Notes under the pieces: model-generated
What the model saw: the letters and a program-made list of their open reading frames with translations, nothing else
What the model was told of the DNA's origin: nothing
The model's database searches: none
NCBI RefSeq assembly: GCF_001194135.2
Contig: NC_068983.1
Coordinates: forward strand, 81,041,515 to 81,105,514
Reading direction: 5' to 3'
Source of the DNA: Octopus bimaculoides
Lineage: Eukaryota
Length of the DNA stretch: 64,000 nt
In this document: positions 1 through 64,000 of the stretch, piece by piece
How positions within the stretch are numbered: the stretch's first letter is position 1
Layout of the letters: every line of letters begins with the position of its first letter
Translations under genes and position numbers: made by a program

Positions 1-3000
1 GAATATGGATTATGATGAGTAATTGGAACAGCTGAAATTAGGTGTAAGTATAGCAGTCTAGATTGTGTTTGTAGATGAGAAAGAGGAAATTTGTAAAAGG
101 TATCTGGTGGGCAGTGGAAATATTAATTACTAGAAATAACCTGAAATAGTATCCACAACAGCTTTTTTAAAATTAGAGTATTAAGTGGGGTGTGTCCATA
201 TTGAAATTTTTGACTAAGATTAACTATGGTGGAAGGTGGAAAGCTTTAGCTGGAATTTGATGAAAATATGGAGTATAATTAAGAGAATTTTGTCAAATGA
301 AGGAAACAAACAATTTGACTAAGCTGGAATGCACAAGAATAATTGGAAAACTTTTTGATATCTTCATAGATTAATCAATGCTAAACTTTACATGGATACA
401 AAGTTCACCTTTTTAGCTGAAGCTGATGCTGAGAATATAACTGAGGAGATAAGATTGAGATTATTATTTGAGAGGAATAGTACATAAAAATGTTATTATT
501 TGAATTTAGTGGTGTTGAATGTCATATGAGTCAGTAAAGTTTTCAACTGATAATCTTAATATTGTCTGAATACTGCGAATAATGAAGGTTGAGTTCAATA
601 TTGTATACATCAGAATCATAAATGTTTTTCCGAGGAAATTAGTGTTTGATTTGGTAAATATTTATAACATTACAAGGAACATGTCTGAACAAGATAGAAT
701 GGCAGCTATTACACTTGGGAAATGTTTTGCATTTTCTGTCTGCAGCTGCAGCATTATGTTTCCATCTTATTACACAGAAAAGGATGGTGGGATTTAGACA
801 TGCTAATTAGATACCTTCTAAATATCATTAGTATGATAATTCTTCATACAATTAAGCTACAAGTAAAATAAAGTTTTCTTTATGAAACAACATAATATTT
901 TCATTTAAAAATAAATCATCAATCATTTACATAGATTTTAAGATTTTTATTATTTTCAAATGAAAAAACTATGCTGTTTCCTAAATGTTGTGTTACTTAA
1001 CTAACTGGATGATGAATTATCATACATATATTATTTAGAGTATATCTAATTACTGTTTCTAGATCCCTTTCTTTCTCTGTGTGTAACGAAAAAGTAAACA
1101 TGAATGCAGCAGCACATAAAATGTCTTTGAATTATTGTAAAAATCTTGTAACATGCACCATCATGAAGTTAGTGTTATACTAGTAAATCCATTATTAAAA
1201 TTTAATGATTTCATTAAAATTTTAAAGAAATGATATATTTTAAAGAAAATAACATTTTCTGAAAATATATTTATCAAACGATATGTCAAGTTGAAAACTA
1301 TAATCATGTAAAATCTATTTTCTTTTACTTTTATATAATATTTAAGCATTCAAAATGAAATCATAGTAAACTGTAAATGGCTGCAAGAAATTAGAAAATC
1401 CTAGAAATGCTCTTGCAATTTGACTGATAATAAAAGTTGATATACTTATTCTTAGGGTTTCTAATAAAGAAAAAGTAACATAATCTGCTTTATGCTTACT
1501 GCATTTAAAATTCAAATATTGTTTGAAAAGCAGATGATCTTATTAAATCTAATTATATTTAGAATATTAAATAATACATGGGCATTTTCAAAGTATAAAG
1601 TAAATATTACCTTGAGACACTTACTTCATTAGTAAACTTCAAATGAGGTAATTATCTGATTAAAGAAACTTTGATTGTATTCTAAATTAGCTATTTATGG
1701 GCCAGTTCACATTACTGGTTTTAAAAATGCTATGTTTTTAGAGAGTTGTCTAACCGTTATTGAGGATTTGCTCATAATATATATTTAAAAAATCACAGGA
1801 ATAATACAAAAACTCTTATAGTGAAACTTTAACAGTTTGTCATGGTTTCTAGTTAACTTTACAGCTAGGAAAGTCACATTTCAATGAAGCACAACCCTAG
1901 GTTGATGCTGAGCAATTTGAAATATCAGTTTTGATTAAGAAACTATCCCAACAGAAAAAGAAGGAGGAAGAGGAAGAAGAAGGAGGAAGAAGTTTATTAT
2001 TAAAGTTTTGGCGAAAGTATATCTATCCTAATGTGATCACCTGTTTAAAGAATCTATTTCACACACTATGCTAAACTATCCTAACTGTGAGGCCTCACAA
2101 CTTGGCAAGTGACACCAAAGTGATTAGTTCTGCTTGCCATGATGTGATGGATGACTTGCAGATGGGGATCAAATGTAAGAAGTTTTCTTGGGTTTTTTTC
2201 TTTTTCTTTTCAATTCATTATTGTTTTTCATGTTTTATTTGAATTTTTATCTACTTTATCAATGATATAACACAATTCTGCACACATACTTAGATATATA
2301 AGATATATGCACAAAATGATATAAAAAATAATAAGTAAGCAGAGATAGCAAAGTTTAACAAATATTATTTTATGGGCCAATACCCATAGTTAATTTGATT
2401 AAAACTTTTCCTCTTAATCCTTAGGAATCAAACTAAAAGATACTAACTGGTAGGGGATATTTTATATACCAGAGCATTACAGGTAGATTTCTTTCTCCCG
2501 CCAAACGAAAAACAAAAAGAAAAATAATTAAAAAATGTTTTGATAAGGTTGAAAGTGCCCAGAAGTTAATATTAAAATATATGAAATGAAACTTTGATAG
2601 AAGGAACTTAACAGTTCAATACTTGTAATTAATATCACTTTGAAAACACTGGTTCTTGTCTAATCACTAAAGTTAAGCAATATCAAACCAGGTTAGTGGT
2701 TGGAAAATCTAGGAATTCTAAGCATCATTATTAGTTTAAAGGCCTTGGTAGTGTAGTAAGCAGCCTGTCAGTCTTATACTCAATATAAGACAAAGAGGAC
2801 CGAAATCTCTTACTATGCAGTAATCAATAATACTATTATAACCTTAATAATTTAGTCATGATCAGTGACAGTAACCAGATTATATGAGAGTTGCATTATA
2901 TGCCTAAGACTGATATTTTATGTAAAAAGGGTTTTTTCTGCTTCAGAATAAGTATGAAAATTCTCACTTAGAACCACTTATTTTACAAATGCCCATGGGA

Positions 3001-3845
3001 AAGATACATTTCAGTATCCAATTTCTGTGCCTCTGAAAATCTGAGTTTCTTTCGTCTTTTTATATGGTAATATGTAAGATTCCTAGTTTTCTTCATTGTC
3101 AATAATTCCCATTATTTGAATTGTTCTCATCAGACGTTCTACATACAATAGTTAACTTTCTTCCTAATGAACATGCAATGAAAGTTATTCAGTTTATTAT
3201 AGCTACAAGAAATTTGAAAAATATTTACTTTTCTTTTTACTAAAATAATGTTTTCGTCACACAAAATGCAATTTGTAAGACTAAAAATATGAATGGTCTA
3301 CAAGGAAATGTCAAAGAGAAATTATGATTAACCAAATTTGACTGATTTGGAAGTGTTGCATGTTGATTTTGACTCCAGTAGTGAAGATTATAAAAACCCC
3401 AGAAAGTTGAGCAGTTATGATACTGTTTTCATTGTTAGAGGGTTTAGAAAATCCATCCAATCTACATCAGCAATGTGGGAACTAACCATAGAGAGTCATA
3501 CATTCATTCTCTAAATAAGACCATCTCATGAAAATTAACTTTTTCTGAATCAAATTGTATGCATGTACTTCATATAACATCTGCTATATGAAATACACAC
3601 AGTTTGTCATGGTTTTCTTTAGCTAACTTAACTTAAAAGTAACAAAATTATTTTATATAACAGATAAATCACAATAAATAAAATAAATTATTGTTTTTTG
3701 ATTTTTTTGCTAGTTAATTTTACTTTTTTTCTGGTTTTTACTTTCTATAAAAATTTTCTCTAAGCTTTATTCTCTATTTCACTCTTTTTTTTTTGTATCA
3801 GTAAACATCTAGAAAGATCCAAACTTAAGTACAATATTTTCTTAC

Positions 3846-4030
3846 CTGGTCGCACATCTTGCACTGGTAGGTTTTAGCAGCTTTGGTGGGCTTCACTGGC
3901 TGGGGTACCACCAAGGGTGCATTGGCAGCTGGAGTGGATGAGCCAACATGGGCAGTCCGATAGCCTCCGTTACTCTGAGTATTCGGACGTAAGTCTTGAA
4001 CTCGATTCATATTATCTTGATTGACACTAT
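3846..4030 (-). CDS. ZNF362: Coding exon of a ZNF362/ZNF384/lin-29/rotund-family C2H2 zinc-finger transcription factor; ends within the first finger
   Basis: Acceptor ttttatatgcttacag| and donor CAG|gtaaga; 185 nt, phase 1 to 0. Encodes (D)SVNQDNMNRVQDLRPNTQSNGGYRTAHVGSSTPAANAPLVVPQPVKPTKAAKTYQCKMCDQ. LVVPxP followed by KTYxCKxC matches the segment before finger 1 of ZNF362/ZNF384 as I recall it. The symbol denotes the family, not proven orthology. Confidence 0.88.
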
Positions 4031-5137
4031 CTGTAAGCATATAAAATGACATTGAAACTTAATAACAAGCTTTTCAAATCCTGTAAATAGCAGAGGCCTA
4101 CAGAGTTGCAGCAGAATATTACAAGCTGTTAACACAGATTAGACAAATTTGATGGCCCTCTTATGAGATATAAGAATTCATATGTTGTAGTGCTTACTGT
4201 AAAATTGCTGTCAATTACTAAACAATTTTGATGAAAAATCTAAAGCCACAATAGTTTTCTCTTGAAACATCCTAGACATAGAATACTAGTTACATAAAGT
4301 CGGTTTTCCAAAATCTCTAGAAAATTGCTGGTCATCACCAAAAAATTGAACAGATTTTAAGATAATATATTTTTTTGTATCCATCATTAATAAACTTTAA
4401 TCAATTTTCACTAGAACAAATCATTAATGTCTGAAATAACACAAAATGTATTTTGTAGAAAGTAATAAGCAATATCCTTGAAAAGCAACTTTGTATCTAC
4501 TTTGTTTGTTTTTACTAAATTTCTAAACAAAAGTATGAAGTTGTATTTATCATCTAGCATACAGAATGTTATACTTAATAAACCACCACATAAGAAACTA
4601 GCTTAACAAGGGCAATAACAACAACAACACTAATAGCAAATATAAGTAAGGCAGGCTACAACTGATGGCAGAGACTAGAGTTGGTAGAGATTAATGAGCT
4701 GGCATTTTTTAACTGATGTGGGTGGGGAAACTGAATTCCAAAGGGAATGGTGTGAAAATACAGAAACCAAGAGACTATTTTAAAGAGGAGTTTGTAAGTA
4801 AAATGTTTTAAAATACTTAAAATGAATTCATTTCAACAGAAAAATTGACTTCAATATAACACTAAAAATAGAGAGAAAAATCTAATTTTAAAAGTATGGT
4901 CTCAATCTTTCAAATGTTTGTGAGACAAAAGACAAACATTTAATACAAACACACACACACATATTTGTGTAAGGAGCCCATCTCACTGTCAACACCATAA
5001 TTTCTTTCTCTGTGCAGTCTAATATCCCTGAAGGTCAAAAGTGACATGAATGAGACACTGACATTGGTGAATCACTGGTTGAAGTACTTTTGAAACTAGC
5101 ATGGTGTGAAGAATGGGTAAATGATGCTGAGACATAT

Positions 5138-5362
5138 TTAACTGTTTAGCATTTAAACTGGCTACATCTGGCCTAAATATTCTACCTGTTTTGTGTTCAA
5201 ACCAGCTAGATCTGGCCTCTCACACCAATCCTACAATAGCATTCGAAAAATACACAATTACATTATTAAAATCTGAAAGCTATGAGATCATGCATGATTA
5301 ATTCAAAACAATGTGAATAAATAAGCAATGAATTTGTGAGAGTAATCTGAATGATAAAGGCT
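5138..5362. mobile_element. piggyBac-type MITE, second copy
   Basis: Begins TTAACTGTTTAGCATTT; colinear with the reverse complement of 29511-29726 (shared CCTACCTGTTTT...GCCTCTCACA...ATTAATTCAAAACAAT). Confidence 0.65.
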
Positions 5363-7268
5363 TCATATCTTTCAAGAGTAGTAGCTAAAAGATATGGTGT
5401 TCAATATCATTTGGAGGTTTATGGTGCTGTGCTGAAACTAATGAATAATGGCTAGTTTTAATTCTAATATTGATCAAATGACAAACATTCCAGTCTTTGT
5501 GATTCCAAGTTTTTTCCTACTAAATAATCACCTAGTCAGTTGTATGCTTTAGCTTTGAGAGTAAGTACACCCAATTTGTTTCATATCTATCTTTCTTTTG
5601 CAGATGTGAACCTTCAAAGTGTTTAAAATACATTACATCAAAGACAGAAATTGATTTAAAATGGTATCTGTGAAGATATAATTTAGATAATAAATAAGAG
5701 ATGCTGTACGTATATTTGATCATATTTTTCATCAATACTTCAGGAAAAGTAAACGCTATCCTTTGTGAATGAGGTGAGAATTAGACAAACCTTATGTTCA
5801 GAGCTCTCTCTCACACTTGTCCCCCCCCCCCACCAAAGCCAATAATATTAATCATTGACAAATACTTTTTTTCTTCATTGCGCAATTATTTGAAAGCTTT
5901 CAAGTTAATTTCTAGTATGATTTTTAAATGTTTTGTCCACTAAATAGGTTAATACTAAGTTGGGCATATTACATATAGTTATATAAGGATAGGTTATTGA
6001 AATTTTTTAAACACTGCTTAATGTGAAATACATCCTATCTAATGGCATGCAAATTATAGTTTGGTTCATTCCATTCAGTAAAATTCTCAGCATCCAACAG
6101 AAGAGACTGAACAATGAAACATCTCTATGAAAAGAGTCAATATTTTGGCAGAGGAAGGCTAAACAGAAAAAATATATACATAAACATTTGGTAAATTAAA
6201 ATGGCATCTGAGAGGTAACATGCTCAAAATGTATGTTTTAATAATAACTACATACAGAATAATCCTACACATCAACAAGCACATGTGAATGGGGGTGGAA
6301 GAGAAATTTAGAATAGAAACTACCGAAATTTAATGTAGTTGATTTGGTAGGATGTTTCAACTTTAATGACAAACAATATTTGAATCTCTATGCCAAAATG
6401 TTCAGTTAAAAAATGTAATATCCTCAATGTAGGTAAAGAGAATACTAAATAATATGTAATTAATATGTGATAGCAAAAAAATATCCTTCTGTATAGAATA
6501 AATGTAAAAGTTAGGAGAAGATATATTTCTCCAATAACATTTTATTATGTCATTTAGAAGAAATATTTTGAGTGAGCAGTGAGACTATTGGGACAATTAA
6601 AATGATGTACAAACACACACACCTTCCAAGAGCATCTCTATACAATCTTAATGTTATAATATACTGATTTATGCCAGTTAATTTTAAGTTTGTGAATCTG
6701 ATAAAAATAAAGTTCACTGAATTGATAAAGACTTCTAAAGAAACAATGATAACAATATATTAATATACCTAAAAATGGTTTCTTTGCTACTTTTGGTCAA
6801 ATACAATAACAACCTACATATATATATATATATATATATAATTAACAATATATGTATGTTTGTGTGTGCTTTGATACATTATTCTTTATAATTTAGTGTA
6901 AATACTTCCTGTCTTTTTTCGTTGTCCCTCCCATCATAATTTTACCTTCCCTTTTTGTATTTTCTCCCCCACCTCCCCTCATCTTCAACTCTCTCAACTT
7001 ATTTCAAATTCTCTATTTTTTTTTTATCTCTCAGTCTTTCTGGCATTTCCCTCCCTTCCCTTGAACTATTTTGTGGGAGCTTTCAGTCATCCTCTATGGT
7101 GTCAATAGCAACTCACCACCCAGGGGATTCCAAGTAAACTAAGAGTCATTTCCAAATTTAATTACATCTAATGGCCTACAGCTGTTTTGTTGGAGGTGAG
7201 CAGCATGTGTTTGTGTGTGCATGTGTGTGAGCAGCATGTGTTTGTGTGTGAATGTGTGTGTGTGTGTG

Positions 7269-7308
<40 letters not shown>

Positions 7309-10307
7309 AGAGAGAGAGTGAGAGATTCTTGCAGGGTTGGCAATCTTATGGTTGGTGGTCATAATGGAAGAAAATATAGTGAGTTGTGGTAGTCTAAGGT
7401 TAAGACATTGTGTTTATTGCAGTTTACATTAATGGCATGTTAACAGCTGGCCTGCTGATGCTTAAATGCCAGAAGAAGATGACTAGAGTGGAAGGATCTT
7501 GCTGACACAACAGCCAGACATGAGTTTAAAGACTAACCCCCACCTCCTACTCTGGACTCAACATTCCAATTTATAAAAATAGTCATTGAGGTCTTTTGTT
7601 TCCACCCATAAATAGAAATATCTGAAAATCTTTATTTGTTTCCCCCTTTTCTTTCTCTCTCCCTCTCCTCCTCACTCACTTTATGAGAATGTTCTATTGA
7701 AGTTCAATCTTCTGCCACAATTCTTTATCCTTAAACAGAAACTTGTTGATAAAAAAATGGTTGATATCATACTTGTAACACTGCTACCATTCTGAGTGTT
7801 TATTAATTTTTTTCTTTGAAAAATTGAAATGATACAAATCAAGCAAAAAGACAAAATATATTTATAACAATAATTTCTGATATTGATACAAACCACAGAT
7901 TTTCAAGAGGGATGTAATTGTTTTACTACATACTAGTATCTATTTTACATACTGGTATCTATTTTATCAAATGCAGTGTGATGATAGCAAAATCAACTCT
8001 GACAATGTTTGAACTTAGAACATGCAATTTGTCACTCCATCACCCTGATTTCTAACATTGTCTCAAAGCCACACACTTGAAGGAGAGGAGCAATGGTTTG
8101 CAAAGGTTCATAAATTGAGAGACACAATGTGTGATAATCAGAAGATGGACAAGTGAGTGAGGCATGTCAAAGTGAAGATGGCATGAGACTAGTTAATTTC
8201 AAAGGGTAAAGGCTACTGTAGTAGTGGTTGTAAAGAGAAAGAAAGAACTTTCAGAGTTTGAGGTGTATGCTATTCATATTTTGGGTGGGTTGGGCACAAT
8301 ATTGCTTACTTAATGTCCGATGTGATATTGTCTACCATCTGTTTAACAAGACAATATTGACATGACTTAACTGGAGAGTGTTTTTTGAGCCTATGTTCAG
8401 AGATACCTTGTAGGGTTTGGTATGAGGTACATCAGTTTTATGTCAGTGACAATTGGGTGTGGAAGATTAGGGAATATAATATGCCTCAAGTATTTGTCTG
8501 GTACTAACATCAATTATTACAGCATCTACTATAAACCAAGAAGACTAGCAGAAGTTGTAAAGTATTGAATTAAATGTTTTACAACACTTAGTTTTGACCC
8601 TCTAAGCTTTGATTCTGAATATCACCAGGATTAATTTTTGATGTTCATGCCTGTGTAGTCGATAAAATAAATAACAGAAATAAATGCATTATGGCCTGGT
8701 CATTGATTTTACCACTTCCCTACAAGCATAAAGTTTTGTGTCAAAGTGAAAAATCACTTCTTTTGGTTGAATTTATTTGAGTACATCACTGACATTAATT
8801 TGTCAATCCCTGGGTTGGTGATAATCATTATTGATATTGGCTAAATTTAAAAGCACAACAATGAAGCAGTGAACTAGAGATACAACATCTAATCTAGCAC
8901 TCTACTATGATTATTATTAGTATTATTATCATTATTACTATTATGATGATGATGATTTCTTAAATAAACATTAAAACATAAGGGCATTTATGACAAATGG
9001 TTCCTACTGGGAATTAAAAATTGGCTTTAATATCATATGCACAAAGTCCTCACCATGCCCCAGATGAAATTTTAAAAGATAAATCAAGAAAGCAGATATG
9101 GATTACTGATATAGCTTGTACTAATGAGAAAAACATTTATGAAAAGCATTTGCCAGCTGATATATTGTTTTACATAACAGAAATTGTGCATTGTTAACTA
9201 TTCTTTTTAGTTTTTGGCTATCTTCAACCATTTAGTAGTATGCAGTTATGAAAGCTGAATAACTTGTGTTTTTTTTTTACATGCAAACGTTTCCGTGTGA
9301 TTTTAGAAGTGAAGAGAGCAATAATGGAAATCATGTAACTAAAACGGTAGGGGCAAAATTGATTTTGAAACATGGCAGAATTATCGAAAATCTGTCCACA
9401 GACAAAAAACAAACATCACTATTGAAAATGAATAGCAACAAAAAAAAACAAAAAGAAATTAAGAATTAAATAAAGACTATGATGGTAAAATATGTTTGAA
9501 AGATTATTTTATAACTAATTCCTCTGTGACCAGTAAATGTAAGAAAAAGAAAGTTCAAGTGATTTTTTAGAAAGAAAAATAAATATTTTACATTATTATA
9601 AATAAGTATAATAGGATAGCATTCTTCAAATAATCTATTACTGAAGAGTACTTACTTTACTAAACAATTTGAATTTAGGAGATATCATAGTTAACAGCAA
9701 AAGTTTGTTTACACCAACCATATGTGTATCAAACAAGTATTCCACTCAACATACCTATAGCATATCTATATTTATATGCAAACTCTCCACCCAACAATAT
9801 TCAAGTGGACATTTTATGACAAAAATAGAGATGTACCAGGAAAATGTAGGATAAGTGCTTTGTATGGGAAGAACATATTTGGGGCATACATTTAGAGTAA
9901 AGGGGTAAATTGGAACTGTATTTAAAAGGTGTGTGGGGTATTTTGAAATAGAAACAAGTTTACCAAAGAGTGAATATAGTTCTTTATACTTGTGTTTACA
10001 CAGATGTGTAATAATTAGAGAGATTGATGTAACACAAGAAGATACATGATAATGATAACATCATGTAATGAGTTACATGATAAAAGTCATGTGGTAAAAA
10101 GCATAGAATAGAAAAGTGAGTGAAAAAAAAAAATAACAAACAATAACGGAGCAGCATAAAGAAATGATTAATCTCTGATTTGCAATAATCTCTGATTTGC
10201 ATACAAGAATGACGAAACATAAGCTGTTGTTATAGTCTTTAAAGAAAAGACTAGTGAGAGATGGTGGTAAATCTTTTCAAGCACAAAGTGAGAATAAATA
10301 TGCTCAC

Positions 10308-10334
10308 CTGTGACATGATTATCTTTAGACATAC
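10308..10334 (-). CDS. Candidate 27-nt cassette microexon / recursive-splice exon of the zinc-finger gene
   Basis: ttccatttctgttccatcaacag|GTATGTCTAAAGATAATCATGTCACAG|gtgagc; open in phase 1-1, adding GMSKDNHVT between the two flanking phase-1 exons. Confidence 0.55.
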
Positions 10335-11394
10335 CTGTTGATGGAACAGAAATGGAACTTTAGATAAAATTGAGTAGTATCAATCAGTAGACTAGGTTCG
10401 CACGAAATATGTACTAATAGCATGCATGAATACTGACAGAAAATTTCCCTTGAAACAAGATATATTGTAATTCACATAGACACACACACTCACACACACA
10501 TGCATAAACATTTCATTCATACTGTGGTATAATTTAACCAATTCTAGTGGTCAGAATATTGCAGGCAGCACTCTTAACACAGATTTACTCCACATGTTCT
10601 ACAAATATGCATATATACTATACGCACAATTTTTTTGCATATAACTATAATAACATAGTTATTTATTCAACAACAATTTAAACATAATTGCCAACATAAA
10701 TTATTGGGTGATTATTAAATACTATAATATGTAAAAGACAACAACAGCTATCTTCACATATCATATAGCACACAGTACTCTAAATTTAAACATGCAACAC
10801 AGACCGCACAAAAGTAACAAGACACTAGTGTTTCTCTGTTCAAAATAAAGTATTTCTCTATACAATAGTATCAATAATATAGAAAAGTTTTGATATGTCA
10901 AACATTATCTGCTTGACTAGTATTCCATCCACGATCATCCCAGCTTCTTTTGTGTCATATTATATCCAAGACTCATCCAGTTTATTCATCCATTTTTAAG
11001 ACAAGGAGAAATTTCAAGGAGATTTTGTTGCTATTTCTTGGAAATCAAGTGGCCATGTAGAGGCTCTCATTTTAGGAACTAACTGCGTGCCATGGGTCTG
11101 GACAACACAACAACAATATGTTGTCAATAATATATAAGCCTCTGTTATTCTTATATGGATTATCAGAGACAAAATCATAGATTACTGACAAGCAACTAAC
11201 CAGCCTATATATATATATATATNNNNNNNNNNAAAAATAACATATTAGAGAACCAATCTGAGTAAGACAATACATATAAAATAACATTTAAAAAGTATCA
11301 AAGTTAGTTTAGCATATCATAACCCTCAGAAGTAGAGTGTATTTTTGACTTCCAGGATAGTTCAGCAAATAGTTTTTTTAGTTGATTATTGCTA

Positions 11395-11407
11395 TATATT
11401 ATATACA

Positions 11408-11501
<94 letters not shown>

Positions 11502-11552
11502 CACACACACATATATGCATGTGTGTGTGTGTGCATATATACGTGTGTGTGT

Positions 11553-11596
<44 letters not shown>

Positions 11597-11610
11597 ACAT
11601 GCATGTATGT
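11395..11610. repeat. Compound (GT)/(AT)/(AG)/(AC) microsatellite; representative of dozens in the window
   Basis: Directly visible; similar compound arrays near 7.2, 12.3, 25.0, 30.5, 50.7, 51.7, 52.7 and 54.5 kb. Confidence 0.98.
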
Positions 11611-11814
11611 AAAATTCTTGTCATTCAGTATATAGAGTAGAATATATAACCAAAGTTTAGAAACCCATGAGTTCCTTTATAGTTTGAACAGTGTGTGCAT
11701 GTAGAGAATTCAAATTATTTTTTGAAATATCCTGTTGAAGTTATCCAGCAATACCCAGAACACAGAATGTATTTCAAACAAAAAAAAAAAAAAAAAAAAA
11801 AAAAAGAAGAGAAG

Positions 11815-12268
11815 AGATAGGTTTATATGTTTACTCAATATATTCTTACATGTATTTCATTACAGAATAGTTTTATAGTATTCAAAGATTTACCTTACAA
11901 TCAGATTGCATAAATCATTGAGATTATATATGAAATGAGAAATTTGCCTTAGGTGGTTCAACCCACACATCGTCTTTCCAACAGAATTTAAACAGGTTGG
12001 TAGTTTATAAGGTAGGAAGTTTATTATAACAATGGAGATGATGGTAAGTATATTAAGTCACAATGTGGCCTGCAACATTTAATATAGATTTATGATGCGA
12101 TGGTAGAGTCAATGACTAGGATAGACATATTAATCTATTTGAAAGTTACTATAACTTTAATTTTATCTGACCAACACTAGGTAGTTAACATACATTCTCA
12201 CAAATTCTGTTACATACAGAATGACTTTCACACACATACATATAAATAAATGTAAGTACTCATTTACA

Positions 12269-12325
<57 letters not shown>

Positions 12326-12440
12326 ATGTATGCATATGTATACATACACACATTTCTACATTCATTTATATACATATATACACAAAAATATGCATATAAT
12401 TAATCTCCCCTGCTTGCTAGTACCCTTAATTATTAATTTT

Positions 12441-12474
<34 letters not shown>

Positions 12475-12978
12475 AATTTGAACTATGAAGGCCTGTACAT
12501 ATATCTGTGCATGTGTGTGTATGTATCTATTTAGGTGTATATGTCAAACCATTTATATGTGTGTGTAAATGATATTATATATGTATGTGTAAATATTAGT
12601 TGCCTAGTGTTGGTCAGATAAAAGTGAGAATTAAACGAAGCTTTCAAGCAGATTAATATGTCTATCCTAATCATTAGTGCTCGCCATCTGGTAACAAAAA
12701 CCTATGTTCATTCTTCTAGACCACATGACAATTTAGCACACCATCATCTCTATTATAAGAAACTTTCTCTTTATAAACTGCTAACCCATTTAAATAAATT
12801 CTTTGAGACCTTAATCATGGCAGAAGGTAGGTTTAACTATTACAAATTTTCTTATATTCTATACAACCTCTGATGATTTGATGATGCAATCTGATTGTAT
12901 GGTAAAACCTTTAATAAAGAATTTATTCATTGAAGAAACACATGTAAGAATGTATTGAATAAATGTACAAACTTATCT
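11815..12978. repeat. Long imperfect inverted repeat (foldback); arms about 430 bp, microsatellite spacer
   Basis: Colinear reverse-complement matches along both arms, e.g. 12161-12181 vs 12603-12624, 12116-12145 vs 12641-12670, 11896-11911 vs 12885-12899, 11817-11852 vs 12941-12976. Confidence 0.9.
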
Positions 12979-15900
12979 ACATTCTTATGATATATACAAA
13001 CATATGTATAGATACATGTATATATATATATATATGTACATACATACATATGTTTGTTGTTGACCAACTATTAGATATACAGAAGCAGAAAGTACACTTT
13101 AAAGATATTAATATGTAAAGGCAACTGTCATTTTGCATAAAGTGAGACTTCCCATTCTCTGAATAAGCTTAAAGAAACAGGTTCAGAAAATTATTATCTG
13201 TTAGAAGTTCTGGCAAAAGAAAACAGAAATGGCATGAATAAGTTATAGTTAATAATGCATGCCTAAATTTGAATAACTTGAAAAAGTACTTCACTCGCAA
13301 AAATGACATAAAAAGCCAAACACTCTATTTTCAAGTGTATTTTTTGCATAACCAAGTGGTTTGAATTGTGTGATGAAACAAAGGAGAATTTATCTTATAA
13401 GCAGGAATGTTAATAATGATTTTAAAGTGTTAGAACATCTCTTTAACAGAAAAATTGTTATAGTAAAGAATAAATGCTATCTTGGCTTTTTTTTCTCTTT
13501 ATCATCCATTCTTTTTTCTATTAAGATAATGTAGAAATGGAAAAGATATTCAGATAAAAATAAACTAAGATATGAAGCGACAATAGATTTATTAGTTTCA
13601 ATGCCAACAATGGTAAGAAACTGAAGTTTGAAAAAAAAAAAATCAAAGTGCTTATAAGATAAATAAAATGTATCATAAATGTTCCATAGATGGCCATGTT
13701 GATTTAGTGTATGGTTGAAATAGGTTAAATATCAGTGTTTATGTGTCTTAAGGCTAAAACAGTTCTTACAAGACAACATTTAGATTTAGAGAATTCTTAA
13801 TTATTGTTAACAATGATACAAAATTAATTAGAAGATCTGATTTCAAAGACTTACATTTTGTTCCGCTCATGAAATATGATTGGTCTACAAGAACAGAATA
13901 AGAAACCTCAGACCTAATGTCAAATAACATGCCAAATTATATTTGTTAGAAAAATCAAATCAATTAAACTGAGATGTATTAATGATATATATTAATAGTG
14001 AATTTAAAGTCTATTATTTCTCAAGAAGATAAGAAATATCTTCATTATAGTTATATAATTTTTTTTGAGATTTTTATGTAATACTGAAGAAATGAAAGGA
14101 AATTAAAGAATAATGTAGAAATATTTAAAGGGAAATAAGGTTACATCATAAAAAAGAAGAAAAATACTTTTAAAAGTCAATCTGATCATTGTAAACACAG
14201 AAGTTAGAATTTCTTCTTTTTATTGACTCTTTTACATTTTTTTTGTAAAAAGAAATGTAAGGTTAATATTTTATCCATAATTAAGATATGACATAGTGGA
14301 CTTTGGACAAAGGACAAAGCATAGATAATATATGGAATTAACAAGGAAGAGGGAACAGCACAATATGCCCTTTGAAGGGCCCTCCCAGAATAGTGTAATT
14401 CAGAATTTAAAAAATGTAAACAAAGAGACTGTTTGTTTATATGATTTGAACTTGCATCTTTAAATTTAAATTCTTCAAGGTCTGGCTTTAATTTTCACAA
14501 TTATATCTCTTTTGTTATTTAGCTAGAGAATGAACAGCACAAAAGACCTTTGCAAGCTTGCAGATTACTGATGTTGATGCAGTTGACATTGTTTTCAGGA
14601 CTAATAAGTATCATTGATTATATTTTTTCAATACATTTACAAAAACAAAGAAAAAAAAAGAATGTTTTGTATTTTCCCCCCATAATACAAGTAGTTCATT
14701 GGATCCCTAAGCACAATAATGTTTCACCAAGGAATGAAGAAATATGATGAACAAGTATTCTTGAATAACTTCCACTATGAAATATAAACATATCTAAAGT
14801 TGTATCTATTAATAAATCATTAAACATTTATTTATTTTTAAAAATCCTCAAAGCTTGGAATGAGGATTTGGTTTGCTCAAAGGAACTAGCACTTCCCGTA
14901 CAATAACCCTTTTCTAACTGGCTTGATTGTTAGGAAATCTTTTGCCAATAGAAACGCCTTCCTGTAGTGTATACTGGGTGTATTTTGGTACAATTTGGTG
15001 AGAAGACTGAATATACTAACCCTGATTTTGGCAATTAATCTAAGCGATGAACACTTCAAATGTAATACCTGGAACCATCATGAGAGCTAACCTTCATTTT
15101 GAATAATCAGCATCGGTAGGATGGATGACAAAAAATATCTTTGTATTTGACTACATTACCAAAGTAGATAGATATAATTTTGTCTGATGTTGACTAGATG
15201 GGCCATAACCTGTACATAATGAATAGGTACACAGCAAATTGTGATGCAGATTAGACAGATACTGTTTGCCTGTGCAAAAAAAAAATGCTAAGGGGGTATA
15301 AACACGGTCATCATATTTGCAACTAAAACATAGCCCCTGCCATCAGAAGTGAAAATAAAGAAAAATGAAGATTGTGCAAAATGGAAATTAGCGAAATAAT
15401 TTGTAAATCACAAAAAAAAAAAAAAAAAAACTTAGTAAAAAAAGATTGTACTTAATGTGAATATTTATCAATTGTGTTTTTAAAAATTTCTTGGAGTTAT
15501 GTTCAAAAATAAAATTCATTGAAATATTTTATTAAAGAACAACATTTTATAAGTTTTACACACAGCAGATAATGAACCTTCTAAGATAAATGAAACATGC
15601 ACATGCAAATAAATAAATAACTTGATAAATGAATAAATAAAATGATTTCAAGTAAAAATGCTAGTAGTTCATTCATCTAAATTCTGTATATTTTATTTCT
15701 GTGAACATTTTTCAAGAACAAGAAACTAAATGTAATGCCATCTATCATTGCAAAATTATTACAAGGCTTTTTATTTGGTGAGCTCGATTGAGAAATAAAT
15801 TGGAATATGTAAGCCATGCAGAGATTTCCAAAGACTAAATATGTAAGCTACATTGATGTTCTCAAACTATATGAGGTTAAATAGCATGTAACCCATTCTG

Positions 15901-16966
15901 CTGTGAAAAAAGAAAAAAATCGAAATTTGAAAAATTTCATTTCTATGTAGATGATTATAAACAAAAGACAAATGTCCTTTCTTTAACTTGGTATTGCAAC
16001 AACAAATTTACCATAGAAAATAATAGTTGCTCATAAGTAACGGCAGTTGGTCTATTATTGACATTTTTCATTGATAAAAACAAAATTGTTGCCTTGTGAA
16101 AAAGAACAAAATAAAAAATAATATAACTGATGTCAGATGAACAGCATTTATCAGATAAATACTATTTTTTTATCAGATAAACAAAATTTGCAAATTTATT
16201 CTTACAATTTATTTTTATTGCTGTTGTGGAATAGTCAGATGCATAGACCTTGCAGCATAACGTTCTGAGATCAAGTATTTCTTATTGGATATCAACAAAG
16301 TCAACATAGGCATGTCCCAGTGTGTCACCACTTGTACCAGTATATTACAGATTCTTAGCCTAAATATTTGAACTCAAACCTGTTATATTGAAACCTTTTA
16401 TAATCAAGTATCATTACATCTGAGCCAATCTAATATTTGGCAATGATCAACTTTAGATGATAACCTGCCAATCTTTTACACATTGTTATCAGCTTAAATG
16501 AATATAACATTCATAACATTGATTACAAAATGTTATAAACAAATTTATTAGATGATGATTTTGTCAGGACAAGAAACTAAGTTTTTAAAATTAATTTTTA
16601 TTTTAATTCTATTACATTTTTATATTATAAATGCAACTTACATATTACTATGTTAGCAGTTTCTTGTTATGAATGTTGTGAAAGGCTTGATAGCTTAAAA
16701 TAAGAGACAAGAATGATGATTAATTGCTAATGGACAATGGTCAACACCATTATGTTGTTCTCACTGAACTTCTACATAAAGTAGCATGTAATAAAATATG
16801 TAAAGCCAATGATGGTAAAAGAAACTGGCATAACTCTATAAAAATAAATACTTCTCTTTTACTGAGAGGGTTGAGCGGATTGAGGTGATCAGAGAAAAGA
16901 GAAAAATGGAAACTGAAAGTGTAAATGGGAAAAATGACACAATAATATTTCAGCGTAGTCACTTAC

Positions 16967-17050
16967 CTTCATATGCACCTAAGTGATCATCTATTTGACC
17001 AGCACATGCTTTCCTCCACAGAGGCTTGTAGGAATGATATGTCTGTATGT
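16967..17050 (-). CDS. Upstream coding exon of the same zinc-finger gene (84 nt, phase 1-1)
   Basis: Acceptor cattttctcccattag| and consensus donor GAAG|gtaagt. Only one frame is open: (D)IQTYHSYKPLWRKACAGQIDDHLGAYE. It joins in frame to 3846-4030. The W...GQID motif resembles the ZNF384 N-terminus (PYFWP...GQIEN, recalled). A second acceptor lies 8 nt inside, at 17042. Confidence 0.8.
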
Positions 17051-17669
17051 CTAATGGGAGAAAATGCAGTTGTATAGGGACAGGAAGCAAAAGACTTTCA
17101 TGACAATACAATTTAATTAACTAAAAATTCAAAGAAAGTGTTGGTTTTTAGCAATTATAGCAAATATTTTAAAAGCAATAAAGTATTTGGTTTTTAGTTT
17201 CTGAGCATGTAAATTAGGGCTCTTCTCCCACACTCCTTATAAAGACTGCACATTATATATGTGTGTCTGTGTGTATACATATGTACATTGTTTTATATTA
17301 ACTCTTTTGCTTAGAAAATTATTTGTTATTGAAATCTTGAGAAATTGGCAAATATTTAACAATTACTATAGTTACACATCAGTTTAAAACTACATTACGT
17401 AGCTTCCACCTGCTTTTACAAAGGTGAGTTTTTGAAGAAGAATAAGGATGTCAATAAAAGACACTCTCAGTCAAGAAACAGTGGTATAAGAGTGTAGAAG
17501 AAGCTAATGATAACAAATGCTTTATGACTTTTTCTTAGTGGATAGTTGTGTATAATGATGGGTTATATGTCTTGCCCATTTTTTTTTTTGCATTTAGAAT
17601 AAATATAACAGAAACATTATTATTTCTAAATCTCTCAACGAGAGACATACAGTAACTACTTTAAAGTAT

Positions 17670-17825
17670 AGATTATTTGCCAATATAATATGGCAGTCTC
17701 CTGTTTGAAAATATAAGGACACAGATTGTGTGTCGCATAGACAACTGGAGACAATGTTTCCTGGGGCTAAACAACAGTAGCATTCATCCCAACCGGGACT
17801 GCCATATTAGGTTGGCAAATAATCT
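17670..17825. repeat. Short inverted repeat (31-bp arms), MITE-like
   Basis: AGATTATTTGCCAATATAATATGGCAGTCTC (17670-17700) pairs with GGGACTGCCATATTAGGTTGGCAAATAATCT (17795-17825), 28 of 31. Confidence 0.85.
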
Positions 17826-18265
17826 TTACAATAAATATAATATTTCTTTATCAAAATGTATGTAGATAACTACAACATCATCATCATCATTATCTAAACA
17901 ACTGTTTCTCTATATTCATATTATTTGTGAATATACATATGGATATGTATATTCTTTACTTGAAGACAGAACTGTAAAAAGGTTTGCAAATTTATTGAGT
18001 TTTAAGAGAATATTGAATGAGCATTATGAATGGTACTTAGGAAACGGATTTGGAGGGAAATTTTCATTTAGTGAGTAGTTCTTTCTGTCTCACTGTTCCC
18101 ATCATTAGCAAATACCTAACCAAAATAAGCAAATCATTTGCAAAGAAATTCTTTTCTAGTGGGAAAATATTAACTATAAAAAAAGATTACATAAAATTAT
18201 AAAGTAAACAAAAAAACTGTGCAAGAATTTGTAATTTTAGTGTCAGTGTTTGTGTATAAGTGTAA

Positions 18266-18318
<53 letters not shown>

Positions 18319-18364
18319 AGTTATAAATTCAATTCACTGGAAACTCTTACACTATGACATCCAC

Positions 18365-18397
<33 letters not shown>

Positions 18398-19044
18398 CTT
18401 AAATTTGATTGAATTTTCAGATTTTGAAATTTACAGTAACAAAAATTGAACTTTCAAATTATAATTTTTTTAAAAAGGTATTCCATGTTTTTTGTAACCT
18501 TTGCCAGTTGTGGAAACAAACGCTGATAGCTCTCATATATTCTACTACGTACAGCACTGAATGCATATCTCAGCAGTAGTTGGTAGAAATACCTTATTGA
18601 CTTCAACCATAGTTATTATTATCTAGGTGATGGTTGATGAGAAAAGAACACTAAAATTGACACAAACTAGCAATAATGTGGCTTCCAGTTGCCGGGTTCT
18701 GCAATTTCTAACATTTTTCATGAACTGTGTGCAAATGTATTTTTTTATATTTATATAATTTTCCTCAAAACTAACCTTTTAAACATTCCCTTTGCATCTC
18801 CCCCTCCCCATCCCAACATACACTATTATCAAAATCAAAAGGACACCTGAGGATAATATGGATCTTGATATATAAAGATATGTTATGGATATGGATGGAG
18901 CATCTTTCATCATGCCTGCTTGATCAGAGCTGACATAAGGCTAAATAACTTCAAGCATTTACAGTTCATTTCAGTTTCAGAATTATGTTTACACATATAC
19001 GCAAAACAGTTAAGAAACTATGTTTAGTATGTCAGTAGATACTT

Positions 19045-19432
19045 GAAAGTGGAGGCGCAATGGCCCAGTGGTTAGGGCAGCGGACTTGCAGTCATAGGAT
19101 CATGGTTTTGATTCCCAGACTGGGCGTTGTGAGTGTTTATTGAGCGAAAACACCTAAAATTCCACGAGGCTTTGGCAGGGGATGGTGGCAAACCCTGCTG
19201 TACTCTTTCACCACAACTTTCTCTCACTCTTACTTCCTGTTTCTGTTGTGCCTGTAATTCAAAGGGTCAGCCTTGTCACACTGTGTCACGCTGAATATCC
19301 CCGAGAACTACGTTAAGGGTACACGTGTCTGTGGAGTGCTCAGCCACTTGCACGTTAATTTCACGAGCAGGCTGTTCCGTTGATCAGATCAACTGGAACC
19401 CTCGACGTCGTAAGCGACGGAGTGCCAACAAC
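19045..19432 (+). mobile_element. Full-length tRNA-derived octopus SINE (OR2-like)
   Basis: tRNA-like head with box A TGGCCCAGTGG (19061) and box B-like GGTTTTGATTCCC (19104); about 390 bp; CAA-repeat tail; target-site duplication AGATACTT at 19037-19044 and 19433-19440. Family name is from recall. Confidence 0.9.
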
Positions 19433-19708
19433 AGATACTTATTAGTACCTTTGTACTAATAAGAGATATTGCCAAAATAAAACATCAGGTGAAATATTTA
19501 ATTTATTAAACCATTTATAAAACTATAGAATAAAAAAAAAATTATAAAATAAAACTATCCAGTTTAGAACTAGAATAGCTTTTACTGAAAATTAATAGCA
19601 AAAATACCTTTTAGTTGCTGACTTGCAGAAAGAGAATGGACAAAGAATAATGGCATAAAAAAAAGAGTACCATTACCCATATAATAGTTGGATCATGTAC
19701 GTTAGCTA

Positions 19709-19709
<1 letters not shown>

Positions 19710-19759
<50 letters not shown>

Positions 19760-20010
19760 TATTATAATAATAATAATAATAATAGTAGTAGTAGTCCTTT
19801 CTACTATAAGCACAAGGCCTGAAATTTTGGGTAAGAGGACAAGTTGATTACCTTGACCCCAATGCATAACTGGTACTTATTTCATCGACCCTGAAAGGAT
19901 GAAAGACAAAGTCGACCTTGGTGGAATTTGAACTCACAATGTAAAGACAGACGAAATGCTATTAAGCATTTTGCCTGGCATGCTAACGTTTCTTCCAGCT
20001 CACCTCCTTA
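19710..20010 (-). mobile_element. SINE of the GGCGAGCTGGCAGAAT family with (AAT)n tail
   Basis: Homologous to copies at 20012, 31342, 43374 and 46892. Confidence 0.85.
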
Positions 20011-20011
20011 G

Positions 20012-20362
<351 letters not shown>

Positions 20363-20586
20363 TGGAATTTGTCAAAATCAAGAAATTTCCTAAGAGACCT
20401 TCTTAGAAAATAGTCATGTTTTTAATGAAATTAGGTTCATATTGAACAGAACTATTTGTGTCTTATTGAATAATTCCAAATCATGAGTGATGTGGTCACT
20501 AAATAGTACATTTGAAGTTACAAAATAAAAATAAGTCATTGAGACATTAACGAAAAAAAAAAAATTTAAATAAAGTATGTGTGTAT

Positions 20587-20626
<40 letters not shown>

Positions 20627-21501
20627 TACACACACATATTACTCATCTATACATATACATGCACACAAACATGTAAGTATATTTTCATCATAATCATGTT
20701 TTAATGCTCAGGTTTCCATGATAGCATGGGTCAGACAAAATTTGTTGAGATAGATTTTCTACAGCTGGATGTTATTCCTGTTACCAACCTTTACTTGTTC
20801 CCAAGCAAGGTAATAATTCACCTGAGTAAGGAGATGTATGTGTGTGTGTGTGAGTGGGGTGGTGGTGTAATATATATATATATTAATTTAATTCTAATTT
20901 TTAATAAATTGACTTTAATTGAGTTTTTACCTGTAATTTTGGATTTTATCTCTAATATTATTATTATTATTATANNNNNNNNNNATTTTCTGGTTCTGTT
21001 GAAAAATTTGCTAAAAAATTATAATAGAGTATCCTGTATGTTGAAAACCTATATGGTCTTATGCGTCCAAGAAGAACAGTTTATTTCAAATTGATGTAAT
21101 GCTTGCATTGATTGATTAAATAGAGCCACTTGAAACAGCTATAATGCACTAATACCTGGACATCCTCGTTACTTATTTGCTTTTTATTCACCTAACTTCG
21201 AGCTATACGAACAATTCTGGACTGACTTGGTACCTCAACTTAAGTGCCTAATTCAACTAAATCTTAATATTTCTATGCATAAGTATATGTATATATAATT
21301 GCTGTCAAAATGCAAAAGCATGAACAACTACCATAAAGTATACCATTGGACATGAATGATTCCAGCAATCTACTTCCTTGAATTAGTACTGTTTTATCAA
21401 CCTCAGAAGGACGAAATGCAAAGTTGTATTCTATTAAATGTACAGACAACTTTGCCAATTAGTTGCCTTGATAAATATTATCTCCCTCTGTCTTTTACCA
21501 T

Positions 21502-21555
<54 letters not shown>

Positions 21556-24503
21556 GATTAGTATTATATATATATATATCTGTGTATCAGTATATATGAT
21601 AGATAAATACTATATCCATATCTATCTATATGTATATATAAAAAAAAAGTTGAGATATTTTTATTTTTTAGTTTTTTTAAAAAGAAAATATTTGATGAGT
21701 CAGGCTTGAAATTGTTGGCAGAAAATTGGCACCTGTCATAGAGTGACAAGCTGATCTGATCTAATGTATAACGACATATTTAATTCTTATTGCTTGGATA
21801 CTCACATGGAGAAGAACCATGTATGAATGCTTGTATATACATATACAAACACACATGCACGCGTGTACATATATATGAGAGATAAAGAGAGAGAGACACA
21901 CAAAGATGGAGAGTAGAATTAAATACACTTTTACATATGCATGCATAAAGCTGCACATAAAATGGAACATAAGAGAGATTCTATTGATACCTTAATGACT
22001 ATGTCACTGACCTAGACATAACTTGCATTTTAATTGGATTTTATGTAAGGAAGAACTGCTGCCCTACTCTTTCTTCTCTGCTGCCTGCAGATATGCATAC
22101 ACATATATCAATGTCGTCTCTCTATCCAGGGATACCAGAGTACAGGGATAAGAAATGAGCTAGGGAGTTGCTACTGGAGGCAGTAGCTGTCACCTTGACA
22201 TTGTGATGACTTACAGAGTCCACTGTGGATTTTCAACCTACATTCAGTTTTGTTCTGTTCCCTGTTCCTCAGTCTGTCAACACACTTTCTTGTTCTCATA
22301 CATAGATATTTCATGACAGAATCTACATATAATACCTCTTCTCAATAATTAAGAATTTTAAAACTGATGCTGAGCAACCTCTTTAGATTCGCTCACATGA
22401 CTACACAAAGCACATGTACCAAGCCAACAGAGTATTTATGTAGTCTTTTGACTGGTTAGAAATAGCAGGTAAACTCCTTTCAAATTCAATCCAACCATCT
22501 TAAAAAAAAATGGCCATATCTAGAATGCTTTTGATCAGAGTTGACCAGGTGCTAAACAATATCAACCATATAGATATATATTTCTGCAAACATACTAAAT
22601 TTGTATTGCGAGCAAATTTCAGAAACAAGATGTTGTTTTCTTCTTTTTACTTAGCTTTTAAAAATTAAATTCTCTGCTGAAAGTAGCAGTTTTGCCAACA
22701 ATTATTTAGTTAATGCTTGCATGAAAAAAAAATCTAATGACAAAATCTGTTAGGATTTGTAAGTGTTATTTATCACTGATAACTTAAAAAAATATCTATG
22801 ATAAACCAGTAAGCCATTTGTTTAATTACATGGGGAAATAAATTCATCAGACACTCTGACAAGTTTGTAAACATATAGTGTATAGAGAGGAATGGTGAGA
22901 AAGAAAGAGAGATCACTGTTGAACCTCCAAATCTTCCTTTCTTCATGTGTGCCTATTAAAATTATGTTCTCTATTTCAAGAGATGTCCACTTGCTTGACA
23001 GCATAAACTCATATGTGCAAACATCATCTAAATTTTGCATCTAACATCTAATATACTTTCCCTGTTCTTCAAAAAGTTATTAACTTTAAATAATTCACAA
23101 TAAGTTCCATTTGATCACATGTCACACATGCATATCATGAAGGAAACAAGAGCTTTTCTCTGAGTCCATTCCAATGTAGTTGTTCCAATTCCACCAGCTG
23201 CTCCAATTCCATTTCACTCTACCTTATATATTTCGGGAGAATACAACTCTTAGACATAAGAGACCATCAACTGACCCCCAACCCCACCAAAAATACAAAA
23301 ACAAAACAAAACAAAGCAAGGGCATGTTCCCCTATCCTAACCACCAAATGAAATTCTATATTGCATTTACTTTTTTAATTATACCAAATTATTGTTATAT
23401 GTCTGTACTAAACAATTAATGTTTCAGAATCGTAGTACATCTGCCTATCTGTCTCTCATTTCAGTCCATTTGCTACTCACACCTAACAAAAGATTGGAAA
23501 AAATGAACAACAACCCCATGATCTGTCATGATTCTTGCCAGGATTTAGATGACAGAGCCTTAGAAGAAGATTTAAGCTAAACAGTTTATATCATATTACC
23601 ACTACTAAGATATTGGAAAAAAAATTACAATTGATGTTGAGAGAAAGTGAGGGAAGAGAGAGAGAGAGAGAGAGTGTGTGTGTGTGTGTGCGTGTTCATG
23701 CCCATGCAAACATCTGCATACATGCAGAAATGTGAATGCATTAGTATTGTTAGCGTTTGTGTAGCTACATGCAAGAAGTTGCTAAATGCTAGGAACTGAT
23801 TCCATAAGTGAAGTAATTCACTTCTTGCTGTTTTCTTAATCAGACTTCCAAGAAGACAACAAAAATACAGAAATATATCCAGTGCATTCTTCAAGATGCT
23901 CAACAGCAACACAGCTAACATTTAAACAAACAAAAATAAGTTCAAATAAACAAAAACACTACATTATCGTATGGTAAACTCCTTCTATTTTTCTTCTCAA
24001 AATGAATCATAATGAAAAACCTTGAGGAAAGCATTTAAAAAACATTTCAAATTAATCTCTTGACTATCATTGCTAAAATAACACCTCAAAACATGGCAAG
24101 TTACAACCTTCTTTTAAATGTCACTAAAAATTGAATTTTTACTTTAGAGTTTATTAAAACATTTTGATTTTTAATATTTTTTTCTTTTACTTTATTATTT
24201 AATTATTTTTTAAATTCATTTATTATGTTTTTAAATTGCCATTTTAAAAGGTTATATCATTGTTATTACTATTGGCACAGTATAGCCTCTTCCAGTTTAA
24301 CATTTTAAATTTTGTATTTTACTTTTGTTAAGGGATGGGGGTAAAATCAGATGATCTTTAAAGAAAGTCTTCACTTAAACAGCATTAAGTCCTTTCCTAC
24401 TAATTCCTTAAAAAACCTTTGCTACTAAAATATTTAATTCATAGTTGAATAAATTTCTAACAAAAACAAAGAAAGCAAAGAAGAACTGTCTGAGTGAACT
24501 TAC

Positions 24504-24518
24504 CATCAAACAAGTGAT
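24504..24518 (-). CDS. Candidate 15-nt microexon of the zinc-finger gene
   Basis: ctttcttcctttgttactaaaag|ATCACTTGTTTGATG|gtaagt; phase 1-1 reads (D)HLFD in frame with the 17050 acceptor. The AAG acceptor is weaker than CAG/TAG. Confidence 0.5.
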
Positions 24519-25025
24519 CTTTTAGTAACAAAGGAAGAAAGTTCAATCCCTCAGAGAGATATTTAACTGAATCTGTATGTAAAGCTATAAATATTCTGCA
24601 GTTAAAATCTTGTAACGGCTGCTGCACATACTAGAGCCATTACTCAAAACTTGACACCTGTCCATAATCTTATAAAATCTATGGTTTATCTTAATAAATA
24701 CAGATAAGCTTTTAAGACAAATTATGCTTCCTTTTAAGAAAAGAAATTTTTTTTTCATAGAAGAATTTTAAGATGACTATTGTACAAAAAGAAAAAAAAC
24801 CCCCAGAAAATAGTAAGATTATAATCATTAGTTACATTTATTACTCAGCTGGGGAAAGAATAGTTGACTAATTGTAAGAATTTTAGACTTTGTAGTACAA
24901 AGATCAGTGTTCAAACCCTGCCTGAAATATTTTAAATGTTTTTCTTTCCATTTACCAGCAGAAATGTGTGCGTATGTGTGTGTGAGAGAGAGAGGGGGGG
25001 TGAGAGAGAAGGAGGGAGAGGGAGG

Positions 25026-25100
<75 letters not shown>

Positions 25101-25719
25101 GGTAGTGTGAGTATGCTGCAATAAAATAACAGCCAGACTATGAAGAGGCAACTGAGAGAAACTATGCTCCATTATCAGTAGAACAGGAACACTCTGGTAA
25201 CTCACTTTTGATACTTTATTTATACAATACTGAAATGAACATTCCACTAACTATTTCTACCATTTGCTTTGGATTTGGATGCTACATACCAAAACAATGG
25301 AAATGATATTCTCTTTGTAACTACTACCCATTACATTATATGTTCCATATATGTAACATATCAAAAGTTTCTACCACTGACCTCTGTCATTTTGCATTCT
25401 AAGTTTCAATGTCTTTCAATAAATTTTACTTCTATGCATAATTCATTTATAATTAAAATTTATTTTTGCACTATATCTGATAAAATAAATGCATTGGAAA
25501 AGTGATTAAAAGTAGATATGGTTTAGTAGTGGAGGTTCAAAGTAGAGTCATAAGAGAGAAGCAGTTGACTATAGGGAAGTTAAATGTAACACTTTTTCAT
25601 ATGTTGTTCATTTTAAAAGGTAACCTTGGATGTGTTACAAATACTTATCATGTCATTGACTAGACTCCATGATGTTATTATACATTGCTGGTCACAATGT
25701 GTTTTTGCATTGTTTTAGA

Positions 25720-25910
25720 CTTCAAATGACACCACCCCTTCTGGCTAGGTGAGCAGGCCAACATTCCCCCCACCCAATCGAAAGAGGGACTGGTGCAACA
25801 TGAAATGAAGTGTTTTGCTCAAGAATATAACACACAGCCCTGTCTGGGAATCAAACCTATGATCTAGCAATCGTGAGTCCAACGAACTAACCACTAGGCC
25901 ATGCGCCTTC
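25720..25910 (-). mobile_element. tRNA-derived SINE (OR1-like), partial
   Basis: Minus strand reads GGCGCATGGCCTAGTGGTTAG...GGTTTGATTCCC (boxes A and B), then TTGAGCAAAACACTTCA central domain; related to 63664-63900. Confidence 0.8.
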
Positions 25911-52205: not shown

Positions 52206-52695
52206 TGCACATACATACATGAACATCTCAATCTGGGGTAAAACCCTGAGTAAGCTGTCACCTTTTAATATTGTAAGAATATCTATCCATTCTACCCACT
52301 AAATCAAGTTCTATATCAAGTATCACTTGCACTGTGAAGAATATATTTTTGATATATCATCTGCATCTTACTTTAATTGTGTGTATCTTAGGTAATTGTG
52401 TGTATGTATCAATCCCTATTGTCTTAAATAAGAGAAGGGTCTCTCATACACACTGAGTCAAAGAGAAGGATAGTAAATAGTCAAATGATGAGTTTCTTTT
52501 AGTTACCATGCAACAAATCCACTCACAAGGCTTTGGTCAGCCCAAAGCTTTAGTACAAGACATTGGCGTATGTGCCATGTAGAGGGGTTGAATCCAAAAC
52601 TACTTCTCAACTATTTATGCCTATACATACACAGACACACACACACATACGTATATATACACACATACATATATATTTATTAATACATATATATA

Positions 52696-52773
<78 letters not shown>

Positions 52774-52935
52774 CATACACATACACCTATATATATTTAT
52801 TAATATATACATATGCATACATATATACATGTGTATATATAATATACATACATACAAATATATAAAGATATATACACACATACATGTATACGCACACACA
52901 TGTATGTATATATATATATATATATATGTAACTTT

Positions 52936-53122
52936 GAGAGAGTAGGATCAGTTGATTATAGCAGCTTTAAGACTTGACAGGTGCTTAATTTTTTTTTTTA
53001 TCATCAACAGAAAGATGAAAGGGCAAGTTGATTTTGGTGGGATTTGAACTTATGAAAATGTATGTACTAAAGAACAGTGAAGCATACTGTCCAGTACTCT
53101 AGTGATTTGGTTAGCAACTGCC
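52936..53122 (-). mobile_element. Degenerate GGCGAGCTGGCAGAAT-family SINE
   Basis: GATGAAAGGGCAAGTTGATTTTGGTGGGATTTGAACT on the plus strand matches the copies at 19.9 and 20.1 kb. Confidence 0.6.
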
Positions 53123-54345
53123 CTCTTTCTCCCCCCCCCCTTCATAATAATAACAATAATAATGACAACAAGAATAATAAATATATAAATGGCAAGAATC
53201 ATGTTACAGCATGGCATGAATTTGAAGAATAATAAAAAAAAATGTAATCAGAAATAGTATGATGGACAGTAAAGCTTCTTTTTCTTATATCATCATCATC
53301 ATCTTTGACTTTTTACTAACCATAATTGGGTGCATATTTCATCATCCCTCCCCCTACATCTTATTACTCTTCCTTCATATTGATTTTTCAATATTTCAAT
53401 AAGCATCTTTCACCCATATAAATAGTAGGATTCAAACTGCTTCCTTTTATTTACTCAGCTGTTCCTCCCGTTCTGTTTTACAGAATTTGGGGATGAGCAG
53501 GGTGTAAGGATCTTTTTTGCCTTCTCTTCCTTATCCTATCCACTTGATCTCCATTTCCAGTAATAAATAAACATGAACAAAAAAACGTCCAAACAACAAA
53601 AATACAAAAAAAAAAAAACAAAATAAAAAAAACAACTTAGCATAGATACAGACATCTGTATTACAATTTCCGATGAATCATTTGAAAAGTAAAAAAGAAT
53701 TTTTATTATTATTATTANNNNNNNNNNNNNNNNNNNNNNNNNNNNNNNNNNNNNNNNNNNNNNNNNNNNNNNNNNNNNNNNNNNNNNNNNNNNNNNNNNN
53801 NNNNNNNNNNNNNNNNNNNNNNNNNNNNNNNNNNNNNNNNNNNNNNNNNNNNNNNNNNNNNNNNNNNNNNNNNNNNNNNNNNNNNNNNNNNNNNNNNNNN
53901 NNNNNNNNNNNNNNNNNNNNNNNNNNNNNNNNNNNNNNNNNNNNNNNNNNNNNNNNNNNNNNNNNNNNNNNNNNNNNNNNNNNNNNNNNNNNNNNNNNNN
54001 NNNNNNNNNNNNNNNNNNNNNNNNNNNNNNNNNNNNNNNNNNNNNNNNNNNNNNNNNNNNNNNNNNNNNNNNNNNNNNNNNNNNNNNNNNNNNNNNNNNN
54101 NNNNNNNNNNNNNNNNNNNNNNNNNNNNNNNNNNNNNNNNNNNNNNNNNNNNNNNNNNNNNNNNNNNNNNNNNNNNNNNNNNNNNNNNNNNNNNNNNNNN
54201 NNNNNNNNNNNNNNNNNNNNNNNNNNNNNNNNNNNNNNNNNNNNNNNNTATTATTGTTTCATTTCCTTTTGACATAATAAATGCAACATTGAAAGCTATG
54301 CAATAACAATATGACCAGTAATAGCAATAACACATAAACAATATA

Positions 54346-54383
<38 letters not shown>

Positions 54384-54847
54384 CACACATATTTATGCTG
54401 GGTATAATTAAATTAGAATGTTTTAAAAAGACTACAAATATAGTAATAAATACACCTGTCTTCAGAATCAAATAACCATACAAGATAAGGCACATGTATG
54501 GTGTGTGTGTGTGTGTGTGGAGACATATACATACATATATATGCATATATATGTATGTGCACTTATATATATGTATACACATGTATGCATACGCACACAG
54601 ACTGAGTATATATATTTCTATCTATTTATCTATCTATATATATATACATATATATAGAAACATACATACATATATTTACACACATATATACATATATATA
54701 TATATATTTCTACATACATACATACATATACACACAAATATACATATATATATACACATATATGCACATTAAGTCACACATACAGACACACACACACATG
54801 AAACAAGAATGCTTCATAGTTGCAGTCTCTATGGGTTTTTTGTGTGC

Positions 54848-54880
<33 letters not shown>

Positions 54881-55714
54881 TGGTGTGCAATCAAAATACA
54901 TATAGACTGCAACCATGAAGTACTGCTGAAAGTTTTGAAGTTAGTCATCATGCGTTGCATTAGAATAAAGTTTTCAGAATTTACATTTATATTTATTACT
55001 TTGTCAGTTCTTTTAGCAACTGTTTTTTAGGCTTTTTTCATAACCACGCACCCCAGCACACACACACATATATGTACAGAGTTCCACCTCAAATTTGCCA
55101 TCTTCAACCTCAATGTCGTTAACGTCAACCTCAAATTCATCATTGTCAACTTAAATGTTGTCACTCTAGGATAGATCAAAATGTTTTTATAAAAAGTCAC
55201 TGATACCAGTGATTATTTGATGCAGAATTGTAAAAGAATATAAACGTTAAATAGTTTTATAAAGGCTTACAAATTTTGTATTATATAAATTGTTGCATCT
55301 TACATAACCTTAAATATACATACATTTAGTACAAAAGACGTAAAACTACATACTGTACATATACAACAAGTCAAGGACAAAAATAAATAACATCAGTTAT
55401 TTATTATTCCCATTTTTTAACTCTCTTAATCAAGCATAATCATCTTTGGTAATGAACAATGGTCTTGCGTTGATCAATATATTATGTAAATACATGTACA
55501 ACACTAGGCTGACTTTATATATATACATGCATACATTTCACAGTGCTCAAGAGATTTTAACTTGAGCAGATAGAAGAGAAAATGTAAGGACAAGCAATTT
55601 AGGCAAGTTACTCCTCTACCTGCTCAAGTTCATATCTCTTGAGCACTACGAAGTGTATTCTATACAGAGAATACCGGTCTCTAATCTATAAACTTCATAC
55701 ATACATATGTACAT

Positions 55715-55995
55715 ATGTATGGTTGAGTAGATAGGGTGTTGTACTCTTGCTTGCAAGATTGTAGTTTCAGTTTCTGAACTGGGTGACGTGTTGTGTGACT
55801 TGAGCAAAAGACTTCATTGCACATTCCTCTGCAATCACGCTGACACCTGATGTGAGGTTTACTCTGCACCTGTTCAGGTGACATCAATTTAATGGAGAGA
55901 GTGAGCTAATGTACAGGATATCTATTTGATCACAATAAACAAAGCGTTTATATGGATTGTTCAGCAAGAAATTGCAAAACTGTCTTTCTCGTACC
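55715..55995 (+). mobile_element. Degenerate tRNA-derived SINE
   Basis: Decayed tRNA-like head followed by the same TTGAGCAAAAGACTTCA core as 25720 and 63664, with a different 3' half. Confidence 0.55.
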
Positions 55996-56454
55996 ATAAG
56001 AGACTACCATCATGTGTATATGTGTGAGTGTGTGTGCATGCGTGTATGTGTATAAACAAATATCTGTTGATTCATCAGAAATTATAAATTTCAGGACTTA
56101 AAACAAATGTAGAGTATTCTTTAATACATTATAACTGAAAGGCTCCAATTTCCAGCACTCAGAGTCACTCATTTCTGACTGTTAGCTGCTAAACTGGGCC
56201 TGCTTTTCACTGATAGAATATATTTTTTGAAATATGAAACAAAAGGTTGAAGAAAACTCTTATCCATATATATCACACCAACACCCTCGCATCACACCAC
56301 GCACACACTACAACTGACCAACTCCTTTCTCCCCTCCCCATTTTTACACTACATACGTCAAGATCACCAACATTCTGTCTCCCACACACACAGCCCCTCG
56401 TTCTTCAATCACCGTTCTTTCTCCCCCTTTTCTTAGCTCTCCTGAAAAAAAATT

Positions 56455-56700
56455 TCTAACTTCCGGTCAGCCATTACTATGATTAGCCATTACTATGATT
56501 GACCGTTGACTGGACACTATTCAATTTTTTTTTTCTCCGTGTTTTTCTCCTTGTCTCCGTATTCTTTCTGTTGAAGAGCGTAGCTCGAAACGTCAAAGAC
56601 TTTCCGTATTCCCGAGCGTCATACTAATACATCCTTTTGTTATTTACACCACCTGTCCTCGTCTGTTGTTGTTTTTTCGTACATTCTCCCATATATATAT
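56455..56700 (+). mobile_element. Penelope-like retroelement terminal (pseudo-LTR-type) fragment
   Basis: CpG-rich relative to flanks; contains a minimal hammerhead motif; ends in an AT tail; internal 16-bp tandem duplication AGCCATTACTATGATT. Confidence 0.6.
56563..56599 (+). ncRNA. Minimal type I hammerhead ribozyme motif with variant core CUGUUGA
   Basis: TCTTT-CTGTTGA-A-GAGC-gta-GCTC-GAAAC-GTC-AAAGA: perfect stems I and II, palindromic stem III, GUC triplet. Confidence 0.65.
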
Positions 56701-57139
56701 ATTTCCATGCACCTATAAATGTACACACACACATTTAACTATACATGCATGCATATCCATGCAGTGGTGCACCCATATACAAATGTTTGTCAGAGCCTGA
56801 CAAATCATATACATATGTGTGTGTATGTGTGAGTGAAATTATGATAAAAAGAAGTTTATATCATTTGTTCCCTATGTATGTCTCACTGTTTTGGTTGTTT
56901 TCAACTTGTGCATTAGATGACCTAAGCACAAGTGGATGCTGTACCATGACAGATCATCAGGGGAACACAGTGTTGCATCATGTTACAGTGATCAAATATC
57001 TGAAATGGAACAGATGGTGAGACATTTTATAAGTATGCCAAGAGGGAAGCATATAGATAGCAAACAGGAGAGAGAGAGAGAGAGGGGGAGAGAGAGAGGG
57101 AGAGAGAGAGAGAAGACAGGATATAATTTTTTCCTTTCC

Positions 57140-58353
57140 TTTTTTCTTTAACCCATGCTAGCATGGGTTGCATGGTTTGACAGGACCCAATGGGCCCAAG
57201 GACTGCATCATGTTCCATTTTCTGTTTGGCATGGTTTCTATGGTTGGATGTCCTTCCTGACACCAACCACTTTACAGTGAGTACTGGGTGCTTTTTTTCA
57301 TGCCACCAGCACTAGTGAGGTTGCCACGCATCTTTCAGGACTAGATCTTGAATAGGGAGAGTGAACTTTATGGTAAGAAAATGAGTAGAGAGGAGTAAAG
57401 TGTGAGAGAAAAGGGCTAGAGCAAGCAGGTTTCTTGCTGAAGAGGCACTAAATCACTACACATGCTGTAGAAGACAGGGAGGTGGGGAGCTGGAAATTGG
57501 TGATGAGGTGTTAGGATGAACCTTCAAAGTACAATATGGGTAGGAATGAGTAGGGTAGGGATGCCAGAAGTGGGAGGAGTTACAGATATCTAGTGCAGGA
57601 CAGCAACATAGATATGATGATACAGGAAACAGGGGGATGGAATAGAGCAGACATGGGCGGCGTGTGTATGTGTGTGTGTGTGGTGGGGTGAGTAAACTGC
57701 AGGAGTGGATGGCGAAGAGAGAAAGGCAGGTACAGTGTATGAAGAAGATAGGACGTAAGGAGGTGGAGAGATAATTTGATGGCAAAGTGGACGGGTAGGG
57801 GTGATCAATAAAAAAAAGTATGATTGGAGATAAGGATTAATGGATGAACGACAGATAACAAGTGAAGTAGTTCTGGGAAGTAAGAAAAGTGGTATCAAGG
57901 AGGAACTGCAGTTGGGGAGTGATAGGTGGTGGATTATTTGAGGAGGAGAATTGGGTGCAGGGCCCAAATGTGCATATATACACAAACACAATCAGTTCTG
58001 TTAGAGCACAGCTATGCTAACTTGGGCAGGTCTTCTTGAGAACTACATATTGCTTGGCCATTTGTCACCTCCTCTACAAGGTTCAAGGTCTTGAAATCAG
58101 TCTTTACCACCTTGTCATATATCTTCTTGAGTTTCTCTCTTCCATGACTTCCATCAACTGTTAGTGATCAGTACTTCTTTATACAGCTGTCCTCATCCAT
58201 ACTTGTCACATGTTTATACCGGCACAGTCTTCTTTCTTGCACACTGCTTCTGGTTCCTCTTATGTCAACCACTTTTGTACAATGCCTTTCATGCACACTT
58301 ACATTGCATATAAAATAGAGCATGCTTGCTCCACTTCTTACCAGTCTCTTCAT
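57140..58353 (-). mobile_element. 5'-truncated RTE-clade LINE (decayed ORF C-terminus plus 3' UTR)
   Basis: Minus-strand translation ASMLYFICNVSVH...VQERRLCRYKHVTSMDEDSCIKK, then in a shifted frame LTVDGSHGREKLKKIYDKVVKTD, resembles the RTE C-terminus (RRLRWxGHVxRM; GxRxRGRP). 3' end carries the family tail and stem-loop. Confidence 0.75.
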
Positions 58354-59242
58354 ATATATATTGCTTGTTTATATAGATATATAGACATATATAGCAGCAG
58401 TGTGAGTGAGGATTATGATGTTTACTAAGATATCAATAGTGTATGTGATGCTGCCTTTATGTAAATAATTTTTTATTGTCAAAGGACAAAACTGGAACCA
58501 TTCTTCTTCAATTAATTTGTATGTTTTATCATAATTTACTCACAGATCATACATAGTCTGAATGACAAGGAAAGGTATTAGCTTCAGAAATGTTCACTTT
58601 CCATTACACACTTGCCACTATGCTGTTAGTAACTTCGCTGCTAACATTAATTATATTACAAAAATAACAAGAATGTTGGATTAAGAAATAAATTTTAGGG
58701 ACAGTAGCCCAAAAGTATCTACTAACTGGGAGGCCACTGGAAATTAAGTGGAAAGTTATAGAAAATATTACTGAGTTTTACAGTAGCTACGAAGTTTTAA
58801 CCAGGCTCTGTATAAATCTAGTGGGCCCCTAGAACAACTTCAGTTTGAGTCTCAAGTCGCCTATCAGAAATTTAACTGCACATGGTGTGTGAACAATATC
58901 ACATTGAGTTTCAGCATGCAGAACAAGGTCACTTCCTTTCGATTGGTGGGATATTACATACATACAAACAAACAAACATACATAATACATACATACATAC
59001 ATGCATGCATGCATGCATACATACATACATGCATACATACTGCATTCACACTTACTTTACATATAAACAATGTCATGTGGGAAGTGTACTAATGTGTTTT
59101 ATATCCAGATAAATTAAGTTACAAACAAAAACAAAATTAAAGTGATATATATAATATCAACTGGAGGTGCCAGGTTGGCATCAAGAAGATAGGAGATAAA
59201 AACACTTTCATATACATGCAGAATTAAGAAGACTTCCCTTAA

Positions 59243-59283
<41 letters not shown>

Positions 59284-61234
59284 AATGCATACATAGAAAG
59301 ACTCATGTTGTTGACACATTACTTCAGTTTTATCATATATAACATGTTTGTCACCTTAACCACACTTACAGTTGACCCTTTGGGTTTTTATTTGCACACA
59401 AAGTCTATTGCTTTTCCTAGTCTTTTTAGGACTTCATTTAATGAATTAAGATAAAGAATGAATGTATCCCACTTTAAGGGTTTCACAGCATCAGTGAACT
59501 TTTGGCCAGAGACTTCATTGTATCTCATAGCAATTTATTTCTTTATGTACAAAAAAATTATCTGTTCTGAAAGCATATCTCACTAGTTTTCAATATAACA
59601 TGTAAATGCTATGAAGGTTCAGCTTCAAGCTACTGATTTACTTTTTCCAATGGGTTGCAACAGGATAAAATAAAAGAAATGTCAAAAGACATCAGGTTTT
59701 TTTATTTTTTTACCCTTTTACTTTGTTTATATTTTATATATATTAGTTTTGTTTTAAATGAATCTATCTAATTTTGTTTCAGAAACCATAGGAAACTAAG
59801 AAAGCACAAATGATATATTGTCTATAGTCTTTGAAATATCAAGAGTAGTGATAAAGTAATATATGTAAAAAAAAAATAAATATAGAAAAAAAAAGTGGAT
59901 GACCTCCATTAAGCATAAAAGGTAACATTAAAATTCCATATGGAAATATTATGATTGTGATGTATTCTTAGGGTAATATCAAAATAGTGTGTGTGTGTGT
60001 GTGTGCGTGTGTATGACTGTATACATATCTACCCACATAAATATATTTATAGTAATATATAAATGCATATGTGTTTATTTGTGTGTATGTGTATACATAT
60101 ATACATATGAATACGTTACACAGACACACACACACATATATATATGCATGCATATATATACATAAATATAAATGCACTGCATACATACATATATAAATGT
60201 ATGTATGTGTGTGTGTGTGTGTGTGTATCATCATCATTTTAATGGCCATTTTTTTATGCTTGTATGGATTGAATAGAGTTCAATGGAGCAGATTTTCTAC
60301 AGCTGAATGCCCTTCCTATCATCAACCCACTCTTGTTTCCAAGTTAGGTAATACTTCTCCATGGCCAGACATGATTTCGCAAAATATTAGAAATGTGAGT
60401 GACACATGACGTCAAGAGGAGACACAATCAGAAATATGTGTGTGTGTGTGTACATGTGTAAGTGTTTATATAGTCACAGATTGAAAATTTCACTTCCCAA
60501 ATAAATGGTTTCAGGTTTAGTTCCACAGCACAACATCTTGAGCAAGTGTCTTCTACTATTAAAAGATACCACGAATATTCAATTCAGGATTGCAGAAGTT
60601 GTGTGCATGACTGTGGATATTTCGGTGATTTTTATGAGTAGAATAACCTCAGATACAAGCATCCATATCTATCAATATCTCTACGCTTTCCATGCTGGCA
60701 TGGGCTGGATGGTTTGACTGAGGGCTGGCGAGTCAGAAGGCTGCACCAGTTTCCAATCTGATCTGGCAGAAATTATGATGTTGTTAAACACCGAGAATAA
60801 CTGTTATCCATTGATGAAATGATTCATGACAATCAGCCAGACTGTTTCACCACAGCTTATGAAATAAATGAGCAATGTTTCTCATTTGTTTATTTGATAG
60901 GCTGCACTCAGGGAAAACAATCTAACCAGATGTAATAGACATGTTCATCACCACCAACATCATCATCATCATATAATCTCCTTATTCCATGATGGCACGT
61001 GTGTACATGCATGTTGTGTGTATGAATATGTATACGCAGATGTACATATGTATGTTACATGAACACACATTTTTTTAGTATGTCACATCTTCAGTGAGTT
61101 GACTTATCATAGAAACAGCGATGACTGGATTTTTTGATGGTGCATATATGCATACTTAATTATGAATATATGCAAAGAATATACACTATACAATTTTACC
61201 AATGTGTTCATACACATGCATGCAAATGTACATA

Positions 61235-61274
<40 letters not shown>

Positions 61275-62197
61275 AAATATGTTTTTGTGTACATTTATTA
61301 TTGTTACTATAACAACTGGGTTTTTCTCATTTATGCTGCCATGAATTACGTATACACATGGAGAACACATACATATATACAAGTGCCTCTCTATCCAGAA
61401 CCTAGTTAATACTCTGTCGGTGTTAGTGATAGGTGTCTATTATTGCATCTGCAATGTAGGAAAAGAAAGAAAGGAAAAGAGAGAGAGAGAAAGAAGTTAG
61501 GAACAAGTGTTGAGCATGTAATACTGATTATACTGGGTGATGGTGTTTTGAGTAAGAAAATGTTGGAGAGAGAGGCTGAGTATGTAAACAAGACAAAATA
61601 TTTAAAGCAAATTTAAACATAGTTGTTACTCAGATCTGATAATGCAGGATTGTGGTGAATAGAAATATGTTGTTTATACATCTAATACAACTGACACTTG
61701 CATTGAAAGTTGAAAATGAAAATGATGATGAGTTCTTATACAGATAATTAGAAAGAATAATTATTGTGGTTTTTCCAGGTATAGTGAAAGATATTTCCTG
61801 ACAAGTTTAATTTGCACAGAAATCTCTATAAGGAGACAGATTCCATTCACAAAGATGAGAAAAAGAATAAATAAATAAATAAAAGCTTAGTTAATTTTAA
61901 ATAACTAAACTTGAATATATTTTTTGAATATTATATATTTTTTTTATTTCATGTATGTACAAGAAATTTCAAGTGAATACAAGAAATTTCAGGTAGATAC
62001 AAGGAATATCTCAGATTCACTGAAGAAAAAAAGAAAAGAAAAAACAAAAAAATGATGACCACATACACACACAGAAACACCACAGCATCAAACAAAGAAG
62101 GCATTTCTATCCAAGCTGACACATTTTTCTTGCTAAATTGAATGGTGCCAGATAAAAAGAGTACCAATTACAAAGTGTTTAGGTGCCAGCAGTGCTG

Positions 62198-62252
<55 letters not shown>

Positions 62253-62490
62253 TGATGATAATAATAATAATACTGGTGGTAGTAATAGCAGAGGTGGAGT
62301 TTACTTACTGTATTTAGGCTATTTTCAGTTAGACCTGTCTTGATGAAAGTGAACCTTGAGTGATTCTCTGATAAATGCTTTTTGTTCTTCAGATTTAATC
62401 GATAAGAAAAAGAAATTTAAAGCCTTCGCTTTCTTTGAAAAGCCATTTCCCTTAAGAATACTCATATTTTTTTCCTCCCTTTTTCTTTCA

Positions 62491-62533
<43 letters not shown>

Positions 62534-62559
62534 GCTGCTACTACTACTACTACTACTAT

Positions 62560-62594
<35 letters not shown>

Positions 62595-62595
62595 G
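62491..62595. repeat. (TAC)n microsatellite
   Basis: Directly visible. Confidence 0.97.
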
Positions 62596-63663
62596 CAATA
62601 ACAACAGTGTCAGATAGCTACTAGTATCAGTAGTACTAAAGTTCAAGAATGCTGAAATATTTATTATTTGTTTTGAAAAATATGTAATTGAAAAACTATA
62701 CACAGTATTGAATAAGGAACAAAAAAAAAAAGAAAGCCGAAATATTTAAAAACAAAATGAAAGCAATAAAAGATCTATGAAAGAAATAAGAAGGAAAGAA
62801 AAGTAAAAAGACTCAGGAAGCAAATGAAATTAGACCTACATTTATGTTTAAGGAATTTTTGTCCCAATTGTTGTAAATAGATTGTGAGTGATGTCTTGGT
62901 GTGGTGTTGGTGAGTATAAAAGAGATGTTTTTCTATCACCAACCTCAGAATAGATTGAACTAATAAACATAAAACAATAATAGTGGTGATAAAGAAAACA
63001 ACAATAATAGCAAAAAAAAAAGAAAGAAAAGAAAATGAAAAAAAAATAACAAACCCAAGAAGTCAACCTAGTTATTTGGGCAAATGTTTCATTCTTTTAT
63101 TAAGAGACTGTATTGTCTAACTGGATCCTTTCAACCAAAAATTTGGAAGCAAATTACAGCAGCAAATTTTGATTAAAAGAAAATAAATAAAGTCTAGCTA
63201 AAATATAAATAAAGTGAAACAAAATAAAAATAAATGAGACTGTGTTATTAAAGATGGCAGTACATATTCTTAAATTGGAACTGAACGTTCTACATCACAG
63301 CTTTAACTGGATAACTTGCTGGCAAACAACTGAAGAGTAGTCATGGTATATTCAGACTGGAGTTGATACTGTTTAACCCCAGGTCAACTCTGTTTGAGTA
63401 GAATGTTAACCAAAGGGTTTTCAGCCATAAAAATCTCACCATTTTTTTTTTATATTTGAATTTCAGGGGAATACATTGTTTTCAATATCTTATATAAAAA
63501 TAAAAGAAATTGGAAACAATGTATTTCTCTGAAATTCAGTTATAAAAAGGTAGGGTTCAATCTGAAGGAGATTTGGCTACTGTTTTTAGCAGTTTGAGTG
63601 ACCTACTTGGTTTGTGATTTTGGGGAGCTTTCCGTATTGTCTCAAGACCATGTAGAGCATTAC

Positions 63664-63900
63664 GGAGGCATGTGGCTTAGTGGTTAGGGTGTTGGACTCA
63701 TGATGGTAAGATTGTGGTTTCGATTCCTAGACTGGACGACACATATTTTTGAGCAAAATATTTCATTCTACATTGCTCCAGTCCATTCAGCTGGCAAAAA
63801 TGAGTAACCCTGTGATGGACTGGCGTCCTATCCAAGTGGAGAATTTATATGGGAAACCGACCCTTATGAGTCAGTATGACTTGAGAAGGTAACTCTACTT
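63664..63900 (+). mobile_element. tRNA-derived SINE (OR1-like)
   Basis: GGAGGCATGTGGCTTAGTGGTTAGG...GGTTTCGATTCC head; TTGAGCAAAATATTTCA core; GATGGACTGGCGTCCTATCC 3' domain. Confidence 0.8.
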
Positions 63901-64000
63901 ATGTAGAGCATTTCTCATGTGGACTGTGGTAGTAATAGGCTCATAATGCATCAAGGACTAGATTACCTAATATGTTCTTCTTTTCTAAGATGGCAGGGTA

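What the first reader, a model, noticed from the sequence alone, without database searches (positions are those of the whole stretch)
10300..10360. 27-nt microexon whose first bases form a 5' splice site: recursive-splicing (RS-exon) architecture
Seen on the minus strand: pyrimidine tract + CAG|GTATGT, with a second donor CAG|GTGAGC 27 nt later. Splicing the upstream exon (ending GAAG) onto it creates GAAG|GTATGT, a strong new donor. The 12.9 kb intron could therefore be removed in two near-equal steps (6.6 and 6.3 kb) leaving no trace, or the distal donor could be used to insert GMSKDNHVT in frame. Established: ratchet points and RS-exons of this form occur in long Drosophila and vertebrate neural genes. 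Inference: a coding RS-microexon in a cephalopod transcription factor; I know of no description of recursive splicing in molluscs. A UGCAUG (Rbfox-type) motif lies at 10421-10426, but that hexamer is common here.
Basis: partly seen in the sequence, partly recalled or inferred. Interest (0 to 1): 0.78.

Follow-up and report, generated by a model that had tools for sequence, protein, structure and literature searches.

The report
Candidate 27-base microexon, recursive splicing unproven
Midway through a 12.9-kb intron of a mollusc ZNF384/rotund-type transcription-factor gene lies a very exon-like, in-frame 27-base unit that also begins with a splice-donor word, so it could be re-spliced out as in fly Ubx; no RNA or cross-species evidence could be obtained, and the sequence itself predicts inclusion rather than traceless removal.

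Summary
The sequence is exactly as described, on the minus strand. A CUAAA branch-like word and a 20-nt tract (75% pyrimidine) precede CAG|GTATGT at 10334. A 27-nt open unit follows (10334..10308), then CAG|GTGAGC. The unit lies 6.6/6.3 kb into a 12,936-nt phase-1 intron and would insert GMSKDNHVT.

The bare AG|GT word with a pyrimidine tract is at chance level (4 per 124 kb, two antisense). The full acceptor-27 nt-donor unit is not. It is the best short exon-like pair in the window, and about 3 in 10,000 random introns contain an in-frame equivalent.

The host gene belongs to the ZNF384/rotund family. Patella vulgata isoforms vary at the same exon junction.

The regenerated donor AAG|GTATGT (8.8 bits) is clearly weaker than the distal donor (13.7 bits). 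Under the published donor-competition rule this predicts exon inclusion, not zero-length recursive splicing.

No related-species sequence reached the site.

Best reading: a real alternative cassette microexon with a putative RS-exon start (0.45). Rivals: unused pseudo-exon (0.27), Ubx-like re-splicing (0.12), cryptic ratchet point (0.08), alternative first exon (0.08).

The architecture is known from flies and vertebrates. Interest is modest until RNA data exist.

The parts
10359..10363 (-). Branch-point-like word CUAAA, 26-27 nt upstream of the acceptor. The AG at 10359-10358 is too close to it to compete (its acceptor score is -0.7 bits).
   Evidence: inference from the yUnAy consensus (established knowledge)
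10335..10357 (-). Candidate 3' splice site: a 20-nt tract ttccatttctgttccatcaa (15/20 pyrimidines) followed by CAG. It scores 9.4 bits. The two other exons of the window score 6.2 and 5.9. It is in the top 0.8% of all AGs in the window.
10308..10334 (-). 27-nt unit GTATGTCTAAAGATAATCATGTCACAG. In the phase-1 context it is open and encodes GMSKDNHVT. GC is 33%, which is intron-like (the other exons are 42% and 50%). It holds an in-frame ATG at 10332-10330. It is unique in the window and not part of a repeat.
10329..10334 (-). GTATGT at the start of the unit. Joined to an exon ending AAG it gives AAG|GTATGT (8.8 bits), the putative recursive 5' splice site.
10302..10307 (-). Distal donor CAG|GTGAGC, 13.7 bits. 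It is the best donor on the gene's strand and second best of the window.
16967..17050 (-). Proposed upstream exon (84 nt, phase 1 to phase 1, ends GAAG|gtaagt, donor 11.8 bits). It has an open frame and good splice words, but no detectable similarity to the Patella protein.
4031..16966 (-). The 12,936-nt phase-1 intron that holds the unit. The site splits it into 6,632 nt and 6,277 nt.
3846..4030 (-). Downstream exon, supported by homology. It encodes ...PLVVPQPVKPTKAAKTYQCKMCDQ, the start of the first C2H2 finger of a ZNF384/rotund-family protein. It is 100% identical in a close relative and 87% identical in a distant one.
10421..10426 (-). TGCATG, 87 nt upstream of the acceptor. A second copy lies at 10504..10499, on the edge of a (TG)n run. 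There is none within 1 kb downstream of the distal donor.

Best explanation
The unit 10334..10308 is most likely a genuine, alternatively included 27-nt coding cassette microexon of a mollusc ZNF384/rotund-family gene. It would be recognised through its own branch site, pyrimidine tract, CAG acceptor and very strong GTGAGC donor. When included, it adds GMSKDNHVT to the poorly conserved region just before the first zinc finger.

Because it begins with GTATGT, joining it to the upstream exon regenerates a moderate 5' splice site. Formally this makes it a 'putative RS-exon'. The regenerated donor is clearly weaker than the exon's own donor, so once the acceptor has been used the expected outcome is inclusion. 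The skipped isoform would then arise mainly by ordinary exon skipping (16966 to 4031 in one step), with re-splicing at most a minor route.

Shown: the letters, the frame, the rarity of the composite and the gene family. Inferred: that the acceptor is used at all, and which donor wins.
For: - Acceptor 9.4 bits and donor 13.7 bits, both better than those of the window's two other exons.
- It is the only acceptor-donor pair of 60 nt or less at that level on either strand.
- A branch-like CUAAA lies at -27, with a clean AG-free zone up to the acceptor.
- Its length is a multiple of 3 and it is open in the required phase. In-frame equivalents occur in 0.03% of random introns, at thresholds set by the real exons.
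- It is not repeat-derived.
- RefSeq isoforms of the Patella vulgata orthologue differ by a 4-residue segment at exactly the homologous junction, so small alternative events at this junction exist in the family.
- Published rule: relative donor strength governs inclusion versus zero-nt removal, and weakening the ratchet donor converts cryptic RS-exons into expressed ones (PMC8605326; PMC6224609).
- About 3% of vertebrate exons regenerate a 5'ss, so such a start on a real exon is unremarkable.
Against:
- No transcript-derived protein spanning the junction exists in the 5.8-billion-protein collection.
- There is no conservation evidence. Three protein searches, one metagenome scan and the fetched relatives' contigs never reached the site.
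- GC content of the unit is intron-like (33%).
- No UGC word lies within 68 nt of the acceptor, unlike SRRM4/eMIC-type microexons.
- 27-nt exons are hard to define without such enhancers (established knowledge).
- Thresholds near the candidate's own scores are post hoc.
- Over a whole genome, many such composites are expected by chance.
- Donor strength does not always predict the outcome. Fly hth is skipped despite a weaker ratchet donor.
Confidence: 0.45

Rival explanations
1. Unused pseudo-exon. The acceptor, the GTATGT and the strong donor are a chance constellation in AT-rich intron DNA and are never, or only noisily, used.
For: - The bare AG|GT ratchet word is at chance level: 4 per 124 kb, two of them antisense, including a textbook t11CAG|GTGAGT at 45256 on the + strand.
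- In-frame microexon-like pairs at relaxed thresholds occur in 4.5% of random introns.
- GC content is 33%, like the intron.
- No transcript-derived protein was found.
- The finding was picked post hoc from a scan.
Against: At thresholds set by the window's real exons, the composite occurs in only 0.03-0.4% of random introns, and it is unique in 124 kb. The donor is the best on the gene's strand.
Confidence: 0.27
2. Expressed RS-exon in the manner of Ubx mI/mII. The exon is always spliced to the upstream exon first. The choice between GTATGT and GTGAGC then decides skipping or inclusion, so the skipped mRNA arises by two-step re-splicing.
For: - The architecture matches: AG|GT start, second donor 27 nt on, frame-preserving, in a developmental transcription-factor gene with long introns.
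- The site is at the intron midpoint, as fly sites tend to be.
- Exonic elements and the splicing history can override donor strength.
Against: - The regenerated donor is weaker than the distal donor by about 5 bits. All seven expressed fly RS-exons tested had the stronger ratchet donor.
- In vertebrates the EJC usually represses such regenerated donors.
- No intermediates could be examined.
- The exon that supplies GAAG is unverified.
Confidence: 0.12
3. Cryptic zero-length ratchet point. The unit serves only to define the site, is always removed through GTATGT, and never appears in mRNA. The intron is taken out in two halves.
For: It has a juxtaposed 3'ss/5'ss and a downstream donor less than 100 nt away, as at most fly ratchet points. 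It sits at the midpoint of an intron over 10 kb.
Against: - Cryptic RS-exons generally have the stronger donor at the ratchet point and are out of frame or carry stop codons. Here the ratchet donor is the weaker one and the unit is open and in frame.
- At 12.9 kb the intron is at the short end for fly recursive introns.
- The donor is GTATGT, not GTAAGT.
Confidence: 0.08
4. End of an alternative first exon. Transcription starts within a few hundred bases upstream, translation starts at ATG 10332-10330 (MSKDNHVT...), and only the strong donor at 10307 is functional. The acceptor would then be coincidental.
For: - There is an in-frame ATG two bases into the unit.
- Two Patella isoforms (X12, and X13 named 'rotund') begin with short alternative first exons (MDNNLNG.., MDWNGIQCLVDKYLG..) spliced to the orthologue of exon 4030-3846.
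- From memory: Drosophila rotund makes Rn and Roe from alternative promoters.
- A TATA-like word and TCAGTA lie 30 nt apart at 10464/10434.
Against: - The chance of an acceptor this strong within 60 nt upstream of a given donor is about 2.6%.
- There is no CpG island here: o/e is 0.35 at 10335-10834, against 1.0-1.2 at the window's islands.
- TATA-like and TCAGT words are common in 70% A+T DNA.
- Upstream ATGs lie in the would-be leader.
Confidence: 0.08

Closest known systems
Drosophila Ubx microexons mI and mII (Hatton et al. 1998, as summarised in PMC8605326)
   Same: Short, frame-preserving coding exons inside a very long intron of a developmental transcription-factor gene. Each begins with a regenerable 5' splice site, so inclusion or skipping can be decided after the first splice.
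   Different: The Ubx microexons are 51 nt, ultraconserved at all positions, and experimentally shown to re-splice, and their ratchet donors are stronger than their own donors. Here the unit is 27 nt, conservation and RNA use are unknown, and the ratchet donor is the weaker one.
Drosophila intronic ratchet points with cryptic RS-exons (Burnette 2005; Duff 2015; Joseph 2018; Pai 2018)
   Same: AG|GT with a pyrimidine tract, a second donor less than 100 nt downstream, a long intron, a position near the midpoint, and a developmental gene.
   Different: Fly sites are ultraconserved, mostly lie in much longer introns, use GTAAGT-like donors stronger than the RS-exon donor, and have RS-exons of about 50 nt that are out of frame. 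None of these holds or could be tested here.
Vertebrate annotated RS-exons kept in mRNA by the exon junction complex (Blazquez et al. 2018, PMC6224609)
   Same: An otherwise normal exon whose first bases regenerate a 5'ss at the exon-exon junction. The strength of that site decides whether the exon is constitutive, alternative or skipped.
   Different: Those exons are mostly constitutive and of normal length. EJC repression was shown in human and mouse but not seen in Drosophila. Nothing is known for molluscs.
Neural microexons dependent on SRRM4/eMIC (3-27 nt)
   Same: A length of 27 nt, a multiple of three, a strong flanking donor, and an insertion into a disordered protein region.
   Different: The defining UGC word close upstream of the acceptor is absent, with the nearest at -68. 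Tissue specificity and flank conservation are unknown.
Patella vulgata ZNF384 isoform set (XP_050414393-407, XP_055958571)
   Same: The same gene family, and the same exon junction carries small alternative events and alternative first exons. The gene is very long, at 183 kb.
   Different: The Patella variant segment (IFSL) shows no sequence similarity to GMSKDNHVT. Its DNA could not be fetched, so whether it is a microexon or a shifted splice site is unknown.

Membership tests
Recursive splice site / ratchet point with RS-exon | [quoted passage not shown] | tested here: met
   ttccatttctgttccatcaaCAG|GTATGT at 10334. 3'ss 9.4 bits; regenerated donor 8.8 bits.
Recursive splice site / ratchet point with RS-exon | A further 5' splice site less than 100 nt downstream that defines the RS-exon | tested here: met
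   CAG|GTGAGC lies 27 nt downstream and scores 13.7 bits. Criterion taken from PMC6224609.
Recursive splice site / ratchet point with RS-exon | For zero-length (cryptic) use: ratchet-point donor stronger than the RS-exon donor | tested here: not met
   8.8 vs 13.7 bits with a generic matrix. U1 pairing is also interrupted at +4 in GTATGT. Rule from PMC8605326. Exceptions are known (hth).
Recursive splice site / ratchet point with RS-exon | Located in a long intron, typically over 10 kb, often near the midpoint | tested here: met
   The intron is 12,936 nt, split 6,632/6,277. Criterion from PMC6110457. This is the short end of the range.
Recursive splice site / ratchet point with RS-exon | Strong evolutionary conservation of the acceptor|donor word | not testable with these tools
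   No orthologous sequence reached the site.
Recursive splice site / ratchet point with RS-exon | RNA intermediates: upstream-exon^site junctions continuing into the intron, saw-tooth coverage, lariats from the regenerated donor | not testable with these tools
No reads were laid.
Expressed RS-exon (Ubx mI/mII type; vertebrate annotated RS-exons) | The exon is present in some mature mRNAs | not testable with these tools
   No transcript-derived protein spans the junction in the protein collection. There are no reads.
Expressed RS-exon (Ubx mI/mII type; vertebrate annotated RS-exons) | The exon-exon junction regenerates a 5'ss comparable to canonical ones | tested here: inconclusive
   AAG|GTATGT scores 8.8 bits, against 11.4-11.8 for the two other donors. 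No species-specific score distribution is available, and the upstream exon is unverified.
Expressed RS-exon (Ubx mI/mII type; vertebrate annotated RS-exons) | Destroying the regenerated donor converts skipping into constitutive inclusion | not testable with these tools
   Needs a minigene or genome edit (test described in PMC8605326).
Neural (SRRM4/eMIC-type) microexon | Length 3-27 nt, frame-preserving | tested here: met
   27 nt, open in phase 1.
Neural (SRRM4/eMIC-type) microexon | [quoted passage not shown] | tested here: not met
   The nearest TGC words are at -68, -88 and -92. The criterion is from my own knowledge of the vertebrate literature.
ZNF384 / rotund / LIN-29-type zinc-finger gene (host gene) | Sequence similarity of the encoded exon to named family members | tested here: met
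   Exon 4030-3846 matches Patella vulgata 'zinc finger protein 384' / 'rotund' isoforms (50% identity, E 5e-15) and oyster and other mollusc fragments.
ZNF384 / rotund / LIN-29-type zinc-finger gene (host gene) | The C2H2 finger array | not tested
   Only the first half of finger 1 (YQCKMCDQ) lies in the window. The rest is beyond position 1.

The most novel reading that the evidence does not exclude
The regenerated GTATGT donor really is used. The 12.9-kb intron of this mollusc ZNF384/rotund gene would then be removed in two steps through a coding RS-microexon, either always or in competition with inclusion of GMSKDNHVT as at fly Ubx. That would be the first recursive splicing documented in a lophotrochozoan. 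It would argue that the RS-exon mechanism predates the split of the three bilaterian super-clades.
Probability: 0.2. Interest if true: 0.55.

Novelty: new member of a known kind. Interest (0 to 1): 0.3.

Why it matters
Recursive splicing and RS-exons have been worked out in Drosophila and vertebrates only. I found no paper linking them to molluscs or cephalopods. Cephalopod genes have very long introns and large nervous systems, so a validated case would extend the mechanism to a third bilaterian super-clade. It would also give a handle on how such introns are processed.

For the gene itself, an alternative 9-residue insert just before the zinc fingers of a ZNF384/rotund factor would be a new isoform worth testing.

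As it stands, this is a well-formed sequence prediction whose most likely outcome (plain inclusion or skipping of a cassette microexon) is ordinary.

Tried and rejected
I did not feed read-laying run accessions seen in other outputs.

2. Transcript-derived proteins. A search with the joined exons plus the microexon found only genomic read-through fragments of the downstream exon from two relatives.

3. Orthologous DNA at the site.
- Contigs of a distant relative (L001-L010, about 3.9 kb upstream of the downstream exon) contain no AGGTATG, no donor of 10 bits or more, and no similar peptide.
- Contigs of a close relative (L011/L012) cover only window 2736-5156.
- Two searches with concatenated six-frame pieces from 8.6-11.3 kb, meant to catch any called ORF on a neighbouring contig, found nothing.
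- A degenerate-pattern scan of the metagenome contigs found nothing.
- The Patella locus is too long (183 kb) for its DNA to be served.

4. Repeat origin: rejected. Only the (TG)n run at 10471-10522 recurs.

5. Rbfox regulation: not supported. TGCATG occurs 84 times in the window and is tied to microsatellites. Both copies lie upstream of the exon and none lies downstream.

6. SRRM4-type microexon: the UGC word is absent.

7. Distal-end recursive site (the exon's own CAG|GT used as an acceptor, PMC10156609): its acceptor score is only 4.2 bits.

8. Homology support for the upstream exon: none (BLASTP, tblastn and a shuffle test).

9. Alternative-promoter signature near the unit: no CpG island.

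10. The Sibley et al. 2015 paper was not held under the PMC id I tried. Its claims are cited via PMC5126111 and PMC6224609.
Full report
OBSERVATION

On the minus strand the window reads ...aucuaaag ttccatttctgttccatcaaCAG|GTATGTCTAAAGATAATCATGTCACAG|GTGAGCat. The first base after the acceptor is 10334, the unit is 10334..10308 (27 nt), and the distal donor G is 10307.

- The exon proposed upstream (17050..16967) ends GAAG|gtaagt.
- The exon downstream (4030..3846) follows ...gcttacag and ends ...TGCGACCAG|gtaaga.
- Translating the joins shows a phase-1 intron of 12,936 nt.
- With the unit included, the protein reads ...HLGAYE-GMSKDNHVT-DSVNQDNMNRV... without a stop codon.

Every coordinate and letter in the finding is therefore correct.

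IS IT MORE THAN CHANCE?

I scored splice sites with generic metazoan position matrices against the window's base composition.

| Site | Score (bits) | Comparison |
|---|---|---|
| Candidate acceptor | 9.4 | the two other exons score 6.2 and 5.9 |
| Regenerated donor AAG\|GTATGT | 8.8 | |
| Distal donor CAG\|GTGAGC | 13.7 | the other exons score 11.8 and 11.4 |

- The acceptor is in the top 0.8% of 6,836 AGs.
- The distal donor is the best on the gene's strand and second best of the whole window.
- The bare ratchet word (acceptor at least 9.4 bits plus regenerated donor at least 8.8 bits) occurs four times in 124 kb. Two are on the antisense strand, including a textbook t11CAG|GTGAGT at 45256. 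The AG|GT word alone therefore means nothing here.
- The full unit is different. It is the only acceptor-donor pair of 60 nt or less at real-exon level on either strand.
- In 3,000 first-order Markov copies of the intron, an in-frame, open AG|GT unit at thresholds set by the real exons (3'ss at least 6, regenerated donor at least 8, distal donor at least 10) appeared in 0.03% of copies. In any frame it appeared in 0.4%. At the candidate's own scores it never appeared.
- At relaxed thresholds, and without the AG|GT requirement, in-frame microexon-like pairs appear in 4.5% of random introns.
- The unit is not part of a repeat.
- A branch-like CUAAA sits 26-27 nt upstream. The only intervening AG is too close to it to compete, with an acceptor score of -0.7 bits.

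Within this window the composite is thus clearly unusual. Over a whole genome of this size, many such composites would still arise by chance, and the finding was selected post hoc.

THE HOST GENE

An exhaustive HMMER search with the two joined exons found eight proteins at E-values up to 0.001. Three of them (P0002, P0007, P0009) were long proteins matched in many short stretches, and I took them for low-complexity hits. Of the other five, one was a 462-residue protein and four were short genomic read-through fragments.

- Cluster look-up names the long protein 'zinc finger protein 384 isoform X4 [Patella vulgata]'. A sister isoform is named 'zinc finger protein rotund', and one fragment is from the oyster Magallana gigas.
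- The match covers exon 4030-3846 only (50% identity, E 5e-15). It ends at KTYQCKMCDQ, the first half of zinc finger 1. The finger array itself lies beyond the window's start.
- The upstream exon 17050-16967 shows no similarity to Patella by BLASTP or tblastn. In a shuffle test, 4,450 of 5,000 shuffles scored as well. Its status, and hence the GAAG that completes the regenerated donor, rests on an open frame and good splice words only.
- 'Cephalopod' could not be verified. The named relatives are molluscs.
- The Patella gene spans 183 kb for a 469-residue protein, so very long introns are a family trait.
- Thirteen Patella isoforms differ, among other things, by IFSL+G versus S exactly at the junction homologous to the one studied.
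- Two Patella isoforms start with short alternative first exons spliced to the orthologue of exon 4030-3846.

RELATED SEQUENCES

- The downstream exon is present in Logan contigs of two relatives.
- In the close relative (L011/L012) the exon is 100% identical in DNA, and the whole 2.5-kb stretch, flanking intron included, aligns at about 83% with gaps.
- In the distant relative (L001-L010) the exon is 87% identical. The introns do not align except for three islands: window 7396-7512, 7136-7187 and 2104-2165.
- Neither set reaches the microexon.
- The distant contigs stop at a microsatellite about 3.9 kb upstream of the exon. That stretch holds no AGGTATG, no donor of 10 bits or more, and no GMSKDNHVT-like frame.
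- I spent the two remaining protein searches on concatenated six-frame pieces from 8.6-11.3 kb, hoping to catch a called ORF on a neighbouring contig. Both were empty. A degenerate-pattern scan of the metagenome contigs was empty too.

RNA EVIDENCE

I did not try to get around that. The first protein search would have picked up any transcript-derived protein spanning the junction, with or without the insert, or the recursive intermediate read into the intron. It found none. This is weak negative evidence, because the collection evidently holds almost no transcripts of this gene.

MECHANISM

The published framework is clear.

- At a ratchet point, an RS-exon is first defined with the help of a downstream donor and spliced to the preceding exon. 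The regenerated donor and the RS-exon's own donor then compete (PMC6224609; PMC8605326; PMC5126111).
- Cryptic, never-included RS-exons generally have the stronger donor at the ratchet point. They are poorly conserved inside and are out of frame or carry stop codons.
- Weakening the ratchet donor in vivo converts them into expressed exons.
- Here the ratchet donor is about 5 bits weaker than the distal donor, and its U1 pairing is interrupted at +4. The unit is also in frame and open.
- By these rules the unit should be included once its acceptor is used.
- Donor strength is not the whole story. Fly hth is skipped despite a weaker ratchet donor, and Ubx-m1 and msi are included despite stronger ones. 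Exonic elements and the history of upstream splicing both matter.
- In vertebrates the exon junction complex normally represses regenerated donors, keeping RS-exons in the mRNA. This was not seen in Drosophila. Nothing is known for molluscs.
- Features that fit recursive splicing are the position at the intron midpoint and the intron length above 10 kb, though 12.9 kb is at the short end.

VERDICT ON EXPLANATIONS

| Explanation | Confidence |
|---|---|
| Genuine alternative 27-nt cassette microexon that happens to qualify as a 'putative RS-exon'; skipping mainly in one step | 0.45 |
| Chance pseudo-exon that is not used | 0.27 |
| Ubx-like expressed RS-exon, whose skipping goes through re-splicing | 0.12 |
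| Cryptic zero-length ratchet point | 0.08 |
| 3' end of an alternative first exon, starting translation at ATG 10332 | 0.08 |

The alternative first-exon reading is suggested by the Patella first exons and, from memory, by the Rn/Roe promoters of Drosophila rotund. Two things argue against it. A top-0.8% acceptor exactly upstream would be an improbable coincidence (about 2.6%). There is also no CpG island at the site (o/e 0.35, against 1.0-1.2 at the window's islands).

The Rbfox hint is not supported. TGCATG occurs 84 times in the window, twice the shuffle expectation, because it rides on TG/TA microsatellites. Both nearby copies are upstream of the exon and none is downstream. The SRRM4-type UGC word is absent. 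The exon's own CAG|GT makes a poor acceptor (4.2 bits), so a distal-end recursive site is unlikely.

COMPARISON AND NOVELTY

The closest known things are:
- the Ubx mI/mII microexons, which are coding RS-microexons in a developmental transcription factor;
- the fly intronic ratchet points with cryptic RS-exons;
- the vertebrate annotated RS-exons.

About 3% of vertebrate exons regenerate a 5'ss (1,105 expressed in HeLa cells; more than 6,400 potential). An exon that starts with GT-A-x-G-T is therefore not remarkable in itself.

In the searchable library, 'recursive splicing' co-occurs with cephalopod only in a reference list. It co-occurs with mollus* only in two papers on unrelated topics (one occurrence of each term; not opened). 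It never co-occurs with octopus.

If validated, this would be a new member of a known kind, in a new phylum. Unvalidated, it is a tidy prediction. Interest: 0.3.

Noticed in passing
window 7396-7512, 7136-7187 and 2104-2165 (minus strand); L001 1784-1899, 1991-2041, 4874-4935: Three intronic islands are 76-90% identical to a distant relative whose introns otherwise do not align at all. They have no open frame and carry CAGCTG/CATCTG E-box-like and TAATTA homeodomain-like words. They are probably conserved enhancers of this ZNF384/rotund-family gene.
   Followed up: partly
window 45243-45263, + strand (antisense to the gene): A textbook ratchet-point word, gtttttttttttCAG|GTGAGTAA (3'ss 12.1 bits; its donor, at 14.1 bits, is the best in the window). 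It lies on the strand opposite the gene, with no second donor within 60 nt. It is either chance or belongs to an unrecognised + strand transcript.
   Followed up: partly
window 34104, minus strand: A second AG|GTATGT site (cttctctgtgtatAG|GTATGTAT) has the same acceptor and regenerated-donor scores as the finding but no nearby downstream donor. It lies next to TA/TG-rich sequence.
   Followed up: no
It has no detectable similarity to the Patella ZNF384 N-terminus (the shuffle test is not significant), so its exon status is unverified.
   Followed up: yes
Patella vulgata ZNF384 isoforms P0008, P0010-P0021 (alignment A2, columns 80-90): The isoforms differ by IFSL+G versus S at the junction homologous to the one studied. 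Two isoforms use short alternative first exons joined to the orthologue of exon 4030-3846. The gene spans 183 kb.
   Followed up: partly
window 56251-56750, 19001-19750, 27251-27750: These are local CpG islands (o/e 0.7-1.2) in a window that is otherwise strongly CpG-depleted (o/e 0.21). They are candidate unmethylated promoters. The one at 19.0-19.75 kb lies about 2 kb upstream of the proposed exon 17050-16967. Region 57-58 kb also has 45% GC and a GC skew of +0.46.
   Followed up: no
whole window: TGCATG occurs 84 times, against 44 expected from dinucleotide shuffles. This is largely because it forms at the edges of TG/TA microsatellites. Motif-based Rbfox calls in this genome need that background.
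   Followed up: yes
window 41277-41724, 49362-50134, 53718-54248 and six shorter runs: Assembly gaps (1,969 N in all) flanked by TA/TG/GA microsatellites. Any exon or element inside them is invisible.
   Followed up: no
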